DNA of 64,000 nucleotides from Vermamoeba vermiformis (Eukaryota): assembly GCA_045837725.1 (NCBI GenBank), contig JBEWZL010000178.1, positions 1-64,000 of the forward strand, given 5' to 3'. This document shows positions 1-64,000 of the stretch, piece after piece. Within the stretch, counting starts at the first letter, position 1. Each line of letters opens with the position of its first letter. A program made the position numbers and the translations under genes. The notes under the pieces were generated by a model, which saw nothing but the letters and a program-made list of their open reading frames with translations, searched no databases and was not told the origin of the DNA.

Positions 1-1034
1 ACAAGTTGAGTGACTGCAAAAGTAGCCAAAGTCGCGTAGTTTTCGGAATAGTAGCTGGATGCACTCGGGTGTTTGATTCGTAGAATCACGGTAGAAATTG
101 CTTCATAGTAGTTGTTAGAATAAATAAAATTGATATATTGAATCATACTTATAGGAGATACCGGTGCCAGTATTTCCGTATACTGCATACAGCCGTTTGG
201 TAACTGCAGTCAACCGTTCATTGATCTTGCCCTCTGGTGAGAACAAAATGTCTTGGAACAGCGAGGATTTAAAGGATGAGTATTCAGACTCGTCAAAAAA
301 CTGGTGATAGACCAGAATATCAACGCCGAAAGCTGAGACCATTTCCGTAGCCCTGTGTCACGAGATCATTATAATTAACACCCACTGACGGTAATCTTAC
401 TTACGCAGGTAATTCAGTATGCGTACTCTCCTCAATCAATTGTTCAAAGCAAGTAATAGGCTCGGAGTCAATAAAGGCGGTATCATTAAGGGTGTCGTAG
501 ATCGGATCTAAAATTGTGACATTAGATTTAATTGCTCAATACTATTTATCGATAAATACTTACCAATTTCAATTGGTTTTGTACAAATCAGGCTGCAGTT
601 CCAAGTTAAAGAGTAGAACCGCTCTAAAACGCCATCTGAATTTTTCACCTTCAAATCGCCAGCAATTATCTGCTTTACGAACTCCTCAAGCTTGCCGTAG
701 GGCATTGTAATATTGGGCTCCTCTGCTAAAAGGGTCGAGATTACCGCCCTAAAAACTAGCCGTTACTAATTAAGTTAATTTAATTAATTAAAATTTTAAT
801 TTACGCAACAAATTCCCAAAACTAATAAGAAATAAATACGTACCTTAGAGGAATATTTTTCTTATTTTCTGGATCAATTTTGAATAAACGCCGAAAGGCT
901 GCACCAACGATCTTGTTTTGGCTGGTGGCGGACAAGCTAACCACCCTATAGTCATGGCGGACGCTAGACCGGTCAACAGAATTGTCCGGTCCGCATTCCA
1001 CAACTCTAGTGTGCACATGTGTTGTCGCCTCCAT
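1..1034 (-). CDS. Multi-exon protein of unknown function, 3' part runs off the window; true start uncertain (could be ATG near 1210)
   Basis: Minus-strand exon ORFs 822-1034, 508-705 and 115-342 are separated by GT..AG introns and appear to splice into one reading frame; no family recognised. Confidence 0.55.
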
Positions 1035-1430
1035 CCAGAAACAGATAAATGGAAAAATTCGGGACTGTATTTTTGTCTACAAGATTTTACTCATACACAC
1101 AACGATGGGTATAAATAATTCAACGTTGCGTATGCCAAATTATGGAAAACACCATCTTACAACGGCAGATTTAGTGATCCTCACCCGATCTCCGCACCAC
1201 CCTTCGCCATAAATTACTGTAAGCTTAGAATAATTAAAATACCCTACCAAAAAATCAATGTTGCTAATAACCCGCTAAAATAATTGTCCCTTCAATATTT
1301 ATAAATTTTTTTTCGTGCGCCGGGATCAAAGGGATATTGCAGTTGAGCTGAACCACAACAACCTTACCCTCCTTATAAGATGATATCATATATTTTAATA
1401 GCATTTAAATAGTAGTTCGCGCTGCACGCG

Positions 1431-3913
1431 ATGGAGAGTGAGTCAGCGCAATCGCCCGACAGATCAGAGTTAGTAAAACTTACTTAACAAAAATTAAAAT
1501 ATTATATTCTTGCCTATAAAGGGTGCATTATGACCTACTATGCCCAAAACAACTATTTAAAATTTATAATTAAATAATTCAAAAATAATTTGGTAGCGAA
1601 ATACCAGTAAATTAACCACCGATCTTTGCAGCAACTTTACATTGAACGTAAAAATTGGCTCTGGTACGTACTTGGTGAAGGCTGGCCTTAAGAACACCAC
1701 GAGCATACAGTCGCTGAGGACGAGCCTTAATGGCTACGCGGTTCGTCACGGCTTGGATAAAAATTGGGAGCTCATTCACGAGGGACGAAGGTACAACAAT
1801 ACTAATTAAATGCTATAATCAACCCATGTGCTAATGCGCGAAGGTTACCGACTACAACGTGGAGCTGCGGTATTGTGGTGGCAGACGAAGATGTTACAGA
1901 AGGCGTAGTGTGGAAAATCAACATGCAAACACCGCTCAACGAATTTTTTGCTCGATGTGTGTCACGATATCAAGGCAATTCAAAACTGAGCGACAAGACC
2001 GAAGTGCTGTTGTACGATGAGTTGTGCGTGAATATCGCCCTTCTGGATAATTCCGACGGAAAACCTATTCCAGTCGAAGAGGTACAATTAGAAGTATGAT
2101 ACCAATAGCTTAGAATATAGTACTTATAGTTACTCAGGGCATTGCTGAAAGAACACACAGTGCTGTTCATTTGTACGCGGCACCTCGATCAAATAACTTC
2201 AGACTCTTGATCTCAGAAGGAAAATACCAAGGCCTCGGCAGCCAAATGAACAATAGAGTCAACGTGTATAAATACACGGCGAAGCTAGATGATCAAGAGA
2301 TAATTCCTGTTAACGGTAAGCCACTACTATTGCACGACCCCAGGTAGAGCGCCCTTGGAGCTAACGAGTTGCAGAGCATACTGTTAAAAGCGCGACTGAT
2401 ATCGAACTGGCCAACCCACAAGAACAACAAGTGAGGTTAGAAGTTCATCCGCCGAAGCCAACATTCTTTCTCAAAAGCCCTTTCCGTGCACTCGATGACT
2501 CAAAAACACCATACGCAGTAAGTCACTGCTTCATCGTAGCCATAATTACTCATTGGATTGTAGCTTGGTTTCAATGCTGGCGACGTTATCTTCTTACAAT
2601 CGAAGCGTATTATGAGAGCCAAGGCGAAAGTTCAAGATTTTCATATTGAGCCAGGAGCCACGATATACGTAGTTAAAACAATACTAATTACGATTGAAGA
2701 GATTAGTACAAAGGTAACTAGTTAAAGCTAACGAATAGGTCTAACAGCTCGCAGAGGCGACAACTTCAATTGCAAATTCCTGAAGCGCAATGGCTCGTCA
2801 GTGACCTAAAATTTGCTCTATTTGAACATACTAGCGTGCTTCCCTCGTCGATAGTGCTCAGAAAAGACGGCTTAGAAATGCACAATGACGACTTTGTCAG
2901 TCAATACGAAGTTGTCCAAGACTCAGTTATATTCATGGAATTGCTCGGTAAGTGTTCAATAACGATAAGAGAATTAGTATCTAACGCCGCTGTACAGACA
3001 AGCCAATAGTCGACGAAAGAAATCCTCAAACAATTATCGTGCACTTCAGTAAGTTGGTCAAACGCGTGCTCGGTACAACCATCTAATGTTCAACTTACAG
3101 GCAAGCTACCGTCAAAGAGCCCACTAAGGCTTCACTCGAGCAGCAGACATAAGCCCGTAGTCGTTGATATTGACTCGGATGATGAGAGCAAAAACCGAAG
3201 TGTTAAAGGGTCTTCAAACAACTCAACCGCGTCAAAGAACTTGAAACGAAAACTCGACTTTGATAAAAACGACGACAAGAATGAACCACCGAAGAAGAAA
3301 GTGCTGTGGAAGAACTCTATTTCGAGTGATTCCGCGAGCGAAGGCGAGAAGGGAAGGAACAATGTGCACAACGTGGAAGACGGCAGCAACAATAGTGACG
3401 ACGAAGATTTTAGTGGCGTTAATGAAGAATATAATCATAACAATAATGATGAAGAATCAAGTGAGGACGACAGTGAGGAATCTGGATCACCAAAATGGAG
3501 GACGAACAACTCAAACACTAATAATAACAATGCTACTACTAAAAAGAATCATACTAATGGTAACGGCTATAAGCTACAAACTAATGAAAAGCCGAAACAG
3601 AAACCGTTTCAGCAACGCACAGACAAGTCGAGATTGACACATTCAGCGATCATCACGCAAATGAAGCAGTTCCCGAACGGAGCGCAAATCAAAGATATTC
3701 AAGGCGTTTCTATTTGGGAGAATCAAATGATTTATTTCATCTTGATGTAAGTCTGAGACTGGCTTCGCAAGATTGCGAACTTAATTCTTTTTATCTTTCA
3801 GGTCGACGAATGATGGGTTGCGAAGTGCGTGGATAGCGAGTGAGCTGTTGAGCGACTTAAGTCCAAAAGTATTGATCACTTATCTCGAAAGGAAAATGCA
3901 ATTTAGGAAGTAG
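1431..3913 (+). CDS. Ubiquitin-like domain protein with acidic/Asn-rich linker and C-terminal chromoshadow-like domain
   Basis: ATG 1431; Ubl-like exon (VSDLKFALFEHTSVLPSSIVLRKDGLEMHNDDFVSQYEVVQDSVIFM); NLS-like PPKKK; spliced C-terminus IKDIQGVSIWENQMIYFILM-STNDGLRSAWIASELLSDLSPKVLITYLERKMQFRK*. Confidence 0.7.
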
Positions 3914-4337
3914 AAAAAAATGTTTGTCGATCTAAATTTTGTAAATATTTCGTTTATAAACAATATTACCAACACAATGCATTGTAATTACGCACTTGCA
4001 TACCTTTGATAGCCCGCAGTTATAACAAATACTTGCACAGCAGGAAAGTAATCAAATCCGATAGATTGAAATTTATTGACCGCATCATGAATATTTAATA
4101 AATTAACACAATCAATTCCATCTTTACAGGCCTCCTATTTCGGCCACGGGATATTTTTTCATAATTTTTCAATAAATGTAATATTTTTTTGGAGATTTGT
4201 GTCAAAATTCAATAAAAGTTAGCACACTTTTCAAGTATTCACACCAAAAAGTCAGCAAGAACATCGCGAGTGTCAAAAAATCAGATTATAAAATCGATTC
4301 TGTCAATCTTTTCAATTTCATCAAACAATAAAACAAG

Positions 4338-5986
4338 ATGCAATCTACCCCTACTACCGTTATTCCCACGCCTACTGGTAAGAATATTTGAGAAATTTAA
4401 TGAAACTAAACATTACTTTACAGGCTCAATCGAGCTTTTGGCTGCTTTCAATCACTTCGACAAAAATAGCGATGGCTTCTTGAGCCGTAATCAATTTGGA
4501 GATCTGCTCAGCTACTTGGGCTTTAACATTGGTAAATCTAGAGTATGTACCTCATATTCTTCTTTTTTATTAGTATACTAACGGGATCCCATTAGACTGA
4601 CGAATTGTGGAGCATGATCGACTCCAACAAGGACGGTCAAATTTCATTTGGTAAGTGTAAAGACTGAGTAAACTTCGCGGAACTAATTATTAGTATAGAC
4701 GACTTCAGCTCTAACTACGAAAAAATGCTCACGATCGTCTCTCAGCTCGGCTTCACTAATGTCGGTATCGCTCCGACTAGCTCATTGGGTACACAAGCAG
4801 ATCTCAGAACAGCCTTTGATACCTATGACATCAACAAGGACGGCTATATTACTAGAACTCAATTCGGAGACCTTTTGAGCTTCATCGGCATTAATATTGG
4901 CAAACCAAGAGTACGTGCGAAACGGCAAATCCAGCTTGAACTAAAATTGTGCAAATTTATCTTGAAATTCCCTTCCTTTTCCCGCTGCATTCCGCTCGAA
5001 CTTGATTTATTTCACTCACAATCACGATCTAATCTTGATGTTATTGCAGACCGATGAGCTTTGGGAGATTGTTGACACAGATCGTGACGGACGAATTAAC
5101 TTTGGTACGTTCGATACAAGTGGTAGCTCTTGTGATTCATTGAATTAACACTTTTGAACAGAGGAACTCGATAACCACTACTCTTTAATCATCAATTCTG
5201 CCAAGAATGTTGGTGGATTCGTTCAAAAAGTCGGCGGAGGTCGCGACTTAGTCTCGCCTGCTAGCAGCATTAAACTTCGTGATTTGCAACCCCTCAAGAC
5301 TGCACCTGCCGTTCCCATCGCCCAAACCGCTACTGTTGCACCTACTGTCACTCAGCAAGGTAAGTTCATATCAAAAGAGGGCATTGAGAGCGGCCAAAAT
5401 AACCTTATTTTGTTAGTTACTACCACCGTTGTTGAGCCTCAAGTCACCAGTGATATCTCAGTCCCGACAGTCACTGTCACTCCTAGCCACGATCAACCGA
5501 TTATCACCGTTACAGAAGTGCCCGTTACCACGACAACTGGCTACATCCAACAACCCGGCTACACTTCCGGCAGCGGTGCCACTGGTGGTCAACAATCGAT
5601 GAGCACCGGTCTCGATTATGGCGTTAGCCAAGGCTCCTACGGTCTGCTGACTAGTGCCCAAGGCCTCGATCTCAAGACCGCCTTCTCACAAGTCGACAAG
5701 AATCACACTGGTTACATTACGCGCGAACAATTTGGAGACCTCCTTCGCTCATTGGGTCGCTCCGTCGATACTGGTGACAAAGTAAGCAAAGAATAGCGAC
5801 TATTTAAAGTGCACTGACTAATTATGTTCTCAACAGCTGGATACACTCTGGAACCAACTTGATGTGAACAAGAGTGGTCGAATTAGCTATGGTATGTATC
5901 AATAATACGTTGAGTAAAATAGTATCTAATTGTTGCATCACACAGACGAATTTTCTTCCAACTTGGGCGTGATCAACGCAGCTTAA
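4338..5986 (+). CDS. EF-hand calcium-binding protein (three EF-hand pairs, Thr/Val/Gly-rich linker)
   Basis: DKNSDGFLS, DSNKDGQIS, DINKDGYIT, DTDRDGRIN, DKNHTGYIT and DVNKSGRIS loops across spliced exons. Confidence 0.9.
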
Positions 5987-6984
5987 AATAAGCGGAAACG
6001 CATCCGCGAGACAACCAACGAAATAATTCCTTGTAAATAGATATAAATACCTTTACCGTATTTTGGTTTGTACATCTCGCACTATGAGCGTCAATTTTGC
6101 GATCTTCGTACAACACTAACCGAATCTGGATTTGTCTCCTGGAAGAGAATTCGAGGTCTAGTTAACTTCAATAGCAAGAACTTAATAAGAGTAAGATAAA
6201 ATATGCGTTTCTTAGGGTGGTGCTCGAGAGCGGAGGCTAAAAAAAGTTGAGCGGGTGAAAAGTGAACGTTATGGGCCATTTTTATTTACAACAAATAAGC
6301 GCTGTATGTTGACTACTACATGCTTAGGATAATCAGCGTCCACCCATATCAATAAATATAGCCGTTTTGACGTCAATCAACATTGAGCCTCACATCGACA
6401 GCGAGGTGGAGGGCATGTGTGCTCGGAAGCAATCCAACCCACAACCAAAATTCAATAAAGCTCTTCTCACGCTAAAAAACTTAGAATCAATTAATATAGA
6501 GTATTCATCTCATTTAAAAGGTAAGTCTTAGATAACTATCGATAGAATTTAAATTCGAAGGATAAATTATTTTCTTAGGCCACCAATTGTATTTTCTATT
6601 TTGCTTTATCATTATATATAGTAGTATTGATACATATAACAATAATTATTTTTATTTTCCTTCAAAATACGACTAATAACGGTATTTTTAATTTTTTTGT
6701 ATGCAAATCTACGGTCGACAAATTCTAATATGACCGCTTATCCCATTTATAGCTATATATTTACAATCGCCATTACATTTGATTATTCTTTTCGATTTTT
6801 TGTACACCAGTACCAAGCAAATTGCAGCACAATTATTGCTGCATTACCGATCTTCGCTCCAGAAAATAATATTATAACCGCTATGCTACCAAAACGAAAG
6901 ATAGACTGCTCTCATCAAAAAATACACGAAACATAACACCCCTAAATGCAAATAGATGAAATAGCATTGAACTCAATTACGAGT

Positions 6985-7130
6985 TCGAAGATCGCCTCAA
7001 ACCCACGAGCAACACGGAGAAACTCATCACGTTGATCGAGCTTGCCATAAGCTAGCGCCACTAGCTTACGTACGATCAACCCAGATTGAATCTCCTGGAA
7101 GCTTGCCGTGGGTAGTACGTGCGCCTTCAA
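6985..7130. ncRNA. Candidate structured non-coding RNA (long rod-like hairpin), family not recognised
   Basis: Nested inverted segments: acccacg 7001-7007/cgtgggt 7107-7113, ggaga/tctcc, gttgatcg 7031-7038/cgatcaac 7073-7080, taagctag 7048-7055/ctagctta 7061-7068; GC-rich island in an AT-rich intergenic region. Confidence 0.45.
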
Positions 7131-7633
7131 TTTATCTCGCCGAAACGAGATTTCTGCGGCCGCGTGAAAGGAAAAAAAAATTTAGCCCGCGACAAGCACG
7201 CGAATTATTAATCATTATTTGTATGCGAGCTAGTACAAGGAGCGAGGACTCGGAATAGTGGTTTATTGTAAATACATATTCAAAGAACAAAGGAACCAAA
7301 CCGCATTTGCTCTCACTCCTCTGATTTGGAAGTGAGTAATCAAAATACGCTTCCACGCACTATTCCGCACGCAAAATATTATTCAGTAGTATTAGTGGAA
7401 CAATAGATGCTCAATAATCATTGCATTATTTAATATGCAATGCATCTGAGCGTCGAATCTTCCATTTTTATTGACAACAATTTAGTTTATTTTTAACGAT
7501 GTAACAATACTACGACACTACAAAATACGTTTTTATTTTATCTACGAGTGGCAAAACGATTTTATACCATTAATTTTTATTTTGGATGGAATCCTGTCTT
7601 CGATTCAGAACTAACCATTCTTCTACAGACAAT

Positions 7634-9389
7634 ATGGGCGGAATACTTAGTAAGCCGATCAAAAATCAACTTATACAACGAAGGGGAAGCCCGCGGTTTA
7701 AAGTGGCTGTAGCTTCCATGCAAGGTAAAATAGATTTGCAATTTTTTTTGATCTACCGTTTGCAGTTTAACTTTATTCTATTATTTTCTATTAATTTAAG
7801 CCGCTTAGAAGCGACATTTTCGAGTTAATTCGAGGGCTAGGATCCAAATTTTGAATTTCCCTCCTCTTTTCTGTTACCGTTACACCAATTCTAAAAAAGG
7901 TCAATTCGTTTCGTGAACGATCTCTAACCGTTTGTATCTTATTCAGGCTATCGAGAATCCATGGAAGATGCGCACTCAGTGATAACTACACTGCCGCATC
8001 ACGAGAACTCAGCTTTCTTTGGAGTTTTCGACGGACACAGCGGCTACAAGGCCTCCGAATACTGCGCGGCTCACTTTCACACTTTCATCGATAAATATGA
8101 CACTATAGACGCGAAGGCGATAACAGAAGCCACCATGGCCGTCGACAAGAGCTTTATGGAAGAGTTCCCGACAGCTGATGATGGCTGCACAGCCACTTAC
8201 TGCGTGGTTCATTCAAATGATAGTATGCATCGTTACGCGATATATAACGAGCGAATAACGTGTCTAATTTGTTTCTACTTCAACAGATGGTCCAGAATTT
8301 GATATACTTGTTGGTAACGTTGGTGACTCGCGAACGTTCTTGCTAAGGAAGGACGGCACGTACAGCGTCACAAAAGATCATAAGCCCAACGATGACGCGG
8401 AAAGAGAACGCATTGTAAAGGCGAAGGGAAGCGTGCTGATGAACAGAGTCAACGGAGATCTAGCCCTTTCACGAGCGATTGGTGATCGAAAGTTTAAGCA
8501 AGGTCACGATCTGCCGGCCCACGAACAACAAGTTATTGCATTACCCGATATTACAGAGCTCAAGGCCACAAAAGATGATGTATTATTCATTTGCTGCGAC
8601 GGTATCTTTGAAGCCATGAGCAATACTGGTAAGTCAACCTATATAGCTTTTATTACTTGCACGCGTGTCTATACGCAGGTAACTAACGAATGGTATCGTA
8701 TAGATGTTGTAGAATTTTTACGAGCTCGTCTGCAGCGCAACGAAGATCCTGCAAAAATGCTATCCGACTTGCTTCACCAAGTAGTAGTTGCCAGTAAAGG
8801 TAGTTCAAAAACACCCTACTCAAGTTGTGGATCGTCCTAATGCGTTCTACTAACAGATAATATGACGGCAATGATCGTTCTCTTCGAAGACGGAACAAGT
8901 TATCAAACAGAAAAAGATGAATTAATTCTGGGACCTTATCAACGAGACGATAAGCCAGACTTTAAAAAATCATACGAAGATAATTTGCTTCGTCTCGGTG
9001 TAACCTTAGAACAAGCACTCGATGCTCGTAAGTCCAACGAATCTGCATCCGCATCTCGACATGACTAACGCTTTATTAGTTTCAAAAGGCGGAGTGCTTC
9101 ATGTAGATACACGACACAAAATAGATGTCGACTCTTTTATGTCTAAAAATGCGGGCGGTGATCCTGCTAGCAACGAATTGAAAAAATGTAGCAATCCAAC
9201 ATGTAACAATATAGAAACCGCTGTGGGTGAATTTAAAACTTGCGGCAAATGTAAATCCGTGTTTTACTGCTCACGAGGTACGTATAACTCTAATAATTGC
9301 TAGCACAAGTAACTAACGGATTAGCGGAAACAGACTGCCAAGCGAAGCACTGGAAAGCAGGACACAAGCTCGAATGTAAACCTAAATAG
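7634..9389 (+). CDS. PP2C/PPM protein phosphatase, N-myristoylation-like start, with C-terminal MYND zinc finger
   Basis: MGGILSKP; MQG-YRESMEDAH; VFDGHSG; NVGDSR; DHKP; RVNGDLALSRAIGD; CCDG; DNMT; intron 9028-9079 joins in frame to CSNPTC..CGKC..YCSR-DCQAKHWKAGHKLEC. Confidence 0.92.
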
Positions 9390-10064
9390 TGAAATATCTG
9401 CCAAAATGCCAAAGCCAACTAGTAAATAAATATATGTGTTATTATAACTGAGCGTTTCCAAACCCGTAAACGGATGCTGCCGGGTGGTTCACGTAATTTA
9501 TTAAATAGTTCCTGGTCCAAAATAAGCAAGAGGAGAGACTGCGAGCCAATTTTAGGTATGCGCAAATATATTTTACACGTAATTTACAAGTTGGGAAGAA
9601 AGTTGAACCGACGAATAATTTTTGTTTGCTAAGTACGCGTGCAGGATGTATACTTGCTGCACAATGGACAAATTCCCTATCGTATTGCGGAATAGTAGGA
9701 AATACTTACGAGGGTTTAATATTCCTGGGTGGCGGAACTTTATAGGGGTTCGTTCACCGGGAGCACGCCGGTAAATTCATATCTCTCTGATCCATACTAT
9801 CGAGCGTATCGATAGTGCCCTGATCACGCTAGCTTCCTATTCAATCGAGTATATACAGAAAACTGAAGCTAATTTTAAGCTTTGCGTTGATTTATGGAAA
9901 ATTAGTCCGCAAAGAATCTTATTTAAATTGGGATGACATCTTTTAAATTTTATGTTTACAAAATCTTCAGTTTGCGTCAATTGTCATTCTTTATTTTTAC
10001 TCAGCAGCGAATACCACGCGGCTCTTGTTCAACCTGAGCTAGATCTACAAGCTCGTACTCAAAC

Positions 10065-12024
10065 ATGCCTCGTGTATTATACATCAGCTTATTTATATTG
10101 GCCACCTTTTTAACGGCTCATACAAGCGCTAAATTAACAATCCTTACCCCTGAGTCGCTGTTCAATACAACATTTAGAACAGCGCAGATCTACTTTCAAG
10201 GTAAAATCTTTTTAGGCTTGCCTGTTTACGTTGCCATCGCTAACCAAACATCACGTCTATAGGACTACCCGAAAACTTTCCTAACATCACTGGCCGTTTG
10301 GTCCCGTATGAGTATGCTGAGCAATATCCCGGATCTATTGTATTAGTATACTCTGAGCCACCCCCAGAGGAGCTCATTCGCCGAATTCAAGCTGCTGGAG
10401 CTATGGCGATTATATTAACACCGAAGACTCCCACGTTGGGTAAGTGCGGATCATTTCATCATCCGGTTTATGACAAATTTAATAATCCATGCAGCAGCCT
10501 TCACTCCTGGAGAGACCTATATTAATACCGACAACAAGGATACTACTGACATCGTAATTCCTGTCGCTGAGGTCTTGAATGTTTATCAATTTTACGACGA
10601 GCTGCTCGATCTAACAGCACAAAACATCAGCGTAGAAGTCCTTCTTACTTCCGAAGGCAAGTAATTACTACAATGACCATATACACGTGCATAAGGGCAA
10701 TTAATACAATTCACTCAATTGAATCAGTAAATTGTAGCGGCCTTTTCTAACCGTACTTTCGTATTACAGAACTGAATCTTTACAAAGACTTAGTTGATTC
10801 CTATTGGTCACGCATCTTCCAAGTCATCATGGGCAGTTTTTGTCTCGTCAATCTTGGATTGGCAATTTGGCGCGTTGCCTTTTTCGTTCAGTACTCGAAA
10901 GCTAGCGGCAACAAACTCCCTATCCCCTTTACCGTACTCTCATTTTTGATTGTGGCTAATATAAGTAAGTAACAGTTTTGAATTCCAAATCTGAAATGGT
11001 ATTGCGATTCTGACTTGCCAAAAATAGCTCGCATTGTCGCTTTGGTGGATTACAATGGCTACGGTAGATTATACCCATACGCTGCCAAGATATTCTTAGC
11101 AAGTTTGCCCTCGCCGTTCATTAGTGCGGCAGCATTTTTGATTGCCTTCTACTGGTAACGAATCCGCTTAAAAATTAATGCTCAATAGATTCTTACATTT
11201 TTCTAAGGCACGAGTGTTTGAAGCGAAGTTCCATCGTAGTTACACCATTTTTGAAGAAATTGAAGATCCCTTTCTACTGCATCTGCGCTGGTTTGTTCGC
11301 GTTTGAATACGTGGCTGCTATTCTCCATATCTACAATATTGGCTCGTGGCTCTATGGTAGGTCTCGTCAATAACACTAAACTATCGATAATAACACTATT
11401 TATAGCCTTTACCGCTGTCTACATTGCCATTACTTTGGCCCTCGCAATTTTCTACCTCACGGTCGCGGCACAAGTCTTGAAGCGCTTGAAATCTGGTGCT
11501 AAGCAGTTCAAACGACGAAGCGTGTCGAAGAAGGTAGTGTCGGCTACTATATAATAACACATATAGATTCATATTAACGTACTTGCATAGGCCTCTATCA
11601 TGATGATTTTGACCGGTGTTTCGATCGTTGGCTGGTCACTTTCGTTCGGTCTTTATATTCCGTTCCAAATGACTCCTTATGGTACGTAAATAACAATCTC
11701 ATACTAGTACAAGGTACTAATACAGTTCATACCTTTTCAGCTCAAATGGTGCTGTACTTCTTTTTGATTTTCTTCAGTCACTGCATCTCGTTCTTCATTA
11801 TTATGACTTTCATCGTTTCCGCGAACAACGCTAAAACCAAGTCTAGCGGTGGTAGCACTGAGACTGGTACTGGCACTGGCACTGGTAACAGCAGCTCAAA
11901 AGTTGATTCGATGAAAGCACCTGACACAGCACGACTCGAGAGATCCAACTCTGTCGTCATGACATCGAGCAGTGTTGAGTCCAATACTGTTCTTTCGATG
12001 ACTCCAAAGGACTTGCCAAAATAA
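10065..12024 (+). CDS. Signal-peptide, PA (protease-associated)-like ectodomain, multi-pass (about 7TM) membrane protein
   Basis: Hydrophobic N-terminus; PA-like IRRIQAAGAMAIIL..IVIPVAEV; several hydrophobic helices in spliced exons; Ser/Thr-rich cytosolic tail. Confidence 0.7.
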
Positions 12025-12377
12025 TTTTGTAACTCCATCGTGTAAAATAGTAACGAATGTAAAATAGAACAAGTATTTATACCCCGTAAATCGAGCCTAA
12101 ACTTACAGTACTGCTTAATGGTGCTCTCGTCGTGCCTTTCTTTATCACATCTAGCCGGCGGTTAATTGCTTACTGCTGAATTTCAACACTAATGTGACTT
12201 ACGTTGGCCGATCAAAAACAGCAAGATCTGAAGGTCGAATTCGCTTTCTGAATTGACAATATAATATAATTGTTTTCGTTCGTCCATGACGAGTTGGTTG
12301 ATTCTCTGCGTAACGAGAGACAAAGGATCAAATTTGAAGTTATTTTTTACCTATTTTTACAACTCGTTGACAACCAC

Positions 12378-13536
12378 TTAAAGTTCGTCTTCAAGACCCA
12401 GTTCAGGGTAATCACCAACAGTCACCATGGACGGCTTAACGAAGGAGCCGTACTTGGGTGGGCAAGAGAAGTATCGCTTGCCTTGCACGCTGCCGTCGTT
12501 CTTGCCCATCGGTTCGTCAAGTTGCACGCCGACCCAGTAGCCCTCACCGAATTCCACGAGGCCTACGTACATAACTGTGCCGCGCTTTTCCAACTCGTCT
12601 GTGCGCTTAACGAGGCATCTGTCGCCAACTTTAATTGAGGGAGGGTATTCGATCTGAAAGATAAGTTCAGTTAGTAAAAGTACATCCAAAAACACATCCA
12701 GTACGCGAAGTATAAAACTGACTAACCAAGTAAAATAATAATGTAGTGCAATGACGATATATTAATAATTACCTTTTTGCCTTCTTTTTCTTGCTGTTGT
12801 TTCCACTTACGAAGAGTGTTTTCGCGTTGGTCGTATTGTTCCTCAGTCAATTCGAATCGTTCAAGCTAAGTGGTGTTACGTTAATAAAAGATGCGTGTAA
12901 GTAAGTGAACGATTGATCTTACCTTTGAGAAGTCTTGGAGCGATGAGACTGTTTGGTTGGGATCGAGATCTTCGACGAACAAAATCTAAGGGATGATAGT
13001 GTTAGAATCGTTATAATACCTATTCGCAAAAGGAACAATGATCTTTTGCGGTTTAATTCGAGCTTCGAGTCAGATTCAATCAAAGATCTCTGATTGCGGT
13101 CGAATTAAATAGAAAAAAATAGATTTAGTTATAAAAGTACCTGATCATTGGCGGGATTGTAACTGCTCAATGTTCGGTTATCATCTGAAAGGTTAGCAAG
13201 CACTTTTGTTCGATCAGCGGGATCACGGAGTGACAAGCGTTGATATTCAGGGGCAGTGCCGACAATAGGCTCGACCTATATTAATTAAATTAGTAAAAAA
13301 ATAGTGGAATATTCTGTGCTAGTACAAGCGAGATCTAAATTTAAAAAAATGCGGGATCGAAAATAATAATATTTGAAAATATTAATTTGGATTTGCAATA
13401 ATGGTATCGATACTACTAAGCGGATCTTTACCTTCTTTTTGAGTTGCGCGATTGTGATATCTGTGGGGAAGTTTTTTTCGGTGGCGAAAGTGCCTTGGAT
13501 CAACACTGAGTGTCTAACACCTAATCTTACGGACAT
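12378..13536 (-). CDS. TBCB: Tubulin-folding cofactor B (Ubl + CAP-Gly)
   Basis: N-terminal Ubl ([16 protein letters not shown]), linker [20 protein letters not shown]-Gly [24 protein letters not shown]-terminal [12 protein letters not shown]. Confidence 0.93.
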
Positions 13537-15292
13537 TGTGATATATGTTTGGTTATGTTATTATGTTGCTTCGAATATTAAGAAATGCGGAACGCCAGGA
13601 CAATTTTATTTGGTGTTCAAAAGCCCGCCAAAATGTTAATTGAATTGTTAACTACTATTCTGAAGAACATGGAGAGATTTATGTATTTATATATCGGAGG
13701 TAAGAAAATTAATACTAAAGAAAGCTGAAATATTTGTTGGGACGCAGATTTGATCGACGTTGTGCTTCTCGGTTAATTTTTGACCATAATTATCGTTGTT
13801 TAGCAAATATATTCATACCTACTAAATATATAAAGTGAACTGAAACATCAAACGCGACAACTGCAAGATCCAACGGAATTTTAAATTTAATTTTTTTACT
13901 CGCTTATCACAAACTCGTGTTCTTGAACAATGATTTGTTCGTAAAAATCCACAATTGTGCGCATAATTATTATTAGTATCATAAAGATTTTCGGTCTGCT
14001 AGTCGCATAAAATTTATTCAGGAATGATACGCCTGTCACGTAAACGAAATGCGCCACCAAATCCACGACAGGCGGTGACAAATTGTTGGAAATACATGAT
14101 ACAAGTTGGAGTTTTAATTATGTCCTGATGTCGGTTAAATTAAAGTTAGGTTTCGACGAAACCAAAAGAGATCGTTCTTTGCAACTCCGCGAATTGTGAT
14201 TCGGGTTAATTAATGCTCGTAGAAGAGCCAAAACACACCCTCAACATGGAATATAACCTAATATAACTAAAATATGCAAGATGACCGCTAAACTAGAGTT
14301 GGGGTTTGTTTTGGTTTGCGGATTTATTCCTGCCGCCATTTGCGTCACAGAAAAGCACTAAAATCGCTTAATACATCATATTTAAGGCATATATTTAAAC
14401 AATCTACGAAAGATTAACGTGCGAAAAGATATTGCACAGAAATCAAGCGCAATTAATCAAAATAGATTCTTAACGCAACGTCCGGGCCCAATATCTTGAA
14501 ATTACATCATTTCGGCTGTAATATATTATATATGTGCTATAAAATATGATTTCTGAGCTAATGGTAATTTGCCGACGAGAAAAGGGGCTCGTAGATCCAA
14601 AGATTTTGTGATACGACTCTTTTCGTACGAACAGTCCACTTACGATCCCTAAAGTTAAATCTAGGAATAAGAAGATATCCATATTTAATACAATCATACG
14701 ATATAGATCCTAAACTGCTAGTAGATTTGCTAAATTTAGGACTTTACAAACGGTGGATCCACCTGATCAGGTCCCGTTCAAAACTTTTGCGGATTAGATC
14801 GGTCCTATCGCTGGTCATATAGTAGCGATATTAGTGCGCACTATAAACGACCTGGATCCGTTCTTAAGATATTCACTGATCCGTGAAAACTCGAGCGATT
14901 TCTGCTGTGCAAATTGTGTGTGACTGAGTATAATATTATTTCACGGATAACCGCCGTATTTGTGTTAAACGAAGCTCGAAAGTTTGAAACGAGTGCTAGA
15001 TCTCCGACAAGCACAACGGTAAAGTTTACAAAAAGTGAACAAGGCATAAAATATCATCGTAGATCTCGGTTGAGCTTCGCGATTATTGGCTCGTCATTAG
15101 GCTGTCACAAGATACGATAACATAAATAATGTTCGCTTGCTTCGTTTCATTTCATTCTTTTGTAAGCTGCAAAACAAGCAACAATCCCACATCCACAGAA
15201 GAACTCGATTTTTATTCTGTTTAACGTAAGTCTTTTAGTCCCCTTATAACACCATTAGCACAGTAGTTAATTTAGTGATATTCTTTTAGAAA

Positions 15293-15982
15293 ATGATGAA
15301 GGCTGTTGTCGCTATTGCTTTTCTTTTGGCTGTCGTATCCGCTCAACAATTTTGCGTCGAACTCACTCAAGACGACACCACTTGCACAGGTTTGAGAGCT
15401 AACTGGCCTGCCAAGGTTTGTGCTATCGCTGATGTCCCCGTCTCATCCGCTACCGTCTGCGACTCTCAGACTGGCGTTGAGAATTGGATCGCCGCATGCC
15501 CCCTCAAGAACGTTGACAACACTTCTTTCTGCGACGGAACTGGCTACTCCTTCCCTTACGTCAACAACACTTTCTGCAACTCCTTCATGCGTGCTTGCAA
15601 TACCACTGATGACTGCAACGTTGTTGTGCCTGTCACTCCCACCGCTGAGCCCACTCCTATCGTGTTGTTGTGCTACGAGTGCTGCTTGTTCTGCTTCGAC
15701 GACGCTGCTTGCGCCGCCAAGGTTGAAGCTGGTACTACTTACACCAACAGCACCACTTGCACTCCCTGCACCACTGTCACCCCTGTTGCTGAACCTGTCG
15801 CCGAACCCGTTGCCGAGCCTGTTGATGTTCCTCAAGAGCCCGTCGCTGAGGTCCCTCAAGACAACCAACCCACCACCACCACTCAACCTTCCACCACTCG
15901 CCCTATTTCCCGAACTCCCAACAGCGCTGCTTCCGTCGCTGCTTCTGCCACTTTGATCGTCGCTGCTGCCCTTTTGGCTTAA
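15293..15982 (+). CDS. Secreted Cys-rich, Pro/Thr-rich, probably GPI-anchored surface protein
   Basis: Signal peptide, Cys-rich domain, (EPVA) repeats, hydrophobic C-terminus SAASVAASATLIVAAALLA; strongly biased codon usage; probable 5'UTR intron ~15226-15289. Confidence 0.85.
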   Translation: MMKAVVAIAFLLAVVSAQQFCVELTQDDTTCTGLRANWPAKVCAIADVPVSSATVCDSQTGVENWIAACPLKNVDNTSFCDGTGYSFPYVNNTFCNSFMRACNTTDDCNVVVPVTPTAEPTPIVLLCYECCLFCFDDAACAAKVEAGTTYTNSTTCTPCTTVTPVAEPVAEPVAEPVDVPQEPVAEVPQDNQPTTTTQPSTTRPISRTPNSAASVAASATLIVAAALLA

Positions 15983-16453
15983 GTGCGATCACTGTTGCTC
16001 TTCCCTAAGTTATCCTATCGAAATAAAAATAAGAATTATTTAGCGGAAACTGTTCAAAGTTGTGATCCGGATCTTGACAGCAATCAATTTCTGTTGCAGT
16101 TCTTCCGCTCACAGATTTCAAAAATGATGCGATTGTGTGGTGTTGAGACTACGCAAGGTTCAATCAACAAATATGCCGGTTTGGCGACTTGAAAACACCG
16201 CCTAAGTGGTTCGAGGAACACAAAATCAGGATCGACAATTTGTGCACAATATTTCTGAAAGTGGTTTTTATTGATTAGATACGAAATTGGTGCATAATTT
16301 AAAACTCATCAGTGTCGTAGATAAAAGATTCGTCTAAGCAGCGGACTCCAGTTCCGTGGTGCACTTTCGAAAAACAAGACTATTTACAAATTACGTAGCT
16401 AAATTACAAGGGTAACAATACATAGACTATTAACAAGTGCGATGTAACGCAGA

Positions 16454-18893
16454 TTATAGCATGTTGATGTCCCAGATCTTAATCTGACCGCCAACAGCAG
16501 CGGTAACGAGTTGATTGTCCACCACTAAGATAGAGCTGACTGCCTTATTATGTGCTTGGAAAGTCTTAACGGATCCGTCGTTCAATCCCCATCGACGCAC
16601 TATGCCATCGGAACCACCTCCGTACAACGCCGAATTCACTGAAAATAAACACGTTATGTGAATTGGAGCAGGTGTGGGCAAATTAATGTTCGGTGTGCTT
16701 GGCGGTGAGGCAGTAGGCGATGAAAATCCGTTTGTTATGCTGATCTGGCCAGAAGAGCTCAGCGAATTGAACAACGGCAAGGATTGAATCGAGACGTTAG
16801 TGGATGTGGACCATAGTCGCACTGTGCCATCGAGACCAGCTGAGCATAGTGCTGTGCCTGTATGAGCAATCGCTGTGATGCCTGGAGCGTGTGCTGCGAC
16901 TTCTGACAAACAGTGCGCATCCGCCCAACGCCAGTGTTTAATACGACCATCAGCGGCTATATGATTGATAATGTCATTAATAAATCACGAATAATAATTG
17001 ATTTAGCATAGGAGTAAGCGAATATAAGAGATTGAGGCATGTTGCTGTCAGATCGCGCCAACTAACATTCTGCGAATGTTTCTTCGTCCCAATGCCAGCA
17101 AAGCCATATAAATAATTATTATAATAACATTTGCTAAACTTACCACCGCTATAAATAGTGCCTTCTTGCGCCGTCAAACAAGTGATCTGCGAGTTATGGT
17201 GGGCTACATAATCGACAATAGGCCGCGGAGTTACACCAGCGGAGGTATCTACGACGTGAATACCGCCATCTGAAGCACCAGTGACCAGCGTCGAGCCCAT
17301 AAATAACGAAGCAGTCATGGATGCTGGCCGAGGTCTGCGCAAGACTTTATGTTGCGTGCATAAGGCTATTAAGAAAGTAAAAAGAATTAGATGAGGTCTA
17401 TTTATAGTAATATAGAAATTTAAGGAACATTCGGTGCAGAAAAAATAAGGAAAGTTCCCTAAATGTTAGATCTTGCAATCAAACAAATCGATTGCGATGA
17501 AATATAGAAATATCGAGCCTCAATAACATATTATATAATTACCTCGCGTCATATCCCAAACTCGTACGACTTTATCATCTGCAACGCTGAGCATTGTGTT
17601 ACCAACGGATGTCATTGCTAAATTAAACGTCAATTTGATTCTGTGTCAGAAGTTATAATAAAAATATTACACTTACTAACTATCTTGCCCTTATGCGATG
17701 TTAAGAACTTCTTAAACGTTCCTGAGGGAAGATCCCACATCCCAATGTTGCCATCGAGAGCACCCGAGAATAAGTGGAGCGGAGTAGCATATAGCGATGT
17801 AATATCAGTAGTATGCGTATTTAACTCTTTTAGGAGTCCGCGTTGGGGTTGCGCTGGAAGAAAAGAGGAGCCTTTACGTCCCCAAGACCCAGATCTGCGG
17901 AATTAATTAGATAATGATGCAATGACAGTTATTGGAACAGTAGACATATCTCCTAATTTTTTTGTGCGATTTCCGACGCTACTTACGAAGTTGAAAGGGG
18001 ACTAGTGTGTCCCTCCAATAGGAATCCGCTCTTCTGAGGCGAGGTTGCAAGCGCCAAAGTATCTCTTGAAGGAGATCTACGAGCTCCTATAAGAGGTTCG
18101 CGTCCTCCTTCAATTGGAATCTCTGCACTGCGAGTTACCCCGACCATTCTCGGCGATCCATTTGAATTCGCTCTTTCGCTTCGTAAAATCTCAATTTCTC
18201 TTGCGTTCCGATCTTTTTCTTCTTTTAACTCGTTTTTAAGCTTCACTATTTCGAGTTCTTGGGTCATTACTTTGTATCGGAGATCGGCAACCAATTCTCG
18301 CAAGAGAGCGGGATTATCCGTCTGAACCAACGACAGACGAATAGAAAAGGCACATTGCTTATATTTAATGTTGTATTTGACGTTGATAGCGACTTCCAGA
18401 GGGCTCTATTGATACAAAATGTCAGTCGTGATTCTGCTCGTGGAAATTCAATTTGGATTATATCTCAATCTTTGCTATTACGCATTGCGCGTAATTATTA
18501 TGATCGTAAAATAAGAATAATAAGAATCTTATTATATTGAAATTACGCAATTAATTAATTTATGTTGAAGACAAAATGTTCGTTAACGGGACCGTAAATT
18601 GGGGCTATTATGGGTATTTTTGCAATTACCTTTTCCACGTCAAAGCTTAAGCTGCTATCCTTGTTCAATAAGCAATCTTCTACTAATTCAAACAGCTGCA
18701 GGCTGGAATCCAAAAATTGGTTCGTGATCGAGCTAACCAGGGAATCTTCGATAACTCTTGACCACTCATTCTTGTCTTCTTTAGCACTGAACTCTATTTT
18801 ATATGACGGATTGGAACTCGCGAGTTTTTGGGCTTCGATCAGCAGAACGCTCAATCTGACCCCATTTTTCTCTACTTCGCACGTCTTGTCCAT
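16454..18893 (-). CDS. CCDC61/XRCC4-SAS6-like head + coiled coil + WD40 repeat protein
   Basis: WD40 motifs (LFSGALDGNIGMWD, LCSAGLDGTVRLWS, VTAAVGGQIKIWD); coiled-coil exon 17983-18330; N-terminal exons resemble the CCDC61 head by eye. Confidence 0.75.
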
Positions 18894-19741
18894 TGTTAGG
18901 CCCGAGAAAATATGTTCCGAGAGTGCGACGTGTGCTAGTCGTGGTCGAATAGTTAAAAATCAATTCAGACGTGCTGTGATTTTGTTTTCATTCGTCGCAG
19001 TCCTGTCACTTGTCCCACCTGGTTGAGTGATCATTATCGGGGTCCGCTTATTTTCTGGATTGAAGATGGCTGTAGGGATATTAAGATATTAATGAAACTG
19101 GTCGGCTAATCCCGCGCGCTCTCGCACAAATATTATTTTCGATCTCGTGTTGGATTGGAGAATGCACCCAGCCCAAAAAATGAATGTTTAATAGAACCAT
19201 GTTTAATAAATTTCAAACATAATTGTCGAGTGCTTGTAGGCCTCGAAAGATGATTAAAACTGGCACGTGCACATCTAAAAAATATCTGTGGGAAACAAAT
19301 TGAAACAAAATAAACTAAAATGGTATAATACCTGTTCACAATTCCATAGGAAACACGCGGGCACCGAATCATGATTAATTAGGCCCTCCGAGTTGGCCCG
19401 CTGTGTGCTGCGACCGTTCGCTACAAAAGCGATAAAAAAAAGGATCAGTTTGGCACCGCTTTGTAATTCAAAAGTAATTCAATACGTTCCAGTTGGTGCT
19501 GCGAAATCATGGCTTAATATAGCACCAAAAACGGAGATTTGAAACGCGTGCAGCAATTCTCTAAGCGGATCATGTGTCAAAAGTTCGATCTCGAATGAAT
19601 AAATAACATTACGATTACAAGATATTATTATACATCAATAATTGCATTTAACGTGGGATTACAGAGCGGAAAGAACCGGATCGTGCACGTGGTTTCGTGT
19701 TCTGTGAACGCTGAAATCTCTCGTCTTGTCACTGCTTTTTT

Positions 19742-21571
19742 TTACGTTTCAAATGCTTGACAGCTGATATCAAATAGGTCATTGTTAGAATTAACTGATT
19801 CAATTTCAATGGTTATGGTTTGGATCTTACCTCCAAGTTCTTTCAAGTAATCTGCACAATCAGGATCTCCTGACTTCAGCTGATCATATGTTTCTTGGTC
19901 TATTGTGATAGGGTAGCCTACTTGCACCATGCACCTCAGCATCTCAAAACCAGTAACAGTAACTTCAACTCCATCCAGATCTGTCACCATCGTTAGGTGT
20001 GGATTACAGTTAAGTGTCATTATCACATACATCCATGTTCATAAGCATATTTGAAGCAGATTTCACTGGGAAAGTAGCAACCATTTGCAAGCTTATCTAA
20101 ACATAGCATTAGTGTCACTGGTGCAAATATAGATTTTGGTTTTTGACTGACATCTGTGCTTGAGCAAAAAAGCCATTGCAGGAAGTTTTTCAGTGGTGAA
20201 ATGCCAAGTCTGACCCACTTGAGCATATTTAGCTCCTTTTTGAATCGTCCATTCTAATTTTTCAACATCACCACTTTTTAATGCCATCAACAGTATCTCA
20301 TCAGTGAATTCAAATGGTTTATGATTGTAAATCAGTTTCCAGACATTCAGTGGACAGCCTTCCAATAAAGATTCAATGTACTCTCTCTTTGATTTTGGAT
20401 GCAAGTTTTTCTCTAGAACATATTTGATAACTTCAACATTTTTGCCGTACACAGCATGGCTGAAAAGATCAGGGCTGTGATCATCCTTGGGTTGCAATCC
20501 AAACTTCTGTTCTTCAATACACCACTTGAAAAATTCAAAATCTCCAGTTCCAGCTGCAATCAAGCCCAGGAAGTGAGGCTTGACAGTTTTAGTTGTCAAT
20601 AAATACTCTAAAATATCTCTTTCAGCTCTTCTTGTTGCTTCCACATAGACTTGTGGTGATAACTCTGCATCAGTCTGTTCAACTAGAAATTTCAACATTT
20701 GAACAGATTTGACAATTTTGATTGACTGCTCAAACTTAGCGCCATTCTCAAGCATGTACTTGAGGCACTCTAGACTGTCATAATAAACTGCAATTGGAAT
20801 ATCATGCTGTTGATTCCACAAAGCTCCATGACTGTGAGCCCATTTCAACATTTCCAAGTCTCCTATTTGCACTGCATTTTTGCATGCAACTTCTTTCCAA
20901 TTAGAAGAGTATTTGCTGTATATTTCTAATGCTTCAATGCTTTTGAACTCCAAGGAACCAGACCATCCAGGGATTGGCCATTTGTTTTTGAGTGCAAACT
21001 GCAAACATTCAATCCTATTGTTATTGACAGCATGCAATATCAGAGACTCGTGACATTTGAATCCATGCTTGTGCAGATATTTGACGATTTCTAAATGATT
21101 TTCAATGGCTGCAAGTGAAAGAATATCAAAATCTGCCTTGCTGCCCTTTCTCTTTTCTTCTTGATCAGGAGCACGTTCCTTGACACCGTTCTTGAGACAG
21201 TACTTTAGCATCTCTAATTTGCCGTGCTCTGCTGCGACGTGAGCTGTTTTTAGCTTCAATACGCAGTTGTTTGCTCGGAGAAATTTGAGCACGTCAATGT
21301 CATCTTTTTCAACCGCCAGTTCGGTGAGAGAAGACGGGAAAAACACGTTCAGGGACTTTAAGTATTCCAAGCACGATATACTGCCGAGCTCTATATAATA
21401 TTTAGTGCTATCGTAGTGATTGTGGACGAAGTACTTCGGAAACGGATGTTGCTTGGCGACGAAGCTGAAAAAAGACTTGCACGATGAGCGTAACATAATC
21501 AAGTCGAAGACGTGGCTAGTGCTGACTATCAGTTTCAACAGCTCGGCAGGGAGTAACGAGAAGGGACTCTC
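19742..21571 (-). CDS. F-box + ankyrin-like repeat protein (start codon upstream not resolved)
   Basis: ESPFSLLPAELLKLIV..LRSSCKSF F-box; repeats AAEHGKLEMLKYC, AAIENHLEIVKYLH, AVQIGDLEMLKWAH; two short 3' introns restore the frame to 19742. Confidence 0.85.
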
Positions 21572-22420
21572 CTGAGTTTTAGGCGATTAATTAAAATTGT
21601 TATTTGACACGTAAATTATCTTCGAAGATTCTCTTTAATATTAAATAATATTTATTTCGTTGATATTAAACGATTAATTGATGACTAATTTATTCAGGAA
21701 AGATTAAAAAATTATTAACAGAAACGATCTCAAGTTGGTTTTGCTATTTCGCTACGTACGGCATTAAATTGATTTACATCCCATTTAAAACGGTGTTTCG
21801 GATTATTATTTTCCATAATTATGCGTATGTGTTGTCATCTGATTGCACGCTGAAAAAATCTTGCAACAGCTGATTATGATTTATTTATCAATTTAGGCAA
21901 GGCCTCACACAACAAGGGGCGCTTCTCCTAAGAAGAAGTAGATCATTACCAGCTATTACAAGCTAATTGCGGCGGATCTATCCAACCTGGTTGAGTATTA
22001 TTATTCGTTCGAGTGAATTAATTTAACTTCGTCTCAATGAAGTCTACGAAGGTAATTATAATCAACATTCATTTTGCAATTACTCCGTTATTTTTGTAAA
22101 AATCGTTGAGCTATGATTGATTTAATAAAAGATTTTTTCGAAGCAGATGCAACTTCTCGGCAACAGCACGCACTAATTGCTCGTAATTCAGCCATCCAGA
22201 TTACTGATCTATAATGCGGTTTATAATCACTATTGGCACGCTAGGGTCGCTATTAGTTGCCCGATCAAATTCCCCACCCAGCGAGTTCTGCGTTGTTGTC
22301 TGGCGTTGTTTCTGGCGCTATTTCGCTTGCAGATATTTCGATAAGCTCTATTCTAAGATGCACGCTACGGCACTCGCCTTGAGTGGATGGTTCGTTCACG
22401 AAAACTAATGACAATTACAG

Positions 22421-22512
22421 CGGAATTGCACCACACTCTAATCTCGTGCAAACGTTCGGCGTGAGTCTTGAAGGACCCAATCCGTGCATTGTGCTCGAGT
22501 TCTGTGGCGGTG
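22421..22512 (+). pseudogene. Isolated exon relic of a TKL/tyrosine-kinase-like kinase (subdomains IV-V)
   Basis: After branch site ctaat and cag acceptor it reads GIAPHSNLVQTFGVSLEGPNPCIVLEFCGG; no intact donor at the expected place and no other kinase exons seen nearby. Confidence 0.65.
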
Positions 22513-22957
22513 CCGTAAAGGTAGCACGCGAACCTAGGAAATTATCTAACTAACGTGGCTTTATTTAGAAAAAAAAAGTAGTACGGAAAGACGGAGATCT
22601 AGAAACGCTGAGACGGTCCTCTTAGGCAGTGAAAGCGAACCTCGCTTATAATGGTAAGCGTGAGTATTGTATTAGAGATATCATTTTTTGGCGTTTTGTT
22701 TGAAAAGAGATTACTCTGCAATGCGTGACACGATGATTATGAAATTACTCGCAGCGCGCCGAATAATAGTAATTGTCATCTTATAGAGTATAACGCTTAT
22801 AATAGCATATACTATGAGTAAAGATTATAAACCGCCAATTACAAAGATAAAGATTTATTTTTTAACCAAATTTAGATCGAAGAATCTTTTCGAAAATGTT
22901 AAAAGCGCCAAAAAGCGCCTTGTAATAATCAATTTATTCTTATTTACGTCGTAGAAG

Positions 22958-25840
22958 ATGACTGCAATAGGCGATTTTGTAAAGTTAACGCTTCTAATAT
23001 TTTCTGTTTTGTACTTAGCGGATGCAGCTTCGAGAGAGCCTCCAGTACTCAACTGGATTCCTCGTTCGGATTGGATCAACGTAAAGACAGCATTTGGAGC
23101 GAAGGGAGATGGTTCAACGGACGACACAGCTGCCATCCAGAGTGCGCTCGACTCGCTTTCGGATACGGGCGACACTGCTGGCACTATTTACTTTCCACCT
23201 GGCACTTATAAAATAACCGACACATTGCGCATGGTCAATAAGCCCTTTTCTACGCTTGTCGGCCACGGAGGTACGAGTAAATTTAAATTTGACCCGATCC
23301 GTTAAAATTTATTTTTACAATCTGATGAAGAGCAATATTTTATACGGTAGATAGAGATTAATTTCCACTTTTATTAGTATGACGGATCTTTTAAGGTTAA
23401 ATTTGCGATTTTAACTATTTTTTGTTTAAACTTTACGGATGTACACGGTCAGGATCTTACTAATATCTTTCTAACTTTCAGGTGCGAGTATAATTGATTG
23501 GCAAGGCTCGTCTACTGCTTCAAACACGTGGATGTTCGAGAGCAATGGCAATCCTTTGGCCAGATTCGTCGGTTTGACTTTTGACGGCCACAAAAACGTT
23601 GATTATGGCTTTGTGCACTCTGCAAAGGTGAAATTCGAGAGTGGTATATTGCACGAATATAACACTTATCGAAATATTCGTGGCGATGGACTTCGTCTTG
23701 GCGGATCATTTCAAACTGACGCCAGCTCAGAAACGCAATTCAGGAACAACTTGTTTATCAATTGTAGAGCAGGCATACATATTCAAGACCCTAATTACTA
23801 TAATATGATCATTTCCGATAGCGATTTCTATGATAATGAAGTCGGCATTCGAATGATTTATTTTGCTTGCGGATCCATCCGTCGTTGTCACTTTGAGAAC
23901 AGTACCGTTACCGATCTAGATGTATGTTAAAATACTTAAATGTCATCGTTTAACATTTCTAATATACTATCTTATAGCTCGGCGAGCCTCAATTCACCGC
24001 GTCAGTTCGCATGTGCACATCTACCGGATCCAATATTTTCTTGACACACGACGCCAACAATCCTAAATATACTGTTCAAAACTGCTACGTAGAGAAGTGG
24101 AAGAATACAGAAGGAGCTATAGTAACTAAGTCAACTAAGCCGCTGCTGATCTTCGACAACACTTTTGCGAATCCACCGAACACGAATCCGCCCATCTACT
24201 TGAACCATCTTGATCAATATACTTATAGAGTCGATAAGATATTCTCTGGCAACTCTTATGAAGGCTCTACAGCGCTCTACAAGAACAACGCGGAGAAATT
24301 TCCGGTTTGGCCAGTCGATCGACCTGAACCAACAGACTACAAGCTCAATGCACCAGTGAGCTTCCGTACTATTAATGTGGCTACTGGCAGCAAGGTATTT
24401 GACGCCGTTCAAGATTTTGGAGCCAGATCTGGTGGCGATGATGGACCGAAGATCCAAGACTGCATTAACGCTGCAAAACAAGAAGGCAATGGCGCTGTTT
24501 GTTACTTGTCTAAAGGCAGCTTTCAAGTATCTACGACTATAGTAGTCGATGGATCCGATTATATCCTCGAAGGCGCTGGCTACATCACTCGCCTCAACTG
24601 GGCTGCATCCACCGCTGGAGATTTGCTTCGCGTCGAATCGCCGAACAACGTCGTTATAGCGCGCTTGTGGATCTATAAGAACGATGATGTTACTGGTACC
24701 ATTGCTATTCATCAAGTGCGCAAGCAAGGCGTTGCTTCTTCGAGCGTAGTGTACGATCGAATCTACGGAATTTTTGGATCTTACGAAGTGGATCCAGAAC
24801 CTCGCGATACTATGGTCCTTGATGGCCTTAGCACAGGCGATGCAGTCAACATTAAGCACTTGAACGGCATGCTTCGTATCAAGAGTTGCGGAAGAGCCCA
24901 CATCCACGTTGAATTTATGGATGGAAATCCACTCATCGTTGAAGGCGAAGAAGAGACTCGTGATGGCTTAATTACGGTGCTGTCAATGAACGGCATGAAC
25001 GTCCAAGTCTACGATAATCAGAATTTAATTATGGGCGACTACTATTACGAGCAATCCGGAGGCAATTGGGGCAAGTACCCTAATATTAATGCGCTGCTAG
25101 TGAAAGGCAATCCTAATAGTACGCCTGGGCGCGTGGTGGTTCAAGGCGCTAAATGCATGCTCTACGACAATAATATTCTAGGAACTATTCAAAATTATCG
25201 AGGATTATTTTCCTACGTACTCTGCAACGTGGAACTCGATAATAACGCGTTCACTGAACGAAAAGTAGTGCAATCTGGCGACAACCCACTCGACGTATTG
25301 TACCTCTCGATACTCTCAGATCAACCGTTCAACTTCTATCCATCCGGATCTGCGGTCAATTTCTACTTCTATCCCAACACTAGCGCTCTTATAGGCGATA
25401 CGGATTCATTAAGCAATGCCAAGCCATTAGTCGTACAAACACTGGACGCTTTTACCGACATGGGTCGACAAGATCTCGGATTCAACTCGCCCAACAATGC
25501 TGCTCCTGGTTCAATTAGTACGTACTCGTAATATATATATATATAATAGAATCATCGATCAATAATTATTGCAGATATCACATAATTATGAATTTTTTTT
25601 GTCGCGTACTGACTTTTCAATTTCAGGTCCTTATGGCTCCTCGTTCAATCCTAGTGCCTATTCATATCCACCTGGTGCCTATAATCCTGATGGTATGTTA
25701 TGATTACAATAGGGTAACCTGGTACTCTTACTAACTCATTCATTCCAGGAACAAAACGACCGACTACTAGCAACGCAAATTCATTCGAGCTATTTAACTT
25801 GGTGTTATTTGTACTTGTACTGGCAAGTTTGTTAAATTAA
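22958..25840 (+). CDS. Secreted, probably GPI-anchored beta-helix glycanase (two Pectate_lyase_3/GH55-like modules)
   Basis: Signal peptide; INVKTAFGAKGDGSTDDTAAIQSAL..IYFPPGTYKIT; second VFDAVQDFGA..DDGPKIQDCINAA..YLSKGSF; spliced C-terminus TSNANSFELFNLVLFVLVLASLLN*. Confidence 0.85.
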
Positions 25841-25995
25841 ACTAGAAAGACCCTTTGGTTTTGTTACATTTATTGTACTAGTCCACCCGTTGACAGCTAC
25901 ACGAAGTCGATTTTATATTGCGATACTAGTGTTTTGCGTTAGAAAACCGAAAAGACTGTGTTCTCGGTAAATTATCGATAATCTCGACCGGGAGA

Positions 25996-27183
25996 TTAAC
26001 AGAAGTTGAACGGCGCAGACAAGAACCAATGAGTCTTCATTCGGAATGCGCCAATCGTGGACAAAGTAATTGGTTTGAACTTGAATTGACCCATGGGCAC
26101 GTTATCAATGTACTCTTCGTATACATTAAGGATGCCTGAGATTGGAGCAAACATGGCTTGTTCAAACTGAGAATTGTACGTGAAGCACTCGAATAGTCCT
26201 GAATCGTTACTACTTTCAGTGCCTGCATATAATTCAAACGGTTGAATATATTCGGTGCTCATCAGCTGCTTGAATACTAAAAAGAAGATGTAAGTTACGG
26301 ATTCGACTTGAAAAGTGGATCTGACGCTTACGTTGCAAGTTAGAATAAGAATTGTATGGCTTGTATTCACTATCAAGCATCTGATAGGTAAAATTCATTA
26401 TCGTCCTGGAACCAAAGAAGTGTTTAACTTCAAACAAGTTGTTCTGCCATGAAACTCTTTCGTAGACCTTCGGAATGCTCCTAAAGGAAGAATTATAAAT
26501 ATGGAACCGATTAAATAGATATATGAGCCGATTGTTACCAGCCAATGTTTCCACCAAACACCGCTAAAGCGTCATCCAGGTACAGAACTAGCGAAGTTCC
26601 GTAAACAGTTCCAGATTTGTCGCCAGTGCGTATTATCCATGGCACTACTAATATGAATTCACAGTACTGCGGAATATCGACGATTGCAGGGCTTGTATGC
26701 ACGTTCGTTTGGTTACTCAAGAGTAGAAGTAACGGATGCGTTCCTAAATAATTCAAGATACAATTAATAATGCATGGTAGGGCGAGCCACCGAGAAGCGA
26801 TTGAAAATAAGTGAAAGAAACGTATAAAGCGGATGTCGAACCGATTTTCAACCTGTCATTTGTCAAGTAGGCCACAATTTAATTAAATTGAAACACAACG
26901 GGTCTAATCGAATTATAATTTGATCGATGTTCATTATAAGTATAAAAATCGAGAATATTCACAAAAAATTATTGATCAATCTATTTGGATTACCTTCGGA
27001 TGTGAAATTCTGAGGCTTTAATTCCAATCCAGGGGCCAACAGGGACTTTGCTTGAGTATGGGGAGCTTCTATTAATAGAACAAACGAGTCCCAATCACCT
27101 TGCAAGAACTTTGGGATTGGATCCGCAGTGGATGTCAAAACAAATACGACTAAAATTAAATATAAAGCTGTTTTGGCGTTCAT
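25996..27183 (-). CDS. Secreted protein with acetoacetate-decarboxylase-like fold
   Basis: Signal peptide; AKSLLAPGLEL; YCEFILVVP; LYLDDALAVFGGNIGW-SIPK resembles the ADC-superfamily G-x-x-x-W-x-x-P-K motif. Confidence 0.6.
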
Positions 27184-27357
27184 TGCCGCAAAGGTGTGGT
27201 ATTAACAGCAAAGATGTTAACAAATGTTGCTATTTTGTTTATTTACACGTGTTTGAAAATTTACAAGTCCAAAAATGGCAAGTCAGTCCGAGCTCGATCT
27301 GAGTCTTGTCAAAATACTATGCCTTATGAACTACTATAGTACTATAAGTACTTACGC

Positions 27358-30300
27358 CTATGAGTCGTAATACAAGTCTCGTTGTACGCGCAAGAACTCG
27401 ACCTCTTCGTTGCGCTCTTCAAATGGCTGTGCAATCATTTTGGTCGTGCCGCTCATCAGTGACTGCGACGGCAAATTGGCGAGCTCGAGCGGCACTGCGG
27501 CAATTTGATTGTGGAACAGCGTCATGAACTCGACGTTGCGGAGGTTTCCGAGGTCTGATGGCACCGAGACGAGTTGATTGTGCGAGAGATCCAAGCCCTT
27601 CAAGTTGGTGATCTGACCAATCTCCGGCGGGAGATATTCCAATTTATTCTCCGCTAGTCGCAGCTCACGCAGCAGTGTCAATTGGCCAATCTCGCGCGGG
27701 AGATCGGTAATTCCGGACTTAACCAAACTTAGTAATTCTAGCGACTTGAGCGCAGTGATCGACGTTGGAATTCTCGAAATGAAATTTCCTCCGAGCGCTA
27801 GAATACTTAATTTGGTCAAGCACGTGATTACTGATGGAAAATAGGCCAATCTGTTGCTTTGCAGGACCAACCTTCCTAATGCGGTTAATTGCGCTAATTC
27901 TGGCGGAAGAAATGTCAGCTCGTTGTTTTGCGCGTAAAGGCTGGTGAGATGCGTCAAATTTCCGACTTGAGTTGGCAGCTGATATATGTGATTGTAGCCT
28001 ATATATAATTCGACTAAATTCGTCAAATAGCCAATCTCCGGTGGAATTCGCATGAGCATGTTGTGTTGGATGTAGAATTTGACCAAATTAGTTAATTTGC
28101 TGAAACTCGCGGGAATTTCATCAATCTCGTTCAAATTGAGCAACAAATAATTCAAATTCGTCAATTCTCCGATCGAGCTCGGCAGTGCACTTATCGAGTT
28201 GCCGTAGAATTCCAGCAATTTCAAATTAGTTAATTTTCCGATGTCTTCTGGTATGCTCGACAGGTAGTTGCTGTTGCACGTGAATTTGGTCAATTTGTTC
28301 AGTGAACAGATCGGCTCAATCGAGCTCAACTTGTTGTTGCTGAGCGTCATTTCGTAGATCTGTGTGCAGTAGCCTGCGCCGTCGGGTAACGATGAAATTT
28401 CATTTTTGTGCAGGAACAGCATTTGCAAGTTGGTTAGCCGAGAAATATCCTAAATTGGTAATAAAATTAGTAAGTAAACCGTTACTCAGTCTCAAAAATA
28501 GAACCTTGCTGATAAGCAATTAAAATGTGTAGCAATATTAATATCAATTCGATTTATCATTATGTGAAATCGGTTGGTTACAATTGTTCGTGTTTAGTCA
28601 AATGTAGAAAAAGTATTTTTAGGGAGATCCGCGACAAAAATTTCAGTGATAGTTTCCAAGGGTATTTGTCAGCATATAGTATAAATATTTTATGTAATTA
28701 AAAATGGCTGGGGTTCGATACGATAATAAATAAAATTAATAAAAATTAAATGATCTACTTACATTAGGCAGTGCCACAGCCTTGTTGTCCTGATAACAAA
28801 ATCGCGTTAAATTGACCAAGTGACCAATCTCCGCGAGTGATTGCAGCGACGAGAGGTGATTGTGCTGAACGTTCAGTGAAACGAGTTCTGTTAATCGGAA
28901 CAGCTCCGATGGCAGTGCTGTCAATTGGTTCCTGCCTAATTCGAGTAATTGCAGTTGTGTTAATTGTCCGATCTCCGAGGGTAATTCCACCAATGAATTC
29001 TCGCGCAAAAATAAAACTTTCATTTGCGTGAAATTTCCAAGCCAAGGCGGGATCGTCACCAAAACATTGCCCTGCAAATTTAATTTTTGCAAAGTTGTCA
29101 ATGACGACAGCGGGTGAGGCAGTTGCTGTATTTGGTTATAACTGAAATCGAGATCTTGAAGTTTTTCCAATTTTCCGATCTGATCCGGGATGACGGTCAA
29201 ACTGTTCGATTTGAACGACAACGTGATGATATTCTGCAAACCAGTGATATTTGCAGATAAGGTGTGGAAGATGGCGTTGTTGTTCACGAGCAATGTTTGC
29301 AGTTGTGACAAGCTGTAGAGACCTTCGGGCAAGTGATGAAAGCGGTTGTGTGACAGCACGAGCTCGCGCAGATTGACTAATTGGGAAATAGATTCGGGGA
29401 TCTAAATATAGAACTGTTATGAGTATGCTGCGATGACTTGAACTTAAAGTTTCGTTCGAACTAAAAATATTTTTCACAATTTTAACGAATTTATTAAAGT
29501 TTTTCGGTTGCCTAATTAATTATATCGAGGAAATTGGCATTTAATTGGTTAATTAGGCGAATATTAGTGCAAGGAGAGTTAGTATTGCAAAAATTTCACG
29601 ATCGGAAGTAATCTCCGAAAAGTTATTGAAGTCCTAATGGTACTAATTGAAATTATAGTACGATATAGTTATAATGTAGACTATATGTAGTGGTAAATAC
29701 GATACTTACGGAGTGAATATCGTTTCTGGCCAACAACAGCGACTGCAAATTTGTTAACGTGAAAACTGCTTTGGGCAGACTGGCAATTCTGTTCTGACGC
29801 ACGGATAAAAACGTCAATCGGAGTAATTGACTAATTTCATCGGGAATTTCCGTCACGTGATTGCCCCGTAGTGTTAGCCTTTCCAAATTTGTCAATTTCA
29901 AAAGTGGTTGCGGGATCTTGTAGAACTCATTGAAGTGCAATAAACACGTCTGCAAAGATTGCAACGCGGTGAATTCTTCGGGCAATTTGCGAATTCGATT
30001 CTTCCATAAATTGAGCAATCTAAGATGGGTCAGTCGACTGATCTGCGGGGAAATTTCCGTGATTGGTGGCGTGAAGTGTTCGAGCTCTAATAGAGGATGT
30101 TGTAGTGTACTATTCAGCTCTATTATGCCTTCAACGTCGCCTACTTTTTTCAATTTCTAAGAAAATTAAAGAATAAATTAGTTATGAAAACATATAAAAT
30201 TTCAGTACGAATCTTGCTAATGGACCTCGTAATTATTTAGAAATTATGACGCTATATTACATTAAATATTGTATAAATGTGGCTCATGATATGATTTGAT

Positions 30301-30609
30301 GACTTTCAATCGAAAAAAAGGACAAAAAATCTGAAAAAATCGTAATCAATTCTCTATTAAAATTTGAAGCATAAAATGATGTAATATTGAGTTATGAGCT
30401 TATGAAGGCGCATTTAAAAATAAAATAAATAATTTTGAAGCAAGATCTGGTCCCTTGAACTTTCGTACCTCTTCATTTGTTTTGTAATCTTGATATTCTT
30501 CAGTGTCCATCACGCCATTTTCAGTGCGCGCTCGTTTACTAGGAGGTTCTTCGTCTCCATTAACATATTCTTCGTCTGAGTGCGGCTCATTACGCCGTCT
30601 TTTACTCAT
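27358..30609 (-). CDS. Leucine-rich repeat protein (about 25-30 LRRs) with N-terminal NLS-like segment
   Basis: LxxLxLxxNxLxxLPxEIG repeats over three large exons; first exon MSKRRR..PPSKRAR. Confidence 0.9.
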
Positions 30610-31454
30610 CTACGATCCAAAATTAGTTAATTGCAATTTATCGAGCGTGTCAAGCTTAAAATTGCTCCAAAAATTAATTCAGACATGTGTATAGCTCGGG
30701 TAGGGTATTTTAGACTTGTATATCAGGTCAGGACCGCCAAAAGTATCGGTCGATATTAAAAAATTCTTTTGATGGTATTTTGCAGCATTGTAAAGACGTC
30801 AATATTATCTAAAATAGCCTTTTTCTCGGTTGAGAGAATTTTTTGAATTGTTTGCTGCGTTGGATCTGAATTTTGAATTTTGTAGATGGCATCACTTTAC
30901 CTTCGTTTCTAAGCTCTAAAACTGTTACCTAGAGGTCATATTAAATAAATATTAATAATAAATAATATACACAGTGCTGTTGTTACTATTTAACAGTGCT
31001 AAAAGACAAAAACTTCAAAAACGAGCTTCTAACAAAACGCACGTGCACAAGACAATAGAGCTACTTCCGTATTACTAATGAGTATTAATAAGACTACGGT
31101 AGCATAGTACGCGAATTACTCTTAATTATTACTCGCATCTGCGGATTTCGTTCGATCGAGCTCAAAATCGGTTACTTACCTAGAAATGCCGTTTTGATGC
31201 TTTAAATATAATTTATGTTTATACTTATGGCAAATTATGCATTATTAATCGGATTGCACGAGCCCCAAGCGAGATCAAGAGTCCAAAACCGGATGCACCA
31301 AAATTCAACCCCTGTTCACTCGAAATTACTATTTTTCTGGACAATATATCATATTTATATATGCTTCTTCTCAGTCTAGCGGAATAGTTCTGTGTAATCT
31401 GGCGCGAGATTTATTGAGCTGCGGGAAAAAATTAAATTTCACTTCAAGGATCAA

Positions 31455-34400
31455 ATGAGCACCAATAAGCGCCCGCCATCCTCGATATATGAGGCTATGG
31501 CCGATGCATCTGCATCGAGCATAATCGATTCATTGCGAAGTCCGCGATTGGACCTAACGGATTCGGAATCTGAAGACGGATTGAATTACGACGAAATTTT
31601 GAATCGTTATGCCAGCGTTGCGGATCAATTTTCAATTATTAGATGCCAAGCATTATTAAGAAAATATGCAGAGATGATGCGGGTCAAAAAAATGCGTAAG
31701 TTGCTGCTCCATCTAATTTAAAATTCAATTAATTATAATTTTTTAATCAGTTGCTTGTATTCCAAAACGAAATGGTACTGCTCGAGAAGTATTAGATACA
31801 GAAGTGAAATATATTGAAAATCTAGAACAAGTTGTCGAGGTAAAAATACTTTTAGTAATTGTTGAATTGGATCTTACTCCACTTCACTCCAGCCTGTAAT
31901 TTGATAATAGGATAGTGTGTAACTAAATATTTTAATTATTTTCAGGTGTATATTAAACCATTACGAGCGGATGCGAACAACAAAGGGCAACTCATCAACA
32001 AAGACGATCTCAAAACGTTATTTTCAGAATTGGAAGTTATTCTTGCGTACGCTAAGAGCTTGAAGAGTCGTATTAAAGAGCGAGTAGACAAATGGTTCCC
32101 CACACAAATTATTGGCGATATTTTCGTTCAAATGGTAAGTTAGAAAATAATTGAATTTAAAAATTAGAATAATTATTGCTGCTATTCAAATTAATAGGCA
32201 ATATGATATATAGAGTAACCGTAGTATCGGCGTAATATTGATGCCAAAATTGTACCACAATTTATTCGATCTGCTTTTTGACGGTTACTTTTAACCGGAT
32301 CCAAAGCGCATTATTTTGTTTGAAAAACCGATGATTAGACTTCATACTACGACGGTATATGACGTCTTAAACTTATGATTATGTTCAGTATAATGATGGT
32401 TTTTTTAATTCGCATTTATTTTTTTATTTTTTAATGCCACGCTGGATCTGCTCCAAATAATTAATTTATTAATTTAACTATAGATTGATTTCTTTAAAAT
32501 CTACACGCAATATTGCACGAATTATCCCAAGGCTATGGAGACTCTCGAACGATGCAAAAAGAACTCGAGTTTTGTCAGTTTTTTGCAAGAACGCGAGCAA
32601 GCCAGCGGAGTTATTATTCCGATCGAAAATTTCCTTATTATGCCCGTACAACGTAAGTTTTCATCGCCCGATCGTTTCCATATTTAGTAATGTAACTTTG
32701 CAAAAATTTACTTGGTCACTTTAACTTTCTTCGGAGTCATCCGGTTTGACTCGCAAATGCTAATTGTATTTGCTACTATTATAGGCATCCCTCGATATGC
32801 ATTGTTAGTCGAAGAACTGATGCGCAACACTTGGGAAACACATCCAGATTATGACAACCTAAAAAAGGCATTGGTGCGCATTCAAGAAGTCGCTGAATTC
32901 GTCAACGAACAGAAGCGTTACAAAGAAAACTTTGCACGAATTTTAGAAATTTACAACAGCCTTGTTGGTATCAAGGTAAGGTTCACATCTGATCGAGAGG
33001 GATCTACTGTCCATTATTGCTATATTATTATCGTATAGTTCCATAATTGGACAGTATATATTAAATATAGATATTGTTGTCAATGCCAGCGTGAGCTAAT
33101 CAGATGTTTTTTTTTTTTTACAGACCGAGGCTAAACAAGACATGCTTATTTTACAAAAAAATATTTGGTTTTTGCGTGAAGGCAACGTGTTAGAACTGAT
33201 GATGAAGGGCAGCTTGACTAAGTTCTATATCTTTTTGTTCAACGGTATGTACTCGAACACTATACTTTGCAACCATTTTTCTCGGTTCTTACGAATTTCC
33301 TTTTTTAGGCATGTTGCTTTGGACGAAGCCGTCGAAGGGCACATACGAATTTAAAAAGATAACGCCGATAGATCCGCAAACCAAAGTTGAAATTCGTACG
33401 ACAGATGAGGGGTACAAAATGATTCATTTGACCACTTCACAAGGCCTCTACGTGTTCAAGACGGACAGTGCTGAGGACGCGGAGTCGTGGCTGAACAAAA
33501 TCAACGAGTCCAAGAACTTTGTCACGCCTGGTAAGTCCTCACAATTTTTTCTTGCAAGAAATCTTCGGATCTTTTTTTTGACGGAAAGCACCTCTCGTAG
33601 AAAATTCAACATGAGAGAGAGTTAGTTTTTTTGCGCGTGGTGCACTACTGTGTTTTTGATAGAGCTGACGTGACTTTTCTTTTTCTAGTCATGGAACGCA
33701 AAGAGGAAAAATCTGGTTCAAATCCAAGCTCGTTGTCGCCGAGCCCTAGTGTTAGTCGTAAAGAAGAGATGATCGTCTCGCCGTCATTCACGCACCACCG
33801 TGCCAGTTCAATCGGATCCGCTGCGTCCCTTGTCGGATCCAGGTCTTCGCCGGGTATTAGCAGAAGCAGCACACCTAAAAAGAAGTAAGCTTTGCAATTA
33901 TTTCTACGAATTCTAGCAAAGACTGACGACCTTTTTTTGCAGCCGAAGCCGTGCTGGCACGAACAGTCTCGTGCTGACCGGTGGCACGAACCGTTTATTG
34001 GAGCTCAAAGAGCAAGAAGAAGCCGACACGAGTGTCAATCAAAAGATCGAAGAGGAGGCGAAGTTTATTAAGGGTGAGAACTACTATTGATATCTATTAC
34101 CAAATAAGGCTAATTCTTTATTCTAGAATGGGAGGCACTCGATGATACCCCCGAGCTCGACAAGTTCTCCGTTGCTCCACACGAGATTAGGGAATCTTTT
34201 GAAGACCCGGCGAACGACAACTTTAATCAGTACTCGGCAGTTATTCGTGCAGCACAAGCTGTAAATGTCACGTGGGAGGGACCCGAGATCGTTTTGATCG
34301 GCAAAAAGGGCGAAGGCCGAACATCGGTCCTTGAAGCCTTGTTGGGCCAGCACATCACTGGATCATGTAAGCTCGGCACTGAGATGACTTTGCAACAATT

Positions 34401-37033
34401 TATTCACATTTTCCTTATTTAGGTCGTCCGCTGTTCATTCATCTAATCAATAACCCGAAGCGTTCTACGGCCCGCATTGTTTTGAAAAAAGATACGTCGC
34501 TCAAAAGCGCCCATTTCTTTAACGACGTTGAAGTGCGGCCAGAAGAATTGGACGTGGAAATTATGAGCAGATCCAAAGTGTTTTCGTTGGTCCCTATTCA
34601 CATACACTACGAACACAAATCATTGTGGAACATGACTATTATTGACCCGCCTGGCGTTGCCTCGTTCAACATTTTCGACGAATGGTATCAGTTTAACTTG
34701 ATGTCGAAGGCTGTAAGTTCCATATATGGTAATTGTCGCGAAATTTTATTAACGAAGTATTTCAGAGCATCAAAAACTCGCAGGATGACATATCTCAAAT
34801 CAAAGATTACATTATTGATTTGGCGAAAAAAGAATCAAGACTGTTAATGTTCGTTGAAGAATGCAAAGAGCCTTCAGTTATGAGCATCAATCGTATTGCT
34901 AAGCAGCTGGATCCGCAAATGACCAGATCCATCTTCGTCCACACGAAATTTCATTACAAATTGCGCGACATGCTCGACTTTAACGAAGTCAATTCGTACT
35001 TTAATTTGACAAATATCAACGCGGCTAAAACTTTCTGGGTCAGTTTGGTGAAACGAAGACCGAAGGCGAACACGACTTACGAATTTCGAAGAAAAATGAT
35101 TCAAACTCAAAAACGAGATTTGCTGCTCTTAGAAGAACTTCAATACGACCGAAAAATGCAATCACATGTCGGTGCCGTCAATCTTAGGTAATATTAATAG
35201 TGACTTCAAATGTTTGGTTTCGTGATAACTTACGACTTGCCATTTATAGAAATTTTATTATCCGCGACATCGAAAAACGATTCAAAGAAGCGATTCCCGC
35301 CAATTTGAGTCAGATCCAACAAATGATCCTCAAGACTTACGCAAAGTACGAAGCTATTGACCATGCCTTGCAACATATCAATGTGAATACTGCTCGTATT
35401 CGTGCCAACGAATTTGTAAGAAAAATTCATAATTTAATCAATTTTGGTACTAATTTCCATTTTAGGTAAATACTTTTGTATCTAATTTCCACAAACTGAT
35501 GACCGGCACACTTGAAATGGAACTCAAATTAGGCATGAGCATTCGCCGAGAATACGAAGAGTTTGGTGGCTGGATCAACGGCGACAATCAGCCGATTATT
35601 ATTGATGCTAAAACGGTGAGTCCTCTTTCCTTTTGGTTATTCATTTTGCCGTCAACTACAAGAGATCCAAAATGATCTACAAATTTCTTCGACTTTCAAT
35701 CGTTCATGAATCTCTTTCATAAGTTAATCATTCAACCAAGCAGCTGACAGCGGAACTTTTTTTGTGCAACAAACGAACACGTTAAATTTGGCTAATTATG
35801 TCAATTTAATATTATAATTATTTTTTTTTGTTTTGCGTCAATAATTCAAAAAAGTATTATTGTGAAAGTTTCAACAAGTGTCACTCCCAGTTAATTTATT
35901 TCTACTTGAATGAAACAATTTTAATTGTTCTACTATATTTAGATTAAGAGGTACAAAGAGAGACTGTACGGCAATCCTCAGCTGATCAGAATGGTCGCCG
36001 TGTTCGAACAAATCGTGAAAACTTTGCAATTCGACTTGGCGGAAGTTGAGAAAAATTTGGCGACAGCAACGAAGACTAGTCTCAATCAAATAGTACGTAG
36101 TTATTATGGCCGTCGGGCTTAGTAGTATATAGTGCCTTATATTGATATCTATATTAGGCTAATGAAGTTGTCATCGCCAAATCATCGCGTCATTACGCAC
36201 CTCTCGCGACACAATTGTGCAACAAGTTGACGGCCTGCATTAAAAATATGATCAATGCGGCCTATGTGACAGCACGTGGTACTATTACCAGATCAGGAAA
36301 TATCCTTCAGGATACGCTGCTGTTAAGTCACGTGAAGAATTTGTTCGAGGACGCGATCGATCAATTGGCCGAAACAGCGGTGACCAAGTGCTTGAACGAG
36401 CTGAAATTGGCGCAAGTAATATCAACTCACAGGTAAGAATACCATATTAATACTATACCCGACACTGTGTATACGATCTAATATTGCAACAGCTTCAGTA
36501 TTGAGGGCATGAAGCACAGCAAGTCGACGGATGTGGCAGATCTGATCGAAGAAGTTTTGTCCAGGATTGCAAAACAATTCGTTGGATCGGTATCGCTTCA
36601 AGTATACGATTCATTTGTTTATTCAGGGTACGTAACATGTTCTTCCGCTATTTACTGGATTCGTCCATTAACGAATCTGAATCTGCTAGGCTGAAAGAAG
36701 TGACAACGCAATTGACTGTTAAAGTTGCTTCGTTCACTGAAGAGCAATTAACTCAATATGGCGAGCTGCAAAATATCAAGTTACAGAAAGAAAACGTAAG
36801 TTTCAAAAAAAAAGATCAGATTTGATGCGAAAACAAATAAACTAACACGGAATCCTTAGGAGCAAAAGGCTATATTCGCCGAAATTAAGAGGCTGCAAGA
36901 GTCGCACGATGCATTATACACCGCAAGTCAAAAGTTCATCGAGCAGAACGGTGATTTTATTCATTCGTTCTTGCCTGAGGCTGTTCAGTCGTTGTTGAAG
37001 CACGGAAAATCATCACCGCATATCAAAGTGTAA
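31455..37033 (+). CDS. IQ-like + RhoGEF (DH) + PH fused to a dynamin-like (Dlp/DRP5-type) domain with degenerate G motifs
   Basis: EVLDTEVKYIENL; LIMPVQRIPRYALLVEEL; HPDY; PH exons; in-frame introns 33531-33688, 33885-33942 and 34074-34126 lead to PEIVLIGKKGEGRTSVLEALLG, CRPL, IIDPPG, DPQMTRSIFVHTKF; stop TAA 37031-37033. Confidence 0.8.
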
Positions 37034-37237
37034 TATTACTATGAAAATATAAATACTATGTGATTTAATCGATTGGCGTTGATTATCAATGCGCCTTAAG
37101 AACAAATCCGCCAAAAAGACTTCGGTAGGTAAAAAACGCGTTTTCAACAGCAACCATTTTGAAGTATCAGGTGTATAAAGTCGACAGCTCATTTTTTACT
37201 CATAGTTTTAATTAGAATAAAGTACACCGTTCATCGT

Positions 37238-40200
37238 TTATTGTACGATGCAATTGTCCTTCTTTTTACCTACGTCACTAAAGTTAGAATTCTGACGTTA
37301 ACTTACACCAACACTCTACGTACCTTTCTTGCCATAAATAGCCTTCCACTCGTCATACAAATGATGATACTCAGGACCAGGCCACTGACCACGCACCACT
37401 TCTTCACGATTGCCCAGTGTCATGTCGTTCTTGAACCACGACTGTTCGTTGATGGTGTCAAAGTTGACTTGCATCCACCAAATACAATACGAGCGCAGCT
37501 GTCGCAATTCGAGCTCTTCTGCAAGTGTCAGGACACTCAGCACGTATCCGTGTGCATCGTGCTTGTCTTCTTCTTGCACCAAACTTTGCAGCCGACATGC
37601 ACAGTGTGAGGCGTATTCTTTGAGGTTCATCTGCAAAACAAATTATCAATCGGGTGTGCTTCACAAACGGCGTGCAATAAGTGAACTGACCTTGATAAGT
37701 TTTGGCAGTACTTCCATTGAATATGAACCAGGTTTGTTTTCGAAGTACACAGAGCCAGTGTACAAGAATCGTTTCACCGCTTCGAACTCCAGGTCAGTCA
37801 AGTCGACTTTGATCGTGTTGTTTTGTTCACTGTCAGCGAGAATAGCACCGAAATGATCACTTCCTGCCACAAGTAGAGCCTTGAAAAAACACTGTTAGAC
37901 AAACCATGGATAGCTCTTATCTTATGATTTGCATTTGACTTACCTTGTGACAGAACTCTCGCTTTTTGCTTGGAAGTTCAACGCACACATCAGCGAACAC
38001 AGGCACTGATGCGGTCTCGTTATTATTGTTGTTATTGTTAGCGTTGTTACTCTCAGCCAATGACAAGAAGAATCTCTTTCGCTCGTCAGATGTGAAGCGA
38101 GGATATCGTTGGAAGAATGTCAGTCCTTCTTTGACTGCCTCGACTGAGAAGTCCTTGGGCATGGGAGGCAGCGCTAAATGTACAGATTAGATAGCTATTC
38201 AGTGAACCGTGGTTGCATTCAGTGAACGTACCAGTGTAGCACGAGACCAGCACAACCAAGAACGCCTCATACGAGAAGTCTTTGACGTCAATCGTCACGT
38301 GCTCTTCACGCTTCCATTCAACAACTCGGTTAGTGAGCTTCAATGTCGTCACGTCTTGTGCAATGGTGTCTGCAACTTTGCCGGTGAACAGGTACAGCTC
38401 TTCGGTGTCAGCATTGAACGACGCTGCGTGGTACAGTCTGCTTGGTGCTTGACCTTCGAATAGGAGCTACAAATAGAACAATATTTAGCCCTTGTTATTG
38501 TTCGCAGTGTCGGCGTGTGAAATAAAATTGATAAAAAATCGATTGCGTACCTTGGTCCACTTGAGAGTGGTGTGACGAGTGTTGAGAACAAACACATCTG
38601 AAAAGTCTCTGTTCTCTTTCGCATTCTGTCCACCGTGAATAATAACGTTCTCACTGTCGATTTGTGCCATTGCAAAGCCTGTGCGTGGTTCTGGAATGTC
38701 ACCTTTGACTTTGACTTCGCTCCAAGTCTTGGTCGTGAGATCAAATGACAGCACTTCATTTAACGGTGCAGTGCCGTTAGTTCCACCGAACACAATCATC
38801 ACTGGCTTCTTCTTGTGTTTCATGAGCACTGCATGATGATTGTATCGTGCTGATGGCCAACCTTGTTCGGTCATTGCAACTTGATTCCACGTGTTCGTAG
38901 TCAAGTCGAGAATGAACAGTTCGTTACTCTTGCCACCTTCATTGTCATATCCTCCGAACACAATCATTTCATTCTCGTGCAACACTGCTGAATGACCGTA
39001 GCGAGGGGCAGGGATTGTGCCTTTTGTGTCAAGTTTGACGAACTCCAATGTCTTTGTGTCGAACACAAATGTGCTGTTCGAGTACTTGTTGCTCTTGCCT
39101 CCAAACACGTAGATCAAATGATCTTTCACCACTGCTGAGTGAAGATTGCCTTGTGGGTAAGTGCCGTTGTTGGTCAGTGCAATCGGATCCAACCACTTTG
39201 ACCCGTCTACGTGAAAGAGGGATTAATTATACGCTTTAAGAGGAGTCATAAATAGCGTACCAAATCGCAACACGTTGTTGCAAGCATTGCCTCCAATGTC
39301 AGCACCACCAATGATGTACGTGACACCGTTGATTGTCGATGCTGTTGCTCCGTATCTGGCTCCGTGGAAAGGCGGTAATGCTAATGATTCCTTCACACTA
39401 CACACCTCGAAAGATTTCTTGTGCTTTTTGGCTTCTTTTGTTTCGCTTAAACTCGTCTTCGTGAGCGTGAACATGGGTGGTAGCTCAGTTGAACCGTTGA
39501 CAAAGATCTTCTGAAACATTGGACTTGATGCACTCAACACCACTTTGTGAGCGAATAACTCTCTGTTAATAACGAGGAGAAGTTAGTGTGATCGGTGAGA
39601 TTGGTTCACGAAAGAAAAGAAGATCGAGTCATGAAAAAAAAACGAATTGGCGTACTTGTCTTGCACTCTGAAAGTGACATCTGAGAACTGTTTGTTGTTG
39701 ACAAGTGTTGCAAATCGAGCGTCAGTGAATGTCAGTGGAGATACGACGGGTGGTTCAGGTTTTGCTGGAAGTGGTGGCGGTGGATTTTTTACCGTCGGAT
39801 CTATCACGACACGAATGGCGGTATCGAACACTTCTTTCAAACCCTTTTGTGTCAGTGCCGAGCTTCATGAATGACAGGTTAATAAAATTGATAAAATGAT
39901 AAGCTGGAAGCGTTACCATTCAACGTATTTGAATGCACCGACTTCTTTAGCCAGTTGCTCTCCTTGTTCGAACGTCACCGGATCTGGTCCGAGTTCTTGA
40001 CCCCAATTATGTTGAAGATTTGCCGCAGGTCCGTCTCTTATGTCAACTCTTGTGCCGACAAGAAGGAACGGCGTGTTTGGGCAATGGTGCGTGATCTGAA
40101 GCCAAATCAGTTGGCTGTTTTACCCGATATCTCTTTCAATATTATTTTCATACCTCAGGGACCCACTATTACAAAAGGTTAGTATTTGAGGAAAGGCTCG

Positions 40201-40803
40201 GGGATCTTGTTTTTTTACCTTTTGTCTGACGTTATCATAGCTTGGTCTCCTGTTTATCGTAAAACAAACGAGAAATACGTCTATTATATTGATTAGAGAT
40301 AAAATTAACGGGTGGTTGGTCATTTTACGTGCCTGTTTGTGGATACGACAGCGGACGAAGTCGATCTGAGATACTGTTGGTTAATTATTTCGTAAATTCT
40401 ACAATTAGACGTACCATAGTCTTCAGGTCCTGCAGTATCCCACAAACCTAGATTGATTGGCTTGCCGTCGACCATCACCTTTTCGAAATTTAAGTCAGAT
40501 CTGCACGTTAAATTCTTTCGATAGCTTTTTATACTTACATTAGCACTATAGTTATCAAATACCTAAATAAATTAATTATATAAAATGCTACGGTGTTTTA
40601 ACGATGGATTCAATTTTTCAGCGCTTACCGTTGGAACGTATTCACCGGGAAAAGCATTTGTGGTGTACGAAATAAGCATGCAAGTCTGCAGAAAAATATT
40701 GTTAGTGTTATTTGACGGCACGTCCTCCAGATCCACGATGATTTATAATTTTTACCTTTCCCACAGCTCCATCACCAACAACAACGCACTTTATGGCTTG
40801 CAT
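37238..40803 (-). CDS. RhoBTB: RhoBTB (RacA-like) protein with Kelch repeats inserted in BTB1, copy 1; CaaX CIVQ
   Basis: [25 protein letters not shown]; poly-Pro; [15 protein letters not shown]; Kelch (GG..Y/W) repeats; [12 protein letters not shown]; second BTB; C-terminal QWPG motif; last exon [10 protein letters not shown]. Confidence 0.9.
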
Positions 40804-41185
40804 TTGCTAATTGAATATTAACTTGCATACAAAAAACATCGAGTTACATTTCTGTTCCTCGCTAAAATCTCGTTTCAGCTAAAGAAGTGATTCACAAAAT
40901 CATTTTCTGGGCACGTGTCAATCAGCAGCATTCGTAAAGCATGGCATCATTACAAGAGTATATTTTTATTCAAGCGAGCACAAACCCAATTTAATGTAAA
41001 CGGATGCGATTCAGTTTACGGTTTAGTCATACTTTTGACGTACTACGGTACTCAGAACAGCTAACTATGTGGCCTTCGCTTGTCTTAGAAAATCGTACAG
41101 CTGACGTACAGCGTTGCAGACCACTAATGGGTCCATGGACGCACATTCTGACTATTCGCCGGATCTTGATATGATTTCAGTACGC

Positions 41186-44100
41186 TCACTGAACTACACA
41201 ATCCTTATCCTTCTTTTTGCCTGGCGATCACGAGGTTAACTTTGACGTGAATTAACACCAACACTCTACGTACCTTTCTTGCCATAAATAGCCTTCCACT
41301 CATCGTACAAATAGTGATACTCAGGACCAGGCCACTGACCACGCACCACTTCTTCACGATTGCCCAGTGTCATTTCGTTCTTGAACCACGACTGTTCACT
41401 GATGGTGTCAAAGTTGACTTGCATCCACCAAATACAATACGAGCGCAGTTGTCGCAATTCGAGCTCTTCTGCAAGTGTCAGCACACTCAGCACGTATCCG
41501 TGTGCATCGTGCTTGTCTTCTTCTTGCACTGAGTCACGCAAATGACATGCACAGTGTGAGGCATACTCTTTGAGATTCATCTATCAAGTCGCATTAGCTC
41601 ACAATAACGTGTCGTGAACAATTCCAGCCGTGCCATTGTTACCTTGACGAGTTTGGGCAAGACCACTTTCGAGTACTCATAAGGCTTGTTTTCAAAGTAA
41701 ACGGTGCCAGTGTACAAGAATCGTTTCACTGCTTCAAACTCCAAGTCAGTCAAGTCGACTTTGATCGTGCAATGCTGTTCAGTGTCAGCAAGAATAGCGC
41801 CAAAGTGATCACTTCCTGCCGCAAGTAAGGCCTTGGGTAACATTGTTAGCAAATCTTGGATAGCTCTTTGATTTGCATTTGACTTACCTTGTGACAGAAC
41901 TCTCGCTTTTTGCTCGGAAGTTCAACGCACACATCAGCGAACACGGGCACTGACGCGTTCTCATTAGTATTGTTGTTGTTAGCGTTGTCACTCTCAGCCA
42001 GTGACAAGAAGAATCTCTTTCGCTCGTCAGATGTGAAGCGAGGATATCGTTGGAAGAACGTCAGTCCTTCTTTGACTGCCTCGACTGAGAAATCTTTAGG
42101 ACTTGGAGGTAGCCCTAATAATGAATTAGATTTCACATTTATTAATAAATGCCACATACCAGTGTAGCACGAGGCCAAAACGACCAAGAACGCCTCATAC
42201 GAGAAATCTTTTACTTCAATCGTGAAGTGCTCGTCATACTTCCAATCGACATCGTCGTGCTCTTTGAGTTTAAAAATAGTTGTTTCTTGTGCAATCGTGG
42301 TAGCAGTTTTCCCCGTAAACAAGCACAGCTCTTCTGTTTCAGCGTTGAATGACGCTGCGTGATACAGTCTGCTGAGCTCTTGATCCTCACAGTGCAGCTG
42401 CACGAAAATTAGTTAGCGTAGTCCAGAGTATTGACTTCAACGTACCTTGGTCCACTTGAGAGTGGTGTGACGAGTGTTGAGAACAAACACATCTGAAAAG
42501 TCTTTGTTCTCTTTCGCATTCTGTCCACCATGAATAATAACGTTCTCACTGTCGATTTGTGCCATTGCAAAGCCTGTGCGTGGTTCTGGAGTGTCACCTT
42601 TGATTTTGACTTCACTCCAAGTCTTGGTACTGAGATCGTACGATAATATCTCGTTCAGTGGTGTTGTACCGTTTGTTCCACCAAACACAATCATCACCGG
42701 CTTCTTCTTGTGTTTCATGAGTACTGCATGATGGTTGTATCGTGCTGATGGCCACCCTTGTTCACTGATTTTCTCGGTGCTCCACGTGCTCGTTGACAAG
42801 TCGAGAATGAATAGTTCGTTGCTCTTGCCACCTTCATTGTCATATCCTCCGAACACAATCATTTCATTCTCGTGCAACACTGCCGAGTGACCGTAACGAG
42901 GTGCAGGTACCACTCCTTTGGTGTCGAGTTTGATGAACTCCAATGTCTTTGTGTCGAACACAAATGTGCTGTTCGAGTACTTGTTGCTCTTGCCTCCAAA
43001 CACGTAGATCAGATGATCTTTCACCACTGCTGAGTGAAGGTTACCTTGTGGGTAAGTGCCATTATTGGTCAGTGCAATCGGATCCAACCACTTTGAGCCG
43101 TCTACATAACAAGCAGTTAACAAAACAATTACTGTTAATTCAAACAACAATAATTTACCAAATCGCAACACATTGTTGCAAGCATTGCCTCCAATGTCAG
43201 CACCACCAATGATGTACGTGACACCGTTGATTGTCGATGCTGTTGCTCCGTATCTGGCTCCGTGAAAAGGTGGCAACAGTACCGAGTTTTTCAAGCTGCA
43301 CGCTCCGTACGTCCTATTGAGTTTGCTTCCTGATACTTGTTCGAATGGCGTCTTCGTCAGCGTGAACATTGGAGGCAGCTCAGTTGAACCGTTGACAAAG
43401 ATCTTCTGAAACATTGGACTTGATGCACTCAACACCACTTTGTGAGCGAATAGCTCTCTGTGAATAACGAGGAGAAGTTAGTTTGATTGATGAGATCGTT
43501 AAACGTACTTGTCTTGCACTCTGAAAGTGACATCTGAGAACTGTTTGTTGTTGACAAGTGTTGCAAATCGAGCGTCGGTGAATGTCAGTGGAGATACGAC
43601 GGGTGGTTCGGGCTTTGGCGGAGGTGGTGGCGGTGGATTTTTGACCGTCGGATCTATCACCGCTCTGATTGCCGTATCAAAAACCACTTTGAGACCTTGT
43701 TGGGTCCGCGCCGAGCTATGAATATGTACAGCAAGTTAGTATCAGAGATCCATTGTAACAAAACACGGGTGTTACCATTCGAGGTATCTAACAGCTCCAA
43801 CTCGTTTAGCCATCGCTTCGCCTTCTTCAGTGGTAATAGGCTCCGGCCCTAAATCTATTATTGTGCCGTAATGGTTGTACGGGGAATCTCGCAGATCAAC
43901 TTTCGTGCCAATCAGAAGGAACGGCGTGTTTGGGCAATGATGCGTAATCTAACGATTGTGAGCCATATGTATATATATTCGTATAAAATAGATACCTCAG
44001 GCACCCACTACGTGATCGCGTTAGAATTGTGTACAGAAATAAATAATTGCTTTTACCTTGGCAGCTACATTGTTAAAGCTATTTCTACGGTGGATTGTAA

Positions 44101-44645
44101 AGCACACCAAAAACACATCTATTTAATGGCAATCAACAATGGGCTTGCGCAATGCGAAAGATCCGCTTACCAGTTTGGGGATACATGAGCGGACGTAGTC
44201 GATCTGCGATGAAATTTAGATGGAAAATCAAGCAACATAAATAAACGTACCATAGTCTTCACCGCCAGCATTGTCCCACAAGCCTAGATTGATTGGTTTG
44301 TCATCTACCATCACCTTTTCGAAATTTAATCCAGAGAGCTAGTAAAATTCTATCAATCATTTTATCGTCTTACATTAGCACTGTAGTTGTCAAATACCTG
44401 CAGGAATAAATTAAAGAAAATAGGTTAGGACAAAAAATTGGAAAATTAAATTAAGTACTTACAGTTGGAATATATTCGCCAGGAAAACCATTTGACGTGT
44501 ACGATATAAGCATACAAGTCTGGAAAAAAAATATTATTAGCAGGATCGTTTGAGACTGAGAATTAGAACTTCAGGATTTGAAATCCGAAAAAATCACCTT
44601 TCCGACTCCACCGTCCCCTACAACGACGCACTTTATAGCTTGCAT
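41186..44645 (-). CDS. RhoBTB: RhoBTB (RacA-like) protein with Kelch insertion, copy 2; CaaX CVVQ
   Basis: [25 protein letters not shown]; same architecture and intron positions as copy 1; last exon [11 protein letters not shown]. Confidence 0.9.
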
Positions 44646-44830
44646 TTTAGTTTAAATACTATCGACTTTTATAGGTTAATGACCTACTATAGAGTGACTG
44701 TTACGGAAATGAGTTTCGTTCGCCAAAATCTCATTTTCAGCTAACACCGGATAGTACAAAAGTTATTTTTGCTTTAGTACAAGTATTTAGAACTAAAATA
44801 TACAATAATTATGATGATTTGATAGGTGAA

Positions 44831-45890
44831 CTATTGCACGATACATTCTTTTTTCTTATTTTTGCTGGCTGTCGCTTCTCGATCTGTCGTAGCTCGACCA
44901 TTTGTAAAATTATTCGGATTGATTACAACTCTAACTGCAGTTTCAAACACATTATGTAAACCGTTTTGGGTGCGCGAGGAACTGAAGCAAAATATTATGA
45001 GAGGTCGTCATTGTAGCTCCAGTACTTACCATTCTACGTATTTAACAGCACCAATTTGTCGTGCCATTTCTTCACCCTCTGCTGTTGTAATAGGATTTGA
45101 GCCTAGAGTCTCAGTCTTACCATGGCTGGTAAAATTCTGATCGCGCAGATCTGTCTTCATGCCCACGAGCAAGAACGGTGTCTCCGGACAATGATGTCTA
45201 ACCTGCCAATGCGTTAATTACTTAACATTACCTATCGTGGCGGATTCGTACCTCAGGCAGCCACTGTAATCAAAATAATTAGGACCCACAAACAAAAACC
45301 AAAGTAGTTGCGGACTTACCGTCGTTGAGATGTTTGTGAAGGTGTCCCTACGATTGATTGCAAAGCAAAGCAAGAATACGTCTGGTTTGAAAATTAATTT
45401 GACTTGTTGGTTTAATTTTGCGGTTAAGGATCTAACCTGTTTGCGGATACGATAGTGCACGAAGTGGATCTGAATTCTAAAAGGTTACAATAATTCAAAA
45501 TAATTGCTCAGCAACGTGCTTACGGTAATCGTCTACTCCAGCGCTGTAATTCTCCCACAAAGCTAAATCGATTGGCTTTCCGTCCACTTTAATCTATTAA
45601 CGTTAAGAATATAGTGGAAAATTGACTAATACTCCTCGGTCCTTTTTCTTACTCTCACATTAAAATTATCGAAGATCTACAAAATAAATAAATTAAAACT
45701 TATTATTCAAATTAATTACTGGCGGCGAAAAAAGACTTACTGTAGGAACAGAATCGTCAGTAAATGCATTATTCAAGTACGTTATTAGCATAGAAGTCTA
45801 AATGCTGGTTGAGTAAATTCTAGACAAATCGTAACTACGCACTTTGCCGACGTGCGGATCTCCAACTACGACACATTTTATCTTTAGCAT
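44831..45890 (-). CDS. Atypical Rac/Rho small GTPase; CaaX CIVQ
   Basis: [44 protein letters not shown] micro-exon; GMKTDLR; ECSS; KNKKKECIVQ*. Confidence 0.85.
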
Positions 45891-46028
45891 AGTATTGCTT
45901 AGATGAGTTTTATAAACTACAATGAAACTCAGAAAATCTCAAAGTTGAGCTAAACGGTTCAACTTACCAAAAAGGCAACAATTTTGCAAGCACGTAATTT
46001 AAATTATGAGAATCATAGGGACTGCTAT

Positions 46029-48166
46029 TTATTTATAACTCTCGTTTGCAGTTGGAAATCCTTTTTCAAGGATGTAATTGTACACTGTTGGCGAATCACT
46101 TCGGCGCGTGGATCCCTCGTCATTATTAGTTGCACTAGCTTCAGTAGTTTGATTATTATTATTATTGGTGACCTTAGTAGTGGGCATAATGACTCGCCAG
46201 CCTTTAGCAGCCCCAGAAAATTCGTTGCTAATGCTGGTCGTGGTAGTCTCCACTTCAATGCTGCTGTTGCTGCTCGTCGGTGCTGTGACAGCTCTAGGAC
46301 TAGACACCGTGGACCTGAATATGACGCGATTGCTCGGACTCGTGCCAGGTGACACCATATTAGGGTTATTCGGCGGACTACTAGGATTGCTCGTGACTTC
46401 AAATGAGATTGTGTTCACTGCTGGAGCACTCAAACTGGTCTGTAGCGTGCCTTGGTTCGGATTCAATTGCTGACTCTTGTTACGCGCAATTGACAGCGGT
46501 CCTGACTTTTCCGCTTCTAAAAATAGAACAGTATTAATACGGCGTCAAAAAGATGCATTGCGCTTGTACGATAAGAAAGCTATTCAATAGCTTCTATAAT
46601 TACCTCTATGAAGATTAGGCGAGGAGTTCTGTTTGACTTGATTGGGCCTGTTCTGTGCACGCGTCACAACATCCTTTGCAATACTTCCAAGAGCATCACG
46701 GAGAGCAATTGAAGGGTCACTGTGCGACATCGGAACTATCCTCGGTGAATTAGCGTTGCTGTTGTTGGCGCTACTCGCATTACTGGAAGTTGCGGAGGTG
46801 TTGGCACTGTTCGTGTTGGAACTCTCACGTGAGCTATTTTGAGCTTGTAATAGTAACTGTCGTTGCGTAGGTGGCGGGGTCGAGTTCATATCAAACTCTC
46901 CTTGCTCCGATTTTGCGATGAGTTCTTGTTCCAGATCCGTCAAAGCTGCTTGGCACGCGGTGCAGATTTTGATTGGCTTGTCGAATCCAAGTCTCGGCTG
47001 TGGCTTTTTAGTGGCTATTAAGCACTTTGAGTCGACAATAAGGCCACATAAGCGACAGTGATGCTAAAAATAGAACGTTAGATCAGGATCGATAAACCAT
47101 AAAAAAACTTCTGAGTTAGTTGAGGTTACTTACGCGTCTATTAACGTAATTAAATGCAGTACCGCAGACCTTGCAAGATTTGAAAAGAATATCTGGCTTC
47201 CAATGAGATTTAAATTGCAAGTTGGTGACTTTCAGTGAACGGAGCAAATAGAAGTACCGCACGACGATCTCGTTTCCATATTCGGAAATATTTGCAGGCA
47301 CAACGAAGGTCTGGCTCGGAGTGTGCACCAATTCTTTCAAATTTTTGCAATGAACGATGGCTGGCGGAATTTCTATGTCTGGAAGTTCGACCATTGATAA
47401 GAACCGCAAGCTGGTCATTTGGGAAATTTCATCGGAAATTGACTTGATCTTGTTACTGTCCAACAATAACAGCTGAAGATTTCCTAATTTGTAAAGTTCT
47501 TTTGGGAATTCAGTGAGCAAGTTGAAAGGCAGCGTCAAAATTTCCAAATTAGTTAATTCGCTGATTTGAGTTGGTAATGAGGACAGGAGATTTCGCTCGA
47601 GATTTAATTCCTTCAATTGCACGAGCTGGCTGATTTGTGCTGGCAAAGCTGTCAATAAATTTTCCGACAAGTTGAGACTGGTCACTGCCGCCAAATTGTT
47701 CAACATTAATGGCACCGATGGAATTCTATTCCGCGACAAATTGAGTTCTATGAGCTGGTTCTCTGAAAGTCCTTCTAAATTAGGAAAAGAGTCCAAGCCA
47801 CAGTTTTTGAGGATTAATCGTTGCATAGAATTCGGCCATAATTGTCCAAATTGATTCCCTGACTTGAAGAATGTGTTCCTATAATTATTATAACTATATT
47901 AATACCATGAAGAAATTCCGCAAAGAACAGAATCTTTTGCAATCTTGATCCGCCGTCAAAAATCAGATCCGTAATAAACAATTGCAGAATGTTATTATAT
48001 AGTGAGATATAATCATTATTTGCATTTGTACTTACATGTCCTTGGTATTGGTCATTTCTATCGTCGTGGATTGTCTTTCAGTGAACCCCGCCAATTTGTC
48101 GATAATTTTTTGCAATTCTTTCGACTCTTGTATCGTCAATTTGTCTGCTAAATAGTTCGTATACAT
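46029..48166 (-). CDS. LRR + FYVE zinc finger protein with Ser/Asn-rich tail
   Basis: LRR exon 47116-47826; WKPD..CKVC..F..VNRR-HHCRLCGLIVDSKC..KICTAC FYVE; low-complexity C-terminal exons. Confidence 0.85.
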
Positions 48167-48399
48167 TACTATCGATCCATGATGATGTCGTGCTGGCGCT
48201 GTGCTCGGGATCAGCTGTGCTTTGGGATCTGGTTTTTTGGCGCCAACTCCGAACTTCTCTTTATCTTCATATAAAACAATTAAAATATTATTTATCGTGC
48301 ATTTAATATTATGCGCATTTTTCTAATATTATGCCGACAATTTGGAAGGAAAAAGATTAGAAAATTAATTTTTGTTCCGGCAGATCCGTTCAACTACGT

Positions 48400-49380
48400 C
48401 TAAATGGTACCTTAATCAATATATGTATTTATAAAATAATCTTACCTTTCTTATTTGGTTTTTTAGTACTAACGGCTACAATTTCCGCATTTTGTTTTGC
48501 CGCTTCTTCTTTCCTCGTGTGTTCCACGTATTGTTTGAACTGTTCGCTGCCTAAAAATTTTGGAAAGCTGTCTTGTAATAATATTTGAATCACTGCATCT
48601 TCGAGTTCTTGAAATAGAAGTTGTGGTGCGTCATCCAATTTAGTTTTGACTGATTCTCGTGCATAAGCTGAATATTATTGTAGTGTTAATATTTAAGTCT
48701 TTGATAAAACGAAATATGATTTAAAAACATTATTTTTGGCTTTTGAAACGTGGACTCGATCCTAAAATGGATCAGACCTTGCCGTTGTAATTTACAGCGG
48801 ACGTTTTAACAAGGTTTGGAAGCTATGAAGAACGGGCACAGCATTTAAACCGATAAAAATATTTTCGGGTGCCAATAAAATTGAAATTTTTGAACTATTT
48901 AAAGATTCTGTCTTAAATTTAGACGATCCGTAAATTAATCCTCTAAAATTTAGTATTTGCGTTGGAAATGATTCTTACCTTCGATATTGATTTCGTAATT
49001 TGATAAAGGAGTGCAATACTTCTCCCAAATTTCTTTTGCTCGAATTTTTCGTAGATCAGGGCTGAGAATCTCTTTATAACCCTCTATAATTGCAATAAAG
49101 TTAATCAAGATATGTAAAATATTATACAAACCGATACAAATAATATTTCGAGACTTTTCCGAAGATTCGTTTTTTCAAAATGAGTCACACGTAAAGTCAT
49201 ATTTAGATGTACGATTAATTTTGTCATAAAACTATTCTACTTACGAACTTCTACTACAAATGATAGATTTTCTCCGCCCAATATTTCTTTTAAAAATCCT
49301 CGAAAGACAAGGCACAGATTTGGATCTGTTATAACTGCTTTTAAGTCTTTCAAAGTTGCCTTTATATCCAGAAAATCCAT
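48400..49380 (-). CDS. RGS (regulator of G-protein signalling) domain protein
   Basis: VFRGFLKEILGGENLSFVVEV; AKEIWEKYC..YEINIE; LFQELEDAVIQILLQDSFPKFL; end is 48400 if the last short intron is spliced, otherwise 48429. Confidence 0.85.
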
Positions 49381-49742
49381 TTCTATCTGCAATGTGCTCT
49401 TCTTCAAAATAGTAAAATCATTAATAGCAAAAATGCTTGTGGTGTCACAAAGTGTCAAAACGTCAATCAGCCCTGATTTATTTCGAAACACTTCTTTGCA
49501 GGGATTATTTTACGAACATTCACGGTACTATCTGGAATTGCTGTTTTATGCAGGGTATGAACTCTTCGGCCAAGAGAAAATGATCGGACTTGGTGTACTC
49601 TGAATAAACAGCCTTTTGTAAGCTCGCAGCTGCTTTTGCATTGAACGCAGACCATATCGCTTTGTACGAAGGGCTAGGTCCTTCGCTAATCAGTGCACCA
49701 GTTTGGACATTGACGCCAGGTAATAAAAAAACTCAAACTTAC

Positions 49743-50043
49743 CGGGTAGGGAAGATAATGGTGTACTTCACATCGATATTGCTCGCCATCGAGTTCTAAA
49801 ATTAGTGCAAAAGGCTCCTCGATTGTAGTCCCTGGTCAGTAAAATTAATTTGAGTTAATTATTAATAATTAAAAATTAGGTACTTACTTCTAGGACCGCT
49901 GCCGAACCTTTTACAAATTTGCTCTAATTTGATAAGATGTATTTATAATTATTTCAAAAATTATTGCTTACGGCAAAAGCAGTCTTTCCTACTCCTTGTT
50001 TTCCCACGACCAGGATCTTAATCTCTCGGGCACCACAAAACAT
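49743..50043 (-). pseudogene. N-terminal half of a Ras-like small GTPase (relic, or degenerate 5' part of the RGS gene)
   Basis: MFCGAREIKILVVGKQGVGKTAFA / SKFVKG / TTIEEPFALILELDGEQYRCEV in three exon-like blocks; DxxG and NKxD not found; splice phase of exon 2-3 is ambiguous. Confidence 0.5.
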
Positions 50044-50225
50044 CAGAGTTTTATTATTAATTGGACCCTATGTTAGTATTATTGTGGCTATTAATTCATT
50101 GTGAACAGATCTAATCATGTTTTTTACGTCTATTTTTATGCGGGAAAACGTATTCGTTGGAATATATTTTGTTTAACGTTATATAAATACAAGTCAATGA
50201 TAATAATTCATTCGATATTGCCTCA

Positions 50226-53200
50226 TTAATCTTTTTGATTTAAAATAAGCCACTTCATTTTCTTCTTGAAGTCAGCGAACGAAGAGCTGCTCTTCGGAGT
50301 ATCTTGCGAGGCTACGGCAACATCGAGCTTATATTGAGCGTCTAATCTTAAAAATATTTTGGTTTGTCCTACGGCATACTCTTCTTGGACCAAATGACCG
50401 GCAAGAATTTCTTTTGAGAGCTGAAGGACCAGCTCTTTGTCTTTCTTCTCGAGCGCTCCTTTAGCTTCTTCTTTTCGCTCGCGCTTTTCTTCTTTTTCAA
50501 CGTCTTTTCGATTTTCTTTCGACAAAAGCGATTTGAATCTGGATTCAATTTCAAAAAGTTAGTTTAAATTGCTGTAAAAGCTTCCTATTGAGGCTTAATT
50601 ACCTAGACAAAAACTTTGAAGGAGTATAATGCACAGGAAAGCCTTTCTGAATTAACTTCAAGGTCTCCACGACTCCGTTCCACTTGATCTGATCGCGAAC
50701 GTATTTGACGTCGATTACGCCAGGTGTGGCGTTCTTATTAGGCTTGACGCACTTGACGTAATTAGATTCGGCTTCTTGCAGCACTTTAACCAAGCCGTTC
50801 ATTTGTTTCTGAAATTGAACGTTAACTTTACCAAAATAGGAAAATACGTGCACGTTAGTTACTTACCATGTAAAATGAGGAAACTGAGTTCAAATGAGCT
50901 GAATGGTTCTTATAGAGCGATAAAATAAGCTTGTTCTTGCTTTTTGCGACGAGATCAGCGAGAGATTTCGACAACAGATCGCGGTTCTTAAATAACAAGT
51001 CCTTTGTTTGGTAGACGACCTAATAATACCACATTAATACCACAAGTGTATCTTAATAATATGCCTGTCGTACCTTTCCGGGACCATGATTAATCGAGAA
51101 AGTTGCCTTTTCGGCGACCAAATTCTTTGAGTGGATCAGATTCAGTTCTTGAACAAGATCGATTTGATCCAAGTCATCAGTTCTGAAGCACAGCTCGTTA
51201 AATAAGGCCATTAATCCATTAGGCTCGGCTTCGAACGTGTCCAAAGTCGTTTTCAGATTCAGATCGAAGTCGACGTGTTTCCAATTCAGTTCTTTTTGAT
51301 AGAGCTCTTGTTCTTCATGGACAAACAAATTGAACATTTGTTGCATCTTGTCGTTAGTATAGTTAATGCATAGCTGCTCCAAGCTGTTCTCCTACAATTC
51401 AAATTTAGATCAGACCAAAATTTTAAATCCAAAAATTTAGATCTTACCTCGAGATTTTCATAACCTGAAATATCGAGAATGCCAATCCAATTGCATTCAG
51501 TAAAGTTTCCTTTGCCAATCTGCGAGTTAATCGTTTTGACGACCCACGCAAATAACTTTTCGTACAGATCTTTCGCCAAAGCGTCGCGCGAAATAATTGC
51601 CTAAAAAAAACGTTAGAAAATGCATCTATAGTATAGGACGTATAAAACGTACTTTGCTCTTGCTTAGAGTAATAACAACGTCCATAGATTGCATCTTTAA
51701 CAACGTAATGGCGTCTTCGAGATCCTTTACTTCGAACTCGAGTAATTCCGCTGCGTGTTGCAAAGCTGCAAAAAAAGAATTATTAGAATGATATTTTTAT
51801 TAAATTTAATATTGCTAGAACGGTACCTGATTGATTTTTGACCGAAGCTTTGCCATCTTTCTCGTCAAAGTCGATGTTGCCTAAATGAAGAATGCCAGCA
51901 AGTGTTCGCCAAATCAATCGTTGCTTTTCTTCTTTGAACTTGAGTATTTCCATAGCCGCACGAAGCTTATTGAAATCCTTCGCGTCATCGAGCAGATCCA
52001 CCTTGGCATTCTCGCCGTTTCGAAGGTAATAAAAATCATTCACAGATTTAATGTGCAACCGTTCTATGATATATATATTAATATTATGAGCCTATTAGAT
52101 ATAAATATGATAATATAACGTACCTAACTCTTCTTGCGGCAAGCCAGCAATCATGCGATAAAATACGTGGAAATTTCGTTCATTTTTGGGTACGTAGCAA
52201 ACACGCGATTTTTCCAAAATATCTATAATAAGACTATATTAGTACTATACTCTTATAATATGCATTTACGTATTTAGATCCGGACTTACAAGTTTGAACT
52301 TCTCCAGCAGTCATTTTGAACGCTTTATCGAAATAAATTCTCGTGAACTTGCCCTATTAATTTCGAAATGGTTAATTACCAGCTAAGCAATAATAAAATT
52401 GATAAAATTAATTGCTGCATACAAATCTTGAAGAGTTGTGGTTCATAATCGTTTTTGCATTGCCAAAAGATTCCAACAACGGTGCCGCAGAACTTATAAA
52501 AATAATCGTTAATTATACTAATACTATTATATAACTATAATACGTACTAAATTTTTCCTTCTAACGCTTCGCTGCCGCCAGAAATCTCGCCCAAGTAACG
52601 GATCGCGAATTTAGTCGTTTCAGTTTTACCACTACCGCTCAATCCACTATAAAATAGACATCATATTAATATTAAATACTAGTATATTATTTAAATGGTT
52701 GTTAATTTTCATACCTGACTAAAATCGATTGATCTGTGCCGTCATATTTCATCGTATTGTAAACGCGTTGAACGAGGCCAAAAACGTGCGGATGAGTGAA
52801 GCTCTTTACGCCAGGCACTTTATATTCGGCCATAGCTTCCTTATTGTAAAGCTCTTGGTGCCACTTGAACGGATTCAAAGCCCCCAAAAATAATCCGCTG
52901 TTCGTCTGTAACGAAACAGAATATTATTATAATATTATGATAGAATAATACTAGTTATCCAGGAAATTATAATCTTATACCGCGCTACACTTCCATTCAC
53001 AAAATTAAATTTCAGACCGATTTGAATTAAATGCTCACTTACGTAGATCTGGTCGTGATCGTAGCGCCATTTCAAAGCATTGAGAATACTGCTCGTGGTA
53101 TACTTCTTCAAGAACACGAGCTCTTGAATGCCTTCTGAGTTTTGATAAACGGCTGCTGTATCGACTTGAATTATTTCTCCCTAATAATTAGAGAACATTA

Positions 53201-53637
53201 AATTAAATTCGAATTATTTGCATTGCATAAAATAGTTATATAGAGATAAATAGCTCATTTAATATCAATGCCATTTTCAACCGTTGCGTATCGAAATTTT
53301 GGATATTTAGTTATACCGTCTATTATTGGTGATATTATGCGATAAAATGTATTATTATACGTTATATAAACGGTTGGTAATCATAATTTCTCAATGATAC
53401 GTATTCAAATATTTAATTTAATTTAATTAATTGATCTTGGCGGTTTTTAAGCTTAATAACAGTAATGTTATAAATAAGCCAGCAATTACTTACTTCATTA
53501 TTAGGCTTCGCAGGATCAACTACTTGAACGCTCACGGTCTTTTCTGTGGGATCAGATTCCAACTTGACAATTCGAAATCCAGTTTTGCGGTCGCAGATCC
53601 AAGCAAGATCTCCTTTCTTAGGCTCAACAGCAGCCAT
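50226..53637 (-). CDS. Myosin motor domain protein (about 770 aa) without IQ neck or tail
   Basis: ALNPFK; HPHVFG; SGLSGSGKTETTK; LESFGNAKTIMNHNSSRFGK; NERNFHVFY; LDISGYE; EQLCINYTND; YVKCVKPN; GQTKIFLR then ~30 aa and stop. Confidence 0.92.
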
Positions 53638-53841
53638 TTAATTGCGTCGATTGTGTTGCTGTTTAAAATTGCGGAATTAATGAAAGGACACAAAAAAAAA
53701 TAGTTTTTAAATTTCATTAGTGCACTAGATTGTCTGAAAGTTTGTGGTGAAGATCATTAATTATTACACATTAACGCAAATAACCCGAGCACACCTCAGA
53801 AAAAAATTGCATATAAATTCGTATTATATAATTTATTGGCT

Positions 53842-55615
53842 ATGGAGCAGAACGACCACTCGATTTCGGAGAAGATCAACATCCACGACTTGCCCGACGA
53901 ACTACTGCTTTATATATTCGAGTTTATCTCGTAAGTATATTAATGCCGATCATTTGAAATCTTTACACGAGGAAATAATAATATTTAAATTTTTCTACAA
54001 TTTTTAATTATTTGTTAGGGCAGTAGAATTGCTGAATATCTATAGCGTATCGAAGCGATTTTGTTATCTATCGTATTCAGACGAGACATGGCGTCGTGTG
54101 GCTAAAATTAATATGAGTTGGCGGCATTTCAACGAAGCAGATCCGGATTGGACTTCTTACCCAAAATTTAATCAGCTTTACGAAGAGAAATTACGAGAAT
54201 ATATTTATAACAAAACCTTGGGGTTGAAAAAATGGGAGAAAGCGTTCAATAATGGATTGTTCTGGGTAACAGCTGACGACGGAGAAGATCCTTCGTGGAT
54301 TAGGTAATTTGTCCAGAAAAGCTTTTAAGCACCACCCATATACTAACATGATAATTTAGATCGATTGAAGTTCAAGGAGATTCATTATTCGTTGCTAAAA
54401 ACGGACAAGAAGTTATTAGCTTTGATCTGTCGGATTTGCAATACCGCGTGATGGAAATTGATGGTAAGATGCTTGTATTTGCTCTTATAACCATTTATAA
54501 TATTTAATTGTTATTTAGCAACGCCTACGTGTATGACTGCAATCAACGCATCGTTCGACATGAAAAAAACAAAATTGTTTGTTGGATCTAATTCAGGAGC
54601 GCTCCTTGTCATTGATTATCACTACAATTACGCACAAAAATGCGAAACATACAATTTATATGCTCGTAAGTATTATTAAGCCATTCTAAAGACGTTTTCT
54701 GATCGATTTGTAGCGGATGTTAAGATCAGCGCGATCCATTCTGATCACAGCAGATCACAAATGCAAGTGTTTGTTGGCACTAGAGATATTGAAATATTTA
54801 ATGCGCTGCAGACAACGCTTTCAACAGCTGCTAAAATAGAACTCAACAATCCGATCGACCAAGTCACATCTATCGATAGCGATAAGGGGTGCGAGAACTT
54901 TGCTCTTTTAACGATAATTGCACCACTAATATATAATAGGCATCTATATATCGCATTAACAGATGGTACCATGGCTATTTACGATCGCGACACTCTTCAG
55001 TTAGTCAAATCCGTTACAGCGCACAAAGCGTACTTTGAACGATTGAGATTATATAGAAACACTATTGTTACGTCATCGAGGTAATTATTATGCTTATATA
55101 ATCAGTCAACTACGATGTTCAATCGAGTTTTCTAAGCGAATAGCGGATCTAACTTTTTTCTTTAGAGATGAAACAGTTAAGATATGGGACCCTAGAGATA
55201 GTGCATTGAGCGAAGTACTTACATTACCAATGCCAGACACGTCTACTGTAACTGATTTCCGAGTCAACGATTGGAATCTAACTGCGTGTACTGGAAGTAA
55301 GTTGGCTTCATTTTAAAATTTTAATATTGTTTTAGCGAATAATTTAACCATATATAATATTATATTAGCTTAATTTAAGCTCTTATAATGATACTAATTT
55401 AGCTTGTTAAGGTGGTAGCGTATGGATTTGGGATCTTCGGTTCGAAAAACCAGCTTGCATCTCTCAGATCAGTAAGTATTTCTGTGTTCATATAATCTCG
55501 TTATTATATTAACCGAAAGCATATTTTAGCCGAACAAAGTCTTTGGACTGTTGCTACGACAGATCAAATGATTTTTACAGGCGGATCTTTTCCTTTGGTT
55601 TATGCTCGGTGTTAA
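53842..55615 (+). CDS. F-box + WD40 repeat protein
   Basis: IHDLPDELLLYIFEFI..SVSKRF..W; IVTSSRDETVKIWD; GSVWIWDLR; stop TAA 55613-55615. Confidence 0.85.
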
Positions 55616-55833
55616 AATCGTGAAGAAGTGGTGCGTGGTCAGTGGCCTGGTCCTGAGTACCATCAGTTGTACGATGAGTGGAAGGCTATTTATGGCAAAA
55701 AAAGTACGTCAAGTGTGGTGTTAATAACTCAAAGTTAACCTTTCGTGATCACCAGGCAAAAAGAAGGACAAGGATTGTGTGGTTCAGTGAGCGTACTGAC
55801 ACATACCAAGATCCGGCGACTGTCAGAACGTGC
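55616..55833 (+). pseudogene. Inverted copy of the RhoBTB 3' end (last two exons, last intron, part of the 3'UTR)
   Basis: [29 protein letters not shown] / [11 protein letters not shown]; nucleotide similarity to the reverse complement of ~41142-41361 includes intron and UTR. Confidence 0.9.
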
Positions 55834-56100
55834 ATACCGTTATACAATAAACAGCTAATCTAGTGCGCAGGAAAAAAACGACGCTGCGTGGTGCAATACG
55901 CTCAGTAAGGAAATTGATTGGAATACTTTCAGAGAGCTCTCGGTTATTCGAGCTGAAGCTAAGCTTAACGTGAAAGTCTAAATTCGATTTTGGTTCGTGT
56001 GAATCGATCTGGTTAGCTGAACCAAATTTTTCTTGTTCTACTTCTATAAATAAACAAAGCGCAATGTAATCACTACTATTTGACGACGTAAGTTGGAGAT

Positions 56101-57226
56101 ATGAAATCGATTAAATGCGTTGTTGTAGGCGACAAAGGGGTCGGCAAGGTAATCCGCGATCCAAAACTCGAGTTTCACCGTGCAAAATACTCAATAATTT
56201 ATTTCCTATAGACAACCTTGCTAATATCACATACTACAAACGGCTTTCCTCTTGAATACCTTCCAAGTGTAAGCATTGATTTAATTTAATTTTTTCGCTC
56301 GCTTTAATTAATATTATTATACAGGTACTGGATTGCTCTTCTGCAATGGTGCGTACGCATAACTATTTTTCATAATTTTAGTTCGTTGTTTAACAATTTT
56401 AAAGATGATGGTTAATGGAAAAAAGGTTGACTTAATATTGTGGGATACTGCAGGGGTACAAGGCGAACATGGTATTTAACTTAATATTATTATTACGTGA
56501 TTAATTATATTTACCTAATTTCGTCTCAGATCAACTTCGTCCAGGTTGTTATTCGGGCACGGGTAAGCTGGATCCCACCAAATAATTGATTATTATCGCT
56601 AATTATTTGCAAATAATAGACATATTTCTCGTTTGTTTCACAATCAACAGGAGGCAAAGCTTTTATAACGCCAGAGATAAGGTAAAACGCGAAAACTAGA
56701 TCCGCGATTTTTTCTTCAATTACTAACCTTATTATAATAGTGGGTCCCTGAGGTACGAAAATAATATATAATATGGAAGAAATCCTAATATTTATATGCA
56801 AATATTAATACGAAGATTTATTTTGCCGAGTAAATTTCAACATTTTTGGATGCAGATCAAGTTCCATTGTCCTGAAGCACCGTTCATTCTCGTTGGCACA
56901 AGGATAGATATAAGAGATTATGCAAACCTACCTGCGTTGCCGAATCAAGACTTGAGCGCAGATCCGGTCACATCTGAAGAAGGCGAAGAGTTGGCTCGTC
57001 AACTTGGTGCTGTTAAGTACTCTGAATGGTAAATTTCATTTAATATTATTATTATTATTATTATTATTAGCATTCTAACTTAATGAACGGCAGTTCGGCG
57101 TTAACTACAGTAGGGCAAAGAACACTGTTCGACGATGCTGTACGAGCGGTACTAGATCCGAAATTCTATTTTGGATACCCAAAAAGTCCAGGCACCGATA
57201 AGAAAAAACGCTGTATTATACAATAG
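56101..57226 (+). CDS. Atypical Rac/Rho small GTPase; CaaX CIIQ
   Basis: [37 protein letters not shown] micro-exon; GTRIDIR; ECSAL; DKKKRCIIQ*. Confidence 0.88.
57044..57068. repeat. (ATT)n microsatellite in an intron
   Basis: attattattattattattattatta. Confidence 0.9.
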
Positions 57227-57481
57227 ACTGGGTTAAATCAAGAAAGAATCGGTTGCATTATGGATCTGCCACTCTCTTGTAGAAGATTATGTTCGCGAGA
57301 TTGTAAGGAGATTGAAGTCACGTGTCTATTCAATTCATGCGTCTGTTATAAAAAGCGACTTTGGATGTTCGGAAACAAAACATCCGACGTGGCGGTGGGT
57401 ACGCATTATTAGAATAAATCCATTAACTATTGCAATTATTATTAATCACTACACGATCTATATCTACATTTTCAAAAGTCT

Positions 57482-58162
57482 TTATGAAATCTCTACGACA
57501 AATTTTAGTGAAGATCCGATCATAAAGCTGACTGAACCGAGAATCCACATTGTATTTCCTAGGCGCAGCATTTGTGTCGTGTTGAAGATAAATACTGCAG
57601 AGCCAGTTGCGAATAATATAGAGCCTACTAAATACCATGTTGAACCAATTGCGTTATTCCAAGTATTGCTCCAATTTCGTTCCACATCCGATGGATCTCC
57701 TTCCATTTTTTTGTCTTTGTACATTTGCGAAAGGAAAATTTGATCTACTGCGTATTTCGAGATTGCTCCGAACAGAAATAAACCACTTCCAACGTCCCAC
57801 ACAATTTCAGCTCGCTGTTGCCAGATCAATTCAGGGTTCGTAAAGAATGAAGCTCCAATAGTAAATAATATTCCGCCGCCAGTAAAAAACGTATTAGCAA
57901 CAACGTTTAATTGCTCGGGAACGGGCGATTTTTGATTTTTCTTCCTTCTTATGCCTAAAGCCCAACTATCCACGATTAATTTTGCTGCAGCTCCTACAAG
58001 GTACGCTACGGATCCGATGACGAAGAATGCAGATGTCGCTACTTGATATTGTGTTCCGATGTCGGCGAGAACTGATCCAATAATGAACATTATGGCTCCA
58101 ATAAAATAGCTTGCTTCGTTGAATAACGCAAGAGGTTTCCAAATTTTCCTTTTAATCTCCAT
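57482..58162 (-). CDS. Intronless multi-pass membrane protein with YrhK-like repeats
   Basis: Three repeats of N-x-x-(Y/F)-x-x-G-x-I-x-F-x-x-GS ... (F/W)-x-x-GS-x-x-(F/Y)-x-x-G. Confidence 0.7.
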   Translation of the reverse strand: MEIKRKIWKPLALFNEASYFIGAIMFIIGSVLADIGTQYQVATSAFFVIGSVAYLVGAAAKLIVDSWALGIRRKKNQKSPVPEQLNVVANTFFTGGGILFTIGASFFTNPELIWQQRAEIVWDVGSGLFLFGAISKYAVDQIFLSQMYKDKKMEGDPSDVERNWSNTWNNAIGSTWYLVGSILFATGSAVFIFNTTQMLRLGNTMWILGSVSFMIGSSLKFVVEIS

Positions 58163-58582
58163 AATTATGCGATGTAGTGAGTTGAGTAAAGAAATAAGAA
58201 AGATCCAAAAAAATAATCGTCTTATCGATTTGCAACTACTAGGAGGTTAGTACTTACGGAAATCGGGATGGAAATTAAAGATCATAATTGTTTTTCGTTC
58301 GGATTCAAATCAAATTTCAGAGCTAATTGACCGGTTAATTTCGGAACGTGCAAGATCCAAAGAAAATTTTACTTGATAATTTGTGCAATTAATATTCAAG
58401 CTGTTTAAATTATTCCTTGCGTGGCATTACGCCAAAGTGCGCAGTCACACAAAAAGTAGACTATTTTCGGAAAATTAATCGAAATTTGTTTCAATTTGAT
58501 TTATATTAATTTCGTAGGTTCCTTTGCAATACTACTTAGTTCGTGCAATAAAATTAATAGAGATAATATCTATTGTTATTTA

Positions 58583-61320
58583 TTACAAATAATCGATGCC
58601 AAACAACGGCGCAATTAAACTAGCAATGTCGTACAACACTGCAAATAAGAAATACACGATAATAATGTAGCGCAAAGAGAACCAGAACTTGTCTAATAAT
58701 ATGGTTAGGAAATATTACCAAATAAGGAAAGTACTAGAGTACGTACTGAGTTTGAAGGGAATGTCAATATCTTCAGTCGCGTCACGTGCGTTGATTAACA
58801 TAATCGCAATAAATGCACCGGCCTCCAAATTTAGCGCCAAACTAGCTGCATTTTCAATAATTCGAATGAATCCCTATAAAATAAATGCAAAAGTTAATCC
58901 TTAACTACCAAAAAATATCTTTGGATCTGATCCGTGAAAAAATTCGTACCTGAGGATTAGTGACGGCAATGACTAACACGATGCCAAAACATAAAGTATA
59001 CACGATCATTTGCTTGAAAATTCTTCTAATGTCCGCAATCTTGCGCCACATGTTCTTCCAACAGCCGCCGTAGTCCTTTGATTTGACGTAGCGCCAACTC
59101 TCGACAAAGCCGTCGACTTAATTACATTATATTAAGGAGATAATAATATTAACCGATTTAAAATTCTTAAAGTGAGATCTAATTGACACGCGTCACTTTT
59201 CGTGTCAAAAGTCCAAATGCCATTTTCAAGTCAGGGTCAAAATGTCAAAAATTGCCTAAAAAGGATACGGACATGCTTCGTGCCAGTGCCAACAGTAATG
59301 TAACTGACAGTAATTGACAGCATGATGAACACGTCCACGAGAATTGCAACCCAAAAGAATTGCGGGTAATTTTGTTTGATCACTTGGATCAGTGGCACTG
59401 TCGAGATGTCTCCCTCTTCTGCCGCGCTATGCAGAAAAAGAAAAAATTAGAATTAGTAACTGTAACGCGACGCTCAAACGACTAACATTTTTCACGTATT
59501 TTTGCAGATCCACAATATTTCGGGTCGGTAAAAAATATATCTCGTGTTGAGATTAAGTTTTCCTAATAAAGATACTTGGACTTGGTACGTACTGCTCGAG
59601 AGAAATTCCGTCACCCGTCTGCGGAACAATCTTCAAAATGTAGTAGCACCAAAGAACGTTCAACGCCCACACGAAAAACAATCCAGCTAAGAAAAAACAA
59701 TAATTAAATTAATTTCTAAGAAAAAATAATGAAAAATAGTTGGTTTTTGTACGTACTGATCGAAGCTACAATGAACAAAATAATGTCGCGTCGTTTCAAA
59801 GCAATTTTTGCAAAGACTACCGGCAGAATATTAATAGCTCCGCCCAATGCCACTGTGCCGATCAAAAATGGTTTGCCGACATATCGCCAGTCAGTGGAGA
59901 TACTCAGATTCACTTCGTAGCCCACAAGAGCTGTAACGACCACCTGATAATAATTCAACGATCAGTGATAAAATTATGAATTAATCTCGACGACCATTTT
60001 ACTAAAGTATTTAGAGCAAGTTAATCGCCTATTAATTCTAACGAAATTTCCGATCCACATCCGAAAAAATTATTTCCTTGATTTAACTGCCGCTTTAAAT
60101 ATTACATATAGATAATAAATATATGTGCGCTAATATTCTTATGAATAAATATAATTAATATTAATTTTGAATGAGCGTACCATGAGTCCTAACATCGATC
60201 CCTTTCCAAAAGTCAAAAATGAAATGACGTGTTGCAAGAAGAACGATCCAAATATGACCAATAGTGTATATAGACCCCAAAAAGGACCAATTATCCATTC
60301 CATCTTTATGCCAATCAGTTGACCGTAGGATTCAGATCCAGCCAGTACGTAACTCGTCAAAATTGCAACTCTATCGATTTTGAGGGTTAATAATATTAAG
60401 AATATAATGTAATATATAATATGTTAATAATATTATAAGATAATTAAATCTCCACGCCTAAAAAGTTTCGCGGATTTGGATGCGGCTCCCACAAAAATCT
60501 GTTCAAATAAATTTAAGCTCGATAAGCTTACGCGTGTAACATTACAGCCACATCGAATACTATTCTGAAGAACTTGTTGAGGAATAATTCGCCGAGAGTA
60601 TGAAGATCCGGGTCCAAATTCTTTTTCGTCTCTTCGTTCTAATACAACGGTTAATTGATACGAACATAAAATAATATATGCATTACATTAATTAAAGGCT
60701 GATCTTCTGATGACTGACGTCTGGCTTCCTACAAGACCGTTAGCGACATCCAACGCGTACCAAAACTAAATCCGCTTACCACTCCGTATTTCATGCGACG
60801 AATGTTCAATAATTTGCCGCGTTGCATAATCTCAGTCATGAATAAGATTAATATGACCTATAAAACGTTAAAATGAGAGTTTATACGAAATTTAATTGTT
60901 TCGCAATCAAGTGGTGAACCGGATTTGTCGTTCAACTTTTACCTGCATTAGAAAACAGAATCCATATGAGGCTACAAAAGGTGTAAATCCACTTTTGCTT
61001 AATTTAACCGGTAAACCGAGAATACCAGTGCCCTAAAATAAAAAATACAAAAATATCAGATCCGTATCATTTTTTGCCGAACTTAGGTTCGAATGACAAT
61101 AGCGGGTTATAAATTCATATAAAGTTATTTCGTATAAAATATTATAGTAAGAATTTTCTGATATTTTTGAAGACCAAACACAATTTCTAGATCCGTTTTA
61201 ACGGACAGGTAAGCATATAATACGTACCAATACACTAGCAATAATCAGAAAAAATGCGTTAATATACGCAAATACAGGCGTCTTTTGTTGCAGGACAACT
61301 TCTGCTTCCTGCCGTTCCAT
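58583..61320 (-). CDS. Amino acid permease (Aa_trans / Trp-Tyr permease-like)
   Basis: IIASVL-GTGILGLPVKL; ILTSYVLAGS; PFLIGTVALGGAINILP; SITVSYITVGTGTKHVLDG; multiple TM helices. Confidence 0.88.
59117..59268 (-). other. U12-type (minor spliceosome) GT-AG intron
   Basis: 5' splice site GTATCCTTT; branch TCCTTAAT ending 14 nt before the 3' end; splicing gives an in-frame KHVLDGF. Confidence 0.85.
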
Positions 61321-61788
61321 CTCGATCCACTTAATTTTTTGCTTTCTTATACGCTTATGATTAAACGCAGCCTTCGTGCAATACGATGTGTGTCCATATA
61401 TATGAGACTGCGACTTATAAAATTAGACGGAAAGATATGTCACTATTTCTGTTTGACGTTTGAACTTTCGTTTGAAAACTTCGTTGTGTCATATCGCGAA
61501 ACAAAATCAACGTAATTAATTAATTACCAATTTTAAACAATGCGCCTCAACTCTATAAAGATCAGACAAGCACAGTCCAGAAGCAGAATGAGAATCAGTT
61601 GATTTCCCGATATTCTTTATTGAAAATACGGCGATCAATATTATTATTACGTTAATGAGATGAAAGTTATTCATGAAAATCAAAACAAGCCAAATCCGAA
61701 TTATTTTGAAAACAAACATCCGCGCACAGAACATCTAGCAACACGGAAACAGACGCACAATAATAATAATTTTTACGTTAATTAATTA

Positions 61789-64000
61789 ATGGGCCAAGTC
61801 AAGTCATCGCTGCCCATAGAGACTGCGGATAGTAGATTCGTAAGAGAAGAGAAGGTAAGCCTTAAATTTCTATTGTATTTAATTCTTTTGGTATTTTTTT
61901 CGGTCCTTGAGCGTTTAGAAGCCTTAATTCGGGTCTAAAAATTAATTTAATTTTCTCGCCGAAATTTAATTTTAGCTTACCCCAGATCAACGTTTTACTC
62001 GAAACAGCAATAAAACCAAATGGAATTTTCCCTTCGGACCTCATTTGTATAATTATGGACTTAGCTGACGTTAACACCTTTCGCTCTCTCGCTCTTACAT
62101 GCAAAATGTATTATGAGGCATCGCTGACAACTGCTTATGTAAGCTATTAATATTATCCTCGACATAATTAATTCGAATATGATTACTAACTTCAATTAAC
62201 CATTCAGGGAGGAAATCTACCGCTTCTAGATCCAACACGGCTAAAGGATTGTACGCGTAAAAATATTCAATATTTTCCTATTTGGTATTAATATACATTT
62301 TTATATTTATTAGGTTTTGGGCTGAAACGCTCTCAACGAGATTTATGCCAAAATTGAACTTCTCTTACATCGCCAGTTTTCAACGCAACAAGGTCTTAGT
62401 CAACAATCACGTATTCTTAGAAGGGTCAGTATTTAATCTAAGATACCGGGTACAATATACTAATACAATTTTCAAAGAGAGCTTGGTGTTGCCAAGATGT
62501 CTAAAGCTGCATTCATTATGGATCTAACAACGATGACAAAAACAGAAGTTCCGTACGGCTGTGTATTTGCAAACGATTATATCATTAAGAATACAAAAGA
62601 AAATGGTGAATATTTCTTTGATTGGGACACATTGGAGGTTTTAGACAAGAATTTCAACGTGTTGCATTCGATCGGTACGGTCAACTTTTGGCATCTGAAA
62701 CTTTATCGGTTAATAATCTAACGATCCGAAAACAGCTCGAAAGAATAAAGTTCCCCCGCTTGTATATCAGACCAGCGAGCTGGATCATCCAAATGACATC
62801 ATTTTGCTCCACGTTAATCAGAAGTCAGGGGAGAACTCGATCATTTTATCGAACTTGCATTTGAGGGACAAATCCTTCGAGTACGTTTAATTAGAGTCTT
62901 ATACTATCTTTATTAATCACTTTATATTTAGAAAACATCTGGACGACTTCGTAGACAGAAAAATAATACTTGAAGTTTATGATCTGAAGACGGCAAGCTT
63001 GATCTTGGAGAGAAAAGTTGAAGCTAACAGAATTCTTGCGTACTATGTAAGTATTTATAAATTATATTATATGTAAAATATAATATTAAATTGGATTAGG
63101 GCAATTGCGTTGTCATGATACGAATCGAACACATCATCGCGTACGACTTGCATTCGAAGCACGAAACAACCCTCAGCGCCGATTGCAAGAATCCTGCAGT
63201 ATATATTAATTATGATGAGGTATTATTGAAGTCTTGCAATTGTTAAAGGCCCCTAACAAAACAATTCAGATCGGACTCGTTGAAAATTTCAAGTTTAAAA
63301 TCTTCAGTCTAAAGGAATTAAGAGAGATAAGAACAATCGATTTGGAGTCAATGTTTAAGTCTATTAACCATGAAGGACAGGTAATCTATATTTGTCGCGA
63401 AAGAAGATCCAATTTGTAACGAATTTTTTGTGCAGATCCAAGCATTGGCCTTCGACGACTATAAGCTCGTTATTACATACGTTCTATCAGGTGCTATTAT
63501 ACACCTCGTAAGGAGTCTGCAGTCACGTACTTTGCTTACATCCATGCATACTCCGTACGATCGGTACTTGGATCCAACAGTACGGCCGAGAGTTCATGTA
63601 ACTCCGAACGGAAAGATCGTTACCGATGCTTTGTAAGTCAATTTACATATCTTTACGGCCAAGATTAATATTCTACTAGAAATCTGACTGTTTATGACTT
63701 CGCGCATCCGTACGTGGCTTCAAATCCAGAACTGTCTATTCCTACCATATATATCGTACGTATACTCCCTTAATAGTCAATAGAATGTTTATTTAAGGCA
63801 ATAACCTCGATTAGAAGGACAGCAAAGTACAAGCGACTTCGATCCGATTGTCCGAATTGAACAAATTCGCGATGGAAAAGCTAAACGTGGCTTTTAACTT
63901 GCTGAGGACACGTACTATTACAACGTAAGTGTTATAGATACTATACTATTACAATAGCGACCCGCTCATTTCTAACTTCCTGATGTAGATCCCGAAACGA
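61789..64000 (+). CDS. F-box protein with N-myristoylation-like start, probably continues past the window end
   Basis: MGQVKS; GIFPSDLICIIMDLADVNTFRSLALTCKMYY F-box-like; many short exons with beta-strand-like content; final exons remain open at the window edge. Confidence 0.65.

Follow-up and report, generated by a model that had tools for sequence, protein, structure and literature searches.

A predicted RhoGEF-dynamin-like fusion gene of Vermamoeba vermiformis, member of a small clade within the amoebozoan Dlp family

Gene structure and domain order

The window (the whole stretch of Vermamoeba vermiformis DNA that was analysed, 64,000 nt) carries a gene of 19 exons and 18 introns at 31455–37033 on the plus strand, where all features described below also lie. 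The 3657-nt CDS of the model, rebuilt from the sequence, encodes a predicted product of 1218 aa. Introns are of the GT..AG type in 18 of 18 cases, and the RhoGEF-Dlp reading frame contains no internal stop up to its TAA at 37031–37033. The extent of the coding region is given by the model, by spliced transcript contigs and by end-to-end collinear homology to fused proteins. Domain order from the N-terminus is IQ-like motif, DH, PH, Ser-rich linker and a full dynamin-like protein. SH3, BAR and proline-rich domains are not seen in the window protein.

A candidate IQ motif, reported as a lead only, is located at the end of exon 1, immediately before the DH domain (aa 61–80, 31635–31694). It aligns to residues 11–29 of the database proteins P0085, P0086 and P0087, which match Pfam IQ with E about 0.005 (16.8–17.1 bits, under the cut-off of 20.3). 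No domain is found by a Pfam scan of window exon 1. The DH (RhoGEF) domain occupies exons 2–5 (31751–32975; exons at 31751–31839, 31946–32134, 32484–32652 and 32785–32975). Pfam PF00621 recognises exons 3, 4 and 5 (E 3e-6, 1.6e-11 and 6.7e-11; 28.0, 45.2 and 43.1 bits, cut-off 27.6) at the collinear profile positions 23–81, 83–139 and 141–180. Both TEVKYIENL and PVQRIPRY are present, which we take to be the GTPase-contact blocks, namely the Glu-containing CR1 and CR3 (PVQRxxRY). The CR3 block is kept in all eight aligned fused proteins and reads PVQRIPRY in 7/8 (variants: PVQRVPRY in P0030, PVQRITRY in P0008). The best PDB matches of the DH exons are the DH domains of Asef, intersectin, Tiam1 and P-Rex; intersectin-1 is the best solved relative of exon 5 (E 5.7e-8). 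The PH domain follows directly in exons 6 and 7 (33124–33530; exons at 33124–33244 and 33309–33530), with PF00169 matching exon 7 (E 2.1e-5, 25.4 bits vs a cut-off of 25.1).

Three introns separate the PH domain from the P-loop: intron 7 (33531–33688), intron 8 (33885–33942, 58 nt, GTAAGC...TTTTTTTGCAG) and intron 9 (34074–34126). All three keep the frame in the model, which confirms the in-frame connection through a Ser-rich linker proposed in the sequence-only reading. The linker is encoded by exon 8 (33689–33884; 20 Ser among 65 residues), and exon 9 (33943–34073) encodes a conserved, predicted helical segment before the G domain, common to all fused relatives. Exon 10 (34127–34366) adds a helix and the P-loop GKKGEGRT (34300–34323). 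The earlier statement that this key exon is absent from the ORF track is correct and is explained by the lack of an in-frame ATG in its stop-to-stop frame (34114–34422); the exon ends one base sooner than had been given, at 34366 instead of 34367. For annotation, the case shows that the RhoGEF-Dlp gene comes out split or truncated in ORF tracks based on ATG and with prokaryote-style gene callers.

Exon 11 (34423–34712) covers switch I, the G3 motif DPPG (34644–34655) and an insert after G3 that is common only to the fused clade and P0005, P0002 and P0003. GSCRPL is read across the exon 10/11 junction (34360–34433). The motifs GKKGEGRT, GSCRPL and DPPG, first picked out in the sequence-only reading, are all located in the translated model. 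Exon 12 (34766–35187; 82 relatives at E<=1e-3) contains the G4 region TKFH (34943–34954) and completes the G domain. Exons 13–19 (35250–37033) form the putative helical stalk/BSE part, which aligns to the ends of P0029 and of unfused Dlps. Scanned singly, exons 10 and 11 match Dynamin_N (PF00350) with 15.5 and 14.1 bits (cut-off 27) at the collinear profile positions 1–24 and 35–115; in eight of eight fused relatives scanned the same profile scores above the cut-off (28.9 to 49.6 bits). PDB matches at the G2–G3 segment are to dynamin/DRP proteins, weak but consistent. The Dlp profile matches dynamin-1 (E 9e-28), with the family consensus 'tkfh' aligned to dynamin-1 TKLD. In the dynamin part of the Dlp family proteins scanned, Pfam recognises Dynamin_N alone, with no match to Dynamin_M or GED.

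The fold is assigned through the relative P0035, about 30% identical to the window protein. Its AF2 model has pLDDT 81–97 over about residues 280–970. Helix 273–301 (pLDDT 81–86) corresponds to the exon 9 segment, and the part matching exons 13–19 is all-helical (pLDDT about 85–95) and superposes on full-length Drp1/dynamin-1 chains. Foldseek matches include Drp1 5wp9_A (E 6.6e-18, 672 columns), dynamin-1 7ax3_A (E 1.9e-16) and G-domain chains with TM 0.68–0.71. By way of this relative, a G domain, bundle-signalling helices and a helical stalk are predicted for the window protein.

Transcript evidence is provided by X1, a set of transcript contigs from an organism 95–99+% identical to the window, 14 of which align to the locus. 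Spliced contigs run from 31459 to about 37075. At least 12 of the 18 introns are seen as joints (4, 5, 6, 9–16 and 18, among the joints listed), the exon 9 to exon 10 joint included; a single contig, which aligns in pieces, implies introns 1 and 2 as well. For intron 7 (exon 7 to exon 8), support comes from the loose ends of two X1 contigs (13 letters) and of four raw RNA reads of X8. Across 33400–34400, the interval singled out beforehand for a transcript check, introns 7 and 9 are thus backed by loose ends and by a joint, respectively, and the joint of intron 8, the junction carrying the fusion, is not among the X1 joints listed. X1 depth in the bin 33821–34037 (4.27) fits a spliced or a retained intron 8 equally. 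Retention places an in-frame TAA at 33886–33888. Downstream of the PH domain and upstream of the P-loop, in-frame Met occurs at aa 409 and 435 alone, both in exon 8, ahead of intron 8; since none is encoded from exon 9 onwards up to the P-loop, any product containing the dynamin part needs intron 8 removed. We infer this removal from the frame, from homology and from the lack of a start codon downstream, and with it the locus reads as one gene for one 1218-aa protein.

Fused relatives and phylogenetic position

RhoGEF and Dynamin_N occur within one protein in ten other 90%-identity database clusters (P0008, P0029/P0084, P0030, P0035 and P0085–P0090), several of them single uninterrupted ORFs. 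A co-occurrence search for PF00621 and PF00350 thus gives a positive result, and the architecture, described at the outset as not known from characterised proteins, is not unique to this genome. It remains true that no paper describing it was found in the literature searched: both modules belong to textbook families, and their covalent union is undescribed there. P0008 (RefSeq XP_049848091.1) bears the name 'dynamin-like protein A' and is assigned to the locust Schistocerca gregaria; by its relationships this protein belongs to the present protist-type family.

Among nine long relatives scanned, RhoGEF and Dynamin_N are found together in four, with PH above E 0.001 in three of those; PF00621 and PF00350 are combined in 8/9 of the proteins matched by the dynamin part of P0029. 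P0085–P0087 possess a complete RhoGEF domain (profile 2–180 of 180), PH and Dynamin_N. The window DH-PH part matches fused proteins alone (E 1e-46 to 7e-57). The exon 9–10 segment matches, collinearly, only the five fused proteins then in the set (E 7.5e-7 to 6.4e-5). The dynamin part (703 aa) gives end-to-end alignments both to P0029 (E 9e-75) and to P0004, an unfused protein (E 4e-66). Fused relatives share the domain order of the window protein and are collinear with it from the IQ motif to the C-terminus, linker segment included; identity in the dynamin part is about 30%.

In a tree of 49 rows, the fused rows and the fragment P0005 form a clade (13/49 rows, SH-aLRT 99); the branch of the window row is long (1.83). 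The tree of G domains joins this row to the other fused rows with support of only 80 and splits 43 family rows from seven outgroup rows (dynamin-3, DRP1E, Mx) with SH-aLRT 100. Named family rows are from Heterostelium, Cavenderia, D. discoideum, D. purpureum, Balamuthia, Planoprotostelium and Dermamoeba. Membership of the Dlp branch, suspected from short segments, is upheld by this phylogeny, the window protein nesting with dictyostelid, Balamuthia and Planoprotostelium Dlps (SH-aLRT 100). The trees indicate that the RhoGEF-Dlp fusion arose once inside the amoebozoan Dlp family and defines a small conserved clade, of which the window protein appears to be a divergent, early-branching member.

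According to a review, amoebozoan Dlps are DRP5A-related, and known Dlps have no recognised domain apart from the G domain (PMC8565484). Kinship with the plant/algal DRP5A and DRP5B is taken from that review. Dictyostelium DlpA, DlpB and DlpC resemble the window protein in sequence and position in the tree, show Dynamin_N alone in Pfam, and align to it throughout the all-helical C-terminal half. Known Dlps lack DH-PH and keep the P-loop Lys, whereas the window protein has DH-PH and Arg and falls in a separate clade with the insert after G3.

Catalytic residues and selection

The P-loop pattern GxxxxGK[ST] is broken in the window, where Arg581 (codon CGA, 34318–34320) replaces Lys. At the corresponding column (dynamin-1 K44), Lys is present in 39 of 41 family rows and in 7/7 outgroups, and Arg in the window row alone (1/41; 0/7 outgroups). 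The G2 column, mapped to dynamin-1 T65 by profile alignment, holds T in 24 of 43 family rows, S in 6, L in 6, N in 3, A in 2, E in 1 and a gap in 1. Ser595 of the window protein is shared with four dictyostelid Dlps, a D. discoideum protein included, and one further relative. The G4 Asp is present in 4/43 family rows vs 7/7 outgroups; it is replaced in the other 39, by His in 13. Absence of this Asp is a trait of the family, as judged from the alignment, and not of the window; the dictyostelid Dlps share it too. Because Ser at G2 and His at G4 are normal in Dlps, they say nothing on inactivity, and G3 (DPPG) is a canonical, intact DxxG. The idea of a catalytically crippled G domain is narrowed accordingly: the P-loop substitution stands, and G2, G3 and G4 no longer count towards it. 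The sequence-only reading had itself named motif changes normal in active Dlp orthologues as contrary evidence; such normality is found for the G2 Ser and the loss of the G4 Asp, but not for the P-loop Arg.

The other fused rows differ from the window in retaining GKT and in carrying Leu at the T65 position (six of six in both respects), and P0035 has DTLD instead of DxxG. Since GKT is kept in these proteins, nucleotide binding was probably a property of the ancestral fusion.

Listed differences are synonymous in 18 of 21 cases between the window and X1, and in 12 of 15 between the window and organism D, where the His codon of TKFH changes synonymously. In exon 10, X1 and the window differ at three positions only and the Arg codon is unaffected. 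These comparisons indicate purifying selection on the dynamin module, a result equally compatible with a scaffold and with a working switch.

Proposed function and alternatives

The reading that we favour, with moderate confidence, is that of one gene for an early-branching member of the RhoGEF-Dlp clade, in which a Rho/Rac GEF would be positioned by a hydrolysis-impaired dynamin-like scaffold. The predicted DH-PH module would activate a Rho-family GTPase (Rac/Rho/Cdc42-like). The dynamin-like part would serve mainly for assembly and targeting, gathering the GEF at an actin-rich membrane site; the cleavage furrow, the phagocytic cup or a site elsewhere are candidates. Because the P-loop Lys is replaced by Arg, GTP hydrolysis, perhaps also binding, is probably lost in the window lineage, and the scaffold would then be static and not a cycling mechano-enzyme. 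Tuba (DNMBP, 'dynamin-binding protein') and intersectin, animal Cdc42 GEFs that bind dynamin via SH3 domains, likewise couple a Dbl-type GEF physically to dynamin; there the link is non-covalent and the partner a classical dynamin, whereas in the window protein the GEF is covalently joined to a dynamin-like protein of the Dlp type. Mmc1 of fission yeast is described as a DRP-like pseudoenzyme that self-associates and is proposed as a static scaffold (10.1101/2023.10.03.560745). It sets a precedent for the reading favoured here as a dynamin-family protein missing key GTP-binding/hydrolysis residues, and it differs in being mitochondrial inner-membrane, without a GEF module and not closely related; the window protein keeps most G motifs.

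Possibly, though we regard it as rather doubtful, the G domain has remained functional as a slow or GTP-locked nucleotide switch controlling the GEF or assembly; the protein would then be a regulated GTPase-GEF and not a pseudo-GTPase scaffold. Replacement of the P-loop Lys by Arg often keeps binding and slows hydrolysis, and in principle the Arg could still contact phosphates. The purifying selection on the G domain, the intact DxxG, the hydroxyl residue at G2 and the GKT of the other fused proteins are all in keeping with a switch. Arg at the P-loop nevertheless has no natural precedent in the sample of family and outgroup rows, and the loss of differing catalytic residues by lineage in the fused clade looks like a relaxed need for hydrolysis.

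It is unlikely that the module is a dead dynamin that co-polymerises with active Dlp paralogues and so brings the GEF to the cleavage furrow. The tree places it in the same family as DlpA and DlpB, which depend on one another for arrival at the furrow and act on actin (PMC6721605), and among solved structures the DH domain of P0085 is closest to that of the cytokinesis GEF ECT2 (E 4.7e-23). DlpA, however, is active at phagocytic cups too (PMC6721605), and the ECT2 ranking fails for window exons 4 and 5, which match Asef and intersectin best; PDB matches of P0085 and these exons reveal no consistent RhoGEF subfamily.

Two products, a DH-PH protein ending at the TAA of a retained intron 8 and a separate linker-dynamin protein starting in intron 7 or exon 8, are highly improbable: introns of 58 nt are commonly retained in minor isoforms, the X1 joints listed omit intron 8, and Met409 and Met435 offer starts, but exons 7 and 8 (X1 and X8) and exons 9 and 10 (X1) are spliced together, exon 9 has a canonical acceptor and no start codon and aligns to the relatives' conserved segment right behind the linker, the donor and acceptor of intron 8 match the quality of the 12 confirmed introns, and relatives carry PH, linker and Dlp in single unbroken ORFs of >1000 codons.

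As a tentative and less likely extension, the fusion may be a 'Rosetta stone' for the family. Dlp/DRP5A-type dynamins, which stabilise actin at the furrow and the phagocytic cup, would then act via local activation of a Rho-family GTPase, and the polymer of the fused clade would be a nucleotide-independent device for positioning a GEF, its catalytic residues shed lineage by lineage (Arg for Lys in the window lineage, Leu for Thr in six relatives, DTLD for DxxG in one) and its assembly parts strongly constrained. For the cytokinetic Dlp/DRP5A dynamins and their influence on actin, the conserved fusion predicts a functional link to Rho/Rac activation. The clade also provides a natural series of dynamin G domains that differ in the catalytic residues removed, of use in studying how a dynamin scaffold works when GTP is not hydrolysed.

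Gene structure and transcripts

The gene at 31455-37033 (+) is of the eukaryotic type with short introns. The model, rebuilt by hand and checked by script, is characterized by 19 exons and 18 introns of 50–349 nt, all GT..AG, with mostly GTAAG donors and a pyrimidine run before the acceptor AG. The coding sequence of 3657 nt gives a protein of 1218 aa, with no internal stops. The three introns by which the sequence-only reading joined the PH domain to a dynamin-like domain are present (33531-33688, 33885-33942 and 34074-34126). Its key exon exists, with a true span of 34127-34366, one base shorter than first proposed. This exon is indeed missing from the ORF track because its stop-to-stop frame holds no in-frame ATG and an ATG-based list would skip it. 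No RNA families are matched in 31000-37500 at E ≤ 0.1 (Rfam).

Pfam was run exon by exon; the spliced protein was compared by script only, against fetched proteins. RhoGEF is found on exons 3–5 (E 3e-6, 1.6e-11 and 6.7e-11, profile positions consecutive) and PH on exon 7 as a single exon (E 2.1e-5). Dynamin_N matches on single exons 10 and 11 are collinear, at 15.5 and 14.1 bits, below the cut-off of 27. No Pfam domain is detected on exon 1, and the IQ-like motif before the DH domain (31635-31694) is placed by alignment alone. It corresponds to residues 11–29 of the database proteins P0085, P0086 and P0087, in which Pfam IQ has E about 0.005, below the cut-off; its position is conserved in full-length fused relatives, i.e., proteins with RhoGEF and Dynamin_N in one chain. 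Among solved structures, the best relative of the DH domain of P0085 (residues 35–239) is the cytokinesis GEF ECT2 (E 4.7e-23; next 3.4e-18). Exon 4 of the window gene is best matched by Asef and exon 5 by intersectin, and the ECT2 ranking is not reproduced. As these PDB rankings disagree, no RhoGEF subfamily or substrate is assigned.

Fourteen contigs of sequencing run X1 are matched to the gene, 3 at 99+% and 11 at 95–99% identity. The run is labelled 'RNA? (a guess)' and is taken as transcript-derived only because its contigs are without introns: introns 4–6, 9–16 and 18 are absent. The source of the contigs is thus spliced RNA, either of this species or of a sibling. Introns 1 and 2 are implied by one X1 contig matching in the pieces 31459-31695 and 31944-32114, with 87 letters between. 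Intron 7 is supported by loose ends, in two X1 contigs (13 letters of exon 7) and in four raw RNA reads of run X8 passing from exon 7 into exon 8. The raw RNA-seq runs X6, X7 and X8, from an organism 90–95% identical, yield 129, 135 and 122 matched reads, and introns 11 and 16 are also crossed. Introns 3, 8 and 17, and with intron 8 the fusion junction (33884 to 33943), are not among the joints listed, five more joints lying outside the listing; read depth in the bin of intron 8 is compatible with both the spliced and the retained state. The two long introns, 3 and 14, contain T-rich tracts (32400-32433 and 35810-35834), which in X6–X8 attract poly-T reads and a spurious 'goes back 3420' joint. 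The reading as a pseudogene is rejected on account of the intact frame, the spliced transcripts and the mainly synonymous differences.

Neighbouring genes are as follows. Directly downstream, 37900-39222 (-) and 41846-43477 (-) are nearly identical, with Kelch-repeat-like and BTB-like segments and long peptide runs common to both ORF sets; to judge from these runs, the pair looks like a tandem gene duplicate. Long leucine-rich-repeat ORFs are recognized by eye at 27358-30156 (-) and 46584-47898 (-), one of them followed by a Cys-rich stretch that by eye resembles a FYVE-type zinc finger. The intron-free ORF at 20093-21586 (-), of 497 codons (496 aa), has Atlas scores of 0.97–0.98 to ankyrin-repeat clusters, some from giant viruses.

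Linkage of the DH-PH and dynamin-like parts

The DH-PH and the dynamin-like part very probably form a single gene. Exon 8, which encodes the Ser-rich linker, is spliced to exon 7, the PH exon. Exon 9 lacks a start codon, has a canonical acceptor and is joined to exon 10 in X1. From the PH domain to the P-loop, Met is encoded in frame just twice, at aa 409 and 435, both in exon 8 and upstream of intron 8; any product containing the P-loop therefore requires removal of intron 8.

With exon 12 as the query, an exhaustive HMMER search finds 82 relatives at E ≤ 1e-3; a separate homologue search of the same exon against longer proteins gives 241 candidates, none at E ≤ 0.001. RhoGEF and Dynamin_N occur together in four of nine long relatives scanned with Pfam (P0008, P0029, P0030 and P0035). 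PH scores better than E 0.001 in P0029 and P0035; P0008 has it at E 0.0099, and in P0030 it is of the SOS1/NGEF type. Queried with the dynamin part of P0029, a word-based search gives nine matches, eight of them with precomputed PF00621 and PF00350. The same architecture is confirmed by our own Pfam scan in P0085–P0088, with a complete RhoGEF domain (profile 2–180 of 180), PH and Dynamin_N in P0085–P0087. Several fused relatives are encoded without interruption in one ORF of >1000 codons, on contigs of 10–70 kb; in those organisms the PH and dynamin parts are thus unseparated.

The spliced window model was compared by phmmer with a set of 84 proteins, five of them fused. The five fused proteins are the only matches of its DH-PH part (E 1.4e-46 to 7.4e-57) and are matched as well by the exon 9–10 segment, which falls collinearly between their PH and G domains (E 7.5e-7 to 6.4e-5). 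For the dynamin part (703 aa), end-to-end alignments are obtained with P0029 (E 8.7e-75) and with unfused proteins of ~650–800 aa, e.g., P0004 (E 3.7e-66). The N-terminal alignment of the fused proteins extends from the IQ-like motif before DH to the P-loop, and the start of exon 9 coincides exactly with the start of the conserved block in the fused relatives. In the window protein, a Dbl-type DH-PH module, its conserved blocks intact, is fused covalently to a complete protein of the Dlp type (that of Dictyostelium DlpA-C), and this arrangement is conserved across a clade.

Placement and GTP-binding motifs of the dynamin-like part

Profile A1, built from 25 unfused relatives, finds the 'dynamin like protein' of Heterostelium, Cavenderia and Tieghemostelium, and proteins of Dictyostelium discoideum, D. 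purpureum, Balamuthia, Planoprotostelium and Physarum. The next matches are dynamin-3 (E about 1e-21), then DRP1E and Mx (E about 1e-12). The closest named relatives of the window dynamin part are amoebozoan. Against solved structures, A1 matches dynamin-1 at E 9.1e-28, and the alignment maps the Dlp family motifs to dynamin-1 K44, T65, D136-G139 and T205-D208.

The resemblance to the Dlp branch noted from sequence alone is borne out by the G-domain tree (50 rows, a hand-picked 49 of 170 proteins plus the window; 268 columns; rooted on 7 dynamin/DRP1/Mx rows): SH-aLRT is 100 for the split between family and outgroup, the fused clade falls within the family, and the window joins the other fused rows with support of 80. 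The 894-aa D. discoideum row of this tree has Dynamin_N only (Pfam) and so has to be DlpA, DlpB or DlpC; DlpB, of 808 aa (PMC6721605), is ruled out. In the full-length tree (49 rows, the 48 of 91 proteins with matches of at least 420 aligned residues plus the window; 675 columns), a single clade with support of 99 unites the 12 fused rows with P0005, a fragment truncated at its N-terminus. The window is the first branch of this clade, on a long branch (1.83) that makes its placement within the clade less sure. An insert after G3 is common to the fused clade and absent from unfused rows (50 rows, the 49 of 84 proteins with matches of at least 350 aligned residues plus the window).

The AF2 model of P0035, built on the 34-row alignment A2, has a mean pLDDT of 78, with 81–97 in the dynamin part and low values in the truncated DH and linker. 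It matches full-length Drp1 (5wp9_A; E 6.6e-18, 672 columns), and also dynamin-1 filaments, Mgm1, MxA and MxB. Since full-length Drp1 is matched, the module is predicted to be a complete dynamin-like protein with a stalk, beyond the G domain alone. A two-copy complex prediction for P0035 residues 560–975 scores 0.00 in both runs with the alignment unused, and says nothing either way. In the ESM Atlas, residues 1–1020 of P0029 lie nearest to clusters of ordinary dynamins, at 0.86 against a lead level of 0.9, and no cluster of fused proteins is returned.

The G1–G3 motifs quoted in the sequence-only reading are all found on the plus strand: GKKGEGRT (P-loop, Arg codon 34318-34320), GSCRPL (spanning the exon 10/11 junction) and DPPG (G3, 34644-34655). 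Present as well is TKFH (G4, 34943-34954). Motifs were counted in 43 family rows, the window included, and 7 outgroup rows; the latter uniformly have K in the P-loop, T at G2, D and G at the first and last positions of G3, and D at G4. In the family, the P-loop Lys column holds K 39, R 1 (window), E 1 (P0005, in which the first ~35 residues are unaligned) and 2 gaps. G2 (dynamin-1 T65) holds T 24, S 6, L 6, N 3, A 2, E 1 and 1 gap. The Ser rows are the window, four dictyostelid Dlps and P0075; the Leu rows are all six other fused proteins. The first position of G3 holds D 39 and E 4, the last G 39, S 2, A 1 and D 1, and DPPG of the window is canonical. The G4 Asp column holds D 4, H 13, F 7, Y 5, S 4, N 4, A 3, Q 1, R 1 and L 1. 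The G2 change, previously read as a defect, and the G4 change are thus normal in Dlps: they are family traits, partly of cytokinesis-active Dictyostelium proteins, and not gene-specific damage, which in part counts against the sequence-only reading. The P-loop Arg is no such trait. It is real and special to the window; X1 differs at three places in exon 10, none of them in the Arg codon. The reading as a crippled GTPase rests on this one residue.

Synonymous changes make up 18 of 21 listed differences in the dynamin part with X1 and 12 of 15 with organism D, a relative, and affect among others the second Pro of DPPG and the His of TKFH; 126 further differences exist outside the listing. By this sequence comparison, the dynamin module is not decaying. 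Catalytic losses vary by lineage in the fused clade: K to R (window), T to L (six rows), DxxG to DTLD (P0035). The varied losses suggest a relaxed need for hydrolysis, with the fold still needed; a G domain still acting as a switch, slow or GTP-locked, is a less likely but serious alternative.

Distribution and proposed role of the fusion

The RhoGEF-Dlp architecture occurs in 10 other database clusters at 90% identity, none of them characterised. RefSeq lists P0008 (XP_049848091.1, 'dynamin-like protein A') as a protein of the locust Schistocerca gregaria, encoded on a contig of 218,639 bases; it falls within the protist-type RhoGEF-Dlp clade. In metagenome contigs, exon 12 gives 87 pattern matches, none confirmed, and a 30-base stretch of exon 9 gives none. 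No published description of a fusion of RhoGEF or DH-PH with a dynamin-like protein was found among the papers listed by a full-text literature search, supplements being outside its reach. 'RhoGEF' occurs 0 times in the main text of the dynamin-superfamily survey PMC11789081, the supplements of which may list such architectures. In P0073 (1025 aa), leucine-rich repeats and a filamin repeat precede a Dlp-like part that matches the window dynamin part at E 1.3e-31 and lacks the GK[ST] of the P-loop. The Dlp module would seem to serve in more than one domain arrangement.

GEF domain shuffling is common in protists. Tuba and intersectin bind dynamin. These animal Cdc42 GEFs, the former also named 'dynamin-binding protein', are the nearest functional analogy, but there the GEF-dynamin link is non-covalent. 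In the proposed mechanism, the dynamin-like part would assemble or dock at an actin-rich membrane site and concentrate the GEF there, and the GEF would then locally activate a Rho-family GTPase. In the window lineage, assembly would be independent of GTP hydrolysis. Phagocytic cups are named as another DlpA destination in PMC6721605 and PMC8565484, and Mmc1 is described (10.1101/2023.10.03.560745) as a DRP-like pseudoenzyme able to serve as a self-associating scaffold. As a domain fusion, the RhoGEF-Dlp gene is clean, conserved and testable, and it suggests how Dlp dynamins touch actin.

Follow-up and report, generated by a model that had tools for sequence, protein, structure and literature searches.

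Two paralogous genes, A and B, lie in tandem on the minus strand and fill positions 37238-44645 of the window, i.e., the 64,000-nucleotide stretch of Vermamoeba vermiformis DNA that was analysed (contig JBEWZL010000178.1, positions 1 to 64,000). Position 37238 is the end of the stop codon of gene A, and the ATG of gene B is at position 44645. Each gene comprises 16 exons, and the products of 878 aa (gene A) and 876 aa (gene B) contain no internal stops. The 15 introns per gene are 45-93 nt long and follow the GT-AG rule throughout, except for one GC-AG intron in gene A. Gene models were built by hand from a genomic alignment of A versus B and verified by translation; no annotation was used. 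Contigs from the public run X5, for which the library type is unrecorded and "RNA" is only a guess, contain eleven spliced joints that equal predicted introns, including those flanking the two micro-exons of 12 nt and the one at the GC donor. The features are as follows:

37238..40803, minus strand: gene A, full CDS, 16 exons, 878 aa, C-terminus ...KKKDNCIVQ; open frame, splice sites and six run X5 joints
40803-40756, 40685-40629, 40562-40539, 40478-40415, 40365-40333, 40280-40219, 40165-40154, 40095-39917, minus strand: gene A, exons 1-8 (high to low)
39862-39656, 39562-39261, 39206-38551, 38466-38232, 38173-37944, 37879-37691, 37630-37324, 37269-37238, minus strand: gene A, exons 9-16 (high to low)
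38173/38232, 39562/39656, 40097/40219 (micro-exon letters), 40280/40333, 40365/40415, 40685/40756, minus strand: gene A, introns with X5 joints
39802..40803, minus strand: gene A, Rac-like GTPase, aa 1-180 over nine exons, one of them the 12-nt micro-exon 40165-40154; P-loop GDGAVGKT, Gln61 replaced by Pro
39457..39735, minus strand: gene A, BTB1 N-half, aa 203-264, following the Pro-rich linker; N-terminal helix, B1, B2, A1, A2 and one extra strand
38326..39417, minus strand: gene A, Kelch propeller, aa 278-595, exons 10-12; six blades, closed by the N-terminal strand; Pfam E 4e-54
38046..38313, minus strand: gene A, BTB1 C-half, aa 600-669; B3, A3, A4, A5 according to the AF2 model of P0001
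37568..38003, minus strand: gene A, BTB2, aa 684-787; Pfam matches in exon 14 and, as a second BTB stretch, in P0001
37241..37567, minus strand: gene A, BACK-like tail, aa 788-866, and polybasic CaaX; QWPGPEY motif, final 10 aa on their own exon (37269-37238)
41186..44645, minus strand: gene B, full CDS, 16 exons, 876 aa; hand-built model and five run X5 joints
44645-44598, 44519-44463, 44397-44374, 44314-44251, 44203-44171, 44118-44057, 44007-43996, 43948-43776, minus strand: gene B, exons 1-8 (high to low)
43715-43509, 43457-43159, 43101-42446, 42397-42160, 42114-41888, 41831-41643, 41580-41274, 41220-41186, minus strand: gene B, exons 9-16 (high to low)
42113/42159, 42397/42446, 43715/43776, 43950/44057 (micro-exon letters), 44118/44171, minus strand: gene B, introns with X5 joints
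43649..44645, minus strand: gene B, Rac-like GTPase, aa 1-180; P-loop GDGGVGKT, Gln61 replaced by Gly
43352..43588, minus strand: gene B, BTB1 N-half, aa 201-262 (Pfam and model)
42254..43315, minus strand: gene B, Kelch propeller, aa 275-593; Pfam E 1.2e-53
41987..42241, minus strand: gene B, BTB1 C-half, aa 598-667 (model coordinates)
41518..41947, minus strand: gene B, BTB2, aa 681-784 (Pfam and model)
41189..41517, minus strand: gene B, BACK-like tail and polybasic CaaX, CVVQ (model)

Both proteins share the same order: a Rac-like GTPase, a Pro-rich linker, the N-terminal half of BTB1, a six-bladed Kelch propeller, the C-terminal half of BTB1, BTB2, a BACK-like tail and a polybasic CaaX motif. 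This order had been proposed in a preliminary description of the locus and was recovered by exon-wise Pfam scans and the AF2 model of P0001. Evidence on folds stems from two relatives, P0001, which is 73-75% identical to the window proteins and served as their proxy, and P0290, a paralog without Kelch repeats (58-70% identity). The gene models contain a P-loop and a Rac-like switch I. Ras was matched with E 4e-05 in exon 8 of gene B and with E 4e-30, 1e-45 and 2e-47 in P0001, P0115 and P0133, respectively. The Pro columns of the linker between GTPase and BTB1 are invariant over 14 RhoBTBs. Kelch-repeat families were matched at E 1e-53 and 4e-54 in the two proteins, and the preliminary estimate of about five to six repeats agrees with the six four-stranded blades of the P0001 model. 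The BTB2 match in window exon 14 is weak (E 0.004, 17.7 bits, under the 20.5 cut-off); in relatives, Pfam located BTB2 at residues 633-725 of P0068 and 736-828 of P0115, and AF2 at 632-726 of P0001. The tail matches BACK_BPM_SPOP weakly (E 0.14), and its W, P and Y columns are kept in plain and Kelch-type RhoBTBs alike. Every complete family member ends in a CaaX box, X being Q or M, and the predicted CaaX tail is indeed present in both window proteins (CIVQ in A, CVVQ in B).

The claim that a complete propeller splits BTB1 was borne out by several lines of evidence. Pfam BTB positions 2-48 are matched by the N-half in family members and the window. In a 100-aa exon of gene A, BTB profile positions 23-48 lie at residues 2-26 and a Kelch repeat starts at 68-88, while exon 12 encodes the last propeller blade together with the 'AFLVVL.SCYT' segment. 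In the P0001 model, the secondary-structure elements are arranged in the order B1, B2, A1, A2, propeller, B3, A3, A4, A5, the C-half being represented by E561-565, H570-582, H593-605 and H611-623. No Pfam family was found on the 170-aa piece with the BTB1 C-half of Kelch-bearing proteins. When Kelch types are compared with plain RhoBTBs, the short B3-A3 segment is put in the wrong place by MAFFT as well as by hhalign; its assignment rests on AF2, on a phmmer alignment of the C-half of the Kelch-less paralog to the B3-A3 segment of SPOP, and on the fold of that paralog. The AF2 model of the P0290 BTB1 region (pLDDT 84.3, pTM 0.78) was used in a wide fold search, where the best 50 matches listed all had a BTB/POZ fold (classical BTB, KCTD/T1, Skp1, Elongin C). 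The best was the SLX4 BTB domain with Z 11.2 and 108 of 119 residues aligned, and the matched model range, 1-136, covers both halves; KEAP1, KLHL11 and KLHL3 in Cul3 complexes were also matched (Z 7.6-8.5). Because the Kelch-less paralog folds as a BTB domain, the two halves are modelled to form a single BTB fold. The propeller is inserted between helix A2 and strand B3, the same point at which the human RhoBTB2 insert is found (PMC1257465). Past A3, the segment of Kelch types is shorter than that of plain RhoBTBs, so that BTB1 may or may not offer a surface for contact with Cul3.

An erroneous fusion of two genes into one model, or decaying pseudogene copies, could mimic such an arrangement. 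The gene models are our own with no annotation behind them, the window's own proteins are absent from the protein database searched, and RNA-seq runs X21-X23, labelled with the same species as the best DNA match, yielded just 2, 8 and 7 reads out of some 13 million records apiece. Not one of these reads reached 99% identity, and they are too few to speak for expression in that organism. No RNA run is listed as a match to the stretch, and metagenomes with a small share are left out of account. However, both BTB1/Kelch boundaries lie within exons: the BTB1 N-half shares one exon with the first Kelch repeat and the last blade shares another with the BTB1 C-half, which excludes the Kelch region as a separate transcript, an outcome by which the preliminary reading would have fallen. 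In addition, the eleven splice joints in X5 contigs are exact, ORFs of 784-920 aa without introns and with this domain order come from five named species as well as from environmental transcripts, and dN/dS between A and B amounts to 0.16 for the whole and 0.15 for the Kelch region, with neither stop nor frameshift in 2 x 2.6 kb. We thus regard an artefact or pseudogenes as extremely improbable, and A and B appear to be expressed and selectively maintained tandem paralogs.

RhoBTB proteins are conserved between amoebae and humans, and in the latter they count as candidate tumour suppressors. The structural hallmarks of the family are found in the window proteins, namely a Rho domain, a Pro-rich linker, a BTB1 divided at A2/B3, an uninterrupted BTB2 and a helical BACK-like tail with the W-P-P/G...Y pattern also present in human RhoBTB1-3, Dictyostelium RacA and invertebrate 'racA-like' proteins. 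A C-terminal CaaX is likewise described for RhoBTB3 and many non-vertebrate members (PMC4931677). Profiles of Kelch-type and plain RhoBTBs align end to end (hhalign, probability 100, E 2e-135, 555 columns); in BLASTP, the C-terminal exon of the window proteins matched a RacA-like protein of Dictyostelium weakly (E 0.001). Ras, BTB and Kelch come together in 8 of the 120 family-profile matches listed. The same order is encoded by transcriptomes of five named Tubulinea, Pyxidicula, Arcella, Copromyxa, Rhizamoeba and Amoeba proteus, and Kelch types form their own branch in a quick tree (SH-aLRT 94). Judging by sequence, A and B are members of a RhoBTB branch that extends across Tubulinea. The RacA genes described in PMC8305917 are those of Dictyostelia and Variosea. 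Whether the layout is already common among described RacA genes had been raised earlier; within that material it is not theirs, but it is widespread in Tubulinea transcripts that have not been described. While the RhoBTB family is known, a Kelch propeller, U-box or RING within its BTB1 appears to be new, in that no description was found in searches of open full-text literature. For human RhoBTB2, PMC1257465 gives the insert as an unstructured stretch of about 115 residues with unknown function; the insert of the window proteins consists of about 320 aa folded into six Kelch blades.

In sequence searches, the best solved relative of the propeller was the Kelch domain of LZTR1 (E 5.5e-37); KLHDC10 scored 2.9e-24, and the sole KLHL/KBTBD-type chain among the matches listed was KBTBD10 (E 1.9e-07). 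The best fold matches were KLHDC3, KLHDC10, KLHDC2 and the LZTR1 Kelch domain bound to MRAS, KRAS or RIT1 (E 2e-21 to 4e-18), with TM values, normalised to the target, of 0.80-0.83 for KLHDC2 and LZTR1 and an identity of 24-26% for LZTR1; KEAP1 ranked 46 or lower. By sequence and model, the propeller is thus LZTR1/KLHDC-like and not KLHL-like. KLHL and KBTBD proteins such as KEAP1, KLHL3 and KLHL11 have the order BTB-BACK-Kelch with a C-terminal propeller. The window proteins resemble them in that BTB and Kelch propeller reside on one polypeptide, but lack both this order and a KLHL-type propeller sequence; their propeller sits in the BTB1 loop, upstream of BTB2 and the BACK-like tail. The supposition that the architecture was assembled independently of KLHL proteins therefore holds. 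LZTR1, a Cul3 adaptor for RAS-family GTPases, consists of an N-terminal Kelch and two intact BTB domains (BTB-BACK) and has no GTPase domain. One propeller of the same type and two BTB domains are thus common to both, but nesting in BTB1, the Rho head and the CaaX lipid-anchor signal set the window proteins apart, and propeller type is the only membership feature of LZTR1 that they share. KLHDC2, KLHDC3 and KLHDC10 recognise C-degrons for Cul2 ligases, and each is an isolated propeller equipped with a BC/Cul2 box. They provide the best fold matches (E 2e-21 to 1e-18, target-normalised TM up to 0.83), yet at 19-23% identity. Proteins of Pelomyxa, Physarum and Mastigella also combine a Rac-like domain, Kelch and a cullin-adaptor module, which is however an F-box (Cul1 type), in another order and with no nested domain. 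The Kelch of one of them, Physarum P0292, is 38% identical to the window Kelch and about as near to it as those of Tubulinea members.

With regard to the GTPase head, switch II is covered by 11 distinct clade sequences, and each of them has Pro, Gly, Arg or Asn instead of Gln61; of 23 plain RhoBTBs, at least 90% keep the Gln. A Rho switch driven by hydrolysis is therefore unlikely on sequence grounds, and because Gln61 is replaced in every Kelch-type member examined, the head is more probably a GTP-locked module than a timed switch. The description of the proteins as Rho-gated is not supported in this form.

On balance, we favour by a modest degree the reading that A and B, members of a RhoBTB branch with a Kelch propeller in the A2-B3 loop of BTB1, would work as farnesyl-anchored, GTP-locked Cul3 substrate adaptors; the adaptor function is inferred by analogy. 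A CaaX box with X = Gln leads to farnesylation according to established rules, and together with the polybasic stretch it would keep the protein on a membrane. The Rac-like head would bind GTP without hydrolysing it and could be a constitutive targeting, effector-binding or auto-inhibitory module instead of a timer. The body of BTB1, BTB2 and BACK-like tail would dimerise and recruit Cullin-3 as human RhoBTB proteins do, whose BTB1 binds Cul3 (PMC4931677, PMC1257465). Projecting from BTB1, the propeller would offer a substrate-binding surface that ordinary RhoBTBs lack, and substrates could be other small GTPases, by analogy with LZTR1.

Some Kelch proteins bind actin, and the propeller might accordingly contact actin or an actin regulator in a cytoskeletal scaffold in which the BTB domains merely oligomerise and the GTP-locked head draws PAK/WASP-type effectors to a membrane patch. 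The Rac-like switch I, the shortening of BTB1 past A3 and the fact that the Cul3 role of the window proteins rests on analogy would fit, as would the binding of PAK and WASP family proteins by the GTPase domain of Dictyostelium RacA (PMC8305917). Such a scaffold is nevertheless rather unlikely in our view: the nearest solved propellers, LZTR1 and then KLHDC2, KLHDC3 and KLHDC10, are all substrate receptors of cullin ligases, sister proteins have a U-box or RING at the same insertion site, and in other amoebae an F-box goes together with a Kelch of about equal similarity. A refinement of the adaptor reading, not in contradiction to it, is that the propeller mainly engages a small GTPase, either its own Rho head in cis, resulting in auto-inhibition, or Ras/Rho substrates. 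The Kelch domain of LZTR1 binds GDP-bound RAS proteins, and its standing as best solved sequence relative, the MRAS, KRAS and RIT1 complexes among the best fold matches and the two BTB domains of LZTR1 all argue in this direction; human RhoBTB heads, moreover, fold back onto BTB1 (PMC4931677). However, the similarity to LZTR1 is only at the level of the repeat scaffold, and we assign this refinement a low probability as well. A complex prediction for Pyxidicula P0133 (Kelch 290-615 with Rho 1-185), run without alignment and without controls, returned a score of 0.00 and a mark of 0.34, which speaks neither for nor against such contact.

PMC4931677 and PMC1257465 leave the substrate choice of RhoBTBs and the purpose of the insertion that splits BTB1 unexplained. 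Other RhoBTBs carry further modules at the BTB1 site, a U-box in P0154 and a RING in P0157. The placing of a Kelch, U-box or RING there suggests the BTB1 loop as the working end of RhoBTB proteins. More tentatively, and possible rather than probable, the A2-B3 loop may be a recurrent slot for modules of the ubiquitin system; the insert of human RhoBTB1/2 would then mark a site for presenting substrate or E2/E3, and the Tubulinea proteins would be self-contained, membrane-tethered, GTP-locked Cul3 arms acting on small GTPases in an LZTR1-like manner. Close paralogs with and without the propeller are tractable natural constructs. They may reveal in what way a BTB domain accommodates another domain nested within it and how a Cul3 adaptor is controlled by a Rho head, and also whether ubiquitination directed at GTPases, of the kind carried out by LZTR1, goes back further and takes more forms than assumed. 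Note that, if read as a slot, the loop holds Kelch in Tubulinea, a U-box, its position checked, in Rhizamoeba and a RING in P0157, and that the Kelch-less paralog represents a case in which the module is removable without harm to the BTB fold. BTB and U-box also occur together, by Pfam content only, in Arcella, Mastigamoeba, Pellita, Luapeleamoeba and Anaeramoeba.

The region at 37238-44645 on the minus strand contains two head-to-tail paralogs, genes A and B, in eukaryotic DNA with a G+C content of about 40%. The 16 exons of each gene were set from a genomic alignment of A with B, in which exons are 80-100% identical and introns are divergent, and were then verified by translation. An automatic gene model was rejected because its Rho part was mis-spliced.

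37238-40803, minus strand: gene A coding sequence, 16 exons, 878 amino acids (A/B genomic alignment, translation check)
41186-44645, minus strand: gene B coding sequence, 16 exons, 876 amino acids (A/B genomic alignment, translation check)

Genes in the window have short GT-AG introns with a frequent CTAAC-like branch site, and those of A and B are 45-93 nt long. Intron 5 of gene A (between exon 40333-40365 and 40280) is GC-AG, while its counterpart in gene B is GT-AG. Both genes include a 12-nt micro-exon (40154-40165 in A, 43996-44007 in B) that encodes WVPE of a KWVPE motif. The limits reported in the preliminary description, 37238 and 44645, are exactly the stop codon of A and the start codon of B, and the domain order proposed there is confirmed: a Rac-like GTPase, a proline-rich linker, the start of a BTB domain, a long Kelch region, a short segment terminating in ...CYT[AG], a second BTB domain (BTB2), a helical tail carrying QWPGPEY and the CaaX end KKKD(K)(N/D)C[IV]VQ. 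In exon-wise Pfam scans, Kelch-repeat families were matched with E values of 4e-54 (A) and 1e-53 (B), exon 8 matched Ras, the start of exon 10 matched positions 23-48 of the BTB profile, and exon 14 gave a weak BTB match (E 0.004). In gene A, a Kelch repeat begins 40 residues beyond the BTB match within the same exon 10, and exon 12 contains both the last propeller blade and the C-terminal half of the first BTB domain (BTB1). As both BTB1/Kelch boundaries lie within exons, making the Kelch region a gene of its own would mean cutting exons apart, which rules this out.

That Rho, BTB and Kelch parts belong to a single spliced transcript is also borne out by X5, a public sequencing run with a different organism label and no library type on record. 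Contigs from this run gave 61 placed records, 21 at ≥99% and 40 at 95-99% identity, and their spliced joints coincide with modelled introns, six joints in A and five in B. Those in A include the GC-donor intron and the micro-exon, the letters of which stand between both sides; the micro-exon of B is confirmed by X5 joints as well. Other X5 joints link A with B at homologous exon borders, a pattern that contigs of a closely related organism should produce; the splicing is seen in such a relative. Among the public runs, four DNA-type rows from one sample matched 49-91% of the words of the stretch, and three RNA-seq runs labelled with the same species as the best-matching DNA row yielded 2, 8 and 7 placed reads, none at ≥99%.

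Four concordant lines of evidence, namely a structure model, Kelch-less paralogs, sequence and fold comparison, support the initial proposal that the BTB1 halves form one split domain around the propeller. The fold evidence was taken from two proxies, P0001, a protein of the same architecture (73-75% identical to A and B), and P0290, a Kelch-less paralog (58-70% identical). The AF2 model of P0001, computed from a 29-row alignment including the window exons (mean pLDDT 79.4, pTM 0.47), has strand-strand-helix-helix at residues 177-205 (pLDDT 84-93), a long strand followed by six four-stranded blades at 233-551, and then a strand at 561-565 and helices at 570-582, 593-605 and 611-623 (pLDDT 82-94) ahead of BTB2. 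The predicted order of elements is B1 B2 A1 A2, propeller, B3 A3 A4 A5. The first strand of the propeller appears to close its last blade in the model; if so, the propeller ends are adjacent, as insertion into a loop requires. The site is the same as in human RhoBTB2, where a 115-residue BTB1 insert is placed between A2 and B3 (PMC1257465).

P0290, a full-length Vermamoeba vermiformis transcript of 556 amino acids ending in CLVQ, and P0291, a JGI-derived protein 71-84% identical to P0001, lack the whole propeller, and in both a short linker without sequence conservation (about 16 residues in P0290) connects the N-half to the C-half. The two are close paralogs or orthologs of A and B and represent natural, clean deletions of the nested propeller. 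The BTB1 region of P0290 matches Pfam BTB in two stretches (E 1.5e-14), and in an alignment with SPOP its N-half falls on B1-A2 and its C-half on B3-A3. A fold model of this region (149 amino acids; pLDDT 84.3, pTM 0.78) drops below pLDDT 50 in the linker only. When searched against 48,161 chain representatives, it matched 55 chains at Z ≥5, the best 50 of which are all of BTB/POZ fold (classical BTB, KCTD/T1, Skp1 and Elongin C). The top match was SLX4 (Z 11.2, 108 aligned residues), with a model range of 1-136 that spans both halves, and SPOP and the Cul3 complexes of KEAP1, KLHL11 and KLHL3 had Z values of 7.6-8.6.

The claim that the assembly arose independently of KLHL proteins is likewise supported: the propeller is not of KLHL type, because LZTR1 and KLHDC propellers rank far ahead of KLHL/KBTBD by sequence and of KEAP1 by fold. 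For exon 11 of gene A, the best solved sequence relative is the Kelch domain of LZTR1 (E 5.5e-37), followed by dynein-associated Kelch domains (6e-29), KLHDC10 and KLHDC3 (about 1e-24) and KLHDC2 (3e-18); the sole KLHL/KBTBD chain among the matches listed has an E value of 1.9e-07. In the fold search, the top matches of the propeller (E 2e-21 to 4e-18, TM up to 0.83 normalised to the target) are KLHDC3, KLHDC10, KLHDC2 and the LZTR1 Kelch domain bound to MRAS, KRAS or RIT1, and KEAP1 ranks 46 or lower.

The Ras+BTB+Kelch combination first noticed in the window recurs elsewhere. A search with a 337-residue continuous reading of gene B gave 1453 matches among 5362 candidates, and the best 120 listed included at least three relatives with all three domains, P0001, P0068 and P0115. 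P0001 (JGI source, 822 amino acids) is 73% identical to this query by BLASTP and 75% and 73% identical to the full models of A and B, respectively. Its cluster comprises five 822-residue copies on contigs of 3.2-6.3 kb, which are intron-free, since their reading frames are uninterrupted. A profile of six Ras+BTB+Kelch proteins matched 657 of 7999 scored proteins at E ≤1e-20 (best 120 listed), with at least eight proteins carrying all three domains plus one truncated protein among those listed. A library scan (best 150 listed, 13 Pfam-scanned) contributed P0137, P0138 and P0144. The named sources are all transcriptome assemblies: Pyxidicula operculata, Arcella intermedia (a 'BTB domain-containing protein' in UniRef), Copromyxa protea, Rhizamoeba saxonica and Amoeba proteus. 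Taxonomy lookup placed Vermamoeba and three of these five in Tubulinea, to which Arcella and Amoeba proteus belong as well. For this gene, the closest relative with a named source is that of Vermamoeba vermiformis, which makes a tubulinean amoeba the likely origin of the window. Across lineages, family members share just 29-35% identity with P0001, which means that the architecture is old.

When the Kelch-type profile was compared with one built from 23 plain RhoBTB/RacA-like sequences, the two were collinear end to end (1-861 versus 1-586; probability 100, E 2e-135, 555 columns), with the propeller as a single gap. A quick maximum-likelihood tree was calculated from 64 rows hand-picked from the library scan and the profile search (62 database proteins) and completed by the models of A and B (586 of 1955 columns, SH-aLRT support only), excluding the partial proteins P0141, P0286 and P0291 and substituting longer isoforms for shorter ones. 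All 10 Kelch types and P0290 lie on one side of a branch with a support of 94, and the window proteins, P0001 and P0290 group with a support of 100. As P0290 is nested within the Kelch-bearing group, the most plausible explanation for its missing propeller is a clean, secondary loss.

The P-loop and switch I of A and B are Rac-like. Gln61 is catalytic in GTP hydrolysis by Ras and Rho proteins. It is kept in none of the 11 distinct sequences of the Kelch-type clade that cover the site: the residue is Pro in A, P0001, P0115, P0133, P0283, P0284 and P0389, whereas B has Gly, P0137 and P0286 have Arg, and P0290 has Asn. In contrast, it is at least 90% conserved in plain RhoBTBs (n = 23). Together with established Ras/Rho biochemistry, the replacement predicts loss of GTP hydrolysis in this clade. 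Every complete member terminates in a CaaX box whose last residue is Q or M, the farnesyl type under the accepted rules, and in the window proteins this box is preceded by a lysine-rich stretch. Such an anchor is not new to the RhoBTB family, as many plain non-vertebrate members also have a CaaX end.

Taken as a whole, we lean slightly towards a mechanism in which a farnesylated C-terminus would anchor the protein to a membrane, the Rho head would be locked in the GTP state, the BTB pair and the BACK-like tail would mediate dimerisation and presumably bind Cul3, and the nested propeller would capture and hold substrates. A ligase role is made likelier by two observations. The A2-B3 site of BTB1 carries a U-box in P0154 (Rhizamoeba) and a RING domain in P0157; these belong to 12 RhoBTB relatives with other ubiquitin-system modules, the position of the module being established for these two and the remaining ten (P0298, P0302, P0305, P0306, P0307, P0321, P0378, P0354, P0356 and P0381) being judged from Pfam lists. 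U-box relatives occur, by Pfam content only, in Arcella, Mastigamoeba, Pellita, Luapeleamoeba and Anaeramoeba. The other observation is a Physarum Rho-Kelch-F-box protein whose Kelch region is 38% identical to that of the window proteins, as close as the Kelch of their own family. Proteins of this kind (P0227, P0288, P0292, P0319, P0344, P0353 and P0359, from Pelomyxa, Physarum, Mastigella and unnamed sources) represent another solution for linking a Rho head with a substrate receptor of a cullin ligase. Note also that a Mataza relative has VWA and UBC domains by its Pfam list, and that relatives from Stenamoeba (PF13920) and Vannella (source name) carry a RING-type annotation only.

In passages of reviews, the BTB1 insert is described as being of unknown function, and for the RacA proteins of Dictyostelia and Variosea no more than two BTB domains are given (PMC4931677, PMC8305917). 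The word 'Kelch' is absent from the main text of PMC8305917, and no description of a RhoBTB with a nested Kelch propeller was found in the full-text literature searched.

Between A and B, the overall dN/dS is 0.16, with 0.15 for the propeller and 0.09 for the Rho domain, values indicating that both copies are selectively maintained. dS differs greatly along the genes (1.66 in the Rho exons, but 0.18 around the N-terminal half of BTB1 and 0.33-0.75 elsewhere, including 0.40 in Kelch), and intron 9 is nearly identical in parts. This patchiness suggests that the duplication is old and that gene conversion has since made the copies partly alike again. A further Rho gene and several other reading frames, the latter recognised by eye from the ORF list, lie in the window.

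44831-45890, minus strand: third Rho gene, stand-alone, directly upstream of gene B
27358-30156, minus strand: long leucine-rich-repeat ORFs
46584-47898, minus strand: leucine-rich-repeat ORF adjoining a Cys-rich FYVE-like segment
20093-21586, minus strand: 497-aa intron-free repeat protein
23475-25531, plus strand: 517-aa ORF

The third Rho gene has its introns at the same positions as the Rho-coding portions of A and B and likewise contains a 12-nt micro-exon (45263-45252, WLPE); it has spliced joints in X5 contigs and ends in a tail of the same kind (KNKKKECIVQ). Its P-loop reads GDPHVGKT; switch II is longer and the Asp of DxxG is missing (WENYSAGVDDY). The gene may encode a divergent GTPase or a pseudo-GTPase and may be either a descendant or the ancestor of the Rho module in A and B. 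The 517-aa ORF resembles a secreted beta-helix enzyme.
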